DNA of 64,000 nt from a virus. Below are positions 1-64,000 of the stretch, piece after piece. A model generated the notes under the pieces. The model had not been told where the DNA came from, did no database searches, and saw only the letters and a list, made by a program, of their open reading frames with translations. A program made the position numbers and the translations under genes. Positions within the stretch are counted from its first letter, which is position 1; every line of letters begins with the position of its first letter. The DNA lies in the IMG/VR virus record IMGVR_UViG_3300032217_000462, positions 3,417-67,416 of that record. The stretch is one strand, 5' to 3'.

Positions 1-2
1 TA

Positions 3-410
3 AAAGACTTAGAAGATACTACAAATAAATATTTGGTAGATCTAAGTGATGGAAGATTTCAAATTGGTTTCAAAATAAGTGCTAGCGACAAATTAAATGT
101 TGTTATTACTGATAATGGAAAAGATATTGAAATACTGGCTCTTAGTGGTGGCGAGAAAGCAAGAGTTAATGTAGCTACATTATTAGCTATTAGAAAACTA
201 ATGCAAACATTGTCCAGTTCTAGAATCAATCTATTAATACTGGATGAAACTGTAGAAACACTTGATACTGATGGTAAAGAAAAATTAGTAGAAGTATTAC
301 TACAAGAAGAACATTTAAATACTTTTTTAGTAAGTCATGGTTTTAGTCACCCATTACTAGAAAAAATTAATGTTGTTAAGCGTAATAACATATCCCAAAT
401 AGAGGTATAA
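3..410 (+). CDS. SbcC/Rad50-like recombination exonuclease subunit (T5 D13-like), 5'-truncated by the window edge
   Basis: Has the ABC signature LSGGE, Walker B LLILDE and H-loop VSH. The frame is open from position 3 with no upstream stop. Confidence 0.9.
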   Translation, partial: KDLEDTTNKYLVDLSDGRFQIGFKISASDKLNVVITDNGKDIEILALSGGEKARVNVATLLAIRKLMQTLSSSRINLLILDETVETLDTDGKEKLVEVLLQEEHLNTFLVSHGFSHPLLEKINVVKRNNISQIEV

Positions 411-411
411 C

Positions 412-693
412 ATGATTTTAGAAGAACTTGAAGGTAACGTAAAAGTTACTTTTGCTGGAAAAACACTATCCGTAGGTGATAGTGCCGATGATTATAGCAA
501 AGGCGTATTAGTAATTGGTACTGGTAAAGCCATTTTTAGGTTAGATCCTAGTGCTACATTTGAAGTCAAAGGCGTAGAAACTGTTGTTGAAGAAAAACCA
601 ACTACTGTACCCGTCTCTACACCAGTCCCTACACCAGCTCCTACACCAGCTCCTATACCAGCTCCTGTACCACAAGTGCCAATTGTTGAGTAA
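412..693 (+). CDS. Hypothetical protein with a Pro/Thr/Ala-rich C-terminus
   Basis: GAGG RBS upstream, a PTPAPTPAPIPAP tail, and a stop codon overlapping the next ATG. Confidence 0.75.
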   Translation: MILEELEGNVKVTFAGKTLSVGDSADDYSKGVLVIGTGKAIFRLDPSATFEVKGVETVVEEKPTTVPVSTPVPTPAPTPAPIPAPVPQVPIVE

Positions 694-1151
694 TGGCTGT
701 AGACCCTAGAGCCAAAGGTGCTAGAACAGAAACCACAGTACGTGATCTGTTAAAAAAGCATACTGGTTTACCCTGGGAAAGAGTACCTGGATCAGGTGCT
801 CTTGACCCTAAACATCAGCTTAAAGGCGATTTGTACGTTCCTGGGCGAACCAACCTTTGGTGTGTAGAAGTTAAAGGCTATGCGGAAGACCACCTTACTT
901 CACACTTACTAACATCCAAGACTCCGCAACTAGTAGAATTCTGGCAACAGACTACTCGTCAAGGCACACAAGTAGGCAAAAAACCATTATTGATTTTTAA
1001 ATTTGATCGCAGCAAAGTATTTGTTGCTTTTGATGAAATGCCTAATTCACAAAACTATCGTTGCCTCTACTACAACCACGAAGACCACGAATTCTATGCA
1101 GCACTGCTAGAAGATTGGTTAAAGTGGGAGCAACCAGTATTTGTAACTTGA
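693..1151 (+). CDS. Holliday junction resolvase-like endonuclease (T5 D14-like)
   Basis: KGARTE...RVPGSGA...GDL...VEVK PD-(D/E)XK pattern, located between the D13- and D15-like genes. Confidence 0.85.
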   Translation: MAVDPRAKGARTETTVRDLLKKHTGLPWERVPGSGALDPKHQLKGDLYVPGRTNLWCVEVKGYAEDHLTSHLLTSKTPQLVEFWQQTTRQGTQVGKKPLLIFKFDRSKVFVAFDEMPNSQNYRCLYYNHEDHEFYAALLEDWLKWEQPVFVT

Positions 1152-1176
1152 CAAAACAGCACAGCAGTGGTATAAT
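1148..1176 (+). promoter_or_regulatory. Sigma70 promoter, perfect consensus
   Basis: TTGACA (1148-1153), 17-bp spacer, TATAAT (1171-1176), with an extended -10 TG. Confidence 0.9.
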
Positions 1177-1198
1177 AACAGATTAACACACAAATAAT

Positions 1199-2044
1199 AT
1201 GTCAAAAACATTTTCAAAAATTACCGAAACAAACAATACTCTGCTTGTTGTTGACTCACTTAATCTTGCATTTCGCTATAAACATAGCGGTGCTACAGAT
1301 TTTGCTGAAGACTACTTACGCACAGTTCAAAGTCTTAAAAAATCATATAAAGCATCTCATGTGATTATTGCTGGCGATCAAGGCTCATCAAGCTATCGCA
1401 AAGCTATTTATCCTGAGTACAAACAAAATCGTAAAGATAAATTCGAGAATCAAACAGACGCTGAAAAAGCAGCGTTTGAATTGTTTTTTGAGGACTTTAC
1501 AAAAACACTAGAACATATTGCTGACAATACCGATTTTCCAGTTTTACGCTTTCAAGGTGTTGAGGCTGACGATATTGCAGCATATATTGTATCAAAAAAA
1601 TCAAAACTTCCCATTGACGATATTTGGCTGGTTAGCTCAGATAAAGATTGGGATTTATTAGTTCAACCTAACGTATCAAGGTTCAGTTATGTTACTCGTA
1701 AAGAAGTTACAGTCGATAATTGGAATGACCACTATGACTTTAATCCAGAAAACTACATTAGTATTAAATGTCTTACAGGTGACAGTGGTGATAATGTTGC
1801 TGGGGTGCCTGGTATTGGACCTAAGCGAGCCGTGGGATTGGTTAATGAATATGGCAGTACTTACGATATTATTGCGAGCATCCCTATTAGTGGTAGATAT
1901 AAATACATCCAAGCACTAAATGAATGTAAAGATCAACTAGAATTGAACTATAAATTAATGGATTTAGTTACCTTTTGCGAAGATGCAATTGGTACTGAAA
2001 ATTGTAAACAAATTGACGAAACCTTAGAGTTATATTTAAAATGA
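1199..2044 (+). CDS. 5'-3' exonuclease / flap endonuclease (T5 D15-like)
   Basis: Motifs VVDSLN, YKQNR, EADD, SSDKD and GDSGDNVAGVPGIGPKRA (helix-3-turn-helix). Confidence 0.95.
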   Translation: MSKTFSKITETNNTLLVVDSLNLAFRYKHSGATDFAEDYLRTVQSLKKSYKASHVIIAGDQGSSSYRKAIYPEYKQNRKDKFENQTDAEKAAFELFFEDFTKTLEHIADNTDFPVLRFQGVEADDIAAYIVSKKSKLPIDDIWLVSSDKDWDLLVQPNVSRFSYVTRKEVTVDNWNDHYDFNPENYISIKCLTGDSGDNVAGVPGIGPKRAVGLVNEYGSTYDIIASIPISGRYKYIQALNECKDQLELNYKLMDLVTFCEDAIGTENCKQIDETLELYLK

Positions 2045-2514
2045 ACGGAACAACTATTTCAACTATTGGATATAATCCAAGTACCATGACTTATAGTAAT
2101 GTATTAGAATGTCAGCTAAAGCCAGGAGCTCAACTTCCTGAGCGTGCTCATCCAACAGATGCTGGAGCAGATTTAATGAGCAACGAAGATTTGGAAATTT
2201 ATCCAAATGAGCAAAAACTTGTTGATACGGGTATAGCAATTAAAATTCCACAAGGCTTTGCAGGCTTTGTGTATAATAGAAGCTCTCAAGGAAAAAAAGG
2301 AATTACTATCCCTCACAGCGTAGGCGTGATTGATAGTGGTTATCGTGACACAATTAAAGTTTTGTTAAAAAATATCGGTGATGACCCTTATAAAATTACG
2401 GCTGGTGATAGAATTGCCCAGTTGGTTATTCAGAAGGTTGAACTAGTACAGTTTAAAGATATTTGGAACGACTCTACCCGAGGCACAGGAGGCTTCGGTT
2501 CAACAGGAACATAA
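2041..2514 (+). CDS. dut: Trimeric dUTPase
   Basis: All five dUTPase motifs: AGADL, RSSQG, GVIDSGYR, RIAQL and RGTGGFGSTG. Confidence 0.97.
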   Translation: MNGTTISTIGYNPSTMTYSNVLECQLKPGAQLPERAHPTDAGADLMSNEDLEIYPNEQKLVDTGIAIKIPQGFAGFVYNRSSQGKKGITIPHSVGVIDSGYRDTIKVLLKNIGDDPYKITAGDRIAQLVIQKVELVQFKDIWNDSTRGTGGFGSTGT

Positions 2515-2521
2515 GGAAATC

Positions 2522-4486
2522 ATGCAGGTAAGCACAAGAGCACAAGTAATTACACGTCGTACATATAATCGCCCCACATCAGACGACGGAAAACAATTTG
2601 AAACGTGGCAAGAAACAGTTGCACGAGTTATCGATCACCAAGAATGGTTGTGGCAACGTGCCGCAAAACGTGAATTAACAGATGTAGAATATTCAGAACT
2701 TTACGATCTTGAACAACTGATGCTGGATCGCAAAGTAGCTATGAGTGGTCGTACATTGTGGCTTGGTGGTACAGATGTAGCTAAAACTCGGGAAGCTAGT
2801 CAATTTAACTGCAGTTTTACTCATGTAGAAACTGTATACGATGTAGTAGATTGTTTATGGCTTTTGCTGCAAGGATGCGGAGTAGGATTTAAACCAATTG
2901 TTGGTACATTGAATGGGTTTTCAAAACCTATTAAAAATATCCGTGTAGTTCGTAGTACTCGTACAGCTAAAGGCGGATTGGAGCATAATGTTGAAACATT
3001 TGATCAAGAAACTAAAACATGGACTATTCAGGTTGGTGACTCGGCTGAAGCTTGGGCAAAATCCATCGGTAAGCTTATTGCTGGTAAGTACGCTGCTGAT
3101 ACTCTCGTACTCGACTTTAGTCAGCTCCGCCCTGCTGGGGAGAGGTTAAAAGGATATGGATGGATTTCAAGTGGAGATAGCGCTATATCAACTGCATATG
3201 TGGCTATTGCAAACATCCTCAATGGGCGTGCTGATAGCTTGCTTACTAGGATGGATATTCTTGACATTGTTAATCATCTCGGTACAATTCTTAGTAGCCG
3301 TCGGAGTGCAGAAATTGCACTATTTGATTACGGACAACCAGAGTGGGAAGAATTTGCTGTAGCAAAGAAAGATTGGTGGTTGTATAATAACTCACACCGC
3401 CAACAATCGAATAATAGTTTAGTATTTAAAGAGAAGCCATTAAAAGCTGATTTGCAAAAGATTTTTGATCTGATGTTAGAAGCAGGCGGCTCAGAACCTG
3501 GATTTATCAATGAAGTTGAAGCTTTACGACGTGCCCCTTGGTTTAAGGGTGCAAATCCCTGTGTGGAAATCCTACTCGGAAATAAATCTTTCTGTAATCT
3601 CACAGAAACCGACATTGCCAAATTCAAAGGCGATACCGCGGGACTTCACAATGCCATACGGCTGGCAGCTCGTGCAAACTATCGTCAAACCTGTGTAAAC
3701 TTACAAGACGGTATTTTACAAGAGTCGTGGCACTTAAATAACTACTTTATGCGTTTATGCGGAGTTGGTTTAACAGGTATTGCTAAGCGGCCTGATATGA
3801 ATGGTTACGACTATGAGTATTTAAAGCGTACTGCTACTGGTGCTGCTATTGGTATGGCTCAAGAACTAGACCTGCCGTCGCCCAAAAATATTACTTGTGT
3901 TAAACCTTCAGGAACACTATCCAAGATTATGGATACCACAGAAGGAATTCACAAGCCACTAGGAAAGTATATTTTCAATAATGTACAATTTAGTAAATTT
4001 GACCCTGTTGTTGAAGTATTGCGCAATGCTAATTATAACGTTGTTAACCACCCCACTGATGATAGCGGTGTACTTATTACATTTCCTGTTGAGTGGATTG
4101 ATGTGCCTTTCATTAAAGTTGACGGCAAAGAAGTCAACTTGGACACAGCCGTCGAACAACTTGAAAAATACAAGTTAATTCAAACTTCGTGGACTCAGCA
4201 AAATACTAGTGTAACAATTAGTTATGATCCTACAGAAGTTCCTGCAATCATTGATTGGTTGCTGGACAATTGGGATTGTTATGTTGGTGTTAGTTTCATC
4301 TACAGAACAGACCCTACTAAAACAGCAAAAGATTTGGGATATTTATACTTACCACAAGAAGTAGTAGATGAGCAAACTTTCCGCAATTATGTACAACAAT
4401 TAACGCCAGTAAGCCTAGAAAATGCCAATAGTTTTGATGAAATTATGGGTGAAGATTGCGCTACTGGTGCTTGTCCAATAAGGTAA
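2522..4486 (+). CDS. nrdJ: Class II (adenosylcobalamin-dependent) ribonucleotide reductase, monomeric RTPR-like
   Basis: Motifs FNC, NPCVEI, FCNL, TCVKPSGT and a C-terminal CATGACPIR. No small-subunit gene lies next to it. Confidence 0.9.
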   Translation: MQVSTRAQVITRRTYNRPTSDDGKQFETWQETVARVIDHQEWLWQRAAKRELTDVEYSELYDLEQLMLDRKVAMSGRTLWLGGTDVAKTREASQFNCSFTHVETVYDVVDCLWLLLQGCGVGFKPIVGTLNGFSKPIKNIRVVRSTRTAKGGLEHNVETFDQETKTWTIQVGDSAEAWAKSIGKLIAGKYAADTLVLDFSQLRPAGERLKGYGWISSGDSAISTAYVAIANILNGRADSLLTRMDILDIVNHLGTILSSRRSAEIALFDYGQPEWEEFAVAKKDWWLYNNSHRQQSNNSLVFKEKPLKADLQKIFDLMLEAGGSEPGFINEVEALRRAPWFKGANPCVEILLGNKSFCNLTETDIAKFKGDTAGLHNAIRLAARANYRQTCVNLQDGILQESWHLNNYFMRLCGVGLTGIAKRPDMNGYDYEYLKRTATGAAIGMAQELDLPSPKNITCVKPSGTLSKIMDTTEGIHKPLGKYIFNNVQFSKFDPVVEVLRNANYNVVNHPTDDSGVLITFPVEWIDVPFIKVDGKEVNLDTAVEQLEKYKLIQTSWTQQNTSVTISYDPTEVPAIIDWLLDNWDCYVGVSFIYRTDPTKTAKDLGYLYLPQEVVDEQTFRNYVQQLTPVSLENANSFDEIMGEDCATGACPIR

Positions 4487-4488
4487 AT

Positions 4489-4659
4489 ATGGAAGTAACT
4501 AAAGACACAGTACTAAAACTTGAATTAACTATTGAAGAAACTAATCATGTTTTAGCTGGGCTTCAAGAATTGTCCGCTAAAATTTGTAACCCAATTACGG
4601 TTAAAATTCAAAAGCAGGCAAGTGAACAGTTGCCCAAAGCAGAAGCTCCTAAAGAGTAA
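4489..4659 (+). CDS. Small hypothetical protein (56 aa)
   Basis: ATG at 4489 follows AAGGT, and the ORF ends just before the terminator. Confidence 0.7.
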   Translation: MEVTKDTVLKLELTIEETNHVLAGLQELSAKICNPITVKIQKQASEQLPKAEAPKE

Positions 4660-4661
4660 GT

Positions 4662-4700
4662 AAAAAAGCCCCTAAGTATTGCTACTTAGGGGCTTTTTTT
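4662..4700. terminator. Bidirectional rho-independent terminator
   Basis: AAAAAAGCCCCTAAGTA-TTGC-TACTTAGGGGCTTTTTT lies between the convergent gene blocks. Confidence 0.92.
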
Positions 4701-5063
4701 TTATTTACGAAGTTTTAAAATATCATGTACAAGTAGTGCGCGTGCTGCCATAATAGAGTCTCGTTTTTCACGACTCCAACTAAAGCCACCATCACCGCCC
4801 CACATATCCCAAGCAACTCGACCTTTTGACGGAAAACCTTCTTCTCCGCTATTAAAACCAGTTGCTTGCTTATCAACTTCATGACGGCTAAAGAATGAAA
4901 ACATTCGTAGTACAGTAGAAGCCGATAAATTTTCACGATTTTTTAGTTGATTTGCTCGTGCTAAACCCACTAATGTACCGCCTGGTTTACCTTCTTCGTG
5001 CCATTTTAGTGCGCGATTAGCTGCACTTGCCATACCCTCTGTAGGTTTATACATTTCTGCCAT
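4701..5063 (-). CDS. Conserved phage protein of unknown function
   Basis: PTEGM...GGTLVGLARANQL...RMFSFFSRHE...AWDMWGGD pattern, recalled from other phage proteins. Confidence 0.75.
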   Translation of the reverse strand: MAEMYKPTEGMASAANRALKWHEEGKPGGTLVGLARANQLKNRENLSASTVLRMFSFFSRHEVDKQATGFNSGEEGFPSKGRVAWDMWGGDGGFSWSREKRDSIMAARALLVHDILKLRK

Positions 5064-5066
5064 AAT

Positions 5067-5753
5067 TTAATCTCTATAAGCTAAAATAATTTGTTTACAC
5101 ATTTTAGATCGGACAATATCATCATCCATAAATCGGACAACTTCAATGTCTGGGATACAGTCTAATCGCTGAATTGCGTCTGATAGTCCTGAGTCAGGAA
5201 TATCACTCTGATCTACATCGCCACTAATAATCATTTTACAGTTTTTACCAACGCGTGATAGCAGCATTTTCATTTCTTCTTTAGTAGCATTTTGTGCTTC
5301 ATCTAAAAGAACAATGCAATTATCAAATGTTGCACCTCGCATAAAACCTAGTGGTTTAGGCTCAATAGTTTTTGCTTTTAGTGCATATTCGTAAAAACCT
5401 TTTCCAAGGCTACGAATAAATACATTATCAAAAGGCTCTAAATAAGGAGCATATTTCTCCTCTAGTGTACCTGGTAAAAATCCTAGCCCACGTCCTGTTT
5501 CTACGTTAGGTCTAGTCAGAATTATCTTCTGAATACGTCTATGAAAGAGTTCTCCCGCAGCATATGTTGCTGCTACATACGTTTTACCTGTTCCAGCACT
5601 TCCTACCCCAAATACTATTTGATTAGATTGAATTGCTCTTAGGTATTCTGCTTGTATAAAGTTTAGGGGTTTTACATCAGTAAATCCATACTCTACTGGG
5701 TTACGTTCCAATTGAATTACATTGTCGCGTCTTGCTCTTTTACCACTTGCCAT
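5067..5753 (-). CDS. phoH: PhoH-like ATPase
   Basis: Motifs GSAGTGKT, LTRP, LGFLPG, FMRGATF, DEAQN and GDxxQSD. Confidence 0.95.
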   Translation of the reverse strand: MASGKRARRDNVIQLERNPVEYGFTDVKPLNFIQAEYLRAIQSNQIVFGVGSAGTGKTYVAATYAAGELFHRRIQKIILTRPNVETGRGLGFLPGTLEEKYAPYLEPFDNVFIRSLGKGFYEYALKAKTIEPKPLGFMRGATFDNCIVLLDEAQNATKEEMKMLLSRVGKNCKMIISGDVDQSDIPDSGLSDAIQRLDCIPDIEVVRFMDDDIVRSKMCKQIILAYRD

Positions 5754-5795
5754 AAACTTCCTTGTAAGGTTGATAAAATTGATCTGCCTATTTAT

Positions 5796-5824
5796 ATTAT
5801 AGCAGACCTAGGTTTGCTTGTCAA
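5796..5824 (-). promoter_or_regulatory. Sigma70 promoter for phoH, perfect consensus
   Basis: Minus strand reads TTGACA, 17-bp spacer, TATAAT, with an extended -10 TG. Confidence 0.9.
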
Positions 5825-5832
5825 ATATAAAT

Positions 5833-6042
5833 TTACTTCTTCTTGGCGTCTTCAACTTTAGTACCTTCAAGTTTTTGGTGCACTTTAATAGTTTTGCACT
5901 CTTCTTGAGGTTTACCTGCTTTGTCTAGTACAACTTTGCCTGCTTTATCTGTTTTTTCTTTGCAGACTTTTTTGGTTTCTGCTTCTGCATATGCAGAAAC
6001 AAGTGCAAAACTAGCAACAACGGCTACAATAAGTTTTTTCAT
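5833..6042 (-). CDS. Small secreted Lys-rich protein
   Basis: Signal peptide MKKLIVAVVASFALVSAYA and two Cys residues. Confidence 0.8.
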   Translation of the reverse strand: MKKLIVAVVASFALVSAYAEAETKKVCKEKTDKAGKVVLDKAGKPQEECKTIKVHQKLEGTKVEDAKKK

Positions 6043-6257
6043 TTATTTTCCTTAGTTGGCGCAAACTTTTCGCTTGCTGTAAATCCTAAACCTACAATTA
6101 CAATATACATCATAGAATCAAATAATTTTTGATCTATTTGGTGACCAAGTATCATGGCTATAAAAGCAGCAGCACATAGTAAAAATGCTAAAAAAGTAAT
6201 TACTCGCTTACTACTAACAGTTGGGTCTTGTGATAACATACACTTTAAGTGGTTCAT
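6039..6257 (-). CDS. Two-TM membrane protein, holin candidate
   Basis: SSKR followed by two hydrophobic helices and a charged C-terminus, downstream of the endolysin. Confidence 0.6.
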   Translation of the reverse strand: MNHLKCMLSQDPTVSSKRVITFLAFLLCAAAFIAMILGHQIDQKLFDSMMYIVIVGLGFTASEKFAPTKENK

Positions 6258-6713
6258 TTAAATCTCTGGATGAGGTGCTTGTTGCGGTGCTGGTTTGCCA
6301 TTAATATAAATAATGTTAGTACTCGGAGCACTGGTTCCATTAAAGCCTTGAGTAGTAGAAAAACCTGGATTAAATGTAGGTTCTATTTTTACTGGATTAG
6401 CTTTAGCATAAGTATTTGAATTTTCTTGTGCTTGCTTAATCATGTCGCGTTTCATGTCCATTTCTTCTTTGCTACCACCAGCTAACATAATTCCTGACAG
6501 CGTACCTGTTAAGAACGTAGCAATTGGAATAATCATTTCAAAAAACTTTTGATCAATAGGACTAATAGCATTTAATGGCTGGGTAATAAAAATAATTGAG
6601 TATAAAACTACAAACACAATTCCAGTTAGTGTAAGCGCAAGACAAATCCCAATAAAGAATTTTAGGCGCGCCATGAGCTGATCTTCAGTATAGATAATTG
6701 TGTTACTTTCCAC
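6258..6713 (-). CDS. Two-TM membrane protein
   Basis: Likely GTG start at 6713 with an AAGGAG RBS at 6720-6725; two long hydrophobic segments. Confidence 0.75.
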   Translation of the reverse strand: MESNTIIYTEDQLMARLKFFIGICLALTLTGIVFVVLYSIIFITQPLNAISPIDQKFFEMIIPIATFLTGTLSGIMLAGGSKEEMDMKRDMIKQAQENSNTYAKANPVKIEPTFNPGFSTTQGFNGTSAPSTNIIYINGKPAPQQAPHPEI

Positions 6714-7008
6714 AGTTAGCTCCTTGTGTTTGTTGTGCCACACAAGCACCTGTTGGTGCAAATGATTGATTATTTGTTTGATTTTGTCCATCTTTGAGAG
6801 GTCCTAGTCTTGGATCACGTTGGCCTTTAAAAATATGTTCTGGGCAAGTTCGGTTAACGTCACAGATTGGTACTTTACAGAAATCTTTGTCCCAGTTTGC
6901 GGGATCTTGGCATGGATAACGATAGCTATCTTTACCACAAAATGCCAAAGCTACTGGTATTAATAGCAAAGCTATTGCCCACTTAAATAGTTTTATATCA
7001 TTGTGCAT
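6703..7008 (-). CDS. Cys-rich exported or lipoprotein-like protein
   Basis: Hydrophobic N-terminus ending in LAFC, followed by YRYPCQDPANW...C..PIC....TC. Confidence 0.75.
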   Translation of the reverse strand: MHNDIKLFKWAIALLLIPVALAFCGKDSYRYPCQDPANWDKDFCKVPICDVNRTCPEHIFKGQRDPRLGPLKDGQNQTNNQSFAPTGACVAQQTQGANCGK

Positions 7009-7058
7009 TTACTTGCCTGCTTGTTTCTGCAATTGACGAATTTTTTCTTCAGCCATGA

Positions 7059-7436
7059 TTACTTCTTCCCACCATTGCTGGATTGTTTCTCTTTGAATTT
7101 TTCCAACTCTTGCACACGCCATACCAGGGTGTCAAGGATTGCTTTGTTGGCACTGCTTCTTGCCATGGCTTCTTGATTGCCCTGCATGAAGTCTTGGCGT
7201 AGTTTTTCACGAGCCAGTTCAGCACCCATGTTTGGTGCTTGTTTGTTGTCTGATGTCACTACCAACTGCATTTTGCTTTCGAGAATGGTCAAGTTATGAT
7301 TAACAGCACTCAGTGCGTTCATCAAGTATACCACACAGGCAAACATGATGGGCAGCACAGCAAATGTCACCTTTTCGATCAGTGCGCCTTTGCTGGCGTT
7401 GGCACTCATCTGCTCCTTCATTTGTTCTAATTCCAT
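7059..7436 (-). CDS. Single-TM coiled-coil protein
   Basis: GGAG RBS before ATG 7436; TM segment VTFAVLPIMFACVVYLM followed by a helical tail. Confidence 0.75.
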   Translation of the reverse strand: MELEQMKEQMSANASKGALIEKVTFAVLPIMFACVVYLMNALSAVNHNLTILESKMQLVVTSDNKQAPNMGAELAREKLRQDFMQGNQEAMARSSANKAILDTLVWRVQELEKFKEKQSSNGGKK

Positions 7437-7452
7437 TTTATTCTCCAAAAAA

Positions 7453-7566
7453 TTAATGTCGGTCTTTTAACCAATCTTTAAACATTACCCAAAATACCAT
7501 TAGTAAAGGAATTGTACACAAAAAGAATATTAAATCATTTGTTGTAACTACTATATTAAAATACAT
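7453..7566 (-). CDS. Small membrane peptide (37 aa), absent from the ORF track
   Basis: Translates to MYFNIVVTTNDLIFFLCTIPLLMVFWVMFKDWLKDRH, has GGAGGA upstream and fills the intergenic gap. Confidence 0.65.
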   Translation of the reverse strand: MYFNIVVTTNDLIFFLCTIPLLMVFWVMFKDWLKDRH

Positions 7567-7569
7567 AGG

Positions 7570-8187
7570 CTATCCTCCGCCAATTGCTTTGTCTCGGGCT
7601 TCACGCTCTCGAAGTTCACGCTCTTTATGCTGACGCCGTATTAAAGCTGCTCTTTCTGCAACTTTCTTTTCGTATATTTTTTGTTCTTCTATTGCACCAT
7701 AGACGCCAATACCACCCATAACAAAGCAAAATACAACAATTGCAAAAGCACCAAAATACATAGCAAACATAAGTTGATCTGCCATTTTTTTCTTGCGTGC
7801 TAACACACGTTTTTCTTCTTCTAATTCTGCCTCTGCACGTTCTTTAAATAAACGTACACGTTCTTTAGTCATACGCTCCCAGACTTCAGGTTTACCTAAA
7901 GTCCATACAATCATGTCTTTTAATTCACGTTCTGCTTGTCGCAATGCATCGCTATGCATAGCAATTTCAAGAGCTTCTTTGCCTAATTCTGCATCAGTTT
8001 TGCCTAGCCTGCTGGCTTTAGATTTTACCTTTGATCGTTCACGATGAATTGCGTCAGAAGCTTCAAAAAATTTACTAAATTGACCTACAAGACCATTAAC
8101 ATCTTTGCCAAGTGCAACTGCTTGTTTAATATAACCAACAGCTTGTTGTGCAGCTGAAAAGGCAAGTCCAATAGTAATAGGATCCAT
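7570..8187 (-). CDS. Helical membrane-anchored hypothetical protein
   Basis: MDPITI start, coiled-coil segments and one TM segment near the C-terminus. Confidence 0.8.
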   Translation of the reverse strand: MDPITIGLAFSAAQQAVGYIKQAVALGKDVNGLVGQFSKFFEASDAIHRERSKVKSKASRLGKTDAELGKEALEIAMHSDALRQAERELKDMIVWTLGKPEVWERMTKERVRLFKERAEAELEEEKRVLARKKKMADQLMFAMYFGAFAIVVFCFVMGGIGVYGAIEEQKIYEKKVAERAALIRRQHKERELREREARDKAIGGG

Positions 8188-8190
8188 AGC

Positions 8191-8337
8191 TTACTTTCTA
8201 TCATCTAATTTTTTCCATTCAAGACAATATACCTTTCTGTTGTAAACATCGCCAGTCCATGTCCACTTTACGCAAGTGTATTTAGCAGGAGTAGGAGAAG
8301 TTAATTGTAGCGCAACAAAAAGGATAAAAGCAGTCAT
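8191..8337 (-). CDS. Small exported protein (48 aa), absent from the ORF track
   Basis: Translates to MTAFILFVALQLTSPTPAKYTCVKWTWTGDVYNRKVYCLEWKKLDDRK and abuts the endolysin stop codon. Confidence 0.7.
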   Translation of the reverse strand: MTAFILFVALQLTSPTPAKYTCVKWTWTGDVYNRKVYCLEWKKLDDRK

Positions 8338-8952
8338 TTAAGCCCCTAGTACATGCTTTGCATGCTCATAATGTTTTTTACGATCTTCTAATCCTATAGT
8401 ACCACCATTGATACGTTTTGTTAATGTCAGTATGTCGTCTTTGTCGGCCCACTGATTTAAATTGTTTGTTTCCCAGAACCAGCATGCGCTTTGGGCTGCT
8501 CCTTCAAAAGTTTCCATATATTCGGATACTTCTTCGGGCGAAATTTCTAGTGAGCTAGCAAACCAAAAGTAGTTATCTTTGCCAGTTAATTGAATAAGAC
8601 CGCGACCACAGTAACGATAACCGTCTCCAGACTCTTCAGGACCATTGCCCATTCTGTTAGCATATACTTTATTTGCGATTGCTTGTGGTTTATTTGCAAA
8701 TTGAGCTGCCATTTCGTCCGTGGGAAAATATTTAGGAAAAATTTTGCGAAGAGTAACTGCACGATAATTTAAGTTTTCCTTGATTGCTCTGAACCCGCCT
8801 GATTCATGCGCACATTGCGCTAAAAAAGCTGCCATGCGTTGTGGGGTATTAATTTCATACTCTGGTAATAGTTGAACTAATGCACGATGCCAGTATTCTA
8901 TATAAGGATTATTTTCAACAATCTGCTTTAGTTGTTCAATTTTTAATTCCAT
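8338..8952 (-). CDS. Endolysin, glycoside hydrolase family 19
   Basis: Motifs FLAQCAHESGGF, ENLNY, GRGLIQLTGKDNY, SACWFW and RINGG. Confidence 0.93.
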   Translation of the reverse strand: MELKIEQLKQIVENNPYIEYWHRALVQLLPEYEINTPQRMAAFLAQCAHESGGFRAIKENLNYRAVTLRKIFPKYFPTDEMAAQFANKPQAIANKVYANRMGNGPEESGDGYRYCGRGLIQLTGKDNYFWFASSLEISPEEVSEYMETFEGAAQSACWFWETNNLNQWADKDDILTLTKRINGGTIGLEDRKKHYEHAKHVLGA

Positions 8953-9218
8953 TACTTTAACCCTTCATAGATTGTCTTTTGTTCACGATACCAACGTTGC
9001 CAGGCTTCTAATTTAACCGCACACATATAGTACTCTGTGTAATTAACTGAAACAGTTTTTGCCACATCAGACAGCTTAGCATCTTCCTGTAACTTTTTAA
9101 GATCAGGACAAGGCTCTTGTACTAGGGTACCTGGAGCTTGTGGAAATTTTGCTGTAACTGGCACAGTTGTGGAGCAAGCACTTAGTAATAAAATTAATGG
9201 TATTATTAAAAATTTCAT
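8952..9218 (-). CDS. o-spanin (Rz1-like outer-membrane lipoprotein)
   Basis: True start is ATG 9218 (MKFLIIPLILLLSAC, lipobox LSAC). The protein is Pro-rich and overlaps the i-spanin stop (ATGA). Confidence 0.85.
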   Translation of the reverse strand: MKFLIIPLILLLSACSTTVPVTAKFPQAPGTLVQEPCPDLKKLQEDAKLSDVAKTVSVNYTEYYMCAVKLEAWQRWYREQKTIYEGLK

Positions 9219-9634
9219 TTCTTTGGTGCCTCCGCTGCACGGTTGTGTGTAGTAACAAATTCTTTGGGAATTACACAATTAGCGTCAAATTTAACAATTT
9301 CACGGTCTACGTATTTGATTATATCCTGACCCCGTTCTTTAACCACTTGAGTTTTTACAATGGTTTTTTCAACAATATCAGTATTGGTTCTAGCACTTTT
9401 TGCTTCTGCTTCTGCAACTTTTACTTCTAGATCTTTAACACGAGCTAACCATGCATCGTTGTTTGAAATAGCTCCTATCATATAAACTGAAATAAAAGCT
9501 ACTGCAATGCTTGCTGCTTGAATTAGTTGTGCATTTGGTAATATTTTAACAAATTTGGTAACTAAAAATGCTGCTATGCTTGCAAAAAGTGTTAAATAAA
9601 ATATCCAGTTAGGTAAAAATTGTAGTATCCACAT
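9215..9634 (-). CDS. i-spanin (Rz-like inner-membrane protein)
   Basis: N-terminal TM helices, a periplasmic coiled coil and a C-terminal Cys, directly upstream of the lipoprotein gene. Confidence 0.8.
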   Translation of the reverse strand: MWILQFLPNWIFYLTLFASIAAFLVTKFVKILPNAQLIQAASIAVAFISVYMIGAISNNDAWLARVKDLEVKVAEAEAKSARTNTDIVEKTIVKTQVVKERGQDIIKYVDREIVKFDANCVIPKEFVTTHNRAAEAPKK

Positions 9635-10680
9635 TATAACATACTCTTTAAGTTATTTAAAAATCGTGCATTAGTAGGCTCAAGTTTTATTGCTTCTTGT
9701 ACCAAGTCTATGGCTTCGCGTTTTAGTTGTAAATTCCAGGCAGCAATAGAGCACAAATCGTAAGGTAAAGCTCCCCACACATTAGGGTCCATTGTATAAA
9801 CAAGTTCTTTGTTTTTAATTGCTAATGCAGATTTACATGCTTGGTAACAATCTAACCACATACCCATTCTGTAAGTAATTTCAGCAAGACCTACCCAAGG
9901 CTCTCGGGTTTCAGGTGCTTCCGCAATAGCTAAACGAAACATTTTAATTGATTGTTCCCAGTTATTTAACTCACTATAGCATTTACCTAATAATCGGTAA
10001 GCATAAGAACGTTCATTTTTCCACGTAGCTTCAGGCATTGCTAAATATTTATTTAGGAAAATAATTGCTTCTTCCCAGCGACTATAAAAAGTCAGTTCAC
10101 GGGCATGATAAAATGCATTACGTGGACAGTGCGGATCTTCAGCAATAGCCAACTCTAAAAGTGGCATATATTGACCACGTGATTTAGTGTTGTCTGGATG
10201 ATGACTAACTAATAACATATTAGTTTGTGCATAAATTTCTTTGGTACGACCGTCTGGACGGGGATATTCGTGCACTGGATGATGCCAGTGATAACCTGTT
10301 CGGTGATGAATTTTTTCATAGAAAAAACTAATACCTTGTCCCCAATCAAATTTATAACGAAGTCTGGTAGTTTCTGCTGTCCAAACACGTTCAATTTCTT
10401 CTCGCCAACCTGGCTCTAATACTTCGTCTAAGTCTAGACTAATGCAAACATCATAATCTCCAGGAATTAGATTAAGTGCTGTATCACGAGCTTTGTCAAA
10501 CCGCCAAGGTTTTACACTAATATCATATACTGTTGCACCGTATTTTTTGGCTTCAGAAACTGTATTATCAGTTGAGCCAGTATCGGCAATTAAGATGAGA
10601 TCAGCATCTATTGCAGACTTACAAAAACGTTCGACGAATTGTTCTTCGTTCTTACTGATAGCGTATACTGCTATTTTCAT
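9634..10680 (-). CDS. GT2 glycosyltransferase with C-terminal TPR repeats
   Basis: Motifs KNEE, DTGSTD, FDKARD, DLDE and HE, followed by TPR-like helices. Confidence 0.9.
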   Translation of the reverse strand: MKIAVYAISKNEEQFVERFCKSAIDADLILIADTGSTDNTVSEAKKYGATVYDISVKPWRFDKARDTALNLIPGDYDVCISLDLDEVLEPGWREEIERVWTAETTRLRYKFDWGQGISFFYEKIHHRTGYHWHHPVHEYPRPDGRTKEIYAQTNMLLVSHHPDNTKSRGQYMPLLELAIAEDPHCPRNAFYHARELTFYSRWEEAIIFLNKYLAMPEATWKNERSYAYRLLGKCYSELNNWEQSIKMFRLAIAEAPETREPWVGLAEITYRMGMWLDCYQACKSALAIKNKELVYTMDPNVWGALPYDLCSIAAWNLQLKREAIDLVQEAIKLEPTNARFLNNLKSML

Positions 10681-10690
10681 TTTTATTATT

Positions 10691-11200
10691 TTAGTTAAGG
10701 GGGTTAGTGGGCCAAACTACTTGTTCAGTTGGAGTATTTTTGTTATACGTATTGGTTAAATCACGTAATTGTTGTTTGTAATTTAACAAATCTGTAAATT
10801 GTTCTGCTGATAATGTAGTAGTAATATTTCGTATAATTTCTTCTTGATGACGTTGTACAAGCCAATCTGTATCATATAATAACTGACCACGAGTCATTTC
10901 TAAAGTAATTACAGGCATTGCTGCTTGCGTTAGTTGTTCTAAAACTGATAACAAACGTTGTTTATTGTCTACAATCCATTTCATTTCTGGCAATTCTTGG
11001 CCAACTACCATAGTAGGACCTTCACGTTCTACATGATAAATATTTCGATCAGGCTCGTATGCTAATAATCTAGTACTAGTATAAGGATATCCAGTTTCTG
11101 TAATAAATTTTGCGGAATCATCCCAGTAGTGTTCTTTGTTTTCAAATTTTATGTAAAAATGTGAATTATAAAAATCTAGACTAACGTTATTGTTAATCAT
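10691..11200 (-). CDS. Tail fibre assembly chaperone-like protein
   Basis: C-terminal R..LL..TDW...Y.Q.LRDL...WP..P pattern; lies downstream of a fibre gene. Confidence 0.7.
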   Translation of the reverse strand: MINNNVSLDFYNSHFYIKFENKEHYWDDSAKFITETGYPYTSTRLLAYEPDRNIYHVEREGPTMVVGQELPEMKWIVDNKQRLLSVLEQLTQAAMPVITLEMTRGQLLYDTDWLVQRHQEEIIRNITTTLSAEQFTDLLNYKQQLRDLTNTYNKNTPTEQVVWPTNPLN

Positions 11201-11203
11201 TTG

Positions 11204-12334
11204 TTATCCTTTATATTGTATAAATGCCATACCTATTCTTTGAGGCGAATAAGTGTACGTACTAAGTCCACCACCAGTACTGTGAGAATGCGACCATCCA
11301 TAGTTGCTATGATAGGCAGTAGGGCCTCCGGTATTAGCTGTTGGCACATAACTATTAGCATGTGAGTGCGATACGTATGCACCACTAATACTAAGTGCGC
11401 TAGATGGGTTAGCTGTTGTAATAACATTCCACTGATTATCACTATAACCAATAATATATCCACCTAAATTTGTAGTACCATTTAAACCGTCGCATAGTTT
11501 CCAAGTATCTGGTAAACTAGCCAATGTTCCAACATACATAACTATCATATCTGTTGTTGGTATTGCACTAGCTGTTAACTTCCATAGATTTACTAATTTA
11601 CTAGTTATAGCTGTTTGTGAAAAACTAGCAGATCCACTATGAGTATGTGAACCACCATATCCCATACTATAATTACGATAGTAAGGTCCACTTGCTATTG
11701 TTTGATACGCACTTGAGCTTGATGCATGATAATGTCCATAATCGCTACTAATAGACAAACCAACTCCAAAATAATATCCACTGCCAGCAGTATACGTAGT
11801 ATCATTGGCTCCTCGTAGATAATTACTACCGGTTTGTGAAAATGCCACAGAACCTGTCATAGCCGTTTGTTTTACTACTAATGAATTTACTGGTAAATAT
11901 CTAGTACTTGCAATAGCCCTTAGTAAAATTATATTCTGCTTATTTACCAGTGTGTCTTGAGTGGAGTAACTAGAGCCAGAATAACTGTGATTATGTCCAG
12001 GGCTACCTGCGGATTGAGCAGTACTTCCACCTGTAGCACTTCTCCAGTTTTGAGTAACTGCACTACCAGTATGATAACCATCACTAGAAGTGCTACCTGA
12101 GGCAATTACTCCACCAGCATTTGCTGGAGTAGTAACAGCTATCTCACCTTGAGTAGTAGCGCTATAAAGGTAATACCCGTCTGCTGTAGTATATCGTGTC
12201 CACGCATTTAATCCTGGGTCAGTACTTGATCCGTAGTATGGGACTACTGAATTTGCAGGAAATTTTAATGTTGGGGGAAAATCGACTGCACTTGCAAAGC
12301 CAAGCTTTGAACCAGAAGAAAAAGATAATGGCAT
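11204..12334 (-). CDS. Tail fibre tip protein with collar-like domains and HxH motifs
   Basis: LPDTWKLCDGLNGTTNL collar-like motif, plus HNH, HYH, HTH, HSH and HSH motifs. Confidence 0.75.
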   Translation of the reverse strand: MPLSFSSGSKLGFASAVDFPPTLKFPANSVVPYYGSSTDPGLNAWTRYTTADGYYLYSATTQGEIAVTTPANAGGVIASGSTSSDGYHTGSAVTQNWRSATGGSTAQSAGSPGHNHSYSGSSYSTQDTLVNKQNIILLRAIASTRYLPVNSLVVKQTAMTGSVAFSQTGSNYLRGANDTTYTAGSGYYFGVGLSISSDYGHYHASSSSAYQTIASGPYYRNYSMGYGGSHTHSGSASFSQTAITSKLVNLWKLTASAIPTTDMIVMYVGTLASLPDTWKLCDGLNGTTNLGGYIIGYSDNQWNVITTANPSSALSISGAYVSHSHANSYVPTANTGGPTAYHSNYGWSHSHSTGGGLSTYTYSPQRIGMAFIQYKG

Positions 12335-12343
12335 TTAACATCC

Positions 12344-12835
12344 TTATCCAAATTTAGTTTGAGAAACAAATAATTTCCAAGCAGGAGTACCAGTTGCACC
12401 AGTTTTAATAATAAACAAAACGTATAAATCAGTAGCAAACTGATTACCATATGAGTAAGGTATTCCTCCTTGATAAAGCGGAGTTATTGCTACACCATCT
12501 ATTTGATACGCAGTAGGATAATAAGGTGTTGTACCGTTTTGAACAAATAAATTACCAATAATAGATTCACCAGTACTTAATAAAGAATCTAGTGTTTGAG
12601 TAGAACTTCCACGAGTATTTATGGTAAAATTTGCTGTAGTGTTAACATTATACCACAAAGTGGGCTGTGTGGCAACATCAAAATTAACTGTGGTTGGGGG
12701 TGCGGTTGCTACAATTGTTACGTTTTCTTTTGTGGTTTTAACTGTTTTATTTGATAAAGTTTGGCTACCTGTTAAAGTAGCCAAACTATTAAATAGTGCG
12801 GGTTGAATTGTAGGCTGAGTTACTAAAGTTGTCAT
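12344..12835 (-). CDS. Putative fibre adaptor / structural protein
   Basis: TLTGSQTLSNKT motif and a beta-rich domain, within the fibre cluster. Confidence 0.6.
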   Translation of the reverse strand: MTTLVTQPTIQPALFNSLATLTGSQTLSNKTVKTTKENVTIVATAPPTTVNFDVATQPTLWYNVNTTANFTINTRGSSTQTLDSLLSTGESIIGNLFVQNGTTPYYPTAYQIDGVAITPLYQGGIPYSYGNQFATDLYVLFIIKTGATGTPAWKLFVSQTKFG

Positions 12836-12867
12836 ATTATTCCTTTAACCCGTACTTCCAAAAGTAC

Positions 12868-13008
12868 TTATACATTAGACTCAACATAATCGTCACCTAC
12901 TTGTAACGTGTTAGATTTCACCCATAACCCAGGCCAAGTTAAAATTCCAGGACCCCATTCAAATTCTTGAACTACTTTTCCGTTTTCAATTTTTACATAA
13001 CGTTCCAT
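12868..13008 (-). CDS. Small hypothetical protein (46 aa), absent from the ORF track
   Basis: Translates to MERYVKIENGKVVQEFEWGPGILTWPGLWVKSNTLQVGDDYVESNV, with GGGGA upstream. Confidence 0.7.
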   Translation of the reverse strand: MERYVKIENGKVVQEFEWGPGILTWPGLWVKSNTLQVGDDYVESNV

Positions 13009-13010
13009 TA

Positions 13011-13319
13011 TTATCCCCAATAAAATTGTTGTGTGCTAGTACCGGTTGCGCTGGTAGTATCTTGCAAAATCAATGCTTTATTATAAAGATTATTTGTTCC
13101 AACAACTTTGACCACTTTGGTAATAAACGGAGTGTTTAATAAAATTCCAGCTTCAGATTGAGTATTATCTGATAATATCATTGAGTTGGCGTACAAATTA
13201 CCAGCAGCTATATACTTGGTTACTTTGTTAGTGTAGGCAGATACTCCAACAATAGAATCATTTGTAATTGTGTTACTGGAAATTATAGTTGAATTGCTGC
13301 CAATTGATTGCAATGCCAT
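13011..13319 (-). CDS. Hypothetical structural protein
   Basis: Ser/Thr/Asn-rich, ends in QQFYWG, tightly packed with its neighbours. Confidence 0.65.
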   Translation of the reverse strand: MALQSIGSNSTIISSNTITNDSIVGVSAYTNKVTKYIAAGNLYANSMILSDNTQSEAGILLNTPFITKVVKVVGTNNLYNKALILQDTTSATGTSTQQFYWG

Positions 13320-13320
13320 A

Positions 13321-14451
13321 TTAGACCTGCTTTACTAAAATTGTGCTAGAAGTAGTGCCAGGAGTAGGTGTATTGCAAATAAGATTGGTATATCGCTGTC
13401 CAGAAATATCTACTTCATCCAATGACTGCCATTGACTTCTGAAAACATAAATGTACGGCGCTTTAGTGGTCAAAGATCCACCAATCCAGAATTGATTGCT
13501 ACTATTTGATTGTACTTCTAGTCTAATGTCAGCCAACAGCAAACTTTGAGCTTTAGAAGAATCTCTGGCATAAAAGTTATTGCCCCAATAGTTGGAAGCA
13601 GTGCCAATTTGTGAGAGGCCTACAGGATTATTACTTGCAGAAAAAGTAGACGAAGCTATTCTTTGAGTTCTCATTCTGGTAGTAAGTCCCCACTGTGACT
13701 GAGTGTAAGCAGTACCAGTTTGAGCTGCAACTTGGTTGGAGTCAGCGGTTCCACCTCCGGCTACGTTCAATACTCTCATTACCGTGCCGTTTTCGTTGGT
13801 GTAAGCGGTAGCCACACCATTAGCATTGGTGCCTGTAAATACCCAGGAAGGATATCCATTGGCCACAGTGTTCCAGACATCGTCTCGAGTGTATTCCGAT
13901 GCATACAAACAACTGTCAAAACTTAAACCTATCACGCCTGTTGTAATATGCACAAACAAATGATTTGCAGAAGCACTTATAATAACCGTACAGCCGTTGC
14001 TAAAAGTGCTATTGTAAGCTGGGCAACTGTACCATTTGGAGCTACTTGACTGAGTTGTGGTTGGCGGGGTAACCAAGGCATTGGTACTGGTATTAGCTGT
14101 AGCATCCCAGTTTTCCATTGGAACCCATTGCCAGTGTTGATCAGTGCCGCCAGTAACATAAACTGGTGCTGCCCATATGTACTTAAATTTTGTTGCGTCA
14201 TCTGAGTACGGTGCTTTTATTACCACCGGAGTAGAACCTGTAGAAATAGTGGTTCCAGCAGCGGCATCATGAACACTCCACCCTGGTGCCACAGTGGATA
14301 TAATTTGTGAAGCACCTTGGTTAAAAACCGACGAGTCCAAAGACGATGTAGCTGTGACGGTTCCTGTGATTACCCCTATCACTGCATTAAACAAAGTTGC
14401 TGTGGTGGTAGTGCTCCACGTTTGAGCAGGGCATACTAATTTTGCGTACAT
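13321..14451 (-). CDS. Putative virion / receptor-binding protein
   Basis: Thr/Ser/aromatic-rich beta-type sequence in the fibre cluster. Confidence 0.6.
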   Translation of the reverse strand: MYAKLVCPAQTWSTTTTATLFNAVIGVITGTVTATSSLDSSVFNQGASQIISTVAPGWSVHDAAAGTTISTGSTPVVIKAPYSDDATKFKYIWAAPVYVTGGTDQHWQWVPMENWDATANTSTNALVTPPTTTQSSSSKWYSCPAYNSTFSNGCTVIISASANHLFVHITTGVIGLSFDSCLYASEYTRDDVWNTVANGYPSWVFTGTNANGVATAYTNENGTVMRVLNVAGGGTADSNQVAAQTGTAYTQSQWGLTTRMRTQRIASSTFSASNNPVGLSQIGTASNYWGNNFYARDSSKAQSLLLADIRLEVQSNSSNQFWIGGSLTTKAPYIYVFRSQWQSLDEVDISGQRYTNLICNTPTPGTTSSTILVKQV

Positions 14452-14476
14452 AATAAAAATCCTTTAAATTAATCAA

Positions 14477-14902
14477 TTAAGAACTAGTATAATCTAGTCT
14501 TACACTTATATCTGTTCCGGTACCTGACACAATATCTAAAGTTAGATAATCTGTATCTGCAATTAAACTTGCAGATAATGTAGTACTTGCACTATATGCA
14601 CTTGCCGCAATGGTAACATTAGCAATGTTTATGTTATTCTTTTTTAAACCAATTACTACATTTGATGTAGATGTTGACGATACCAAAGCCGTCATTTTAA
14701 CCAATGTTATATTATTAGCAAAATATCTTTTTATTGTACCAGTTTGAGATGTATTAATACCAGGATAAAATCCTGTAATACTTTGAATAGTATTACCACC
14801 ACTAGCACCGGTTGTGGTGCCTGTTCCACCTTTTTCAGCAGGCACAGCCCCATCGGTGGCTAACACCGATGATAATTTTGATAAGTTTCGTGCTTTACCC
14901 AT
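14477..14902 (-). CDS. Putative fibre adaptor, paralog of 22124..22597
   Basis: MGKARNLSKL...KGGTG N-terminus and a TDYLTLD...VRLDY C-terminus shared with 22124..22597. Confidence 0.65.
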   Translation of the reverse strand: MGKARNLSKLSSVLATDGAVPAEKGGTGTTTGASGGNTIQSITGFYPGINTSQTGTIKRYFANNITLVKMTALVSSTSTSNVVIGLKKNNINIANVTIAASAYSASTTLSASLIADTDYLTLDIVSGTGTDISVRLDYTSS

Positions 14903-14910
14903 TTTATTCC

Positions 14911-16224
14911 TTAAAAGGTAAGTGTACCGCTAGCAGTAAATTTATAAATACGATAGCCGCCTGTTGTTACAACTGTAGGAGAGCCTGTTGTTGAAGTTGC
15001 CAATGGAAAAGAATCGGGATATTTAAGTGCTACTATACCTGCTGTAGGAGAATTAGAAGCAGAAGCTGGTGCACCTCCTGTGCCCCAACTTGTGCCTATA
15101 TTATTAAAATCTGCGGAATCCCAGTTACGACCGCCTCCAGTACCACCAGTACCATATCCACTGCCAGAATAGCCACCTCCTGAGCCACCTCCACCGCCAC
15201 CGCCAGAACCAGTACCATTTCCGCCATTACCTGGGGCAACATAGTTTCCGCCAGAACCAGCTGATCCGCCTACAGAAGTGACTCCATCACCGCGAGCACC
15301 ACCACTACCTTGACCGCCACTACTACCAGGTTGACCAGCATTACCTGTTGGAGCACCACCACTACCGCCACCATAAGCAGTTCTAGTATATCCAGTTGCT
15401 GAAACACTACTTTGAGCTCCTGAAGTAGTACCCACAGTAATTGTTAATACGGTTCCAGTATTAAAACTACCTGTATCGCTTACAGCACCACCGCTACCAC
15501 CACCTCCACCACCATTGCTTGAACTAGGATAATAAGCGCCGCCGCCACTTCCACCTGCAGCTACTACTAAAAATGTAACTGGTGTAGGAGGTATAACTGT
15601 TAAGCTAAATGCTCGGTCTGTGTCTTGTAATTGAGCATCAGTTGCACGAATTGTAAAATTATAAGTTGTGTTACTAGCTGGACTAGGAGTTGTTCCTGAT
15701 AATACTCCAGTTGAACTATTAAGGTTAATACCACTTGGCAAACTACCACTATAAACTGAATAAGTTACAGGAGCGTCGCCAGTTGCAGCAAGTGTGGTTG
15801 AAAAACTAACACTAGTATTAAAACTACCAAAACTACCTGCTGCAGTAGTCCACGCAGGTACTCCTGAGTATTGTAAACCAGGTACTGCTAGGGCAGTGGT
15901 ACCGTCTGTGTTAATTACATAAATAATATAACTTCCGGCAGCATTAGCAGGAGCTGTAAAAGTAAGTTGTGTTGAATTAACACGTGTTACTACACTTGAT
16001 TGTATGTTATTTACTAATACTTTAACTCCAGCATTAAAATTAGTGCCATTTAGTGTAACTGTGTCACCACCAGCAGTATTAACAGCTGTGTCATCACCAT
16101 TATATACCACTGAACTAATTGTTGGTAGAGTATTAACTAAACCAACTTGTACGGACGCTGTACCTAAAACTCCTTGAGAGCTAATATTTTGTACTAGTTT
16201 AACTAGATTTTTTGCTTTACTCAT
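14911..16224 (-). CDS. IPT/TIG + Ig-like + glycine-rich domain virion protein
   Basis: AGGDTVTLNGTNF (IPT/TIG), GSLPSGINLNSSTGVLSGT (putative Ig) and a Gly-rich domain ending YKFTASGTLTF. Confidence 0.8.
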   Translation of the reverse strand: MSKAKNLVKLVQNISSQGVLGTASVQVGLVNTLPTISSVVYNGDDTAVNTAGGDTVTLNGTNFNAGVKVLVNNIQSSVVTRVNSTQLTFTAPANAAGSYIIYVINTDGTTALAVPGLQYSGVPAWTTAAGSFGSFNTSVSFSTTLAATGDAPVTYSVYSGSLPSGINLNSSTGVLSGTTPSPASNTTYNFTIRATDAQLQDTDRAFSLTVIPPTPVTFLVVAAGGSGGGAYYPSSSNGGGGGGSGGAVSDTGSFNTGTVLTITVGTTSGAQSSVSATGYTRTAYGGGSGGAPTGNAGQPGSSGGQGSGGARGDGVTSVGGSAGSGGNYVAPGNGGNGTGSGGGGGGGSGGGYSGSGYGTGGTGGGRNWDSADFNNIGTSWGTGGAPASASNSPTAGIVALKYPDSFPLATSTTGSPTVVTTGGYRIYKFTASGTLTF

Positions 16225-16233
16225 GAGTTTCCT

Positions 16234-17640
16234 TTAAAACGTAATTGAACCTGATCCAGTAAACTTATAGTACCTGTACCCGCCACTTACTGTTACTGTG
16301 GGTGACCCTGTTGTTGCGTAAGCTGCGTCATAAGTATCTGCATAACGAATAACTACTACCCCTGCTCCACCACTTTGACTTGAACCACCAACACCGCCAC
16401 CACCATAACTACTGCTACCCGAACCGCTACCATTAGCACCATTACCACTACTGCCTCCACTTCCACCGCCACCGCCGCTAACAGTTCCTATACCCCAACT
16501 TGAGGCATCATAACCATTACCACCAGTTCCAGCAGATCCAAATGTACCAAAAACACTTCCATTGGGGTTATAAATAGTATAAATAGAGGCATCACCACCA
16601 CTACCACTATAACCACCGCCTCCGCCTCCAGCACTGGCTACGTTAAATTGATAAGCAGAACTTCCGCCACTTGTGTAACCACTACCACCACCACGAGGGC
16701 TTGGAGAAGCTCCTTGATTGTTTGTACTAGCACCGCCACCACATCCGCCATTAGTAGCACTACTGCCAGTACCATAAGTACTATCACCTCCGGCACCACC
16801 ACCACCAGCTATAATAGAATTAAAGGTAGTATTTCCGCCATTAGCCCCGGCACTGCCAAAACCTATGGTAATTCCATATTGATTTCCAGGCGTAGGAGAT
16901 AGTGTACCTGTTTTTACAGCACCACCTCCACCCCCACCACGTCCAGTACTAGTACCACCACCTGCGCCAACTAAGATATAGCTGGCTGTTGGCGTTGGAT
17001 TTGTATATAATACAGTTAAACTAAATACACGATCTGTATCTTGATTTTGTGCATCACTAGAACGAATAGTAAAACTATAAGTAGTATCAGCACTAACTGT
17101 AGGAGTAGTGCCACTTAGCACGCCTGTTGAACTGTTAAGTGTTAATCCAGGTGGTAATGTGCCTGATAGTAAACTATAGGTAATAGGAGCGTCACCTGTG
17201 GCAACAAGTGTAGTTGAAAAACTAATTGCTTTAGGAGAAATACCTAAACTACCTGCTGCAGTAGTCCAGGTCGGAAATGCTGAATATTGCAATCCTGGAA
17301 CTGCTAGTGCAGTTGATCCATCGGTATTTACAACATAAATAATATAGCTACCCGTAGCTTGTGCGGGTGCTGTAAATGTAATTTGTGTAGAATTAACAAT
17401 GGTAACTACGCTTGGCTGAACTCCGTTAACAACAACTTTAGCACTGGTTTTAAAATTAGTGCCTGTTAGCGTAACTATATCACCGCCCGCAGTATTAACA
17501 GCTGTGTCATTATCAGGATAACTCACAGCAGTAATAGTAGGATAATTAACAATAGTACCCATTTGAATAGCATCAGAACTTAAAACGCCTTCGGTGCTAA
17601 CACTGCGTGACAGGCTAATTAAATTTGTTCTTTTACTCAT
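16234..17640 (-). CDS. IPT/TIG + Ig-like + glycine-rich domain virion protein, tandem paralog
   Basis: Same architecture as 14911..16224. Start is ATG 17640 or 17646 after AGGA. Confidence 0.8.
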   Translation of the reverse strand: MSKRTNLISLSRSVSTEGVLSSDAIQMGTIVNYPTITAVSYPDNDTAVNTAGGDIVTLTGTNFKTSAKVVVNGVQPSVVTIVNSTQITFTAPAQATGSYIIYVVNTDGSTALAVPGLQYSAFPTWTTAAGSLGISPKAISFSTTLVATGDAPITYSLLSGTLPPGLTLNSSTGVLSGTTPTVSADTTYSFTIRSSDAQNQDTDRVFSLTVLYTNPTPTASYILVGAGGGTSTGRGGGGGGAVKTGTLSPTPGNQYGITIGFGSAGANGGNTTFNSIIAGGGGAGGDSTYGTGSSATNGGCGGGASTNNQGASPSPRGGGSGYTSGGSSAYQFNVASAGGGGGGYSGSGGDASIYTIYNPNGSVFGTFGSAGTGGNGYDASSWGIGTVSGGGGGSGGSSGNGANGSGSGSSSYGGGGVGGSSQSGGAGVVVIRYADTYDAAYATTGSPTVTVSGGYRYYKFTGSGSITF

Positions 17641-17656
17641 TTGCATTTCCTATAAA

Positions 17657-19555
17657 TTAAGTACCAATAGTCCACTCTTGAACGTTTGTAGTACTTCCAC
17701 CACTGCCTGTACCAATACTAATCAAATTACCGTCGGTAAGTGCAAAAGTAGGCGTAGGAATAATATTATGTTTTGTTAGTGTAGATTGATCTGTGTTGCC
17801 AATTATTGGAGTAACTGCAAATGATATAGTTGGTACAAGTGCTTCACGTAGGGTCATTGTAGTTGGTTGACTATCTACTGTAACTACTTGGTGCGCAACA
17901 TTTGTAGGTAAAGTAGCATTATTTACATTTGATACTGATGCAGCGGTTGTACTAGCTATTGTACGTGACTCTACAAGGGTTAATTCTGTGGTTACTAGAT
18001 TAGTTACAGCTGATACTTCTTGTTTTGTTAATGCAAGATTACCAAAAAGATTATCCATGGTAGTAGCAGTTAAACCTGAAATAGTTTTGGATTCTGCTAA
18101 AGTTAACTCTGTTGTAGATAAATTAGTTACAGCTGATACTGCTTGTTTAGTTAATCCAATAGTACCCTGCATTGTTTCAACTGGAACACCTACACCACTA
18201 ACCCACATACCCGTAAGTCTATTACTACTAGCTACAGGCAAACTTGTTCCTTTAGTGTCAGTTACAGCACTTACTGCACATTGTAATGCATAACCACTAT
18301 CAGCTGTTGCAGTTACATAAGTACTTGAAGTAGCTCCGGGTATATTAAAAGTACCACTTAATACTCGTTGCCACTGGTAGTTATAACCAGTAATAGTTCC
18401 ACCTGTTCGTGTAGTCCATGTACCTGTGGTACAGCTCAAAGTCTGACCCACAGTTCCGCCTGTGATAGTACCACTTACTACTGGAGCAACTGTATTTGTT
18501 GGAGTATCTGATATTGTTAGGGTATCACTTGCTGTAAATACACGTACAGTGTATAAACCATCTGTGTAAGCAGTACCACCAGTTACTGTACCGGCTGCAC
18601 TGGTTAAATATCTTACTACTACTGCACCAGGAGCTCCTGAACTTCCAGCAACCGCTCCACCAGAGGTATTTCCTTGACCGCCACCGCCACCGCCTGAGCC
18701 GTAACCTTTACCAATACCGCCTACAGTAAGATTTGTATATCCACCCTGACCACCAATACCAAAAGCAATAGGAGTAACACCACCTGCTGTTGATCCGCCT
18801 GAACCACCTGCAGCAACAAACCAACCAGTACTAGTAATTGCCTGTCCTGTAACGGTACTATTTGCAGTAGCACTCATATTATAAGTACCTACACCACCTG
18901 TACCAGTACCAAGAGAAGTAATAACTGAATTTGAAGCTGTACCTGATCCTGTTACATGAGTACCAACTCCAATAACACCTTGTGTAACAGCTGTTACTGT
19001 TAGAACAATACTCCCAGCTGTAGTATTAGCAGTTCCAGCAAAAGTATTTGCTGAAAATATACTAAATGATTGTGGGTTTCCGCCGGCACCACCAACTGCT
19101 GTACCTGTAGTACCCACAGCTGCAGCACCTCCACCACCACCAGCTGGACCAGCAGCACCAGCAAAGCCATATCCACTTGCTTGAGTAGTGGCACCACCAG
19201 TTTTTGTAGCATCACCTGAACCACCACCTCCGCTTCCGCCTGCAGATCCAGCTGTGCTAGCACCTGCAGTGGTAGCACCTAAACCACCAGCACCACCACC
19301 TAGTGCAGTAATTGTGGTTATGCCCGTTCCGCTTAATGTACTATCTTGACCATTAGTACTAGTAGTAGTTGTACTGGTTCCACCAAGGCCAACAGTAATT
19401 GCATAAGTTAAATTATTACCGCTGGGAAATGCCACGGCGGTGGCGCTAGCAACTCCTCCGGCTCCGCCACCACCGCCGGCAAATCCGCCGGTTACAGTTT
19501 TTGCACCACCTGCTCCGCCTCCACCAACTACTACATAATCTACCGATAAAGCCAT
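17657..19555 (-). CDS. Glycine-rich + Ig-like virion protein
   Basis: VDYVVVGGGG Gly-rich domain, a PTNTVAPVVSG...YQWQR Ig-like domain and a tandem internal repeat near the C-terminus. Confidence 0.75.
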   Translation of the reverse strand: MALSVDYVVVGGGGAGGAKTVTGGFAGGGGGAGGVASATAVAFPSGNNLTYAITVGLGGTSTTTTSTNGQDSTLSGTGITTITALGGGAGGLGATTAGASTAGSAGGSGGGGSGDATKTGGATTQASGYGFAGAAGPAGGGGGAAAVGTTGTAVGGAGGNPQSFSIFSANTFAGTANTTAGSIVLTVTAVTQGVIGVGTHVTGSGTASNSVITSLGTGTGGVGTYNMSATANSTVTGQAITSTGWFVAAGGSGGSTAGGVTPIAFGIGGQGGYTNLTVGGIGKGYGSGGGGGGQGNTSGGAVAGSSGAPGAVVVRYLTSAAGTVTGGTAYTDGLYTVRVFTASDTLTISDTPTNTVAPVVSGTITGGTVGQTLSCTTGTWTTRTGGTITGYNYQWQRVLSGTFNIPGATSSTYVTATADSGYALQCAVSAVTDTKGTSLPVASSNRLTGMWVSGVGVPVETMQGTIGLTKQAVSAVTNLSTTELTLAESKTISGLTATTMDNLFGNLALTKQEVSAVTNLVTTELTLVESRTIASTTAASVSNVNNATLPTNVAHQVVTVDSQPTTMTLREALVPTISFAVTPIIGNTDQSTLTKHNIIPTPTFALTDGNLISIGTGSGGSTTNVQEWTIGT

Positions 19556-19564
19556 AATAGATCC

Positions 19565-20929
19565 TTACATATTTCGGATTAAAAACATTTCTTCGTTGAA
19601 TACAACTGGAATATAGTTTTCACTATTAATTGTGAATGTTTGATTTGCTGCTGTCCAATACAATTTTTGAGTAGTCCAAGGCATACTAATACTCTTGTAA
19701 ATACCACGACATTGCCCGCCTGGATTCCAGTTTGCAGTTGTTTTTGCACGAATAACTATAGGATAAGCTCCTGGTACTTGTACACCTGTTGAAGTATCTG
19801 CTTGAGGAGGATACTGAATATTTGTGGTAGTTCCACCACGTACTTGACTTGTGCCTGTAGTGCCATCCCAGCGACGTGGATAAAATATTGGAGTTTGTAG
19901 TGCATTACCACTATCAAAAGAGCCGTCGTTAAAAACAGCATTACTATAACCGTTTGTAACATCTCTTACTGAAGCGCTAGTAGCAACTCCTCCAGCATTA
20001 TCTATTCCAGCCATAAATGCTCTAACATGGTTACTTCCATAACCTGCATAGCTACCACCAGATGTTTGAGCTGTATTCATGTAGCTCCAAGTAACCCAAG
20101 GAGGGTTAAAGTTTAATGAATTTTCCCAGGGCTGTGTTTCACGTAACCCCATATACATAATAGCACCATAAGGGCTTACACCAGGATTATGACTAGTGGA
20201 ATTAACATGATATCCTGCGGCATAAGTACTGTCATAACGCTCTGTCCATATAATGCAATAGTTTGCAGTAACTGCAATACGGAATTTACAGTTATTTTGA
20301 CTCATATAATCCATTCGTGGAATCACTGATGCATTATAAACATAATAAGGAGCAGTTACTACCGATACATCTTTATTAATAGTAGAAGACCTAGTATTAT
20401 ATTGATTAGTAGTTGCATTACTTGGAACATAACCAGTATCACTAAAATCTATTGCTGTGCTGCAACCAAAAGTAGCTTGCATATAAGGATGTGTATTCCA
20501 AGTTCCTGGCATTACAGGTCCTACATATCCACTAGTATCATAAGTATTAGTTACAGGAATATGAAACGTCATTTTGTTATATGGAGTAGCACTTTTACCA
20601 CTGGCATTGTAAAAATCAGCCTTATAGCTACTTGCAACGTTATATGCACCGGCACTTTGAATTGCAGTAAAACTTCCTGAGTTTACTACGTTGTGTGGTA
20701 TAGTACCTGTACTAGTAGTCCAGCCACCTGCCTCAGTATTAGCGTCAACTGAAATAATGCAATTTTTTGTTGCATCAATAGCAGTAGTGCTAGTCCAAGG
20801 ATTAACTGTTAGTGTAGTTGTACCGGCTGCGGCAGTAGCAGCTGCAGTAATACAACGCAAAAAATTCATATATCTTGCGTCAATACTGGGACTGGTTGTA
20901 CCAATGCAAGGATCAAATGTAACTATCAT
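19565..20929 (-). CDS. Putative virion / receptor-binding protein
   Basis: Thr/Ser/Tyr-rich 454-aa ORF in the fibre cluster. Confidence 0.6.
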   Translation of the reverse strand: MIVTFDPCIGTTSPSIDARYMNFLRCITAAATAAAGTTTLTVNPWTSTTAIDATKNCIISVDANTEAGGWTTSTGTIPHNVVNSGSFTAIQSAGAYNVASSYKADFYNASGKSATPYNKMTFHIPVTNTYDTSGYVGPVMPGTWNTHPYMQATFGCSTAIDFSDTGYVPSNATTNQYNTRSSTINKDVSVVTAPYYVYNASVIPRMDYMSQNNCKFRIAVTANYCIIWTERYDSTYAAGYHVNSTSHNPGVSPYGAIMYMGLRETQPWENSLNFNPPWVTWSYMNTAQTSGGSYAGYGSNHVRAFMAGIDNAGGVATSASVRDVTNGYSNAVFNDGSFDSGNALQTPIFYPRRWDGTTGTSQVRGGTTTNIQYPPQADTSTGVQVPGAYPIVIRAKTTANWNPGGQCRGIYKSISMPWTTQKLYWTAANQTFTINSENYIPVVFNEEMFLIRNM

Positions 20930-20930
20930 A

Positions 20931-21776
20931 TTAGTCCACCAATAAAGAAAGATCGTTTATAGTAAGACGATACAGGTTTGAAACGTCTTTGTAAATTTGT
21001 ACACCACTAAAGGTGTTAAAAGGCAGGCGATAGCATCCGTAAATCAAATTACTAGCACCTGTTGAGCTGGTAAAGGCTGGGTTTTCAAATATAGCACTTG
21101 TTCCTGCTCCCGATGCTTTGCGAACAGTTTGTACACCTTGAATACCTCCGGTAGCACTAGCATACCCAACTGTATCGTAGTTGTAAATATAAGGAATAGT
21201 AGTACCACTATTACTATTAAGTGGATCGTTCTTTAGTGGTCCATAATTTGGTACATTGCTAAAATCTTGCATTAGCATTAAAATACTATCTGCATAAGTT
21301 CTGGTAGTGCTACTATGACCCATGTCAATTAAACCTAAAAATACGCCACTATTAGGTGCAAAAAACACTAACATTTTGTTACTAACAATAATATCTATTC
21401 CTGATTTATAAAAAGCTTCATAAGGTGCACGCACAATATTAACAGTTTTTGGAAAAGAGTTAACTAGTGTGTCTGTTCCTGATGTATAACTTTGAGCTAG
21501 TGTGATTGTAGTTAATTGTGTAGCATCAAAAGTTAAACGAAAGTAGTGTGTTTTGTTTGTTGTAGCATCGTTGTGAGTTTTACTATATGTATAACTAGTA
21601 GCATTCACACGAGCATAACTATTTGTTGGATAAGTGCCATAAATAACACTATTTACCTGATCTCCGCCAGCGCTTAACTGAGAAACATTGGTAACATTGC
21701 CCAAGATAATATTATTAATATCTGTTTGAAACTGGGCTAACGTGCAGGCTGGAAGCATTCTATATCTTATTAGCAT
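20931..21776 (-). CDS. Putative virion protein
   Basis: 281-aa ORF tightly packed in the fibre cluster. Confidence 0.6.
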   Translation of the reverse strand: MLIRYRMLPACTLAQFQTDINNIILGNVTNVSQLSAGGDQVNSVIYGTYPTNSYARVNATSYTYSKTHNDATTNKTHYFRLTFDATQLTTITLAQSYTSGTDTLVNSFPKTVNIVRAPYEAFYKSGIDIIVSNKMLVFFAPNSGVFLGLIDMGHSSTTRTYADSILMLMQDFSNVPNYGPLKNDPLNSNSGTTIPYIYNYDTVGYASATGGIQGVQTVRKASGAGTSAIFENPAFTSSTGASNLIYGCYRLPFNTFSGVQIYKDVSNLYRLTINDLSLLVD

Positions 21777-21779
21777 ATC

Positions 21780-22109
21780 TTATCCTTGTGAAGATTGTTC
21801 TTCTTGTTCAGAAGGAGTAGGTGTTTCTGGCTCAGGAATCGGCTCTGGTGCTGGATATGGTACTAAATCCATAAGCATTTCAAAATCTTTGTGATTTACA
21901 TCGTCAGTATTGCTATGATTATAGATCACTGTGATACCATACGAGCCAATATCTGCTACCATGGTGGCCACTAAGTGTGAGCCTGCAGCTTGTGCAAATT
22001 TTCCAGTAATATAAGCAGCTTTATGCTCACCTTCTGGTACTGTGCCTAGATATTTATACACAAAACCCATTTGTTGACTAAATATCTTTTGAAAAAATTC
22101 TTTATCCAT
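21780..22109 (-). CDS. Hypothetical protein with an acidic Pro/Glu tail
   Basis: GGAGGT RBS and a PAPEPIPEPETPTP C-terminus. Confidence 0.7.
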   Translation of the reverse strand: MDKEFFQKIFSQQMGFVYKYLGTVPEGEHKAAYITGKFAQAAGSHLVATMVADIGSYGITVIYNHSNTDDVNHKDFEMLMDLVPYPAPEPIPEPETPTPSEQEEQSSQG

Positions 22110-22123
22110 ACTACCTCCAGTAG

Positions 22124-22597
22124 TTATACATATTTTAATCTAACATATAGGTCTCTAGCAAATGTAGCCGAACCTGCTACATCGAGAGTTAGATAATCCG
22201 TTGTTGTTAATACTATATTACAAGATATTGGAGCCATTACAACTGTTCCTGTTGATATAGTACCTGTTATATTTGTTGTAGCACCATTTTTATTTATAGT
22301 AAATGATAAGCTGCCTCCAGTTGGAGATGCACCTAAATTAGCATAAACCGTGTCTATAACAATATTTGTTGGGGGATAAAATCTTGCTAATCCTGAATAA
22401 GGAGGTGCAATGGCTCCCACCATAGTTAAACTAACGTACTTAGGAAATACTTGGGTTGTCCAAGTAGTTCCGTTTGATATTAATACACTACCATTGCTAC
22501 CTGGAGTAATAACTCCGGTGCCACCTTTTGAAGGGCTTAATACACCGGCGCTAGTTATTCCTTCTGACAATTTTGCTAAATAAGCTGCTATGCCCAT
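22124..22597 (-). CDS. Putative fibre adaptor, paralog of 14477..14902
   Basis: LAKL...GVL...KGGTG N-terminus and a TTDYLTLDV...VRLKYV C-terminus. Confidence 0.65.
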   Translation of the reverse strand: MGIAAYLAKLSEGITSAGVLSPSKGGTGVITPGSNGSVLISNGTTWTTQVFPKYVSLTMVGAIAPPYSGLARFYPPTNIVIDTVYANLGASPTGGSLSFTINKNGATTNITGTISTGTVVMAPISCNIVLTTTDYLTLDVAGSATFARDLYVRLKYV

Positions 22598-22615
22598 AAA
22601 AATTCCTTGTTAAAA

Positions 22616-25516
22616 TTAAGCTTGAGCTTCGCTCCAGCGTAATAATATAGTTGCACTGCCAGTACCTTGAACCATCCTGATATTAATTGCTAATACGTCA
22701 GGACCATTAGGATATGCCCCTACTCCACCAAAAGGATTATTAGTAAGCTCTTTTAGCAAAGTCAAATCTTGAGTATAGTCGCCGTTAGGAATGGCTGAGA
22801 ACGCCACAACTTGTTCACCAGGAGTTGCAGCTGTACCTGAAGACCATACAACTGAAGTGGCAACTTGAGTCAAACTAGGCTGACCGCCTGCAGAAAGTAA
22901 ATTCAATGCACTCCAAGTAGCACTACTAAAGTTTGAAGGATTTAAAACTCCTTCAACAATAATAGAACCAGCACTTGGTGTACCACTTGCGTTATATGTT
23001 GAAACTGCAATTTGTTGTAGTAATAACTGTGAGCGATTTAATAGGTCTTTAGAACCTAAATCACCAACTTGAGAATTTGATACGCTTGGCGCTAATCGAA
23101 TTAAAAAAGCTGTTTGCGCTGTAGTGGTAAGTGTTAAACCAGTACGTTGATAGTTAAAGATATATCCACGATCTTGGTCAAAATTACCATCCATTATCAA
23201 AGAACTACCCCAATGACTTAGCGTAGGGCTACAAGTATTTGATACAAGTACAAGACCTGTATTGGCTGCATGTGCTGCTGCAGTTCCTGCAGAATAAGTT
23301 TTCATACCACCCTGAGCGTAGTTAGTAAGAGTTGTACCTCTGGTGCAGCCTGTGAATGTTGTTGTTGTTTTACCAGTATAACTAATTAGTTCATTATCAA
23401 CGTATATTGTCCCAGCACTAGGAAAATAAGTTGTATCATTTACATTTAATGTTGTACTTAGTGTACCTGGATCAGCCGTTAAATATCCTACTTGCGGGCT
23501 TCCGTCATTATCAATACTATATCGCACAGGTAAGTTTCCTGAACGCATATGTGCTTCTGTATTAACGTTATTGTTTTTCAAACGATGTACAGTTATCCAG
23601 TTACCATCGCCACCACGAACCATATAATCAATAAACCCAGCACCATACCAAGTATATTGAATACCAACCATTTGCATCCTAGATATGTCTATGGCAAATC
23701 CACTTGGGCCTGTTCCATCAATTTTATCCATGTTAAACTCGCTTTGAGGTATACGAGTTTCTTGAACCAAGCTTGCCTTTACACCACTGATGTTTGTAAC
23801 ACCGCGATAATCTGGGCTAACACTCATGTTTGTATCACTTATTACCTGAGTAACATAGTGAGTCATACCACGAATTGATATTCTGTCACCAACTTTAGCT
23901 TGTTGCGTAAATCGACTATTACTTCCAATTACTAAATTGGTATTAGTATTAATAGCTACTGTTCCAGTTAATTGTTGAATAGAATTACGTCTAACTACTG
24001 ATAAAATACTTCCGCTATATTCCCAAAACATTCCGTTTTGTTCGTCAAAACAACCAGCCCGTACATTAGCACCATGCCAATTAACTACAGTTACTTTGGC
24101 GTAAATAGCCATAACACCAACTGTAGAGGCTATATTACTTGATCCACTATTATATGTAAATGTAAAATCATCAATGATATTTGTTACAGTATACGTTCCA
24201 TTATATCCAGAAGTAACGACTCCTGCAATAGTAACTACACCGCCAATTTGTAAACCATGATCCATGTCATCGGTTTTAACAGTTACCACAGAATTTATAC
24301 CTGTGGTAGCAGCAGTTATTGTTTGTATGTCATAACTAGGTCTAAAAAGAGTACCTGTTGACCATAACATACCTTTACCAGATTGATACCTAAAATACTT
24401 TTTAGTTACGCGAACAATACTGGCTCCAAAAGATGGTGTTTTACAGTTTATAATAATACCGCCGTCATAAGGTCGGTGAATAGCAGAACCGTTAGACATA
24501 GCGTATACTACTGGAGTACCGGGGCTTACTACAGCACCAGTTCGTCCAATATAAGTAATGGCTGTCGGACTAACAACACTGTTTACTAAAAATTGTCCTG
24601 TACCAAAAGTAGGATTACTACCTCCAGTAATATTTACATAAATAGGAGTTCCAGGTAATAGTCCATGATTAGAACCAAAATTAACTGTTATGGTAGTTGG
24701 GTTAGATGAGTCGGCTGTTGCGGTAGTAGCATTTAATGCTGCACCTGTAAATAAGTTTGCGCGTTTTGTTAAGGTAGTATCAGTTAGTAAACTTTGATTA
24801 TTAGCAGTACCTACTATGCCGTTTGCATAATATCGTAAGGTTGTAGAAGATGGAGCATCAAAAACAATAAAGTTACCAACAGCACGACTAAATCCAGCTG
24901 TACCGGGATTTAATCCCGTTACATTAACCGCCATACCTGTTATAATATTATGTGCAACACTAGTAGTAACTGTAATTAAACTATTACTAGAATTGGAACT
25001 TGTATAATCCGTAGTAACAGCAGTAGTTTCTAAATCAACGCTGGTATATTCATAAATCGAAGGATAGCCACGCATTGTACCATAACTAGCCCATTTAGTA
25101 GGCTGTAAACCATATTCAAAGTCAGCATCAATTAATGCTTGAGGATTAGATACTCGCATACGCTCAATAGCATCAGTACCGAAATCCCAAGGACGAATCT
25201 TAACGCCATTTTGAGTTTCTTCAAATAAAATTTGAAGACTATCACCAGTCATGCCAGTAGTATTATAGGCTAATGTAATGGTTGTGTATCCATCAACTCG
25301 CTGTACAAGTCTAGGAATAGCCGCAGTACTACCCGTGGTAAATACTGCGGTTGTTCCAGCGTAGGTTGGGTCAGCAAAATTATAAATGACAATGTTCTTT
25401 GTCGTATTAGTAATCACTAATAGCTGTTCTAATTGCACTCTACCCGGGATAACTATTGTTCCAGCATTAGCAGCTCCAGGCGTAAACGTGTATGTTCTCG
25501 CTAAAGTTTTTGCCAT
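22616..25516 (-). CDS. Large virion structural / fibre-associated protein
   Basis: YTFTP...LLVITN...IYNFADP N-terminus, DAIERMRVSNPQALIDADFEYG, repeated H-G-L beta modules and a WSEAQA end. This pattern is recalled from aquatic phage structural proteins. Confidence 0.7.
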   Translation of the reverse strand: MAKTLARTYTFTPGAANAGTIVIPGRVQLEQLLVITNTTKNIVIYNFADPTYAGTTAVFTTGSTAAIPRLVQRVDGYTTITLAYNTTGMTGDSLQILFEETQNGVKIRPWDFGTDAIERMRVSNPQALIDADFEYGLQPTKWASYGTMRGYPSIYEYTSVDLETTAVTTDYTSSNSSNSLITVTTSVAHNIITGMAVNVTGLNPGTAGFSRAVGNFIVFDAPSSTTLRYYANGIVGTANNQSLLTDTTLTKRANLFTGAALNATTATADSSNPTTITVNFGSNHGLLPGTPIYVNITGGSNPTFGTGQFLVNSVVSPTAITYIGRTGAVVSPGTPVVYAMSNGSAIHRPYDGGIIINCKTPSFGASIVRVTKKYFRYQSGKGMLWSTGTLFRPSYDIQTITAATTGINSVVTVKTDDMDHGLQIGGVVTIAGVVTSGYNGTYTVTNIIDDFTFTYNSGSSNIASTVGVMAIYAKVTVVNWHGANVRAGCFDEQNGMFWEYSGSILSVVRRNSIQQLTGTVAINTNTNLVIGSNSRFTQQAKVGDRISIRGMTHYVTQVISDTNMSVSPDYRGVTNISGVKASLVQETRIPQSEFNMDKIDGTGPSGFAIDISRMQMVGIQYTWYGAGFIDYMVRGGDGNWITVHRLKNNNVNTEAHMRSGNLPVRYSIDNDGSPQVGYLTADPGTLSTTLNVNDTTYFPSAGTIYVDNELISYTGKTTTTFTGCTRGTTLTNYAQGGMKTYSAGTAAAHAANTGLVLVSNTCSPTLSHWGSSLIMDGNFDQDRGYIFNYQRTGLTLTTTAQTAFLIRLAPSVSNSQVGDLGSKDLLNRSQLLLQQIAVSTYNASGTPSAGSIIVEGVLNPSNFSSATWSALNLLSAGGQPSLTQVATSVVWSSGTAATPGEQVVAFSAIPNGDYTQDLTLLKELTNNPFGGVGAYPNGPDVLAINIRMVQGTGSATILLRWSEAQA

Positions 25517-25537
25517 ATTATTTATTCTTTCTTATTT

Positions 25538-28500
25538 TTACACACCCATTGCTACGCTCATTGCAATAGAGAAATTACGCACACTGGTTAAACCAAGTGA
25601 TCCAACACTAGATAGTATTGTAATAGTATCTCCAGCAGTTGCTGCCTGAGTTAATGTAACTGTAGTACCATTTACAGCAGTATAATTACTACTCTTTTGT
25701 AAACTACCATTAACATATACTATTACCGATCCTGTACTATAGCCATTGGATACAGTAAATACTGTTTGACCTGCTGTTGCTGTAAACTCTTCCGAGGTTG
25801 ACATTGGTCCTGTTGGACCTATGGTACCTTGCGGCCCTGTGGGTCCTGTGGGTCCGGTTATACCGTCACCCTTCATTTCACGAACTACTAGTTCTTGTCC
25901 TACTCCAGGGGCTATTACAAAAGTTAGTGTTGTTCCACTTACTGAGTAATCAAGTACTGGTTGTAATAAAGCACCGTTAGCTACTACTAAAATATTATGT
26001 GTGCCATAACCACTGTTAATAGTAAATGCTGTTGTAGTGCCGTCGCCAGTAAACGTTTGCGTTTCAATTGTAAACGGATAACCTATTGCACCTGATGGTC
26101 CTGTTGGTCCTTGAGCACCTGTGGGTCCATTTGCAGGGCCTGTTGGTCCTACAGCACCTGTTGTTCCAGTGGGTCCTGTGGGGCCGATTGCACCGTTTGT
26201 ACCTGCAGTACCTTGTGCACCTGTTGGACCTGTTGGACCACCAGCTGGTCCCGTTGGTCCTTGCGGTCCTGTGGGTCCGTCACCTTTCATCTCACGAACA
26301 ACAAGTTCAACTTGATCTTCAGGAGCTGTTACAAAAGTTAGTGTAGTTCCGCTAACAGAATAATCTGCAACAGGTGATAAAATAACACCGTTGGCTACAA
26401 CAATTACGCTATCAGTAGTATAACCACTATTAATAGTAAATGCAGTAGTAGTTCCGTTACCAGTAAAATTTTGTGTTTCTACAATAAAGGGTGAACCAAT
26501 TCCACTAGCACCTGTTGGGCCTGTAGGTCCAGTGGCTCCATTTGAACCTATAGTACCATTAGTACCTTGTGGGCCTGTTGGGCCTGCTACAGTTGATGCA
26601 GCACCTGTAGGACCAGTAACACCTTGAATACCTTGTGATCCTGTAGGACCTGTAATACCTTGAATACCTTGAGATCCTTGAGATCCTTGAGATCCTGTAG
26701 GACCTGTAATACCTTGCGGACCTATAGGACCTGCTACAGTAGATGCAGCACCTGTAGGACCTGTAGCACCTGTAATACCTTGAATACCCTGAGAACCTGT
26801 AGGGCCTGTAGCACCTGTAGGGCCTGCTACTGTAGATGCAGCACCTTGAGAACCTGTTGGTCCAGTACTACCCGTTGGGCCTTGAATACCTTGCGCACCG
26901 CTAAGATCACTGGTATAAGTATAACTTGTTCCATTCCAAATATATAATCTAGAATTTTCTGCATTTTCAACATTGCCAGTATCAATAATTGCAAACTGTC
27001 CTGCTGTAATACCTGTAGGTGAAGTATCAGCTGTTAAAGCCGCAACACTCAAATAAGTTTTAGCAATTGTAAAACCAAGACCATTAGCACCTGTTGGACC
27101 TGTTGGACCGGTATTACCTTGAGTACCTGCGTTGCCTTGAGAGCCTGTAGGTCCAGTAACACCTTGAATACCTTGTGTACCTTGAATACCCTGAGAACCT
27201 GTAGGGCCTGTAGCACCTGTAGGGCCTGTAATGCCTTGAATACCTTGAGATCCTGTAGGACCTGTAGCTCCATCTACTCCTATTGTACCTGCAGCACCTA
27301 TAGGTCCTTGAATACCTTGTGATCCTGTAGGTCCTTGAATACCTTGTGATCCTGTAGGTCCTTGAATACCTTGAGCACCTGTTGGTCCCGCCACAGTAGA
27401 AGCAGCACCTGTGGGGCCTTGAATACCTTGAGAACCTGTAGCTCCTGTAGGACCTTGTGATCCTGTAGGACCATCTCCAAGTAATTCTCTAACAACAATT
27501 TCATCACCGCTATCTGGAGCAATAATAAAAGTTAAAGAACTTCCGCTAACAGTATAATCGGTAGTTGGTTTTAATAATACGCCGTTTAAAGCTACTAGTA
27601 AACTATCAACAGTATATCCACTATCAATAGCAAATGTTGTTGTGGTTCCGTTGCCAGTAAAGTTTTGTGTTGTTACAATAAAAGGTGAGCCAATTCCAGA
27701 AGGACCTGTAGGTCCAACTACTCCTTGAACACCTTGAATACCTTGAGAACCTGTTGGCCCTGGTACTGTAGATGCTGCCCCTTGAGCACCAGTAGGACCT
27801 GTAACGCCTTGAATACCTTGTGATCCTGTAGGACCAGTAGGACCTGTAACACCTTGAATACCTTGTGATCCTGTAGGACCAGTAACACCTTGAATACCTT
27901 GTGATCCTGTAGGACCTGTAACGCCTTGAATACCTTGTGATCCTGTAGGACCAGTAACACCTTGAATACCTTGTATACCTTGAGATCCCGTAGGACCTGT
28001 AGCACCTTGTAAGCCTTGTGTTCCTTGTGGACCTGTAGGCCCTACTATTTGCCCTACGTCTAAATATAAACTGCCAGTCCAGGTATATAAATTACCATCA
28101 GCTGTAACAATATATGCGTCACCAATACTAGGAGTAGGTGTACCTGGTAATTGTGCTATTGTGGCTACTTCACCTTTAATATTAACTGATGTACCAGGAT
28201 TACCTTGAGGCCCTGTAGGACCTGTAATACCTTGAGCTCCTGTAGGACCTGCTATTGTTGAAGCAGCGCCTGTTGGGCCTGTAGGACCTGTAACACCTTG
28301 AATACCTTGTGATCCTGTAGGACCTGTAACACCTTGAATACCTTGTGAGCCTTGTGAGCCTTGAGCACCTGTAGGACCTGTAGGACCTGTAACACCTTGA
28401 ATACCTTGTGTTCCCTGAGCTCCTGTAGGACCTGTAATACCTTGAGATCCTGTAGGACCTGTAGCACCTTGGATACCTTGAATACCTTGGATACCTTGAA

Positions 28501-31500
28501 TACCTTGGATACCTTGAGCTCCTGTTGGGCCCATAATACCTTGATCACCTGTTGGGCCTGTAGGACCTGTAACGCCTTGAATACCTTGTGATCCTGTAGG
28601 ACCAGTAACACCTTGAATACCTTGTGAGCCTGTTGGTCCATCATTACCCTGCATACCCGTAGGACCTTGTAGCCCTGTAGCACCTGTAGGACCTGTAGGT
28701 CCTGTAACACCTTGAGCACCTGTTGATCCTGTAGAACCTTGAATACCTTGTGATCCTGTAGGTCCTTGAATACCTTGTGACCCTGTAGGTCCTTGAATAC
28801 CTTGTGATCCTGTAGGTCCTTGAATACCTTGAATACCTTGAATACCTTGATCACCTGTTGGTCCTGTAGAACCTTGAGCACCTGTTGGTCCTGCTGATCC
28901 TGTGGGTCCAGCTACAGTAGATGCAGCACCTGTTGGTCCTGTGACACCTTGTATACCTTGTGAACCTGTAGGGCCTTGAATACCTTGAATACCTTGCGAG
29001 CCTGTATCGCCAGTATTACCTTGTGCTCCTGTTGGACCTGTTGATCCTGTTGGGCCCGCATTACCTTGTACACCCTGTTGTCCTGTTGGACCTTGAGCAC
29101 CTGTTGGGCCTGCAACAGTGGATTGTGCTCCTGTAGGACCTGTAACTCCAGTGGATCCTGTTGATCCTGTAGGTCCTTGAATACCCTGTGATCCTGTGGG
29201 TCCTTGAATACCTTGAGAGCCTGTAGGCCCTTGTAATCCAGTAGCTCCACTTAAATCAGTTGTATAGTTATAAACACTACCATTCCATAAATATAGTCTA
29301 GCATTTTCAGGATCGCTTACATTTCCTGTATCAATTAGTGCAAATTGACCTGCTATAATATTTGTTGGAGAAGTATCTGCTATTAATTGAGCTACACTTG
29401 TATATGTTTTAGCAATAACAAATCCAAGGCCTGTTGCACCTGTTGGGCCTGTAACACCTTGAACACCTGTTGGGCCTGTGGGACCTGCATTACCTTGCGG
29501 ACCTGTAACACCTTGTGGACCAGTATCGCCCATTGGACCTTGTGGACCTTGTGGACCTTGCATTCCGTCTGCGCCAGCAGGACCTGTTGGACCTGTAGCA
29601 CCTTGTGAACCTGTGGGTCCAGGAACGGTTGAGTCTGCTCCTGTTGGACCAAAATCTCCTTGTGGACCTGTTGGGCCAGTTGGACCAGTTGCTCCATATC
29701 CAATACTTTGACCAGCAACAACCAAGAATCCATTCTCTGTAGAAAGAGGTGTTCCACCCAGATCAATTGTATTAGCAGCAAAATAACCTGTTTTCCAACG
29801 CTTTGTAGGAGAACCGATATTAAAAGTTTGATCTACTGATGGTAGTAAGTTGCTGTTTATGTTTGTAAGATCAACTGCTGGGCCTGTTGGGCCAGTTGCT
29901 CCAGTTCCTACTAAATGTCCTTTTAGTTCTTTAATTACAACATTTAGTCCATTTGGTGGTGCAGTTACAAATATTACTTGAGTTCCAGATACAGTATAAT
30001 CGGTAGTAACTTCTTGTAATAAGCCACCTACTGTAACTAATATACTTTCTGCTGTAAGCCCACTACCTATAGTGAAGGCCGAAGTACTACCGTCACAAGT
30101 ATACGTACGAGTATATGCATTAAATGCTGTACCTCCAGGATTACCATTAATCCACTGAGTACCATTCCACAATAGTGCCTGTCCGTTTGCAGGACCTGAT
30201 ATAACCACATTAGATAAATCTTCTAAAACTGTAGTTTTATTAACCCATTTTTGAGTTGCGCTATCGTAAGCTAATACTTGCTTATTAACAGCACTAGTGA
30301 TTGTTATATCACTTAATCCTGTTAAAGTACTAATTGTAGATTTATTAACCCATTTTTGGGTTGCAGTATCGTAGACAAGTGCTTGATTATTAGTAGGGCT
30401 AGTAATAGTTACATCACTTAAACCTGTAATAGCACTAACAGGTGTTTTATTAACCCACTTACTAGCAACTGAGTCCCAAGATAAAACTTGGTTATTAGCA
30501 ACACTGGTAATAGTTACATTACCTAAACTATCTATACTAGTAGTCTTATTAATCCATTTAGAAGCAGTAGTATCCCATACAAGAGCTTGGTTGTTAGTAA
30601 CACTAGTAATAGTTACATTGCCTAAGCTATCTATGCTAGTAGTTCTATTAACCCATTTTTGAGTAGCATTGTCCCATACTAGTGCTTGTTTATCCGCAAT
30701 GTTTGTTACATTTACGTTATTTAAATCATACAAACTACTAACTGGTGATTTATTTACCCATTTACTAGTTGCTGTATCCCACGATAATGTTTGATTGTTA
30801 GTTGGGCTAGTAACTGTAACATTACTTAAATCATATAAACTACTAACAACAGATTTATTAATCCATTTTTGCGTAGCAGTATCCCATGATAATGCTTGGT
30901 TATTAGTAACACTAGTAATAGTTACATTGCCTAAATCATTAACACTAGTAGTTTTATTAATCCATTTTGAAGTTGCTGTATCGTAAGTTAATACTTGTTT
31001 ATCAATAGTACTGGTTAAAGTTACGTCACTTAATCCTGTTAAAGTACTAACTGTAGATCTATTAACCCATTTCTGAGTTGCAGTATCATATACAAGTGCT
31101 TGATTATTTGTAGGACTAGTTAATGTTACATTGGTTAAATCGCTAAGAGAACTTGTAAAAGTTCTATTAACCCATTTTTGAGTTGCAGAGTCATAAGATA
31201 ATAATTGATTATTTGCAGGACTTACTAAATTTACATCTGTTAAACCAGTAATAGTAGTTGCAACAGTTCTATTAACCCATTTACTAGCCGCGGAATCCCA
31301 TGATAAAACTTGATTATTAGCAACACTGGTAATTGTTACATTACCTAAATCATTCACAGTAGTAGTTTTATTAACCCATTTCTGTGCTGTCGAATCCCAG
31401 GTTAGTTGTTGATTATTGGCGACACTAGTAATAGTTACATTACTTAAATCATCGACTTTAGTATCCGCTAAATTTTTAAAATACTTTACTTGTCCACTGG

Positions 31501-31618
31501 ATGCTTTAAAATATAGTCTTCCATCAGCTGTATTAATGGCTAACTCTCCGGGCTGAAGATTACCGGCCAGTGGGACTCCCCCAGTTGTCGATGAATTTTT
31601 AATCTTAATTATTGCCAT
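25538..31618 (-). CDS. Giant collagen-like side fibre (2026 aa)
   Basis: [15 protein letters not shown]-terminus, tandem ~33-aa repeats and long Gly-X-Y tracts (GPT, GSQ, GIQ) interrupted by globular domains. Confidence 0.88.
25800..29900 (-). repeat. Collagen-like coding repeats with 9-bp periodicity
   Basis: Recurrent + strand units such as CCTTGAATA, CCTGTAGGA and CCTTGTGAT encode Gly-X-Y on the minus strand. Confidence 0.9.
30150..31460 (-). repeat. About 13 tandem coding repeats of ~33 aa (L.NVTITS..NNQ.L.WD.ATQKWVN)
   Basis: TTAACCCATTT or TTAATCCATTT recurs roughly every 100 bp. Confidence 0.88.
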
Positions 31619-31637
31619 ACTCAGCCCTAAAAGAATT

Positions 31638-31661
31638 AGGGAAACTTATACAAGTTTCCCT
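31638..31661. terminator. Intergenic hairpin, possible terminator
   Basis: AGGGAAACTT-ATAC-AAGTTTCCCT lies between two fibre genes. Confidence 0.55.
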
Positions 31662-31665
31662 TTTA

Positions 31666-33630
31666 TTAATACGTTCCGCCGTCCACAGTAGCTAGTGTAA
31701 CATACCCTGTAGATGCATTTACTCCGAAACTTTCTGAATCGAAATAAGCTAAACCTTTTGTGGTTGTAGAAGCATTAGGTATTGTTTGATTTGCAACTGC
31801 AGTAACTAAACCTTTGGCATTAACTGTAATACGTGGAACAGTTAATGTATCGCCATAGCTACCTACATTGGTATTTACAGTTGCTAAGGTAAGTGCTGCC
31901 GATTTATTAGATGTTCCATCTACGCTGGTAAACGATGCAGTTGCATCTCCAGTTAAATTTAAGTTACGTGCTGTAAACCATTTTGTAGCAGTATCAGCGT
32001 TACCAACAAGATCACCATAAACTTGTGATACATTTAATGGTTTATTAAAATTCCAACGATCATCGCTAGATGAATAGTTAAGAGTTGCTGGAATAGTTGG
32101 GCCATGAACTGTAATACCACCACCATTTGCATCACCAGCACTAGTAGCGTCTTTGGCTAATTCAATATTCAAATCACCGATTGAAACAGTTGTAGAATTA
32201 ATTGTTGTAACTGTACCTAATACACTCAGATCACCAGTAATAGTAGCATTACCATTTACAGTAATATCTGAAACTGTAGCTGATCCTGCATCTAAAGCAC
32301 CAGCAATTGTAATTGTTCCTGCGGCAACATTTCCTGTAACTGCCAAAGCTCCAAGAGTTCCGCTACCAGACATTGCCACAGTAATTGTATTAGTAGCATC
32401 ATCAATACTTGTAGTAACACCGCCACTACCAACAATTCGCAAATTATCAGTTAATAAGTTTAATGTTCCAGTTGTTGAAGCATTATCGCCACGGAAACTT
32501 AGTGTAGTTGCAACATTAGCAGTTGTAATTCCAGTTACTAAACCTTTTGCGTTGACAGTAACTACAGGAATTGCTGTGGCTGAACCAAAAGCACCAGGAA
32601 CTTTACCAGTACTACCATCTAATATAGTTGCTAAAGTAAGCGTTGCTGTTTTATTTATTGAACCATCAATACTAATTGCAGCGGTACTTGCGTCACCGCT
32701 GAATGTTAGATTAATTGGAGAAGCCCATTTACTAGCAGTGTCTGCATTGCCAGTAACATTACCAGTTAAATTACCTGTAACATTACCTGTAACATTACCA
32801 GTATGAACACCTGCACTATTACCGGTTAAATTACCAGTAACATTACCAGTTACATTTCCAGTTACGCTACCAGTAAATGTAGCATTAGTACCATCAGTGC
32901 CGTTATCTAAAATTTTGCTAGTACCGTTGGAAGCAAAAATATCGCCAGTTACATTACCTACAACATTACCATTAACGTTACCAGTTAAATTACCTGTAAC
33001 TCCGCCAGTAAATGTAGCATTAGTACCGTTAGTACCATTTTCAATAATTTTTGTAATTCCATCAGCAGCATAAATGTCGCCATAAACATTACCTGTAACA
33101 TTACCTGTAAGATTACCTACAACATTACCTGTAATACCGCCACTAACACTACCGTAAAATACTGCATTAGTACCATCAGTACCGTTTTCTAAAATCTTGC
33201 TAGTACCATCGGCGGCATAAATATCGCCCACAACATTACCAGTATGAATACCAGCACTATTACCAGTTAAATTACCAATAACATTTCCAGTATGAATACC
33301 TGTACTGTTACCAGTTAAATTACCAGTAACATTACCCATAATATTTAAGTAAGCAGTATTAAGTGTGTCGCGTTTTACTAATGTACCTGCAGTGCCTACA
33401 TCTGTTGCCGCATCAATAATATCAGTAAAATACTTACCGCCAATAACAATTGGTGCACCTGATGCAGACTGTAAGTCACTGTTGGCTCCCATACCGCCAA
33501 CAAATAACCTGCCACCCATATTTGAAATAGAACCAGTACCAAATGTATAAGCCATTTCACCTGTGTTCAGTAATTGTGGTGCAATGGAAGTACTACTTCT
33601 TTTAATCTTTATCGTTGATTTATCAGCCAT
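31666..33630 (-). CDS. Tail fibre protein with GNVT/GNLT repeats
   Basis: TIKIKRS...GEMAY N-terminus, four-residue G-N-[VL]-T repeats, three GDIYAADG..KI.ENGT.GTNA-like units and a DGGTY end. Confidence 0.8.
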   Translation of the reverse strand: MADKSTIKIKRSSTSIAPQLLNTGEMAYTFGTGSISNMGGRLFVGGMGANSDLQSASGAPIVIGGKYFTDIIDAATDVGTAGTLVKRDTLNTAYLNIMGNVTGNLTGNSTGIHTGNVIGNLTGNSAGIHTGNVVGDIYAADGTSKILENGTDGTNAVFYGSVSGGITGNVVGNLTGNVTGNVYGDIYAADGITKIIENGTNGTNATFTGGVTGNLTGNVNGNVVGNVTGDIFASNGTSKILDNGTDGTNATFTGSVTGNVTGNVTGNLTGNSAGVHTGNVTGNVTGNLTGNVTGNADTASKWASPINLTFSGDASTAAISIDGSINKTATLTLATILDGSTGKVPGAFGSATAIPVVTVNAKGLVTGITTANVATTLSFRGDNASTTGTLNLLTDNLRIVGSGGVTTSIDDATNTITVAMSGSGTLGALAVTGNVAAGTITIAGALDAGSATVSDITVNGNATITGDLSVLGTVTTINSTTVSIGDLNIELAKDATSAGDANGGGITVHGPTIPATLNYSSSDDRWNFNKPLNVSQVYGDLVGNADTATKWFTARNLNLTGDATASFTSVDGTSNKSAALTLATVNTNVGSYGDTLTVPRITVNAKGLVTAVANQTIPNASTTTKGLAYFDSESFGVNASTGYVTLATVDGGTY

Positions 33631-33641
33631 TTTTTCTTCCT

Positions 33642-33905
33642 TTAAAAGAATCCGCCTTCCATCGTTTGCTGTTCAAGCAACTTCGATGAGGTCCATTTAT
33701 CTGTTCCAGAATTATATACTAATAAGCTTCCTGAAGCTAAAACGCTAGTATCTACATCTGATAGCCCTTTAAGTGTGGTTTGTGTAGGGCCTATCATGCC
33801 GCCTACAACTACTCGTGTATCACTTTGTGACGAAACAACTGTTGGTTCCGTTACCTCAAGTACAACCGCATTATTAACTTCGGTTATAATTATTTCTGTT
33901 GTCAT
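33642..33905 (-). CDS. Small fibre adaptor
   Basis: One LKGLSDVD...LLVYNSGTDKW unit resembling the repeats of the 2026-aa fibre; ends in EGGFF. Confidence 0.65.
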   Translation of the reverse strand: MTTEIIITEVNNAVVLEVTEPTVVSSQSDTRVVVGGMIGPTQTTLKGLSDVDTSVLASGSLLVYNSGTDKWTSSKLLEQQTMEGGFF

Positions 33906-34498
33906 CTAGTAACCTCTTTAATCAATGTAATACCACCACTTAAGAATGGATATACAAGTCCTTGATTATCTGTTAATTCACAAGAATATACTGCTGCGTC
34001 AAAATTAAAAGTAGCAGTAGTAACAGCCGATATATTAAAAGAAATTGTATAGTTAATTGCATCTATACTAATACCGCCATTAGCGGAAGTTAACTCATGA
34101 ATTACTGTTGTAGAGTCTATAGACTCTCTGATCTGCATTTGTGCAGTATAGCCTGCTAGAGGTATAGGACTGTTCCATTCAATAATACCGCCAGTTGTAT
34201 ACGTTCCATAATCTGATGAATTTATCTGGTTTAGGGTTACGCTATTAGAAGTTTTTGAAGTTACTAGATAATAGTCAGTAGTTGATGCGGTATTAATATC
34301 TTTCATACCATTAACACCAGTTACTCTGATTCTCCAGTTTAATGGAATAGTATGGGCACTAGCTGTAGTAATTACACAGGGAGCCGCTTTAGTAATACCT
34401 GAAATCTGAGCATATTGTTTAGTTTCTGACTCCCAGCGAAGAGTCTCTCGAAAAGTACTACCTTGATAAATTCTGTAACTAATTCGTGCTGGTTCCAT
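33902..34498 (-). CDS. Putative collar / fibre-anchoring protein
   Basis: IYQGSTF...LAGYTAQMQIR...AVYSCEL adaptor-like pattern with an inserted ISGITKAAPCVIT..H module. Confidence 0.6.
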   Translation of the reverse strand: MEPARISYRIYQGSTFRETLRWESETKQYAQISGITKAAPCVITTASAHTIPLNWRIRVTGVNGMKDINTASTTDYYLVTSKTSNSVTLNQINSSDYGTYTTGGIIEWNSPIPLAGYTAQMQIRESIDSTTVIHELTSANGGISIDAINYTISFNISAVTTATFNFDAAVYSCELTDNQGLVYPFLSGGITLIKEVTR

Positions 34499-34502
34499 TA
34501 TA

Positions 34503-34853
34503 TCACCTTACTTTCTTTGCTGCTGCAAGCGTAGCCGATATTCTAAACTTATTAACTTCTTCAGTTAGTGCAACAACTTCTGTTTGTAGCTGCTGATTTT
34601 CAATGCACAACTGTGCTAGTTGCGCATTTAATATAATCATTTCTTGTTGCAAGCGATTTAATTCGGTTGCTAGTAAGCCATTTTGTTCGCTCATACGTTC
34701 TAGTTCTGTATGCATTAAAGTGATAATGCTAGTTTCCGCATGAGTACTTTTCCAGTCTTTTAACAGTTTCTGTATTCCAACTGAGAAAGCAACAACTGCT
34801 AACGCAACTAGTGAAACTGTCTGAATCAGGCTGTGATCATTAATCTCCACCAT
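34503..34853 (-). CDS. Single-TM coiled-coil protein (holin or antiholin candidate)
   Basis: TM segment VSLVALAVVAFSVGI followed by a heptad coiled coil; AAGGAG RBS. Confidence 0.55.
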   Translation of the reverse strand: MVEINDHSLIQTVSLVALAVVAFSVGIQKLLKDWKSTHAETSIITLMHTELERMSEQNGLLATELNRLQQEMIILNAQLAQLCIENQQLQTEVVALTEEVNKFRISATLAAAKKVR

Positions 34854-34976
34854 AATCAGATCTCCTTATTAGCAGTGGTTTTATATTTAATTATAATCTA
34901 AACGGGAAGGTTGCCTTTTAGATCTAGGTAAAAGCTTGTCAAGAAAAAATATTGAAATGTTCTGACATTTTGGTAT

Positions 34977-35005
34977 ATTATACCACAAGGGCGGGAGTTT
35001 GTCAA
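34977..35005 (-). promoter_or_regulatory. Sigma70 promoter heading the side-fibre/lysis block, perfect consensus
   Basis: Minus strand reads TTGACA, 17-bp spacer, TATAAT, with an extended -10 TG. Confidence 0.9.
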
Positions 35006-35008
35006 TGC

Positions 35009-35043
35009 AAAAAAATACCCTGCCCAAGTAACGGACAGGGTAT
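35009..35043 (-). terminator. Rho-independent terminator
   Basis: Minus strand reads ATACCCTGTCC-GTTACTT-GGGCAGGGTAT followed by a T tract. Confidence 0.85.
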
Positions 35044-35055
35044 AATTTTTGCAGT

Positions 35056-35406
35056 TTAAACTGGTGGATATTCTTCAGGAGGCATAGTAGGCCAAACTGG
35101 ATCTTCTATGATACCTTGCTTGTGAATTTCTCGCACTTGTTGTCGGTAGATAGCCCAGGCTTCTTTATTTGTTAATTTTACATCAGGTAGCTGAGTCCAA
35201 TCAGAATCCAATAAAAGTTTAGCTCGTTTTTCTTTAATTTGTTCAAACAATACTGTCTTTTTTAATTGGTATTGATTAGTATTTGGATTAAAAGTATAGT
35301 CATTATTATTTGCAAGAGGATTAGCATTAAGACTTGCTATTAGTGCTTCTTGCTCAGCTATATACTCTGGACTTAGGTAATATTCACTATTTGTTTCTTG
35401 TGTCAT
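35056..35406 (-). CDS. Tail fibre assembly chaperone
   Basis: R.KLL.DSDWTQLPDV...W..YRQQ.R.I...WP..P pattern. Confidence 0.8.
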   Translation of the reverse strand: MTQETNSEYYLSPEYIAEQEALIASLNANPLANNNDYTFNPNTNQYQLKKTVLFEQIKEKRAKLLLDSDWTQLPDVKLTNKEAWAIYRQQVREIHKQGIIEDPVWPTMPPEEYPPV

Positions 35407-35408
35407 AT

Positions 35409-38400
35409 TTAATCTGCCTTATAGATTCGCCAAACTAATGTGCAGTACCCACTTCTGGCCACAACATTTAGTCGAGGCCTACTGTCTGTTGTTAAAATAG
35501 CAGGACTAACGTATGTTGGGCTGTATATTGTAAACTTACCAACTCCAACAATTGAAGCAGTTTGCCAGTCTCCAACAACATTTACCCCACATGTACTAAG
35601 AACAGTGTATGCGTTTGACACGTATACATAATCGTATATAGGGCTACCATAATAATCATAGTCAACAATAGTATATACATAAGATCCTCCCGGTCCTCCA
35701 GGTGGGTTTGCTACTAATGCAGTATAGCAGGCATCATTAGTATCACTACCTTGACATTTTACAGGAACTGTTAGTTCATAGAAATAAGTGCCGGCAGGTA
35801 GTACTGTACGGTAAGTATCTGCATCCCAGGCTCCAAGTTTGTTGGTTAGTGCACTATAATCCATTTCTAGTGGCATCCAATTGCCAGCAGCTAAACTTGA
35901 TACATTTACTGTTGGTGTTGTGTTGCCTTTATATGTTCGTACATAGTTTGGAAGGGCAGCACCTGGATTCAAGTTATCAATTCCAATAAGGTTACCGTTA
36001 AAAGCTAACTTATCACCATTAAAAGTAATATTAGTAGTAGAGTTACCAAAAGCAAATAGTCCTGTAGAATATAACACTCCACCGCTACCTGTCATTGAAG
36101 TACCACTAATTGCTGCGTTATTAGCTCTGATGTAGTCAGACACTGTTAAATTACCAGTATTAGTAGTAATTGCAGAAAGTGAACCAACTTTTAAACTAGC
36201 AATATAAGGCGTTGACCAAACTGTTGTAGTCGATCCATTATAAATACCATCCGATACGTATAAGGAGGCATTACTACTAGGATCTGGGTCAACTGCATAC
36301 CAAGTTACATTAAATGAACCTCCCCAGGTTAAGGAGGCTGTATAACCTGAGGGTCTATTGTTACCACTTACAGATACAGTACCAGATACTGCTGCTGGAT
36401 TACCTGAAATGCGCGCATACATAATAGTAGCTGATGCACCTGCTGTTCCTGTTCCTGCAGGGCCTTGTGGGCCTTGTGGGCCTTGTGGGCCTGTAGCACC
36501 TGTAGAACCTGTAGCACCTGTAGAACCTGTAGCACCTGTAGCACCTGTAGCACCATTAGTACCATTGGTACCATTAGCACCCGCATATCCAGAAACTATA
36601 ATACTTGCGGTGCCCCAGTTAAACACTGTACTAGTAGCTGTAGCTGAATCTGTTACTGTTGCTATTGCGCTGTATAAATAGTAGCCAGTAGAAGGAGCAG
36701 TAGTACTAGACTTAGTCCACCCAGAGGGTGCGGTATAACTACCATCTGACCAATAATAAACACTAGATCCAGAAATACTTGGAGTAGACAAAGCCCATTG
36801 GTAAACTTCGGGTTTTGCGCTTGACACCCCGCTAACTGCCGCCCCATTTTGACCAGCAACATATGTACTATAGCCTGTAGACCAGTCAATTGTAGTTGTA
36901 GTAGCTGTAGGAACATCACTTACTTGTTTACTTGCAATCCACAATTTAAGACCAGAAGTTCCTGGGTTTGCTGGAGCAGTATTTTGCCAGCTATTTCCAC
37001 CAGTATATCCAGATGTTACACCAGTTGACCAAGTATATGTAGCACTACCACTAGGTACACCTATTGTAGAGGCTGCGCTCCATTGATACAAATAAGCAGT
37101 AGCATATTTATTTGGAGTAGTACCATTAGTACCATTAGTACCTGCTGGACCTGTAGGCCCGGTAGCACCAGTTTTGCTCTTGGAAATGCTATAAATTTTA
37201 TTTATAGTAATATTATTATAAACTGCCCTTAGTGTGGCTGTACCACTATCTGCCGACATTGCACTAACTGTATAAACACCAGTTGATGCAATACTAATAG
37301 TTACTCCTGAGGAACTGACTACTGAATAAGTTACTGCTACATTACCTGTTTTGTCTGTAGTACCATCAAACAGATAAAAAGTACCCCCAGCATTGCTAAA
37401 ACTACTTACAGTTCCTGCAGCATCTGCAATAACGGTAGTCGCTTCGTTGGTTAATACTGCACTAACTGAATTAATACCGTCAGTTCCTGGTTTAATACCA
37501 ATCATTGATAATATATCAGTTGCAACAACTGTACCAGTACTTGAATCTTCACGAATTTTTACAGTTATCTGTTGCGGCATCGAACTAAATGCTGCCGTAG
37601 GAGTATAGGTATAGGTATTTGTAGTACTATTCTGTACAGTACTACCAGCTACTAAGAATTCATAATATACCGTACCACTGGTATTATTAGAAGTTGCTGT
37701 AACTACTACTGAACTTGGTGTGGGGGTAACCCCCTGTGTAGTATATACAAAAGACTGGCTAGTTGTGGTTAAGTCTACTGCTCTTGCATTAGTGCCGTTA
37801 CTTCCATTTGTACCATTAGTGCCATTTGAACCATTAGTGCCATTTGAACCATTTTTAGACTTATTTAATGTAAATACTTTGTCTAAATTGGTTGTGCCTA
37901 TAGTTGCTCTATAAGTAGCTGTTGCAGTATCTGCTGAGATAGCTGTTATAGATATAATGCCGGTAGTACTTGTAATAGTACTAGTCATACCAGTTTCACT
38001 AACTTTTGACCATGTAACTCCATCTGAGTTAGTTAATTTACTAATTCCTCTATAAACAGCTAGTTCACTACTAAGTGGAAATTGTCCGCTTACGGGAGTG
38101 CCAGTTGAATCGCAAGTAATTGTTTGATTTTCATTAACTAAGCCCGCAACTAAAGTATCGTCACCTTCTTTTAAAGCATAAACAGTAATCTGATCAAATA
38201 CTGTTCTACCGTATCCAGTGGCTTCTAGTTTTACTAATTTGTTACCGCTACTAAAACTTGGCAAAGTAAAAGTAGCTGCTGTTTGCCCTGTTTGAGTCGT
38301 AAAAGTTGTACCATTATCAGTAGACACTTTCCAAACATATGCAGGACTAGAACCTAAATTAAACGTACTAGCTGTAAAAACAATAGAAGATGGAGATATT

Positions 38401-40418
38401 ACTCCGGTATTTTTAGCTGCTGCAAATACTTGGCCTGTTGCCGTAAGTATTACATTAGACCCTGGATTTCCATCTACTGATTTGTTTAAACTCAGAGTTT
38501 TTGTTTGTGTTACTCCATTTACTGTAACATTAAATACTGCTTCAGCAAAAGAATTATTTAGACTATTTATAGTAACCAATCCAGTAGGGTCAACATTATA
38601 AGAGCCGGAGTCTCCTCCACTATAACTTACCTTTGAAAAAAGTGCTTGAGGATTAGTAGTATTATCTAATAACCTACCTCCTAATATTGCGTATAACTTA
38701 GAGGTGAAAGGAAACTGACCAGCTATAGCGGTACCGCTACTATCACAAGCAATAGTTTGATTTTCATTAGATAGGCTTGATACAAAAGCATCGTCACCTT
38801 CTTTAATACTATAAACTGTAAAAGTATCAAAACTACTGTAAATATCTTCTGATGCAGTAACAGTAACTGTTTTTGTAGATCCTGCTGCAAAACTATTTAA
38901 CACAAAAGTATTACCACTAACAGTTCCAATAGTAGCATCTGGAGCGCTGCCATCTACTAGCCAGGTATATGTTGGGCTAACAAAATTACTTTGTGTAGCT
39001 GTGAAAACTACTGTTGTAGGACTTATAGTAGTACTATTCTTTGCAGTAATAAATGATTGTCCTGTTGCACTTAGTTGAACTATTCTTGCTGAAGAACCAG
39101 CAACACCTTCCTTTGCTTTAGCAAAGCTTTGTGTAGTAACAATATCCACTGTTACACCTGTAGTAGTAATTACACGAATAGTATAATCAATAGTAGCAAC
39201 ATTTGCAGTCATTGCAGAATGTTTAGCGTAATAAATATAATTAGAACCGATTTGAGGAGCTGTATCAACTGTAATACCAGTAGCATTAGTAGAAATTACT
39301 CGCCAACTACCATTAGCGTAAGGACTAGTATTATCTACTGATAAATAGGTTGAACCTTGTAAAACTTTTAAAATAGTACCGCTACCAACATAGCTAGCAG
39401 TAACAGTACTACCATCAGTATTTGCAGGTATAGTATGTGATTCATTGCTGGATACTACAGTTATTTGCTCAGTACCATCATTTGTTCTGAAAATACTCAT
39501 TACATCAGTAGTTGTGCCTAATGTAGCTGTAATCCTAGCATTGCCTATTGTTACACCTTTTGCATCAAAATTTGCAGGAGTAATAGTAATAATATTATTA
39601 TTTTGTGTAAATGAAACTGCACCTAGTGATGCCCCTGCTCTAGTATATCCCACTACAGTGAAAGTAGGGGTACCGGTGAGGTTTGTTAAATTAGCAGTTA
39701 CAATAATCGAAGAGCTTGCTGATGAAGTTGAATATTGATCTTTATACGCAAATTGATTTGCCGTGGCCGTTAGTTTTAATATAGGCGCAGTTTGTCCAGC
39801 CTGAGCTTTATAAACATTCCATACTTCTTCTAGAGTTGTTCCGCCATAAGTTGCTGTAAAAGTTACATTTCCTGAATTGGCGGTTAACCCTGTACAGGTA
39901 TATACACCTGTAGAAGCATTAATTGATACTCCAGTAAGATTAGTAGTAGTATTTGCCTTAATAGCATAAACAGGGCCATTACCGCTTACATCTTCAGCAC
40001 CATTATATACTTTAAAAGTACCTGTGGCTTGAGAAAAATCTCCGCCAGTACCGTCCATCGCTGTAGCAATAGGTACAGGATCATTAGTTAAATATCCAGA
40101 AACAGTTGTACTATCAGTATAAACAACTTGATTTAATTCAGAAGATATAGTATAAACATCTGGATCGATAGCACTAATAAAAGCATATCTTACATAATAA
40201 CGTGTTCCTGGAGTTAGTCCAGTAATGGTAATAGCTAGACCACTTCCATTATATACTAAAGTACCTTGATTATTGCTTGGATTAAATCCAGTTGTACTTG
40301 AATACCATACTTTAACGGATATTAGGTCGTCTCTAATATCCGTTGTTCTAACAATGTCGTATGGTGTATCTAATACTAAGTGTAATGATTTTACACCTGA
40401 ATATAAATGTGCCGCCAT
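35409..40418 (-). CDS. Large tail fibre with an N-terminal FN3 domain, repeated Ig-like modules and a short collagen tract
   Basis: ITGLTPGTRYYVR (FN3), repeated L.NE...I.CDS.G modules and GATG/GPQ triplets. Confidence 0.75.
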   Translation of the reverse strand: MAAHLYSGVKSLHLVLDTPYDIVRTTDIRDDLISVKVWYSSTTGFNPSNNQGTLVYNGSGLAITITGLTPGTRYYVRYAFISAIDPDVYTISSELNQVVYTDSTTVSGYLTNDPVPIATAMDGTGGDFSQATGTFKVYNGAEDVSGNGPVYAIKANTTTNLTGVSINASTGVYTCTGLTANSGNVTFTATYGGTTLEEVWNVYKAQAGQTAPILKLTATANQFAYKDQYSTSSASSSIIVTANLTNLTGTPTFTVVGYTRAGASLGAVSFTQNNNIITITPANFDAKGVTIGNARITATLGTTTDVMSIFRTNDGTEQITVVSSNESHTIPANTDGSTVTASYVGSGTILKVLQGSTYLSVDNTSPYANGSWRVISTNATGITVDTAPQIGSNYIYYAKHSAMTANVATIDYTIRVITTTGVTVDIVTTQSFAKAKEGVAGSSARIVQLSATGQSFITAKNSTTISPTTVVFTATQSNFVSPTYTWLVDGSAPDATIGTVSGNTFVLNSFAAGSTKTVTVTASEDIYSSFDTFTVYSIKEGDDAFVSSLSNENQTIACDSSGTAIAGQFPFTSKLYAILGGRLLDNTTNPQALFSKVSYSGGDSGSYNVDPTGLVTINSLNNSFAEAVFNVTVNGVTQTKTLSLNKSVDGNPGSNVILTATGQVFAAAKNTGVISPSSIVFTASTFNLGSSPAYVWKVSTDNGTTFTTQTGQTAATFTLPSFSSGNKLVKLEATGYGRTVFDQITVYALKEGDDTLVAGLVNENQTITCDSTGTPVSGQFPLSSELAVYRGISKLTNSDGVTWSKVSETGMTSTITSTTGIISITAISADTATATYRATIGTTNLDKVFTLNKSKNGSNGTNGSNGTNGTNGSNGTNARAVDLTTTSQSFVYTTQGVTPTPSSVVVTATSNNTSGTVYYEFLVAGSTVQNSTTNTYTYTPTAAFSSMPQQITVKIREDSSTGTVVATDILSMIGIKPGTDGINSVSAVLTNEATTVIADAAGTVSSFSNAGGTFYLFDGTTDKTGNVAVTYSVVSSSGVTISIASTGVYTVSAMSADSGTATLRAVYNNITINKIYSISKSKTGATGPTGPAGTNGTNGTTPNKYATAYLYQWSAASTIGVPSGSATYTWSTGVTSGYTGGNSWQNTAPANPGTSGLKLWIASKQVSDVPTATTTTIDWSTGYSTYVAGQNGAAVSGVSSAKPEVYQWALSTPSISGSSVYYWSDGSYTAPSGWTKSSTTAPSTGYYLYSAIATVTDSATATSTVFNWGTASIIVSGYAGANGTNGTNGATGATGATGSTGATGSTGATGPQGPQGPQGPAGTGTAGASATIMYARISGNPAAVSGTVSVSGNNRPSGYTASLTWGGSFNVTWYAVDPDPSSNASLYVSDGIYNGSTTTVWSTPYIASLKVGSLSAITTNTGNLTVSDYIRANNAAISGTSMTGSGGVLYSTGLFAFGNSTTNITFNGDKLAFNGNLIGIDNLNPGAALPNYVRTYKGNTTPTVNVSSLAAGNWMPLEMDYSALTNKLGAWDADTYRTVLPAGTYFYELTVPVKCQGSDTNDACYTALVANPPGGPGGSYVYTIVDYDYYGSPIYDYVYVSNAYTVLSTCGVNVVGDWQTASIVGVGKFTIYSPTYVSPAILTTDSRPRLNVVARSGYCTLVWRIYKAD

Positions 40419-40427
40419 GCTTATCCT

Positions 40428-43400
40428 TTAAGTAATAGTTTTGACAACTATTGTTCCAAGAGTACTAGCATCACTATAGTTATTAGTTCTATCTACAGTT
40501 CTACATGCTACTCTATATGTAACGCCTGCTTCTGAAATTCTTGGTGCAGGTTGGTCTCGTAAATCAAATCTAGCTTCTTCTGTACTACGAATAATTTTAA
40601 TATTATTTGTAGTAGTATCTAACTCCCAGAAATCTGAAGAGCCTGTATCTTTATATAATCTATATTCGTAAGTTAAAAAATCAGAGGCTTGTGTAATAAC
40701 TGCAGGTTTAGCTACAATAAATGTATGGTCCAGATCCATAGTTAATGTTGGTGCTACTGCTCCACTATTATTTTTACCATCATTTAAGAAAGTAAATGTA
40801 TCAGACCAAGGACCAGTAATTTTACCTGTTGAATCTAAGTATCTTGCTCTAAGTTTATATACTACATCTGAGACTAAGCCAGTAAACGTAAATCCACTAG
40901 TTTCTTTATTTGTAATGTATATTTCATTAGGACTAGTATCATTAAATAATGTATCGCTTTTAACAATATCAAACTGTACTTTTGCTGCTACTGCAGGTAA
41001 GTTTGGTGGATTTGAAAAAGAAGCAATAGCAATATTTTGATAGTTACCCACAGAAATTTGCTCAGCTAAAGGGCTGGTACTATTAACATCATTTATGATT
41101 GGTGATAGTGTAATAGAATTTTTAATTAAGTCCGTATTAACACTAGCAATATTAGCATTAAATACTAATAAACCGCTTAAATCTGCTGTGTATATTTCAG
41201 GTGAATAGTCAACTAAAGTTAATTTTGCACTATAGTTTGTACTAGGCTCTACTGCTATAACAACACATTCTTGCATTGTTTTGTTTATTTCACCTAACAT
41301 AAACAAATTATCTACTTCAATATTGTCGCTACCAGTAATTGTAGTTGTCAATGTAATACTATCGGTATATCCAGTAGTTGTTACTGCAACAAGAGTTTTA
41401 GTAACACTACCTGTACCAGAAGTACTTAAATTATTAGTTCTAATTAGAATAGTATAGGTTTTACCAGTTTCTAAATATGTGGCTTCTGTAAGTGTAAGAG
41501 TATTTCCATTTATGGATTTTATTCTTCCAGTTCCAGTTCCCCATCGTGGTACATCGTGAGTAATTCGTACTAAGTCTCCGCGAGAACATACTAGTTGTTC
41601 AAAATCTACATTTAGACTATAAGTTTCAGGACGTAATTTAATTTGCGCAAAATGCCACCTAGCTAATCTTATGGCTTGGTCAGCATTTGTTACTCCGGGT
41701 AGAGATAGCTGTTCAAATAATTCTGCTGCTTTTTTACCACTACCAGCTGTTGCAGCATAACCATAGTTATATATAATTAATTCATTAGCTTGATAAGCTA
41801 ATGATTCATCAGGTATAGTAACTCTAAATGCATGAGGCAATATAGGTAAATTTTTTGTAGATTCAAATCCCCAACTATTGTGTGGAGTAAAATGTTGTGT
41901 GGTATAGGCCCTTGGTTGGTCTATTACAACTCCCCACTTTCCGTCTACATAAGTAGGGCTAGCAAGACCTGCTGCACAAATATCTCGCAATGTATCCATT
42001 ACGCTTTGTGTATTAGTTAATATACTATTGTATGTATATTTTGGGCAATAAACTGCAGTACCTGTTCCAACTCCAACTCCCGTAGCATAAAACCCTTCTC
42101 CAATGTTATTGGATCCGGCGCCAATACTTGTCCAGTTAGTAGTTCCAGGTGTTTTAATAGTATAATACTTACCTACTACAAAATTACCAGCAGTAACTGT
42201 TGTTGGGATAGGATTACAGAAATTATGCCACTCAGTTAAACTTGTTAAATCAAGTTGCGATATTTTAGTTACTCTAAAAGCATTAGCTGGATGAGTTAAT
42301 ACATATATAAATAAACTTGCTGGATTATTAGTAGGACGTTTTGGCCCTGTCCAAGAACTTGTGGTTCTATCATAATCCCAAGTAATTGTCTGTACTAAAG
42401 CATTTACTCCGTCTACCGTACCGTTTACTTTGTTAGTACTTTGTATTCTTACCGCCGTTTTAGCTAAATAACACCCAGGAGGATTAACCATAGGGCTAGC
42501 TTTACTATCATAACTAGTTACATTACTTAATACGGCTTTATGATACTTGTGATAATCTGTTTCATCTTCTACTTCATCACTGTTTAAGCGTTTAACACGT
42601 ATTTGATACCTACCACGAGGTAAATTTTCTAAAGAATGTACGTAGTTAAAAGCATCTTTGCGAGTTTCAAAGAAACCCGAAGTACCAAAAGTAAGAATAG
42701 TATTTGCGGCTGGACGAATATTTAAACCACTGTTTGCAGTATATCCAATAGCAACGCCTATAGCAGCTAATCCTCCGCCTGTATTTCGGCCTACAATAAC
42801 TATTGTATGGGTACCTTTGGTAAGTTTGATAGAGCTTTGTACGTAGTTGTTATACCCACCTTTGGGCATAGTTGCAACTTTAGTACCGTCAATGTATACT
42901 TCGCCTTCATCATCAGCAGCTGCTTGAACTGTGTAATATCCAGTATAGGGAAAGTTTACATTTGATTCAGTGTGTGTCCATTCAGTAAGACTACTGTTAC
43001 TAGACCAAACTGATGTATTCTTCAATAGATTGCACCAGCCTTTCCAGGCTCCTGCTGTAACTACGATTGAACCTAGGGCAGCTATCTGTCTAGTTGTCCA
43101 GATAGTTTCGGCTGTTCCTGCTGCTACACTTGTGGCTGTTTCAGAGTATAACTTACCAGCTTTAATACTAATTTTCTTAGTGGCTGAGTCACTCCAATTA
43201 CCTTCATCAAACGTTTGAGTTACAGATGTAACTGTTTGAGTTAACCCAGTAAGTCCAGCATATCCACTGATAGCACTACTATCAACATTCACTGTACCGT
43301 TACTACTTTGATATACAGTATATAATTTTAAATAACCAGAAGGAATTGTTGGTATATAGTTCCAAGATTTATCTATGTCTAGTAAATAGCTATAACTAGT

Positions 43401-45017
43401 GCTATTATACTTATCTTGTAACCATACGCTAGCGTTAGCTCCTATGTTATCTGTAACTGCTCCATCAAATCGTGCAATACCCCCATTAGGGCTTAAGCAA
43501 AATATACTATAACGGTATAGATTAACTCCGTATTCGGAATCTGGGTCTTTTGGAGGCGTTAATATAGCCGTATAAGCTTCAGCATCTAAAGTACTTGCGT
43601 CTGCATTGCCGTTTTTGTATATGCCCAAAGATGTACTAGTGTTTGTTGTATCCCATGGCAATGTACTGTACAGACGAGTTTGTAACTCTAACTGGCAAGT
43701 AGTTGCAGCTGCTTTACCGTCTTTGGTATTAATTTTACGCATACCTTCTGGAAAGGTAAACGCAATATCTATGGCATCAGCATCTTGAACAAGCGTTACT
43801 TCTGTCCAGGCATTGCCATCAGTAATATTGTTTACTAGCTCAACATTCTTAAACTGTTGTTCAACATCTCGACCGTATAGGTTATCAAAAGCAGCAGTAG
43901 ACTCACCTTGAATTCCTTGTAATGTAACGGGGCGAGGAACTGTAGAAGGTAATCCATCATAATATGAATCAATTGGGTTTCCGCCAATACAAATATCGCT
44001 AATATCAAGAGGACCAAATCCCCACACAATAGCAGTATTTAAAATACTTGTATCCGTTAAAGATTCTACATATGGTGTTGCTCCAAGCATACCTGTAAAA
44101 CGCACTTTACCTAATACGACTGGAATAGCTCCAAATTTACTAGCTTGATTACTTGAACCTGTAAATAAATTTAATGCTGCAGCGCTACCGGAGTCAGTAG
44201 TACTTGGTGGACGAATGGGAGCAATAACATTTATCAATGCCATACCTGCCATATTAATAGCCATAGTACCAACAGCTGTTTGTACAGCTGCAGTTGATCC
44301 TGGTAATAGGTACGATCCAACATCAGCTCCAAAATAAGCTGCAGCTACAACTACGGCAAGCGTTAAAATTAAACGCTTTGTTGATCCACCTTCGGCAATG
44401 CTTTTATATGATACTTGCTGATTTTTGCGTAGTACAGTAGTATCCCAATCTTTTTGTGGAACTACTATACCATCAATCATAACCACAATTTTATCAGCAA
44501 GTACTTTACTTACTTGATATTTGTGGTGTACAAAATCAACAAAATTCTGAACTGTAGTACCTTCTACAGTCCAATCTAAATTAGTACTCATTCTTAAGGG
44601 ATGAGGTGCCCCTACAACCGCTACTTGAGCTTGTGTTGTATATTTATAAAAACCTACAAAACGGTTTTTCCATTTTAAATTATTTAATGATTCAACTACT
44701 GAATCCATGCCTTCGCGGCAGTGTAAAAACTTATTATCGCCTACATATATGCCCACGTGCGTAGGTTCGCCCATAATATTGAACAGACACAAATCTCCAA
44801 TATTTGGTGCGTCTAACTGTTTCCAGTTATCCATATGTGTGTTAATAGCCGAAACGATGGCAGGATCTTGCCCGCCATCGTATTCATCAGTATAGCTTGG
44901 CAGATCAATATTAAATTGATCTTTATAGTATAGTCGCGCTAATCCCCAGCAGTCTACACCAGTTTCAGTTCTGCCATTTTCAAGGTAAGGTAATCCGATA
45001 TATTTATCATAATTCAT
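40428..45017 (-). CDS. Tail tip protein: NlpC/P60 (gpK-like) + gpI-like + gpJ-like fusion
   Basis: YIGLPY...GVDCWGL...HVGIY..FLH (NlpC/P60), IPVVLG, FTFPEG and YQIRVKR (J-like), and a C-terminal FN3-like region. Confidence 0.85.
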   Translation of the reverse strand: MNYDKYIGLPYLENGRTETGVDCWGLARLYYKDQFNIDLPSYTDEYDGGQDPAIVSAINTHMDNWKQLDAPNIGDLCLFNIMGEPTHVGIYVGDNKFLHCREGMDSVVESLNNLKWKNRFVGFYKYTTQAQVAVVGAPHPLRMSTNLDWTVEGTTVQNFVDFVHHKYQVSKVLADKIVVMIDGIVVPQKDWDTTVLRKNQQVSYKSIAEGGSTKRLILTLAVVVAAAYFGADVGSYLLPGSTAAVQTAVGTMAINMAGMALINVIAPIRPPSTTDSGSAAALNLFTGSSNQASKFGAIPVVLGKVRFTGMLGATPYVESLTDTSILNTAIVWGFGPLDISDICIGGNPIDSYYDGLPSTVPRPVTLQGIQGESTAAFDNLYGRDVEQQFKNVELVNNITDGNAWTEVTLVQDADAIDIAFTFPEGMRKINTKDGKAAATTCQLELQTRLYSTLPWDTTNTSTSLGIYKNGNADASTLDAEAYTAILTPPKDPDSEYGVNLYRYSIFCLSPNGGIARFDGAVTDNIGANASVWLQDKYNSTSYSYLLDIDKSWNYIPTIPSGYLKLYTVYQSSNGTVNVDSSAISGYAGLTGLTQTVTSVTQTFDEGNWSDSATKKISIKAGKLYSETATSVAAGTAETIWTTRQIAALGSIVVTAGAWKGWCNLLKNTSVWSSNSSLTEWTHTESNVNFPYTGYYTVQAAADDEGEVYIDGTKVATMPKGGYNNYVQSSIKLTKGTHTIVIVGRNTGGGLAAIGVAIGYTANSGLNIRPAANTILTFGTSGFFETRKDAFNYVHSLENLPRGRYQIRVKRLNSDEVEDETDYHKYHKAVLSNVTSYDSKASPMVNPPGCYLAKTAVRIQSTNKVNGTVDGVNALVQTITWDYDRTTSSWTGPKRPTNNPASLFIYVLTHPANAFRVTKISQLDLTSLTEWHNFCNPIPTTVTAGNFVVGKYYTIKTPGTTNWTSIGAGSNNIGEGFYATGVGVGTGTAVYCPKYTYNSILTNTQSVMDTLRDICAAGLASPTYVDGKWGVVIDQPRAYTTQHFTPHNSWGFESTKNLPILPHAFRVTIPDESLAYQANELIIYNYGYAATAGSGKKAAELFEQLSLPGVTNADQAIRLARWHFAQIKLRPETYSLNVDFEQLVCSRGDLVRITHDVPRWGTGTGRIKSINGNTLTLTEATYLETGKTYTILIRTNNLSTSGTGSVTKTLVAVTTTGYTDSITLTTTITGSDNIEVDNLFMLGEINKTMQECVVIAVEPSTNYSAKLTLVDYSPEIYTADLSGLLVFNANIASVNTDLIKNSITLSPIINDVNSTSPLAEQISVGNYQNIAIASFSNPPNLPAVAAKVQFDIVKSDTLFNDTSPNEIYITNKETSGFTFTGLVSDVVYKLRARYLDSTGKITGPWSDTFTFLNDGKNNSGAVAPTLTMDLDHTFIVAKPAVITQASDFLTYEYRLYKDTGSSDFWELDTTTNNIKIIRSTEEARFDLRDQPAPRISEAGVTYRVACRTVDRTNNYSDASTLGTIVVKTIT

Positions 45018-45559
45018 TAGAATAATCCTGGAAAATAACTAGGTGTAAAATTAAAGCTAGGAAATGGTTCTTTATTATAACTAACCATGCTTAAGCTTAA
45101 ATTAATAGTTTCAGAATTATAAGTAACATTTGTAATATAAAAACCAGAAAAACTAGCTTCTACATAGTCAGGTGTTCCTGATAATACTAATTCTATCAAT
45201 ACCTTAGTTTGTGAAAACAAATGTGTTCGGATAATCTCAATAGCTTCTGGTGTTACATATTTAAATGTAATAGAACACTCACCAACGCCTGTTTCTTGTT
45301 CGGCAGGTAAGTTAAGTTCCATTGGCAAGAATACGTATTCATTGCTACGGCTAGTAACTCCGTATATTACTTCTGTGTCTGTTGTAGTAGATAGTCGACC
45401 TGTATACCCATCCGCCAATCTAACTGCAGTAGTAGTTGCTGCTGGATCAGTTGACCCATTTGGATCATAAATAGTAAATAGCATAATAAGCTGTTGATCC
45501 GTCTCTGACGAAAACATAGCTTTAATAGCTGCAGAGGATAGTGTATTAATTCGGCTCAT
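45017..45559 (-). CDS. Minor tail protein, gpL-like
   Basis: Y.FLP..L.LP...EPFP...FTP.YFPGLF pattern, lying between the M-like and K-like genes. Confidence 0.75.
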   Translation of the reverse strand: MSRINTLSSAAIKAMFSSETDQQLIMLFTIYDPNGSTDPAATTTAVRLADGYTGRLSTTTDTEVIYGVTSRSNEYVFLPMELNLPAEQETGVGECSITFKYVTPEAIEIIRTHLFSQTKVLIELVLSGTPDYVEASFSGFYITNVTYNSETINLSLSMVSYNKEPFPSFNFTPSYFPGLF

Positions 45560-45918
45560 GGCAATATTTCAAACTTTAAAGAGGTTTTCCAATAACCAGG
45601 GGCTAAATATTGTAAGTTATAAAAATCACTATCGCCTTGAGGAACTATCCTGGCTTCAACAACAGCAGCAGTTCTAGGGTGTGGGAAGCTAAATCGTTTA
45701 ACCCCTGCAAGATCGTTTTTAATAAAATTTTCAAGTGTTGTACATTGTGCAGTTGTTAAAATAAAGGAAAGGTCCATTGTATTAGGACGCTTTCCTCTGT
45801 TTCTCATTTTTGCAGGTCCAGCATCCATTGCAGAACGTATGATATTCTGCCCAATGGATTCTGAAAAACCTTTTTGAGGTGATTGTGGTAAGGCTGAAGG
45901 CCAACTTGGTATTGCCAT
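45556..45918 (-). CDS. Distal tail protein, gpM-like
   Basis: WP..LP...IRS.MDAGPAK.R.R...F.FPHP pattern, immediately after the tape measure gene. Confidence 0.78.
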   Translation of the reverse strand: MAIPSWPSALPQSPQKGFSESIGQNIIRSAMDAGPAKMRNRGKRPNTMDLSFILTTAQCTTLENFIKNDLAGVKRFSFPHPRTAAVVEARIVPQGDSDFYNLQYLAPGYWKTSLKFEILP

Positions 45919-45920
45919 AA

Positions 45921-48900
45921 TTATCTCCTTGCAACTGTTGGTCTATTGCCGTAGTTGCTTGCTAGGGATTGTTGTACGGAACTCCCAGGTCTTGAAAGCT
46001 CACTAGCAACCATGTCTCCCACGATTACTTCAATTCTACGATTACCACGTGAATCAGTAGTTTCCTTGGTAGTAGCTTTTTCATTTCCATAGTTGTTAAC
46101 AACTACATCTACGTTACCACCATTGCCGCCTGATCTGACTCCAAGATTACCATTACTATCACGCTTTAGGGGCATAATGGCTTCGGGCCCTGCTTCACCC
46201 ATTAATCCAGTACCTTTGGCAAACTTAAACATAGTTGGCTCAGTTACGACTGAATTTGTAAACATTCCGCCTTGGGCAAAAGTTTTAAGCCCTGTATCGT
46301 ATACTCCGCCTTTTGCTTCGAGACTAAACCCTGGTAACGAGGGTCCTCCGGAATTAACAAGTTTATTAGTTAAAGCGGTTGAGTTGAAACCAAACGCACT
46401 TCCAATAAGATTCATTAAACCAGGTCTAGCAGCGGCATAAGCTTGCATCATTTGCTGTTGCATTTCGTAGCGAATTAAACCCTCAATCATGCTATCGATT
46501 AAACCTTTGAAGTTTAATTTACCAGTTTTAGTAAACTCGATAATAGCATCAGTCATACCTTTAAAAGTATCTTCAAATACTTGTCCATAAGCTTTTTGGC
46601 GCTCAGTATACTGTGCGTCTTGATCTAAAGCTCTTTTCTTGGCTTCTGATATTTGATTAATAGTACCGATCTCAACATCTTTTCTAGCTGTAATAGCATT
46701 CAGCTCATCTTGAGCATCTTTTGCTGCCTGACTTCCGGGGGTTGCATTATTTATTGCTTGTTGCAATCTATTTTTATCTTGAAGATATTTAAGATCTATT
46801 GCAGCTAATTTCTGTGTTTGTTCAATACGCAGAGCACCCAGATCTAAATCATACTTTCTATTAGCTATTTGTTGGTCATTTAATGCAAGATCTTTGATCT
46901 CATAATCTAACTGCATTTTAGCTAGTTCTAAACTAGTGTTAGCTGTAAGGTTATTAGCTTCTTGAGTAATTGATAGTATATTTAAACGTTTAGCTTCTTG
47001 ATCTGCTATTAGTTTATTTTGGGCTAGTAATAGATTAACACCATTTTGCTCTAACTGGCCAGTTAACCTTAAGTTAGCAACTTTTTCTTTATTGGTAAGT
47101 ACTACTTGACCTTGCTTTAATGTCTCTAAGTCTTTTGTTTCTTGAGCGTCTAACTTACCCATACCCTCATACATTGCTATAGCTTTTTGTACTTTTAATC
47201 TATCATTACTAATATCTAGTAATGAAGACTGTAAGTCTTGTTTTGCTAAAGTATCTTGATAGCCTTTTTGTAATATAAGCTGTTCTTGTGTTAAGAATCC
47301 ATTTTGTGAAGATAACAATGACAATCTTTGATTATCTAATTCAACATCACTTTTCTTTACTGACATATTAGATTGTTGAATAGCTTTTTGCTCATCTAAA
47401 CGTTTAAGTTCAGTGTTCAAACTGTTAAGCAATTTATCTTTATTTAATTTCGCAGCTTCAACATTAACACCGGCAAATTTTTGTGCTTCAGTTATCATTG
47501 CCTGTACTTGTGCATTGAATTCAGGGCGTTGTGCTCCAAATTCTTTCATAGCTTTTACTGCATTATTAATGAATTTACTAGTATCTTTTCCGCCTTGTAA
47601 TCCTTGGAACTCTGTATTAAGTTCTTTCATGGCAGTAAGAGAATTCATCTTACCAGCAAAATCAGATTTTTCCTTAGCGCTAGCATTTGGATTTGCTAAA
47701 ATTTGTTGAGCTAAAGTATTTAATTCAACGGCATTAGTATTTGCATTTTGTGCAGCCATTGCCATAGTACTGGCTCTAATCATATCACGCTGTACATTTA
47801 ATAACTGCTGTTGTAATCCAATGCTTCGAGCATTAGCGCTACCTTCAAGCGCAGCAGTACCTGGTATGATTCCACTAATTGAGCCTAGTATACCTTTTTT
47901 CAAGTCTATGTCAGCTTGTGCAAAACCATTTTTAATACTTTGTTGTACTAAATTTGCACCTTTTTCAAATGCTTGAAAGTTTAAATCTGCAAATACTGGA
48001 TTCTCCATTACTTTTACAATCTGGCTGTTAACTTTAGCTGTTTCTCGCTCAAGTCTAGCAATATTCATACGCTCTATGGCTAACTTTGAATTTGCAATAA
48101 TTATAGCGTTCTCATCGCGGAAAGGGCCCCGCTTATTCTTTTCCGTATCTGCCGATAATTTAAGTTTAGCTTCGTTTTGTACTGCTTCTGCTAAGTTCTT
48201 TTTAAGTTCGCCTTGTTTATTGTTTAACTGTTCTAATACTGGTTGTAATTTTTGTAATTGAACAATGCTGCTGGGATTAAAAATACCTAAGCTTGTAGTA
48301 TCTTTTAATAGCTCAATCATGTTGGCAATACTATTAGCAGGATCCTTTAATGCTCCTGACATTTTTACACCAACGGTTATTAGGTCATTACCTAGCTTTG
48401 TCATAGGAGACTTATCAACTACTGAGTTAATAAAATCTCTAAAGCTTAACCTAACTTGTTTTAATGCATCATCAAATTCTTTACTTCTGCTTGCCGCATT
48501 AGCGGCCTCTGTACCAAACTTTTTAAGTGCGTCTTCAATACTTTTTATAGCTTTTACGGCTCCAGGGCCTTTTTCAGCTATAGCATATGCCCAGTGTAAT
48601 TCTCCACTACCTGGTGCTGTACCAAGTGCTTTATTTACTACATCTTTTGCGCTATTTCTATCTTCACGATTTGTCATTGAAGCAACTTGCTTACTGATAT
48701 TAGCAGCAGCAGCTTGTCCAAACTTAGTTTCATTGTCGTAACCAAGTCCTTTAGAAAAAGCATTAATAAACTTATCCCAAGCACTAGATTCGGTTACTTT
48801 TACTAACTTTTCATAAGTCTCACGCAATCCAGTAAGTGCATCGTTAAGTCCTAGCACTGCATTTGCTTGTGCAGTAAGATTGTCTGAACCAAATATTTTT

Positions 48901-50705
48901 GAAGCATCTTTCTTTTTAATAGCTTCTAAAGTATCATCATAAGTTTTTAGTGCAGTGGTATTAGTATCAATAGCAGCATTAAACTTGTCAAGTTGTTCTT
49001 TATTTTTACTAATCCACGTATCTAATAACTTAAATGCACCTACAATAGCTAGGGCTATCATTATATAGGTTTGTGTAGCTGTTACAAAACCAATAGCGGC
49101 GGTAGTAGCTATTGTAATTGCGCCAGTAAGTCTAGTCCATTGGGCACGAATAGGCCCAAGATCAGATTTGTTAATATCTTTGTTTAGTTGACTAAATGCT
49201 GCTAATGGTCCGATTGTTTCTGTGTTTACTCCAGCATTACTTACTAAAGTTTTTTGCGTAGCAATATCTTGAGCACGTTTAGCCATTATTTGAGATCTGC
49301 CCAGAGCCGTCCAAATAGTTCCTTGACTGTGTAAAACTTTATTAGTTTCTTCAACTGCTTTTGTATATGCTTTTTCAGCTAAAGCGCTAGCTTGAATTTT
49401 TGCAATGGCGTTCTCATATCGTTGAGCTACATCCATCTTGCCCATGTTTTTATATTGATCTTGCAGCTTTTTAAGATGGTCAAGTTCTGCTTGTGTAACT
49501 TTGTCAGCATCTTTAAGCATAGTCTTGTATGCCTGTGAGTTTTTAGCAAAACCACTATCTCGCACAGCTGCTAAATCGCCGGCCGCTGCAATCTTAGCTT
49601 GTTTTGCTGCCTCTGCGGCTTTATCTAGTTCACTTTCTTTCTTAGACTTACTGGCCTCATAGGCATCTTTTGCCATCTGTGCACGTTGTAAAGAACCTGT
49701 TTGTGCTTGTTCTGCACCTTGCTTTAAAGCCTCTTTATACTGTCCAATAGCGGGGAGTGCTTGTTTAACAATAGTAGCACCTAAATATGCAATTGCCGCA
49801 GTAAGAGCCGTAGGGCTACTAGCTAATCCAGAAATTAATGGTACTAAAAGTTTATTTACTTTTTCTAAACCATTCTGAGCTAAGTCTTTTAAACTTGCAG
49901 TTAACTTATCGTACGGATTAGCTTGTAAACTAATTGCTCCAAATTTATCTGAGCCTTCTTTTAAAACTGCGTTAGCAAATGCCTGGCGTTTTTCAAAATC
50001 TGTTAATTGAGCCTCTGTTTTACCTATGCTTCGTGCATAGTCTTCTGTAGCTTTACCAACTTTGGTAAAAATACCAAGTTCGTCTAACAACTCAGGCTCT
50101 AGTTTTGTAATACCGCGAGTTAAACGACTAACTGCGTCCGACATATTAACGCCTAGGGCTTTTGATGCACTATTTGCAACAGTACCTAATTGCATCAACT
50201 GTTTACCGCTTAAACCAGCCGTAGTACCTTTAACAGTTGCTTCCATAGCTTCACGCATACTAATTGCACCATCAGTAGTTGCGGCAAAATTCTTTGCAAG
50301 AGTTCCTAATGCCAGGCCACTTTGAGCACCTAACTGATTCATACCTTGAATCATATTAGTAGTATCCATTGCATCACTCAATGCACGGAAAGCTGCGCTT
50401 ACTGCAAATAGATTAGCAGCATAAGTGGCATATAAACGTACTAACCCATCAAGCCCACGAGCTTGATTTGCAAAGTCTCGGCCAGAAGCACCAGTTTGGC
50501 CTGTAATACCCCTAGCTACATCGTAGCCTGTGTTACCCATTGCTCCGCCAAATGCGGCTGCTTTACCTTTACTTCCAGGACTATCAGACATTTTCTGAAT
50601 AGAGTCTAGTGTAGCTTTAAGCGCTTTTGCATTCTTATTACTGTTATCGATAGAGTCGCCTACGTCTTTTAACGCAAACTCTAAAACAATTTTATCATTG
50701 GCCAT
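45921..50705 (-). CDS. Tape measure protein
   Basis: Long Ala/Lys/Gln-rich helical protein with an N-terminal KLEPELLDELGI motif and a C-terminal GLMGEAGPEAIMPL motif. Confidence 0.93.
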   Translation of the reverse strand: MANDKIVLEFALKDVGDSIDNSNKNAKALKATLDSIQKMSDSPGSKGKAAAFGGAMGNTGYDVARGITGQTGASGRDFANQARGLDGLVRLYATYAANLFAVSAAFRALSDAMDTTNMIQGMNQLGAQSGLALGTLAKNFAATTDGAISMREAMEATVKGTTAGLSGKQLMQLGTVANSASKALGVNMSDAVSRLTRGITKLEPELLDELGIFTKVGKATEDYARSIGKTEAQLTDFEKRQAFANAVLKEGSDKFGAISLQANPYDKLTASLKDLAQNGLEKVNKLLVPLISGLASSPTALTAAIAYLGATIVKQALPAIGQYKEALKQGAEQAQTGSLQRAQMAKDAYEASKSKKESELDKAAEAAKQAKIAAAGDLAAVRDSGFAKNSQAYKTMLKDADKVTQAELDHLKKLQDQYKNMGKMDVAQRYENAIAKIQASALAEKAYTKAVEETNKVLHSQGTIWTALGRSQIMAKRAQDIATQKTLVSNAGVNTETIGPLAAFSQLNKDINKSDLGPIRAQWTRLTGAITIATTAAIGFVTATQTYIMIALAIVGAFKLLDTWISKNKEQLDKFNAAIDTNTTALKTYDDTLEAIKKKDASKIFGSDNLTAQANAVLGLNDALTGLRETYEKLVKVTESSAWDKFINAFSKGLGYDNETKFGQAAAANISKQVASMTNREDRNSAKDVVNKALGTAPGSGELHWAYAIAEKGPGAVKAIKSIEDALKKFGTEAANAASRSKEFDDALKQVRLSFRDFINSVVDKSPMTKLGNDLITVGVKMSGALKDPANSIANMIELLKDTTSLGIFNPSSIVQLQKLQPVLEQLNNKQGELKKNLAEAVQNEAKLKLSADTEKNKRGPFRDENAIIIANSKLAIERMNIARLERETAKVNSQIVKVMENPVFADLNFQAFEKGANLVQQSIKNGFAQADIDLKKGILGSISGIIPGTAALEGSANARSIGLQQQLLNVQRDMIRASTMAMAAQNANTNAVELNTLAQQILANPNASAKEKSDFAGKMNSLTAMKELNTEFQGLQGGKDTSKFINNAVKAMKEFGAQRPEFNAQVQAMITEAQKFAGVNVEAAKLNKDKLLNSLNTELKRLDEQKAIQQSNMSVKKSDVELDNQRLSLLSSQNGFLTQEQLILQKGYQDTLAKQDLQSSLLDISNDRLKVQKAIAMYEGMGKLDAQETKDLETLKQGQVVLTNKEKVANLRLTGQLEQNGVNLLLAQNKLIADQEAKRLNILSITQEANNLTANTSLELAKMQLDYEIKDLALNDQQIANRKYDLDLGALRIEQTQKLAAIDLKYLQDKNRLQQAINNATPGSQAAKDAQDELNAITARKDVEIGTINQISEAKKRALDQDAQYTERQKAYGQVFEDTFKGMTDAIIEFTKTGKLNFKGLIDSMIEGLIRYEMQQQMMQAYAAARPGLMNLIGSAFGFNSTALTNKLVNSGGPSLPGFSLEAKGGVYDTGLKTFAQGGMFTNSVVTEPTMFKFAKGTGLMGEAGPEAIMPLKRDSNGNLGVRSGGNGGNVDVVVNNYGNEKATTKETTDSRGNRRIEVIVGDMVASELSRPGSSVQQSLASNYGNRPTVARR

Positions 50706-50757
50706 ATATGCTCCTGTCGGATATTACCAAAATTTTTTGATAATTTAACTAGAGTAC

Positions 50758-50786
50758 ATTATAACATGCAACCACGCTCTTGTCAA
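50758..50786 (-). promoter_or_regulatory. Sigma70 promoter for the tape measure / tail tip operon, perfect consensus
   Basis: Minus strand reads TTGACA, 17-bp spacer, TATAAT, with an extended -10 TG. Confidence 0.9.
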
Positions 50787-50805
50787 ACCAAAAAATTTTT
50801 AACGC

Positions 50806-50837
50806 AAAAAAGCCCGCTAATTTTTAGCTAGCGGGCT
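50806..50837 (-). terminator. Rho-independent terminator
   Basis: AGCCCGCTA...TAGCGGGCT stem followed by a T tract on the minus strand. Confidence 0.8.
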
Positions 50838-51174
50838 CTTGCATCTTTTTCTTATTATTGATTTCGTCTGATCTAATATTATCTATTATACGTATTAGCA
50901 TAATAATAAACTTCTGCTCTGACGGATCAACTTCTGTTGCTTCCAAAACATCTTTAATACCTATAAGAGATTTTCCTAAGTAAGAACCACTCATTGTGTC
51001 CCACTCATCTCTTAACATCCTATAAGCATTAAATGCTTGTTGAACTTCAAACGGGAAGTCATCAAACTCAACCGGAATTTCAGATTCTATAGGTTCGCTG
51101 CCTAATGCTTCACACATTTCAAAATATGCGTCTTTGGTCATTGACACACTCATATTTTGAATGTAATTGACCAA
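50824..51174 (-). CDS. Tail assembly chaperone, C-terminal (gpT-like) part reached by a -1 frameshift
   Basis: No convincing independent start (TTG, no clear RBS). The frame is open back to the slippery site at 51210-51216. Confidence 0.8.
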   Translation of the reverse strand: MVNYIQNMSVSMTKDAYFEMCEALGSEPIESEIPVEFDDFPFEVQQAFNAYRMLRDEWDTMSGSYLGKSLIGIKDVLEATEVDPSEQKFIIMLIRIIDNIRSDEINNKKKMQEPAS

Positions 51175-51182
51175 CTGCAGAT

Positions 51183-51608
51183 TTACTTGCTGGAGTTGGT
51201 CGTCGAAAAGTTTCCCAAGTCCATAACCTGTTCACTAATAAAAGCATCAAAGTTACTGGAATTTTTCATTAAGTATAGTGCATTTTCAGCAGTATATCCT
51301 AATTCAGCATCCATATCTTTGCCAGATAACTCTACTGGTGCTAACTGTTCTAAATAGCTCAGCTTTAAGCCTGACCATCCTTTAACAGCATTTTCAACAT
51401 ATAGTTGTAAAAATAAATCTTCATTAAATTCTTCAGATGCTTGACGATTTTTAAAACTAGTCTTTGTAGACTTTTTACGAATATTTAACAATGTTTCGCG
51501 TGATAAAAATGCCAAGTCAACCATAAAACCAGGCATACCAGGATATTCTACCTGTACTGATTTAGAAGGAACTAACAGTGTTTTTAAAGAGAGAGTAGTT
51601 GTAGTCAT
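51183..51608 (-). CDS. Tail assembly chaperone (gpG-like)
   Basis: Lies between the tail tube and tape measure genes and ends with a G-GGA-AAC slippery heptamer. Confidence 0.85.
   Translation of the reverse strand: MTTTTLSLKTLLVPSKSVQVEYPGMPGFMVDLAFLSRETLLNIRKKSTKTSFKNRQASEEFNEDLFLQLYVENAVKGWSGLKLSYLEQLAPVELSGKDMDAELGYTAENALYLMKNSSNFDAFISEQVMDLGNFSTTNSSK
51210..51216 (-). promoter_or_regulatory. Programmed -1 ribosomal frameshift site G GGA AAC
   Basis: X XXY YYZ heptamer in the correct phase. The -1 frame reads on as LFDDQLQQVNLQLVNYIQNM into the downstream ORF. Confidence 0.85.
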
Positions 51609-51622
51609 TATATAATAAGATT

Positions 51623-51654
51623 AAAAAGAGAGACTGGAGATCAACCCAGTCTCT
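51623..51654 (-). terminator. Terminator after the major tail gene
   Basis: Minus strand reads AGAGACTGG, an 8-nt loop, CCAGTCTCT, then CTTTTT. Confidence 0.75.
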
Positions 51655-51667
51655 ATGAAAATGCAAC

Positions 51668-52861
51668 TTATACTGTTGTATTAGTTGCGTAGTATTTAAC
51701 TTCTAATTCGTTCTTAGCTTCAAGGTCATATGCACCAGAGGTAGCACCTTGAGCAGTTAAATTAATAGAAGTAGCAATAATTTGTTCAGAATTAATAGCT
51801 GGAATTGTCAACTGAGCTGTTGCAATAGTGAATACAACTTTATTTGTGTTAGCTGCTCCACCAAGTGAAATCTCTGTTGCAAACTTATTTTCAGTACTTG
51901 AAGAGCTAGCTGCCAACATATCTTTCAACAATGTCGATGTTTCGTTAGTTCCAGTTTTTAAGTAAGCATTTACGCTGCCAGTAATAGCACGCGTACCTGT
52001 GAAGTAGGTAATTGGCTGATTAACAACACCCAAATTAGCAGGTGTTAAATATGTTAAATTATTGCTAATAGTTAAGTTACCGCCTGTTAAAGCAAGCGTA
52101 TAAGACTTAGCACTTAATCCGCCAAAAGCTAAAGAAGCTAATGTCATTGTTGACAGTTTGTTAGCGATATAAGCAGCAGTGGTATCTTTTGTTTTTGCAG
52201 TACCAGCTAAACCACCGGTCAAAGTAGTAGTACCAGACGCATCAGCCAATGTTACAGCGGTAGCAACTTGACGCATTGTAGTACCTTTACCGGCCCAGGC
52301 AATAGAAGCAATAGCATCTAACCCAAAGTCAATAGTAGCACTATCAATAGCGCAATTATCGATAACATAAGTTACGTCTTCAAAACGAATAATCAATCCA
52401 AAAGCTAATAATTGGTGAGCGTTAGAGTTAGTAAATGCTACTGTAGAATAAGGAGTTGTAGGTCCTAAAGTTTTTGTCCAACCGGCTCCAGCGGAACCAA
52501 TTGCGGCAGTACCCGATAAAGAGTTCCAAAGAACAGCTTCTTCTGCGTTAATATAATCATCAGAGTCAAGAGCAGGAGCACTTGTAGCACCTTCTTCAAA
52601 CTTAGGACGAATATAAGTAGCAAAACTCCAGTCTACTGGCTCTAATGAAGTATTGAAACTACGCTGACCACGAACAGGTGCAGCACCTGATTCATTTACA
52701 GTAACAGTTTCTTGACCTGTGTTTTGTGAAAAAGAGAATCCGTCTTGAACTTGGAGCTCTTGTGTGTTTGCGGTAGTGAATCCGGTTGCGGCTACAGCGC
52801 CTGTAACTGTCAAATTAGTTGTATAAAAAACTCGACTATTACGAATTAAATTTAATGCCAT
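51668..52861 (-). CDS. Major tail tube protein (T5 pb6-like)
   Basis: LIRNSRVF...DGFSFSQ...RG...FNTSLEPVDWSFATYIRP pattern and gene position. Confidence 0.88.
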   Translation of the reverse strand: MALNLIRNSRVFYTTNLTVTGAVAATGFTTANTQELQVQDGFSFSQNTGQETVTVNESGAAPVRGQRSFNTSLEPVDWSFATYIRPKFEEGATSAPALDSDDYINAEEAVLWNSLSGTAAIGSAGAGWTKTLGPTTPYSTVAFTNSNAHQLLAFGLIIRFEDVTYVIDNCAIDSATIDFGLDAIASIAWAGKGTTMRQVATAVTLADASGTTTLTGGLAGTAKTKDTTAAYIANKLSTMTLASLAFGGLSAKSYTLALTGGNLTISNNLTYLTPANLGVVNQPITYFTGTRAITGSVNAYLKTGTNETSTLLKDMLAASSSSTENKFATEISLGGAANTNKVVFTIATAQLTIPAINSEQIIATSINLTAQGATSGAYDLEAKNELEVKYYATNTTV

Positions 52862-52943
52862 ACTCTTTCCTTTATGATTTTTGGAAATATTCTAAGCACT
52901 ATTACTAGATATTTATCTGTTGTTATGCTTGTATAGATCCGAG

Positions 52944-53384
52944 TTATACTAATGCGTAGCGCACTTGTAGATTGATTTCACCGACACCATAAGGAGCTAA
53001 TAGCCCTTCGTCAGTAGTTATAGACTGAATTAATATTTCAGTAGTTGAAAGGTTACTAGTAGTATCATATACTAATACACGGTTAGCGTCAATTACTTTT
53101 TCTAAATCATCAAGTAGATTCTCTAGTTGTTCCTGTGCTTCGCTTTCGCTGCGAACATATACTTTAACGCTAATATTTAATAATCCCCAGGTAAAAGCAC
53201 TGGGCATGTAGTCTCGTATCTCTGAGCCTGCAGTAAGGTACACACAAGGGAAATCTGTTACTTCATCCCAGAATTTAAGTTTAGGATAGCTATTGTCATT
53301 TAAATCAGTCTTATAACTACCTGTACCATCTATTACTTTAAATTTTTCAGCCAGGGCTGTTACAATACTAATTCTTTTTGTCAT
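52944..53384 (-). CDS. Tail terminator protein (T5 p142-like)
   Basis: FWDEV.DFP...SITTDEGLL.PYGVGE pattern and synteny with T5. Confidence 0.8.
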   Translation of the reverse strand: MTKRISIVTALAEKFKVIDGTGSYKTDLNDNSYPKLKFWDEVTDFPCVYLTAGSEIRDYMPSAFTWGLLNISVKVYVRSESEAQEQLENLLDDLEKVIDANRVLVYDTTSNLSTTEILIQSITTDEGLLAPYGVGEINLQVRYALV

Positions 53385-54844
53385 AGTGCTATTGCCCTTA
53401 AATTATTGCTTACTACTTGTTGTGCGATTTCTCTAATTGATTTAGAGATAAGTAGTTTGGGATCTCTACTTTTTGGAGTAGATTGTCTGCCACCAGTACT
53501 AAATGTTGCGTAAGGATTTTTCATATAAGAATAAAAAGCTGAAATCATTCCTTGCTTACTTTCACTTAATTCTTCTACTTTAACAGTACTAGCAAATCTC
53601 CCTGTTCTATAATTTAAAACATTGCGACTATTACCATCACCCATATTAGCACTAATTACATCTTGTAACTGTGAGTTTATTAAAACTAATAGTTGTGACA
53701 AATTAACACTAGATTCTGGTATTTCTTTAATTTTATTAGGATCTGGCTTTGTTGCTTTTACTTTACTCTTTAAATTTTTAAGAGTCTGTATTTTGTTCTT
53801 ATTGCTTTTTGGTTTTTTAACTTCGGTGGTTTTTTTACCAATAAGTTTAGGTGCCTGTTTATATTCTTTAGGACTTTTTTTACCTTTGGCAATAATATCT
53901 GCCATGTCTTTTGCAATCAAGTCTTTAAAACTAGGAGAACCTTTAGTAGTTATTAAAGCTTGCCCTAGTGCAGGGGATTTGGTTAAAATATCTGTTATGT
54001 CACTACTATTAACTGAAAATATTTTTCTTAGCTCATCAAGTACTGGTGAGGCTTGTTCACGTCCTGAGCCTTGATTTTTAACGGCGCACTGTATTTCTAC
54101 TAAATACTTACTGCTAGATTTTATATATCCTGCGTATAATTCTTGATTTACAGCATCAGGTAAATTGGCTGTAGTTAAATCGTCTGCTTCTAATTTAGCA
54201 ATGTACTGATCTAATACTTTTACTAAAGCATCTCGTTCTTTTCGAGATAAGTCATCCGCTTTGTCTAGGTTATTACGAAATTCTTTTGTTAAATTTGTAG
54301 CAACACCTATAACGTGCCCTTTATTGAAATAATATCCAAAAGAAGCTCGTCGTTTGCCCTCAGCTTCAATCTTATCTATTTCTGTTTGTTTAGCTTTACC
54401 TTTTAAATCTGTACGTTTGTTAAGCTCTGAAAGCTGTCCGTTAATATAGTTTTCTTCGGCTTTACGATACGCTTCTTGTACTAGATAATCATCTTCAAAA
54501 ACATCTACTAATCGTGTGCTAATAGTGTCGAAACCTATCGATTTAAACATTACTGCTTTGCTTCCGCCAATTGTAGTAAATGTACCTTGTACGGTGCCAC
54601 CACCACCTTGTGCTAATGAGTACAGCAAAACGTCAGCTTCTGTACTATCCATCTTTTTACCTGTAATAGTTTTATACATATTCATTACAGTATCTTTTGT
54701 AAGATAGAAGTCAGTTTTACTGGCTACCTGCTGGCTTGCTCGTAAACTTTTTGCTGAGTTAGATATAATATTCTTATCTAGTTTATCTAGCCAAGTTTTA
54801 TAAACTTGACTTTGTATGGTTTTGCTAAACTCTGCTATGCTCAT
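53381..54844 (-). CDS. Tail completion / neck protein (T5 p143-like C-terminal domain)
   Basis: C-terminal YRTGRFA...Y.YMKNPY.TF...RDP..LI..SIREIA pattern and synteny with T5. Confidence 0.7.
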   Translation of the reverse strand: MSIAEFSKTIQSQVYKTWLDKLDKNIISNSAKSLRASQQVASKTDFYLTKDTVMNMYKTITGKKMDSTEADVLLYSLAQGGGGTVQGTFTTIGGSKAVMFKSIGFDTISTRLVDVFEDDYLVQEAYRKAEENYINGQLSELNKRTDLKGKAKQTEIDKIEAEGKRRASFGYYFNKGHVIGVATNLTKEFRNNLDKADDLSRKERDALVKVLDQYIAKLEADDLTTANLPDAVNQELYAGYIKSSSKYLVEIQCAVKNQGSGREQASPVLDELRKIFSVNSSDITDILTKSPALGQALITTKGSPSFKDLIAKDMADIIAKGKKSPKEYKQAPKLIGKKTTEVKKPKSNKNKIQTLKNLKSKVKATKPDPNKIKEIPESSVNLSQLLVLINSQLQDVISANMGDGNSRNVLNYRTGRFASTVKVEELSESKQGMISAFYSYMKNPYATFSTGGRQSTPKSRDPKLLISKSIREIAQQVVSNNLRAIAL

Positions 54845-55407
54845 GTAAAGTCCGCCACGTATTGGTCTAAAACACGTTTAATTGGTGCGGGTAGATTAGT
54901 TGAGTTAACATAGTTAATTTGGGTAGTATTTGGATTTAAATCACGACTACTATGTACTGCACCGTTATTACGTGAGTAATATTCTATTAAATCTAATACA
55001 GCTAAACGTAAATCGCCGGGTACTGTATCGTAACCTGCAAAATAATTTACTCTGTATCCGTTGATTGCTTCTGTAAAACCATACGGGCTTAAACTTACAA
55101 TAGAGTCTTCTTTTTGCACCCAGTCTTCAAACTTTGTTAAAGCTGTGTATGTTTTACCATAATCACTACTATATTGCACTGACGAAATACTCACTATGGG
55201 AGTTTCTTTTAATAAGAGTTCTTTAAATCCACCATCGTACACTTCAACTTTAATGTTTGAGTAGTAATCAACAAAAGTACGACGGCAGTATGATTTTACT
55301 AAATCGCTAACTTTAGGAATTAGAAAATCAATTTCTGTGTCTGAATTTGCACTGGTAATTCCCATGTAAGTTTTGTATTCAGCTTTTGTTACTAAATCTA
55401 TTGCCAT
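54841..55407 (-). CDS. Head completion / head-tail adaptor (T5 p144-like)
   Basis: Start is ATG 55407 after GAGGT; LVT..EYK.Y.GI...VKSYC.R.F...Y.AGY..VP.DL.LAV pattern. Confidence 0.82.
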   Translation of the reverse strand: MAIDLVTKAEYKTYMGITSANSDTEIDFLIPKVSDLVKSYCRRTFVDYYSNIKVEVYDGGFKELLLKETPIVSISSVQYSSDYGKTYTALTKFEDWVQKEDSIVSLSPYGFTEAINGYRVNYFAGYDTVPGDLRLAVLDLIEYYSRNNGAVHSSRDLNPNTTQINYVNSTNLPAPIKRVLDQYVADFT

Positions 55408-55446
55408 AAATACCTCACTTGTTTTATAAAGGCACAAAAATACCTT

Positions 55447-55475
55447 TATAAAACAAGACCCCGAAGGGTCTTGTT
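55447..55475 (-). terminator. Terminator after the capsid gene, with a UUCG tetraloop
   Basis: Minus strand reads AACAAGACCC-TTCG-GGGTCTTGTT-TTAT. Confidence 0.8.
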
Positions 55476-55493
55476 AACAATTACACTATCTGA

Positions 55494-57434
55494 TTAGGAT
55501 GCTGTGTACTTGTGTGCTGTAACAGCGTTACCTAAATTAGTAGTAACACGTGTCATACCGGTACGGAGGCTAGCCACCATAACGCGACGCTGTGTCTCAA
55601 CCAATTCTTGGGTATCAATGCGGAGACCGCGCTGGTTACCAACGATAAAGTTGCCTGGGTTCAAGCAAACTGCGCCAGCAATACCAGTACCTGGTGAGGC
55701 GAATTCTGCAGAAACCAATACTGGGCTACCACCGATTTGACCGATTTGACCGGTCAGCAATGTAGCTTGTGTACCAACTTGGTTCATTGTTTGGAACACT
55801 GTGTCTTCGAGCAACTGGTAATAAACATCGGTATTAACGATATAAACTACTTCTTGTGGATCGAGACCCCAGGCACCCAAACCTTGACGCAATGTGCGCA
55901 TTTTAGCAACTGTCATACCAGCAGCAACGGTGTTACCAGTAGCAGTGGTGTTAGTAGCCCAGTTTGCTAATCCTTTAACAGGATCAGAACCCGAACCTGC
56001 ACCTAACAAGAAAGCCTTGTCAACAGCGCGAGCAACACGACGAATCATACCATCACGGATGATTGGCATCAAAGCCAACAATGCGTCTTCTTCTTCTTCG
56101 TATGCTGTATACTCGTTTGTAGCAAGTTTATAAGCATTCAAAGTGATTTCTTTGAGCGCGTGTGTAGCAGAAGCACCAGCAGAAGCACCAGCAGCACCAA
56201 GCGAACCAGGAACAGCGCCAAACTCAGCGTTAGTAACCCAAGTTGCAGTACCTGCTTCTGGGTTCACTGGGATTGTCATCACGTTGGTTTGCATAGCAAT
56301 GTTGCGGAAAATAGGTGCAACAACCAAACGACGACGAACCTCAGACTCAAGATTCAAAGAAACTTCGAGTTCCCATGTAGCTGAAGGCACGTGAGCACCG
56401 TATTTTTGTACTAAATCGCGACCAGTTTTTGTGCCTTCCAATGACTTACCAGCCATTTTAGACAATAAAACTGCCTTTTCTTTGTCAGCATAAGACATAC
56501 CGTCTTTGGCTTCTTGGAAAGACATTTTAGATTTTGTGATTGCTTCGATTTCAGCAGCTTTTTCTTTCAAAGAAGCTTCTAAACCAGCGATAACTGATTT
56601 GCTTGACTCTTCAGCTTTTTCCAAACGCTTCTCAACTTCGGCCAACAAGCGCTCAGCACCTGTGTCACCAGTAGAGATAGAGGCAACAGCGGCTTTAACG
56701 CGTGCATCTAATTCGGCCTCAGCTTTGTCAGCAGCAGCTTTTTCAGCTAATGCTTTTGCCTGTGTATCGGCGATGGCTTTTGCAGTTTGCTCAGCCGCTT
56801 TGCTAGCTGCATCAGCTAACATTTGTTCTAATTGTTTTGGATCCATTTCCATTTCCTTTTTGACTTCGCTGCTTGCTTCCGTTGAGGATTCTAGCCCTTT
56901 AGCTGACTCGCTGTTGGGTGCAAACTGCATTTTGAAAGATTTAAATTCTTCGGCTGTATCAAACGCCTTAGAAAGACTAAATAGTGTATTTTGATTAGCT
57001 GGCACTGATACTACTGAAATTTCATGTAGTTCCAATTCCTTTACCACAAACAGCTCTGCAGCTGAGTTGTACTCCGCATCTACGATTCGAAATCCGATAC
57101 TAAACGCCGTTAAAACGCCGTCTTTTACAAGATTGAACACCTCACTGGCTGCTGAAGAAATTCTGGCTTTAATCCACAATCCTTTGCCGTCAATTTTATG
57201 TTCTACCATCCTACCAACTGGCTCGCTATGGTCATGGTATGCTAAAATTACTGGATTTTTCAAGTAATTCTGAATACCTTTTTCCCATACGCTTGCAGGA
57301 ACAACATCGCCCTGTCTATCAATATCCGTAGTACTTGCATACCCTTCAATTGTTATACTGGCTGTTTTTCCGTCGGAGGTAGTATTCTTGATAAATGAAC
57401 TGTTTAAAAACAGTACTTTACTTTTGTCTACCAT
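55494..57434 (-). CDS. Prohead protease-major capsid protein fusion (HK97 fold)
   Basis: Residues 1 to ~170 are an HK97-type protease (IEGYAS, DRQGDVV, LAYHDH, FSIGF, LHEISVVSVPAN). A coiled-coil scaffold/delta region and the capsid domain follow with no intervening stop. Confidence 0.92.
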   Translation of the reverse strand: MVDKSKVLFLNSSFIKNTTSDGKTASITIEGYASTTDIDRQGDVVPASVWEKGIQNYLKNPVILAYHDHSEPVGRMVEHKIDGKGLWIKARISSAASEVFNLVKDGVLTAFSIGFRIVDAEYNSAAELFVVKELELHEISVVSVPANQNTLFSLSKAFDTAEEFKSFKMQFAPNSESAKGLESSTEASSEVKKEMEMDPKQLEQMLADAASKAAEQTAKAIADTQAKALAEKAAADKAEAELDARVKAAVASISTGDTGAERLLAEVEKRLEKAEESSKSVIAGLEASLKEKAAEIEAITKSKMSFQEAKDGMSYADKEKAVLLSKMAGKSLEGTKTGRDLVQKYGAHVPSATWELEVSLNLESEVRRRLVVAPIFRNIAMQTNVMTIPVNPEAGTATWVTNAEFGAVPGSLGAAGASAGASATHALKEITLNAYKLATNEYTAYEEEEDALLALMPIIRDGMIRRVARAVDKAFLLGAGSGSDPVKGLANWATNTTATGNTVAAGMTVAKMRTLRQGLGAWGLDPQEVVYIVNTDVYYQLLEDTVFQTMNQVGTQATLLTGQIGQIGGSPVLVSAEFASPGTGIAGAVCLNPGNFIVGNQRGLRIDTQELVETQRRVMVASLRTGMTRVTTNLGNAVTAHKYTAS

Positions 57435-57443
57435 ATTACCCCT

Positions 57444-58619
57444 TTATTGCTGATTATCTGTGGGCCTACCACCTTTCGACGGATCAGCAGCCGAACCCGC
57501 AATGTTGGCGGGTATTCTTATTTCGTCATGTCCATCAATTGGCTCATAACGTAATTCTTTTCTTGCTTCATTAGCTGTAATGATGCCTGCATTGACTAGT
57601 GTCGAATGATAAGCAGCAATATCTTTTAATTCTGGTTGTAGTGCTGACACAGAAGCAGTAATTGCTTCAATATCATATCCAAAGTATCGTTCTAGGCTTG
57701 ATGTAAACTTACGAACAACTGGCATAACTGTTTCTAAATAGAATAAGCGTAAATTAGGTGAAATATTTGCGTTATTTCCACCGGCCAACAAAATAGGTGG
57801 AATACCTATACATTGCATAATTAATTCGTTGTGAGTTTTAATCGATTGATCAAAATCCATGTCTTTGAAGTTTTGATTTGATACTTGTGCAGGCTTTAAT
57901 CCACTATCCAAAATTACTGGACGCTTTCCGCCTTGTTTAGTTGAATATTTTTGTAACCAGTATTGAATTGTTTTTTCTTTTGCAACTTGTGAAAGTGTGT
58001 TTTCTGAAGTTAAAACTAAACCAAACACAGCTCCATTGTCAAAGAAGTTCTCTTGAAAATCTTTCATTGCGTACAGCGTAGCAATGGAACGTTGGGCTGC
58101 TTCAAGGCGCGAAGCGCCGCGATATATACTTTGCGAGTTCAAATCACGGAAGAAAAAGACTTCCGACTCTTTAAATTCAACCATTCCGTTGTAGCGATAA
58201 CCACGGATAAATGTTTTGGTGTCTGTTAAAATTTCGACATTTTGTGCTGGCAGATGATACATAAATACACCATCAAAGTGTATGAATACGTTACCTTCTA
58301 GTATCAAATCTGTAAAAATAGCTTGACGAAATTCTTGTGATGATTGGTATGGGTTAGGGCGAAAGTTAAGTAGCGTGTTCAGCGACTTTTGACGAACTCC
58401 AGCAACAATACCATCATTAATTTTATCTTTTACGTCATAATCTAGTGAGCTAGCTGCTGTAACAAGCATACTAACTGAACGATTAACTGACTCTAACTTT
58501 TGAAACGCTTGCTTATAAGTTATCTTAGCTTGCGAACCAACCTGCGTACCTGCTTCTTGTGCAATACGCGCTTGTGCTGGATTAAGTTTTTCAACAATCC
58601 AATCTGTAAATCTTGACAT
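57444..58619 (-). CDS. Portal protein (HK97/T5 family)
   Basis: Motifs LLNFRPNPYQ, LILEGN, FFDNGA, GIPPILL and GIITANEAR. Confidence 0.95.
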   Translation of the reverse strand: MSRFTDWIVEKLNPAQARIAQEAGTQVGSQAKITYKQAFQKLESVNRSVSMLVTAASSLDYDVKDKINDGIVAGVRQKSLNTLLNFRPNPYQSSQEFRQAIFTDLILEGNVFIHFDGVFMYHLPAQNVEILTDTKTFIRGYRYNGMVEFKESEVFFFRDLNSQSIYRGASRLEAAQRSIATLYAMKDFQENFFDNGAVFGLVLTSENTLSQVAKEKTIQYWLQKYSTKQGGKRPVILDSGLKPAQVSNQNFKDMDFDQSIKTHNELIMQCIGIPPILLAGGNNANISPNLRLFYLETVMPVVRKFTSSLERYFGYDIEAITASVSALQPELKDIAAYHSTLVNAGIITANEARKELRYEPIDGHDEIRIPANIAGSAADPSKGGRPTDNQQ

Positions 58620-58628
58620 AGTTTTCCC

Positions 58629-59057
58629 TTAAGTGAACTCTGAGAAAAAACTACCAAAGCTCTTTTTGGGAATAACTGTTTCGCCAGAATGTTTAGCCCG
58701 CTGGCTTTCAATCCAGTGAGCTTGTTTGGGTTCGCTACCAGGCCTAGGAGCTTTACCATAAACACTATGCAGCGCTACATGATGCCGATTACAAAGGGTG
58801 TAAACTTGGTCATATAACTCCACACGATGCTCGTCGATAAACTCGTCTCGCACAGCAACAATGCCTTCATCCGTTGAAATATCATAACCTTTAGCTTCAG
58901 CCCATTTATCTAAGAGTATAGTAACTGAATGTAGGTGATGGAGTTCTAAATCCACAGTAGTACTGCAGATATGACACTCCGATTTCTTTTCATAGGCTGC
59001 TTTAGCCCTATCACGAACCCACTTTACAGGAATTCGCTTGTTTGTGTTTTTTGCCAT
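58629..59057 (-). CDS. HNH-like zinc-finger endonuclease in the T5 portal-terminase position
   Basis: CHIC...LELHH...TLCNRHH..LH motif. Likely start is ATG 59057, overlapping the Dps stop codon. Confidence 0.8.
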   Translation of the reverse strand: MAKNTNKRIPVKWVRDRAKAAYEKKSECHICSTTVDLELHHLHSVTILLDKWAEAKGYDISTDEGIVAVRDEFIDEHRVELYDQVYTLCNRHHVALHSVYGKAPRPGSEPKQAHWIESQRAKHSGETVIPKKSFGSFFSEFT

Positions 59058-59497
59058 TATTTTAGCGTTGAACGTAACATCCATGAATGCTTGCGATGAG
59101 CGTTTTGACGATCAGCCAAGAAATTTGCTAAGCCGTAATCACCCAAATCTTCAGCTGCAACGTACGCAGCGCGAAACATCTCACACATTAGATCTGAATC
59201 TGCTAAAAGTTCTTGGGTCATTTGCATGCCGTTGGGTACTTCTAGTTGACACTCAACTTGTGAAATATCATCAAGTGTTTCAAAAGCAGCAGGTGCGTAA
59301 ATACGCAGTGCACGTAGCTCTTCAGCAAATGTATCAATCGAACCATATACTTCAGCATAAATGTTACCAAACAGTTCATGATACTGTGGGAACAAACTGC
59401 CTTCAACATTCCAGTGAAAATTGGCGGCTTTCAAAAAGAAGCTAAACTCACTGGCAAACGCCGATTTAAGCATTGCTTCATATTCTGTTTTATCCAT
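59057..59497 (-). CDS. dps: Dps / mini-ferritin (DNA starvation protection protein)
   Basis: HWNVEG..F.QYHELF...Y......D.FAE ferroxidase signature and a K..WML C-terminus; GGAG RBS before ATG 59497. Confidence 0.93.
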   Translation of the reverse strand: MDKTEYEAMLKSAFASEFSFFLKAANFHWNVEGSLFPQYHELFGNIYAEVYGSIDTFAEELRALRIYAPAAFETLDDISQVECQLEVPNGMQMTQELLADSDLMCEMFRAAYVAAEDLGDYGLANFLADRQNAHRKHSWMLRSTLK

Positions 59498-59539
59498 TTT
59501 TATCTCCAAGTGGGACAAAATGCACCACAATTACCTAGT

Positions 59540-59568
59540 ATTATAGCAGAACAGCAACAAAAAGTCAA
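59540..59568 (-). promoter_or_regulatory. Sigma70 promoter heading the dps-HNH-portal-capsid operon
   Basis: Minus strand reads TTGACT, 17-bp spacer, TATAAT, with an extended -10 TG. Confidence 0.85.
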
Positions 59569-59588
59569 TGTTAAAATTTTTTGTGGCA

Positions 59589-60875
59589 TTAAACAGTATA
59601 GGTGTACAGCGCATACCGGACGGCATCAGCCATGTGACTATATTGGTCATGCAATGGGCGTTCACGTTGGAGCCCCTCACGTTGATCCCAGCGATACTGG
59701 TCAAACATAGATCGTACATTCGTACAATGCGGGGCAACCTTTAGTCGACCTTGTTGTAACAAAGTCTGCACATACGCAATGCCGGGTAAGACATCTTTTT
59801 TGGCTTTGGTGGTTGAAATGTTGTATAAGTAGGCAAGGTCACTAGCAAACTGTGCAGCCGCACTATCAATAAAAGTTACTTCAACACCATGCTTTTGATT
59901 CATTTCAGTAAATGCAGCTGCATGCTGCTCAGTGGTTTGCTCGGACTTTAAGTATTCGTCGACAATAAAAAAGCAATCGCGGTTCCAATCGTATACGATA
60001 GCACAATAAGCAGTAGCATCTCGGTAGCCAGGGTCGCACCCAGCAAACGCCTCACCTTTGAGGTCTTCAGGAATTTCACAAATATCATCTTCTTTTAATG
60101 CATAAATCTGACCCTCAAACACAGTAAATGAGGCCAGGTATTCTTGTTCAAATTCGGCTTTTGACATAGAACGTCGCGCTTCGGCAACATCCGATTCAGC
60201 CATTCGAGTATTTTCGGTGTAATCAGCTTGTAAGCTAATCCACTCGGGGAAATTGTCATCAAATCCACGATTATAAAATTGACTAAACCAGTTGTTACGA
60301 CCACGTGGGGTTGAAATAAAAATGGCTTTGGCTTGTGGCTTGTCCAGTGTAGGTCGTAGGGCAACATTAAAGGCAGCTTCGCCGCCTTCACCTAGTGCAG
60401 CTTCGTCAAATATGATTAAGTCATACGATCGACCAACAGTACTATCAACGGTACCAAGAGAACCCATACGAATGGTAGAACCGTTGCTGAGTTCGATAAT
60501 TTTGTCTTGGAGATTGTCGCGAGCCACTTCGAGGTCGAAGTGTTTGATGAGTTTGCGTTGGAGTTCAAATGATATGGAACTAAGGTTATAGTTAGGGGAA
60601 ATGATTAAAACATTGCTGCCAGGAACAAGTGTTACTAATTGACCAATAATATTGGCTATGTAAGTTTTGCCTAGACGTCGTGCTAGTGCAGCACAGATAA
60701 ATCTGTATTTAGGATCGTTGACTGCGTTTATGAGTGCAACCTGTGGGCGATTGATTGTATCCCAGACATTGAGTAGCTTGAGATAATTTGTGATAGGTAG
60801 CTTAATAAATCGCTGTTGAGGGTCGAACTCTTGTACAGCATCTACGTTAACTTCGGGTCGTGAGACTACAAGCAT
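59589..60875 (-). CDS. terL: Terminase large subunit
   Basis: Walker A ARRLGKT, Walker B IIFDEAA, ISTPRG, and nuclease motifs GCDPG and HMADAVRY. Confidence 0.96.
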   Translation of the reverse strand: MLVVSRPEVNVDAVQEFDPQQRFIKLPITNYLKLLNVWDTINRPQVALINAVNDPKYRFICAALARRLGKTYIANIIGQLVTLVPGSNVLIISPNYNLSSISFELQRKLIKHFDLEVARDNLQDKIIELSNGSTIRMGSLGTVDSTVGRSYDLIIFDEAALGEGGEAAFNVALRPTLDKPQAKAIFISTPRGRNNWFSQFYNRGFDDNFPEWISLQADYTENTRMAESDVAEARRSMSKAEFEQEYLASFTVFEGQIYALKEDDICEIPEDLKGEAFAGCDPGYRDATAYCAIVYDWNRDCFFIVDEYLKSEQTTEQHAAAFTEMNQKHGVEVTFIDSAAAQFASDLAYLYNISTTKAKKDVLPGIAYVQTLLQQGRLKVAPHCTNVRSMFDQYRWDQREGLQRERPLHDQYSHMADAVRYALYTYTV

Positions 60876-60876
60876 T

Positions 60877-61590
60877 TTAATTCCAATATTTGCTGGAATC
60901 TAGTTTGTCCCAGTGAGTTTTATTGTTTCTGTTCCAGAAATTTTTGATTAAGTATTTGGTCATACCAAAATAACCCATCTTCTTAAATCGGCGTGAATCC
61001 TGTCCAAAGTAGTGATTTAATAATCTAAACTTTTTGGTACTGTACTTGCGAGATAAAAAGTAATCTTCGCTGGTTGCATACTGTTCTGGAAATCCGCCAT
61101 ACTCTTCAAACCTGTCACGGCGCGTTAACATAAATGCACCGACTGCAAATGGACTAAAGTATTTTAGTATGTTGTTTACTGCGTTAAAGATTGTGAAACC
61201 AATTTGTGCTCGTACATCACCGTCATAGCACCGGGCATTTAATCCAACAAGATCTAGGTCTTTGGCTTCTAATACGTCGACTGCATCCTGAATAACTGTG
61301 TTTGAAAAGAATCGTACATCACTATCAATAAATAGTATATAAGGAGTTTTTACTAGTCGCGCACCACGGTTTTTTGCTACTGAAACGGGCCCACCCTCAA
61401 TTACTTTGACGTTTAATCCACGACTATTATCACGGATAACTTGTCTGGTTGAATCCGTACTGCAATCGGCAATAATAATCTTAGTAGCACCAATTTGTTG
61501 ATCTCGTAACGCTTGTAACAAATGTTGAATATAGTTTTCTTCGTTTTTACAAGGTACTACAATGGTAATTTTACTGCTGAGTGAGCTCAT
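60877..61590 (-). CDS. GT2 family glycosyltransferase
   Basis: Motifs IVVPCKNEE, IIADCSTD, AKNRGA, LFIDSD (DXD), GGF and SED. Confidence 0.92.
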   Translation of the reverse strand: MSSLSSKITIVVPCKNEENYIQHLLQALRDQQIGATKIIIADCSTDSTRQVIRDNSRGLNVKVIEGGPVSVAKNRGARLVKTPYILFIDSDVRFFSNTVIQDAVDVLEAKDLDLVGLNARCYDGDVRAQIGFTIFNAVNNILKYFSPFAVGAFMLTRRDRFEEYGGFPEQYATSEDYFLSRKYSTKKFRLLNHYFGQDSRRFKKMGYFGMTKYLIKNFWNRNNKTHWDKLDSSKYWN

Positions 61591-62332
61591 TGTTTTTTGT
61601 CCATGTTATTATCTCCCAACGACCATCTAAGTGTTCTACAAGTGCTGTGCATGACTCAACCCAGTCACCATCGTTCATGTATGTTACACCATCCACAATT
61701 TTAATTTCTGCATGATGTATATGTCCACATATCACACCATCAAAACCACGTTTTTTGCAGTAGGCTACTAAATTTTGCTCAAATTTAAACACAAAGTCAA
61801 CAGCCGATTTAACGCGAGATTTTAAATACTGGGATAAGCTCCAGTATCCAAAACCCATTTTATGCCGCAGCCAATTAAACCTGGTGTTTAAGCCAAGTAC
61901 AAAATCATAGGCTTTGTCGCCTAGGAAGCTTAGCCAAGGCGCTAGGCTAGTAATTCCATCAAATAAATCGCCGTGTGTTACTAGGTAACGGTGACCATCA
62001 ACGCCTGTGTGAGTAGCTTGATTGGCAATTTCAATATTTCCAAATCCAATGTCATAAGGCATTAGTGGGCGTAAAAATTCATCGTGATTGCCTGCTATGT
62101 ATATGACTCTGGTACCACGTTTGGCATACGTTAGTACACGACGCACTACATTAGTATGCGACTGCTGCCAACGCCAGCGGTTTTGCTGAATCTTCCATAT
62201 ATCTAATATATCGCCTACTAAGTATAGAGTTTCGCAAGTATTTGATTTTAAGAAGTCGCACAACTTTTCAGCTTGTGAATCACGCGTGCCCAAGTGTACA
62301 TCTGAGATAAAGATTGCGCGATAATGTGCCAT
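61571..62332 (-). CDS. plcP: PlcP-like phospholipase C / LpxH2-type metallophosphoesterase
   Basis: Motifs FISDVHLG, LYLVGDILD, GNHDE, HGDLFD, YWSLSQYLK, ICGHIH and NDGDWVESCTALVE. GNHD is typical of PlcP/LpxH2, whereas E. coli LpxH has GNRD. Confidence 0.82.
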   Translation of the reverse strand: MAHYRAIFISDVHLGTRDSQAEKLCDFLKSNTCETLYLVGDILDIWKIQQNRWRWQQSHTNVVRRVLTYAKRGTRVIYIAGNHDEFLRPLMPYDIGFGNIEIANQATHTGVDGHRYLVTHGDLFDGITSLAPWLSFLGDKAYDFVLGLNTRFNWLRHKMGFGYWSLSQYLKSRVKSAVDFVFKFEQNLVAYCKKRGFDGVICGHIHHAEIKIVDGVTYMNDGDWVESCTALVEHLDGRWEIITWTKNNELTQQ

Positions 62333-62805
62333 TACACACCTTCGCCTGTAATCAAACGTTGCACTAGCTGCGAATACTTTGATCCGTCTAGACCTTCGTT
62401 GATTTGTACGTTTACCTGCTTTTGCGGTGCAGTGGTCATGCGTGCTTTTTCTAGTGCGATTTCACGGTCTAGTAAATCCATTGACATTTTGTGTGACATT
62501 TGGAGTAGCTCCGCAATATCTTTGGTAGACCCAGTTTGTGATTCTTCAAGTTCACTAAACTTTTGTTTGATTAACGCATCCATGGCACGTCGCATCAAGA
62601 ATCTATTGTTGTAGCCACTATCAAAGAAAACTGAGTCAATATAAGTTTTGACCTCACGGCGCGCTAGCAGGTTGGTTACCACTTCAGGGTCTAGATCTAG
62701 TTCTTGGGCTACTGCACGGGCGTCATTAAGCTGGAGGTAAGCATTTGCTACTTCCAGTGCTTCCGGAGAGATACGTACGGTTTCGGCAGGTAGGTGAGTT
62801 GTCAT
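62332..62805 (-). CDS. terS: Terminase small subunit (T5-like)
   Basis: ISPEALEVANAYL...VF.D.GYNNR...K..ELEES..GS.KDI..LL pattern; AAAGGA RBS before ATG 62805. Confidence 0.85.
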   Translation of the reverse strand: MTTHLPAETVRISPEALEVANAYLQLNDARAVAQELDLDPEVVTNLLARREVKTYIDSVFFDSGYNNRFLMRRAMDALIKQKFSELEESQTGSTKDIAELLQMSHKMSMDLLDREIALEKARMTTAPQKQVNVQINEGLDGSKYSQLVQRLITGEGV

Positions 62806-62825
62806 GGTATTATCCTTTAGGGTCA

Positions 62826-62854
62826 ATTATAACAGTTTAGGGCAATTTAAGCAA
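62826..62854 (-). promoter_or_regulatory. Sigma70 promoter for terS-plcP-GT2-terL
   Basis: Minus strand reads TTGCTT, 17-bp spacer, TATAAT, with an extended -10 TG. TTGCTT is a known T5 -35 variant. Confidence 0.8.
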
Positions 62855-62998
62855 GTGTGGATTTTGGCACCCAAGGCAGTTTGGAAATTTTCCTTAGATA
62901 GGCCGTGTGGGAGGGCCCTTAGGCGTATAGGGTTTTATAGTCTAATAACCGCCCCTAGTCAATAGGGGTAAACACCTAGTAAATAATTTATTTATCTA

Positions 62999-63026
62999 TT
63001 GACAAAAAATCTCAACTATCTATAAT
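62999..63026 (+). promoter_or_regulatory. Sigma70 promoter
   Basis: TTGACA, 16-bp spacer, TATAAT, preceded by an AT-rich UP-like tract. Confidence 0.8.
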
Positions 63027-63054
63027 TGAAAACATGATGACAAGGGAAACCAAC

Positions 63055-63150
63055 ATGAAATTGATAACAGAAATTTTGCAAGCAATTTTGTTTGTTGCAA
63101 TAACCTTTTCACCATTATGGGTATGGCTTGCAATGATGAAGCCTTTGTGA
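63055..63150 (+). CDS. Small membrane peptide (31 aa), absent from the ORF track
   Basis: Translates to MKLITEILQAILFVAITFSPLWVWLAMMKPL, with an AAGGGA RBS and its own promoter. Confidence 0.6.
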   Translation: MKLITEILQAILFVAITFSPLWVWLAMMKPL

Positions 63151-63156
63151 TATAAT
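63128..63156 (+). promoter_or_regulatory. Sigma70 promoter
   Basis: TTGCAA, 17-bp spacer, TATAAT, with an extended -10 TG. Confidence 0.78.
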
Positions 63157-63176
63157 TTAATTTTAAGGAAATGAAA

Positions 63177-63497
63177 ATGAAAACAGTTAACTACACCCCA
63201 GAGCAAACTGCTCGCATGGTTGCCGACTATCAAGCTGGCATGACAGTTGAAACAATTGCCGAGACATTCGGCAAAACTGTTCGTTCTGTTGTTGCAAAAT
63301 TGAGCCGTGAAAAGGTTTATGTTGCTAAAGCATACAAAACGAAATCAGGCGAGACACCGATTAAAAAAGATGTTCACGCTGATTTTATCGGTGAAATGTT
63401 GAGCTTGACTGAAGCCGATACCGAAAGCCTGACTAAGGCTAACAAAACTGCATTGGCTAAGATTGCCGATTTTATCAAGGCTGAAAAGACCTTGTAA
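63177..63497 (+). CDS. Small HTH DNA-binding protein, possibly T5 A2-like (pre-early)
   Basis: NYT.E.T..MV..Y...VETIAETFGKTVRSVVAKLSREKVY helix-turn-helix and an ESL.KA.K..L tail reminiscent of A2; TAAGGA RBS. Confidence 0.55.
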   Translation: MKTVNYTPEQTARMVADYQAGMTVETIAETFGKTVRSVVAKLSREKVYVAKAYKTKSGETPIKKDVHADFIGEMLSLTEADTESLTKANKTALAKIADFIKAEKTL

Positions 63498-63500
63498 TCA

Positions 63501-63539
63501 ATAGGGGCTTTGCCCCTATCTTGTTTTATCTGATATAAT
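63501..63539 (+). promoter_or_regulatory. Hairpin terminator overlapping a downstream promoter
   Basis: ATAGGGGC-TTT-GCCCCTAT is followed by a T-rich tract. TTGCCC, an 18-bp spacer and TATAAT (extended -10 TG) overlap it. Confidence 0.6.
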
Positions 63540-63545
63540 AAACGT

Positions 63546-63707
63546 ATGAAAAATTTTGAAATTGTTGAAAGCTACTTAGCTAAAAAATACCCCCATAGAC
63601 TCTACTCTATCCGTGAGGGTAATGATTGCGTTTGGGTTTCTATGGGTTTGGTTGAAATGTACTTTATTGTACGCAATGGTATGATTATAGATATTCAGGT
63701 TGACTAA
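63546..63707 (+). CDS. Small hypothetical protein (53 aa), absent from the ORF track
   Basis: MKNFEIVESYLAKKYP...IIDIQVD; its stop overlaps the next ATG (TAATG). Confidence 0.65.
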   Translation: MKNFEIVESYLAKKYPHRLYSIREGNDCVWVSMGLVEMYFIVRNGMIIDIQVD

Positions 63708-64000
63708 TGATTAGATCAGATAAAACAAGATTGTTCCAGCTTATGCTTCAAGATGAATTCAAATTGAAGCATAGGGTTAACTTTGCAAAATGTAAGGTTT
63801 TGCGCTTTGATGGTGATTTGTGCATGGGAATGTATGAGGGCGAAAAGGTAGGTAAAAAATGCCACCATAAAATTAGATTTGCTACATCAGAAATAAAATC
63901 AGATCGTGATTTGTTTTCTACCTTAGCGCATGAGTATGTTCACGCTTGGCAAATGGAAAATGATCTAGATATAACGCATGATACAAAATCAGGTTTCACC
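63707..64000 (+). CDS. Zincin-type (SprT-like) metalloprotease, 3'-truncated by the window edge
   Basis: The frame from ATG 63707 contains TLAHEYVHAWQ (HEXXH) and a downstream His, and runs off the window. Confidence 0.65.
   Translation, partial: MIRSDKTRLFQLMLQDEFKLKHRVNFAKCKVLRFDGDLCMGMYEGEKVGKKCHHKIRFATSEIKSDRDLFSTLAHEYVHAWQMENDLDITHDTKSGFT

Follow-up and report, generated by a model that had tools for sequence, protein, structure and literature searches.

Membrane phospholipid is among the larger phosphorus stores of a bacterial cell, and phosphate-starved bacteria swap phospholipids for glycolipids. Phage DNA synthesis needs phosphorus, and in cyanophages pstS is under Pho regulation. 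Lipid-renovation operons in which plcP is paired with the glycosyltransferase gene agt have been described from Sinorhizobium meliloti, Phaeobacter MED193, SAR11 HTCC7211 and P. aeruginosa (PA3219/PA3218; PMC4796936, PMC8528852). Others have described Pgt, a processive glycosyltransferase of family GT21 in Mesorhizobium and Agrobacterium, whose gene stands beside plcP in “types 3 and 5” (PMC4796936, PMC8231724). In Mycoplasma genitalium, MG517 is a GT2 processive diacylglycerol β-glycosyltransferase of 341 aa (PMC6506492, PMC3849446). It lacks transmembrane segments and anchors to the membrane through an amphipathic helix at its C-terminus (PMC6506492). In a literature search that covered listings and text passages outside subscription journals, no phage-encoded PlcP was described.

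Here we consider a locus of a lake or estuary phage that resembles these operons. The window, i.e., the whole stretch of DNA analyzed, comprises 64,000 nt of IMG/VR record IMGVR_UViG_3300032217_000462 (record positions 3,417–67,416; record completeness ~64%).

Organization of the terS–terL region

Four open reading frames lie head to tail, all on the minus strand:

62332–62826, minus strand: terS, terminase small subunit (phrog_3802, E 2.8e-34)
61571–62332, minus strand: PlcP-like metallophosphoesterase (MPE), 253 aa (Pfam Metallophos, 47.8 bits)
60877–61590, minus strand: glycosyltransferase GT2, 237 aa (PF00535, 69 bits)
59589–60875, minus strand: terL, terminase large subunit, 428 aa (Terminase_6N/6C; phrog_2, E 2.2e-42)

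Re-reading the sequence bore out both the order and the overlaps given in a preliminary description of this DNA: terS ends and MPE begins within a shared TAATG at 62330–62334, the 3′ end of MPE runs 20 nt into GT2 (61571–61590), and a single base (60876) lies between GT2 and terL. The terS frame can be opened from a TTG at 62826 (164 aa) or from an ATG at 62805 (157 aa); the ATG is the likelier start, as a 157-aa product matches the relatives. The terL product, ~50% identical to that of Vibrio phages of roughly 113–118 kb, marks the downstream border of a variable cargo slot. The genome that carries the cassette also has phoH, while no tRNA genes were found in the phage sequence and a PADLOC search of terS, MPE and GT2 returned no match. 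One metagenome sample, perhaps the source itself, spans all three gene junctions without differences.

The terS-MPE-GT2-…-terL order is no assembly oddity, because it is found again in 13 of the 80 related viral contigs compared. These 80 are the best of 345 viral stretches encoding terS relatives (terS 90–100% identical), and the gap between their terminase genes is empty in 21, occupied by MPE and GT2 in 13 and filled with other genes in the remainder; a single metagenome contig joins 60872 to 62330. The gap is a variable cargo slot in a phage with a T5-like terminase. The special tie to packaging that the position had suggested in the preliminary description falls away, given relatives in which the gap is empty or filled with other cargo. 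In one estuary run, contigs cover terS and terL well but leave the cassette almost uncovered, a gap that is not counted as evidence; the contig joining 60872 to 62330 comes from another run.

A probable PlcP-family metallophosphoesterase

The MPE carries D11-x-H13, G40-D41, G81-N-H-D84, H120-G-D122 and G203-H-x-H206, together with YWSLS at 163–167 and GDWVESCTALVE at 222–233; the motif set quoted earlier for this protein is present in full, and 45 homologues from viruses and bacteria show no variation at most of its residues. Across these sequences the binuclear metal site is intact (D11, H13, D41, N82, H120, H204 and H206 invariant), and the lid residues are invariant too. The predicted model consists of a metallophosphoesterase core into which a helical lid is inserted (helices 132–195), and the best 25 PDB matches to it in a fold search are all LpxH (TM about 0.57). 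Core and helical lid are features shared with LpxH, and the same is expected in PlcP. In a sequence search against solved structures, the only hit was a weak one to LpxH, in the N-terminal part (E 6.6e-4).

Judged by its sequence, however, the MPE is not LpxH. Against the two LpxH equivalog models of NCBIfam (TIGR01854 and NF003743) it scores 35.9 bits (cut-off 190.35) and 47.2 bits (cut-off 134), and it reaches 31.6 bits in a genome-wide LpxH profile search; it shares 17–18% identity with each of two true LpxH proteins, one of them from E. coli, and reads GNHDE where LpxH has GNRDF. In a tree of 142 distinct sequences, which included E. coli LpxH and an LpxH scoring 219.7 bits, a branch of 4.28 with support of 100 cuts LpxH off from the MPEs. 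The preliminary description had called the enzyme PlcP-like rather than a canonical LpxH and had proposed a phylogeny as the check; low model scores, low identity and the long branch all agree with it.

Within the same tree, the 59 viral MPE sequences form one clade (support 99), and its sister group (support 92) consists of 34 genes from alphaproteobacteria, all of them with a GT4 behind. More broadly, a GT4 lies directly downstream of the MPE homologue at 36 of 80 bacterial loci, and 28 of these 36 GT4 genes carry both published Agt motifs, GRVAxEKN and FPSxTDTFG (PMC8231724). One gammaproteobacterial MAG encodes a true LpxH (219.7 bits) besides an MPE homologue adjoining GT4, and three alphaproteobacteria have the MPE homologue only (38–46 bits against the LpxH model). 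The phage enzyme is 50–60% identical to bacterial genes in plcP-agt operons, the closest bacterial MPE found being 59–60% identical. Homologues 76–91% identical stand on long contigs (up to 355 kb), which we read as viral on the strength of the IMG/VR scan and because bacterial genomes reach only that 59–60%. From synteny and tree position, then, the MPE is probably of the PlcP family, a predicted phospholipase C on membrane phospholipids.

A phage-specific GT2 family

The GT2 product scores well above the PF00535 threshold of 23.3 bits. It looks active, since all 64 relatives compared retain D89-x-D91 and E175-D176 and the predicted GT-A model has a pLDDT of 95. There is no hydrophobic segment; the last 42 residues include 10 K/R and 9 aromatic residues, and a hydrophobic-moment scan of this tail gave no clear amphipathic helix, only a cationic, aromatic make-up. 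Fold matches are generic GT-A enzymes (e.g., TarS/TarP, AvpGT, PcManGT), the nearest NCBIfam model, TIGR04283, is matched at 67 bits with a cut-off of 182, and the GT21 profile PF13506 is matched at 35.6 bits (cut-off 21.7), lower than the PF00535 score. While GT2 occupies the place of Agt, it is not Agt, having a GT-A fold rather than that of GT4/GT-B.

The family is phage-specific, found almost only in viruses. Distant bacterial relatives (28–36% identical) occur in 6 of 401 genomes, where they adjoin VTT/DedA-LssY_C membrane proteins and not plcP, and a GT2 of this family was not found near the MPE at any of 80 bacterial loci. By analogy with the bacterial operons and on the basis of gene position (guilt by association), GT2 probably glycosylates diacylglycerol released by the MPE.

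Pairing and mobility of the cassette

The viral collection contains 421 MPE stretches and 497 GT2 stretches. Directly downstream of MPE at 80 viral loci, we found GT2 in 37, an Agt-like GT4 in 42 and both in none, with no room for a neighbor in 1. Reciprocally, the MPE lies just upstream of GT2 at 73 of 80 viral GT2 loci, is absent from 1 and had no room at 6 (i.e., 73 of the 74 with room). The co-occurrence predicted in the preliminary description is thereby confirmed in related and unrelated viral contigs alike, though the suggestion that a GT2 partner is unusual in a phage does not survive these counts, nor the bacterial precedents in the GT2 clan (Pgt, MG517). GT2 can also persist alone, as in a related phage with the order terS-GT2-IscA-terL and no MPE.

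On the MPE tree the partner type switches between GT2 and GT4 12–13 times, of which at least 4–5 switches are forced by well-supported branches. The pair stands in at least 30 upstream and at least 34 downstream gene-family contexts. It is a mobile auxiliary (“moron”) cassette: present in some relatives and absent from others, at a fixed site, and in many unrelated contexts.

Expression and links to phosphate

Two promoter-like sites were read in the divergent intergenic region upstream of terS:

62826–62854, minus strand: TTGCTT-17 nt-TATAAT, upstream of terS
62999–63026, plus strand: promoter-like site matching 12 of 12 consensus positions

The minus-strand site does exist where the preliminary description put it, but that it heads all four genes is only plausible, from the gene overlaps: the −35 hexamer matches just 3 of 6 consensus positions, which is why a consensus scanner did not list the site, and promoter-like sites in the region occur at chance level (19 observed vs. 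19.3 in shuffles). PhoB control through an upstream Pho box, a feature of PlcP, was not seen for this cassette; the window holds no Pho box match, and the best match in the 260 nt upstream (10 of 14) equals background. No RNA data set was listed as containing the stretch. Given the lack of a Pho box and the coupling to terminase genes, MPE and GT2 would be made late, in every infection and whatever the phosphate state of the host.

The phosphate connection is borne out in relatives. PstS is encoded near MPE at 10 of 80 viral loci and near GT2 at 8 of 80, and in Pelagibacter phage Mosig the immediate neighbor of the MPE homologue bears a phosphate ABC transporter annotation. Pho-box-like repeats (≥11 of 14) precede MPE in 17 of 94 distinct regions, where about 1.8 would be expected. 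These pstS neighbors and repeats in other phages suggest that selection on the cassette family has to do with phosphate economy.

Proposed pathway and its alternatives

We think it somewhat probable that the two genes form a cassette converting phospholipid via diacylglycerol to glycolipid, with phosphorus-bearing head groups set free. In this model, the MPE would cut the phospho-head group from host glycerophospholipids and leave diacylglycerol in the membrane, and the small, soluble GT2 would glycosylate it with a nucleotide sugar as donor. The product would be a β-glycosyl-diacylglycerol, since GT2 enzymes are inverting, as opposed to the α-linked lipid of Agt. The net effect would be replacement of phospholipid by a phosphorus-free glycolipid, with the freed phosphate-bearing head groups feeding nucleotide synthesis.

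Phosphorus mining for DNA synthesis would be better served by early expression than by the late expression predicted here, and the same chemistry might instead serve envelope remodeling, i.e., a block to superinfection, a change of receptor, or tuning of lysis or membrane stability. In keeping with such a benefit, the pair rides on a late packaging operon without a Pho box, in a slot that also takes unrelated cargo, as is frequent at moron sites. Phage receptors among membrane proteins and LPS are likely to be affected by lipid renovation (PMC9804370), and aminolipids are reported to influence phage attachment in Ruegeria (PMC9938194). We nonetheless consider this benefit unlikely, with the cassettes of other phages lying beside pstS and behind Pho-box-like repeats. 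It is distinctly unlikely that the two enzymes act away from diacylglycerol altogether, GT2 on a polyprenyl phosphate, head group or protein and the MPE on another lipid pyrophosphate or phosphodiester. The generic fold matches of GT2, which include polyprenyl-phosphate-type and teichoic-acid enzymes, would suit such targets, as would its sub-threshold TIGR04283 match, the DedA/VTT-domain neighbors of its distant bacterial relatives and its one occurrence without an MPE. Yet GT2 and the Agt-like GT4 interchange at one position behind one MPE clade, and because they replace each other and are together in none of 80 loci, the most economical interpretation is a shared function; glycosylation of diacylglycerol by a GT2 enzyme is, moreover, already on record (PMC6506492).

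Existing annotation offers a further reading, that the MPE is LpxH (UDP-2,3-diacylglucosamine diphosphatase), with lipid A or LPS modified by the pair. JGI labels the homologues LpxH, LpxH is the closest solved fold, and virome surveys place lpxH among LPS genes (PMC10653327, PMC9611531). We regard this as highly improbable: the MPE falls far under both LpxH cut-offs, its identity and its GNHDE motif set it apart, the separating branch is long and fully supported, a MAG can hold a true LpxH besides the MPE homologue, and Agt-type GT4 and PstS accompany its relatives.

Returning to lipid replacement for phosphorus, a broader proposition is tentative, and we hold it with more doubt than conviction: GT2 may represent a virus-specific family of diacylglycerol β-glycosyltransferases that has repeatedly displaced bacterial Agt behind viral PlcP, making hosts build a glycolipid that they may not make themselves, here in every infection and independently of the phosphate-starvation response of the host. 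With the Agt-type cassettes counted in, this would then amount to a common, overlooked viral lipid replacement in lakes and estuaries, hidden as “lpxH.” If true, a virus bringing its own lipid-swap pathway would be a new way to reprogram host resources and membrane make-up, and GT2, in replacing Agt, a compact candidate glycolipid synthase. The functional tallies of virome surveys are probably wrong here, with MPE genes counted as the LPS gene lpxH. Empty, filled and otherwise filled terS–terL slots are natural controls for the value of the cassette to the phage.

Comparison with known systems

The bacterial PlcP-Agt operon has the same layout, a metallophosphoesterase followed directly by a glycosyltransferase, and alphaproteobacterial genes of such operons form the sister group of the viral MPEs; an Agt-like GT4 is the partner in half of the viral cassettes, and the phosphate links appear in relatives. 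On the contrary, the partner in this phage is a GT2 (GT-A, inverting) where the bacterial one is a GT4 (GT-B, retaining), and the phage pair is viral, without a Pho box and embedded in a terminase operon. With LpxH, the MPE shares a calcineurin-type metal site and a fold with an inserted helical lid, whereas its sequence identity, its motif, its failure at both cut-offs and its separate clade distinguish it.

Among the glycosyltransferases, Pgt belongs to the GT-A clan, glycosylates diacylglycerol and can sit just downstream of plcP, as the phage GT2 does; the comparison is by family profile only, with the GT21 profile passing its threshold and PF00535 scoring higher. Like MG517, the phage enzyme is of family GT2 with a GT-A fold, has no transmembrane segment and ends in a C-terminal region suited to a membrane surface, a likeness of kind, by description and not alignment, between proteins of 237 and 341 aa. 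Finally, the cassette is akin to the phage phosphate-stress genes pstS and phoH—host-derived and carried by phages of nutrient-poor waters—while, unlike pstS, it would target membrane lipid and not uptake.

Gene Organization around the Terminase Genes

In the 67,416-base IMG/VR record (64% complete by CheckV; the window takes bases 3417–67416), a metallophosphoesterase (MPE) and a family 2 glycosyltransferase (GT2) separate the genes for the small and large terminase subunits (terS and terL). Genes run head to tail on the minus strand in the order terS, MPE, GT2, terL, Dps-like ferritin, a 151-aa protein, portal and protease–capsid fusion; the four central features are:

62332–62826, minus, terS (the ATG at 62805 is the likelier start)
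61571–62332, minus, MPE, 253 aa
60877–61590, minus, GT2, 237 aa
59589–60875, minus, terL, ~50% identical to terL of ~113–118 kb Vibrio phages

Other features in the window are:

1199–2044, plus, 5'-3' exonuclease
2041–2514, plus, dUTPase
2522–4486, plus, B12-type (class II) ribonucleotide reductase
5067–5753, minus, PhoH
9634–10680, minus, TPR-repeat fusion of another, unrelated GT2, where the tail-fibre gene block ends
55494–57434, minus, prohead protease (Peptidase_S78) and major capsid domain in a single 646-aa ORF
59057–59568, minus, Dps/ferritin-like gene in the interval from terL to portal (Pfam Ferritin, 63 bits)

A promoter-like site (59568–59540) that matches at 11 of 12 positions and carries a TG extension precedes the Dps-like gene. 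Many relatives keep a Dps gene after terL.

The tight junctions reported in the preliminary description were all recovered: terS and MPE share TAATG, the last 20 nt of MPE also belong to GT2, and GT2 is separated from terL by a single base. The promoter said to head the four genes does exist as a sequence (TTGCTT-17-TATAAT, 62854–62826), but promoter-like sites in the region are no commoner than in shuffled sequence (19 vs 19.3), so that co-transcription of terS-MPE-GT2-terL is inferred only from the gene overlaps.

The Phosphoesterase and Its Relatives

MPE matches Metallophos in a domain search. Tried as LpxH (the lipid A enzyme UDP-2,3-diacylglucosamine diphosphatase), it scores 47.2 and 35.9 bits with two LpxH models whose equivalog cut-offs are 134 and 190. 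It is 17–18% identical to E. coli LpxH and to a second true LpxH (219.7 bits), and a PDB sequence search finds LpxH weakly (E 6.6e-4, first 90 residues). All metal ligands are retained in the alignment, with GNHDE in MPE vs GNRDF in LpxH. The AlphaFold model has a calcineurin-type core with a helical insertion at 132–195 (pLDDT 79.8, lower in this lid); ten lid residues are invariant across 45 viral and bacterial homologues, and the 25 best solved-structure matches are all LpxH (TM ~0.57). Given the sub-cut-off scores, low identity, GNHDE motif and LpxH-like fold, MPE is an LpxH-like, predicted lipid-handling phosphoesterase of a family other than LpxH.

Relatives are numerous: a large protein search gave at least 8000 matches, of which the best 120 (75–91% identical) carry the JGI name "LpxH." IMG/VR holds relatives on 421 stretches (76–94% identity in the best 80), while among 50,697 deposited phage genome records only five match. 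The best of these, Pelagibacter phage Mosig (51%; locus L001, MT647606.1, 93031–94866), has its homologue annotated "UDP-2,3-diacylglucosamine hydrolase"; this stands back to back with a gene labelled "putative phosphate ABC transporter," and no glycosyltransferase follows it. With one bacterial genome per species, the best 80 loci (50–60%) are mostly from Hyphomonadaceae and other Alphaproteobacteria; in an even sample of Pseudomonadota, 124 of 401 genomes have a homologue (37–59%).

In a maximum likelihood tree (quick search, LG+G4, SH-aLRT) of 142 distinct sequences, including two LpxH and no characterised PlcP (the phospholipase C of bacterial lipid renovation), both LpxH sequences lie beyond a branch of 4.28 (support 100). 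The 59 viral sequences form one clade (support 99), whose sister group (support 92) consists of 34 sequences from Alphaproteobacteria that all have a GT4 glycosyltransferase next; 43 Hyphomonadaceae-type sequences, standing alone in their genomes, form the next clade outward. Judged by motifs of the Agt/GTcp clade (PMC8231724), the bacterial GT4 neighbours are Agt-type, that is, like the usual diacylglycerol glycosyltransferase partner of PlcP (both motifs in 28 of 36 genes, one motif in six more). One gammaproteobacterial MAG encodes a true LpxH and, separately, an MPE homologue with GT4, and three alphaproteobacterial genomes have the MPE homologue only (38–46 bits).

Exchange of Partners and Variable Slot Contents

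That the two genes travel together in related genomes was borne out by survey. A homologue of the window GT2 (65–80% identical) lies directly 3' of MPE in 37 of the 80 best viral MPE loci, and a GT4 of 330–340 aa (Glycos_transf_1 plus Glyco_transf_4) lies downstream in 42; none has both, and one lacks room. Conversely, GT2 relatives occur on 497 IMG/VR stretches, and 73 of the best 80 have MPE just upstream; six lack room, and the single locus without MPE reads terS-GT2-IscA-terL. The window type of GT2 is near none of the 80 bacterial MPE loci. Partner type changes 12–13 times on the MPE tree, with at least 4–5 changes forced by well-supported branches; GT2 and GT4 have thus been swapped repeatedly behind closely related MPE genes. 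Four viral loci carry a RimK-like ATP-grasp gene between MPE and the Agt-like GT4 (L090:4077–4967, L091, L093, L095).

Over both scans the pair occurs at 110 loci, not a count of distinct contigs since at least four are common to both, and amid assorted auxiliary genes. The gene families flanking it make up no fewer than 30 different contexts upstream and 34 downstream. A class II aldolase/adducin-domain gene (PF00596) recurs beside the cassette in several different phage backbones (L088:5430–6086; just upstream of MPE in L213, L227, L231, L232, L235 and L238).

The gap between terS and terL (window 60876–62331; loci L256–L333) is hypervariable within this lineage. IMG/VR contains 345 terS relatives, and terL was reached in every one of the best 80 (90–100% identical).

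Contents of the terS–terL gap in the best 80 of 345 terS relatives
Empty: 21/80
MPE and GT2, with or without the 197-aa ORF and class II aldolase: 13/80
Class II aldolase alone: 14/80
197-aa ORF (no known family) alone: 8/80
197-aa ORF and class II aldolase, without the cassette: 2/80
IscA-like gene: 3/80
Other inserts, 300–700 bases: 19/80

MPE alone or GT2 alone was found in none of these 80. At a likeness threshold of 85, one freshwater metagenome contig (n=1, depth 4.9, shorter flank 72 letters) joins 60872 to 62330, skipping the cassette exactly. MPE alleles in the gap are either ~94% or ~75% identical to that of the window while terS stays above 90%, which suggests repeated exchange of the cassette. 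Such varied contents mark the gap as a cargo slot, and the cassette's position there thus says little about packaging.

Proposed Function

Several relatives carry a phosphate signature. PstS (PBP_like_2) is near MPE in 10/80 viral loci and near GT2 in 8/80. A direct repeat of 11-base period (e.g., CTGTAATCATACTGTAAT) matching the Pho-box consensus at 11 or more of 14 positions lies upstream of MPE in 17 of 94 distinct regions, GT2-type cassettes included, about nine times the ~1.8 expected from shuffles; a recurring form is (C/T)TGTAATCA(T/A)ACTGTAAT (e.g., L125, L126, L244, L245, L249). The window has no Pho box, its best match upstream of terS (10/14) being background, and phoH is present in this genome. 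The pair in this lineage is probably expressed late and independently of host Pho state.

We somewhat favor a reading in which MPE would take the phospho-head group off host phospholipids, GT2 would turn the remaining diacylglycerol into glycolipid, and the freed phosphate esters would become usable in the infected cell. GT2 enzymes are inverting, and the glycolipid would therefore probably be beta-linked. The same lipid chemistry could instead serve envelope remodelling, an unlikely purpose in our view, with the phosphate signature of relatives on one side and the window's lack of a Pho box on the other.

Slightly less likely still is that GT2 acts on another acceptor. It passes the PF00535 threshold (69 bits) and more weakly matches PF13506/GT21 (35.6 bits vs 21.7), no NCBIfam model claims it (nearest TIGR04283, 67 bits vs 182), and its model, a plain GT-A fold (pLDDT 95), has generic best matches (AvpGT, PcManGT, TarS, TarP); in viral loci its neighbour is almost always MPE. 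True LpxH, working on LPS, fits the database labels and fold matches and is very improbable: scores under the cut-offs, a distant place for LpxH in the tree and relatives with Agt-type GT4 uphold the initial call of a PlcP-like enzyme.

Comparison with Known Systems

PlcP–Agt lipid renovation is well described in bacteria (PMC4796936, PMC8528852), and virome papers count "lpxH" as an LPS gene (PMC10653327, PMC9611531); no paper on a virus-encoded PlcP was found in the literature searched. New here is that GT2 and GT4 are, judging from the tree, exchangeable partners on one viral PlcP-like clade, that the viral GT2 is almost always tied to MPE, and that in this lineage the pair, which lacks a Pho box, alternates with several other cargos in the terS–terL slot.

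The GT2 itself is largely viral. A scan of 1.84 billion representatives gave 60 matches at E up to 1e-30, mostly of 225–250 aa, the Atlas clusters closest to it are entirely (100%) viral, and relatives occur in only 6/401 Pseudomonadota genomes (28–36% identity). These distant bacterial relatives (L250–L254 at about 30–34% identity) directly adjoin a 420–440-aa VTT/DedA plus LssY_C membrane protein; this uncharacterised pair may have a membrane lipid as its target. Conserved features across 64 relatives of the GT2 are D89-x-D91, E175-D176 and the stretch RRFKKMGY. Within GT2, Mycoplasma MG517 is a known diacylglycerol glycosyltransferase and is anchored to the membrane through an amphipathic helix at its C terminus (PMC6506492). 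GT21 Pgt enzymes glycosylate diacylglycerol too and can adjoin plcP (PMC8231724; PMC4796936). The phage enzyme belongs to the same family as MG517 and has no hydrophobic segment; its C-terminal tail is rich in basic and aromatic residues (10 K/R, 3 D/E and 9 aromatic in the last 42).
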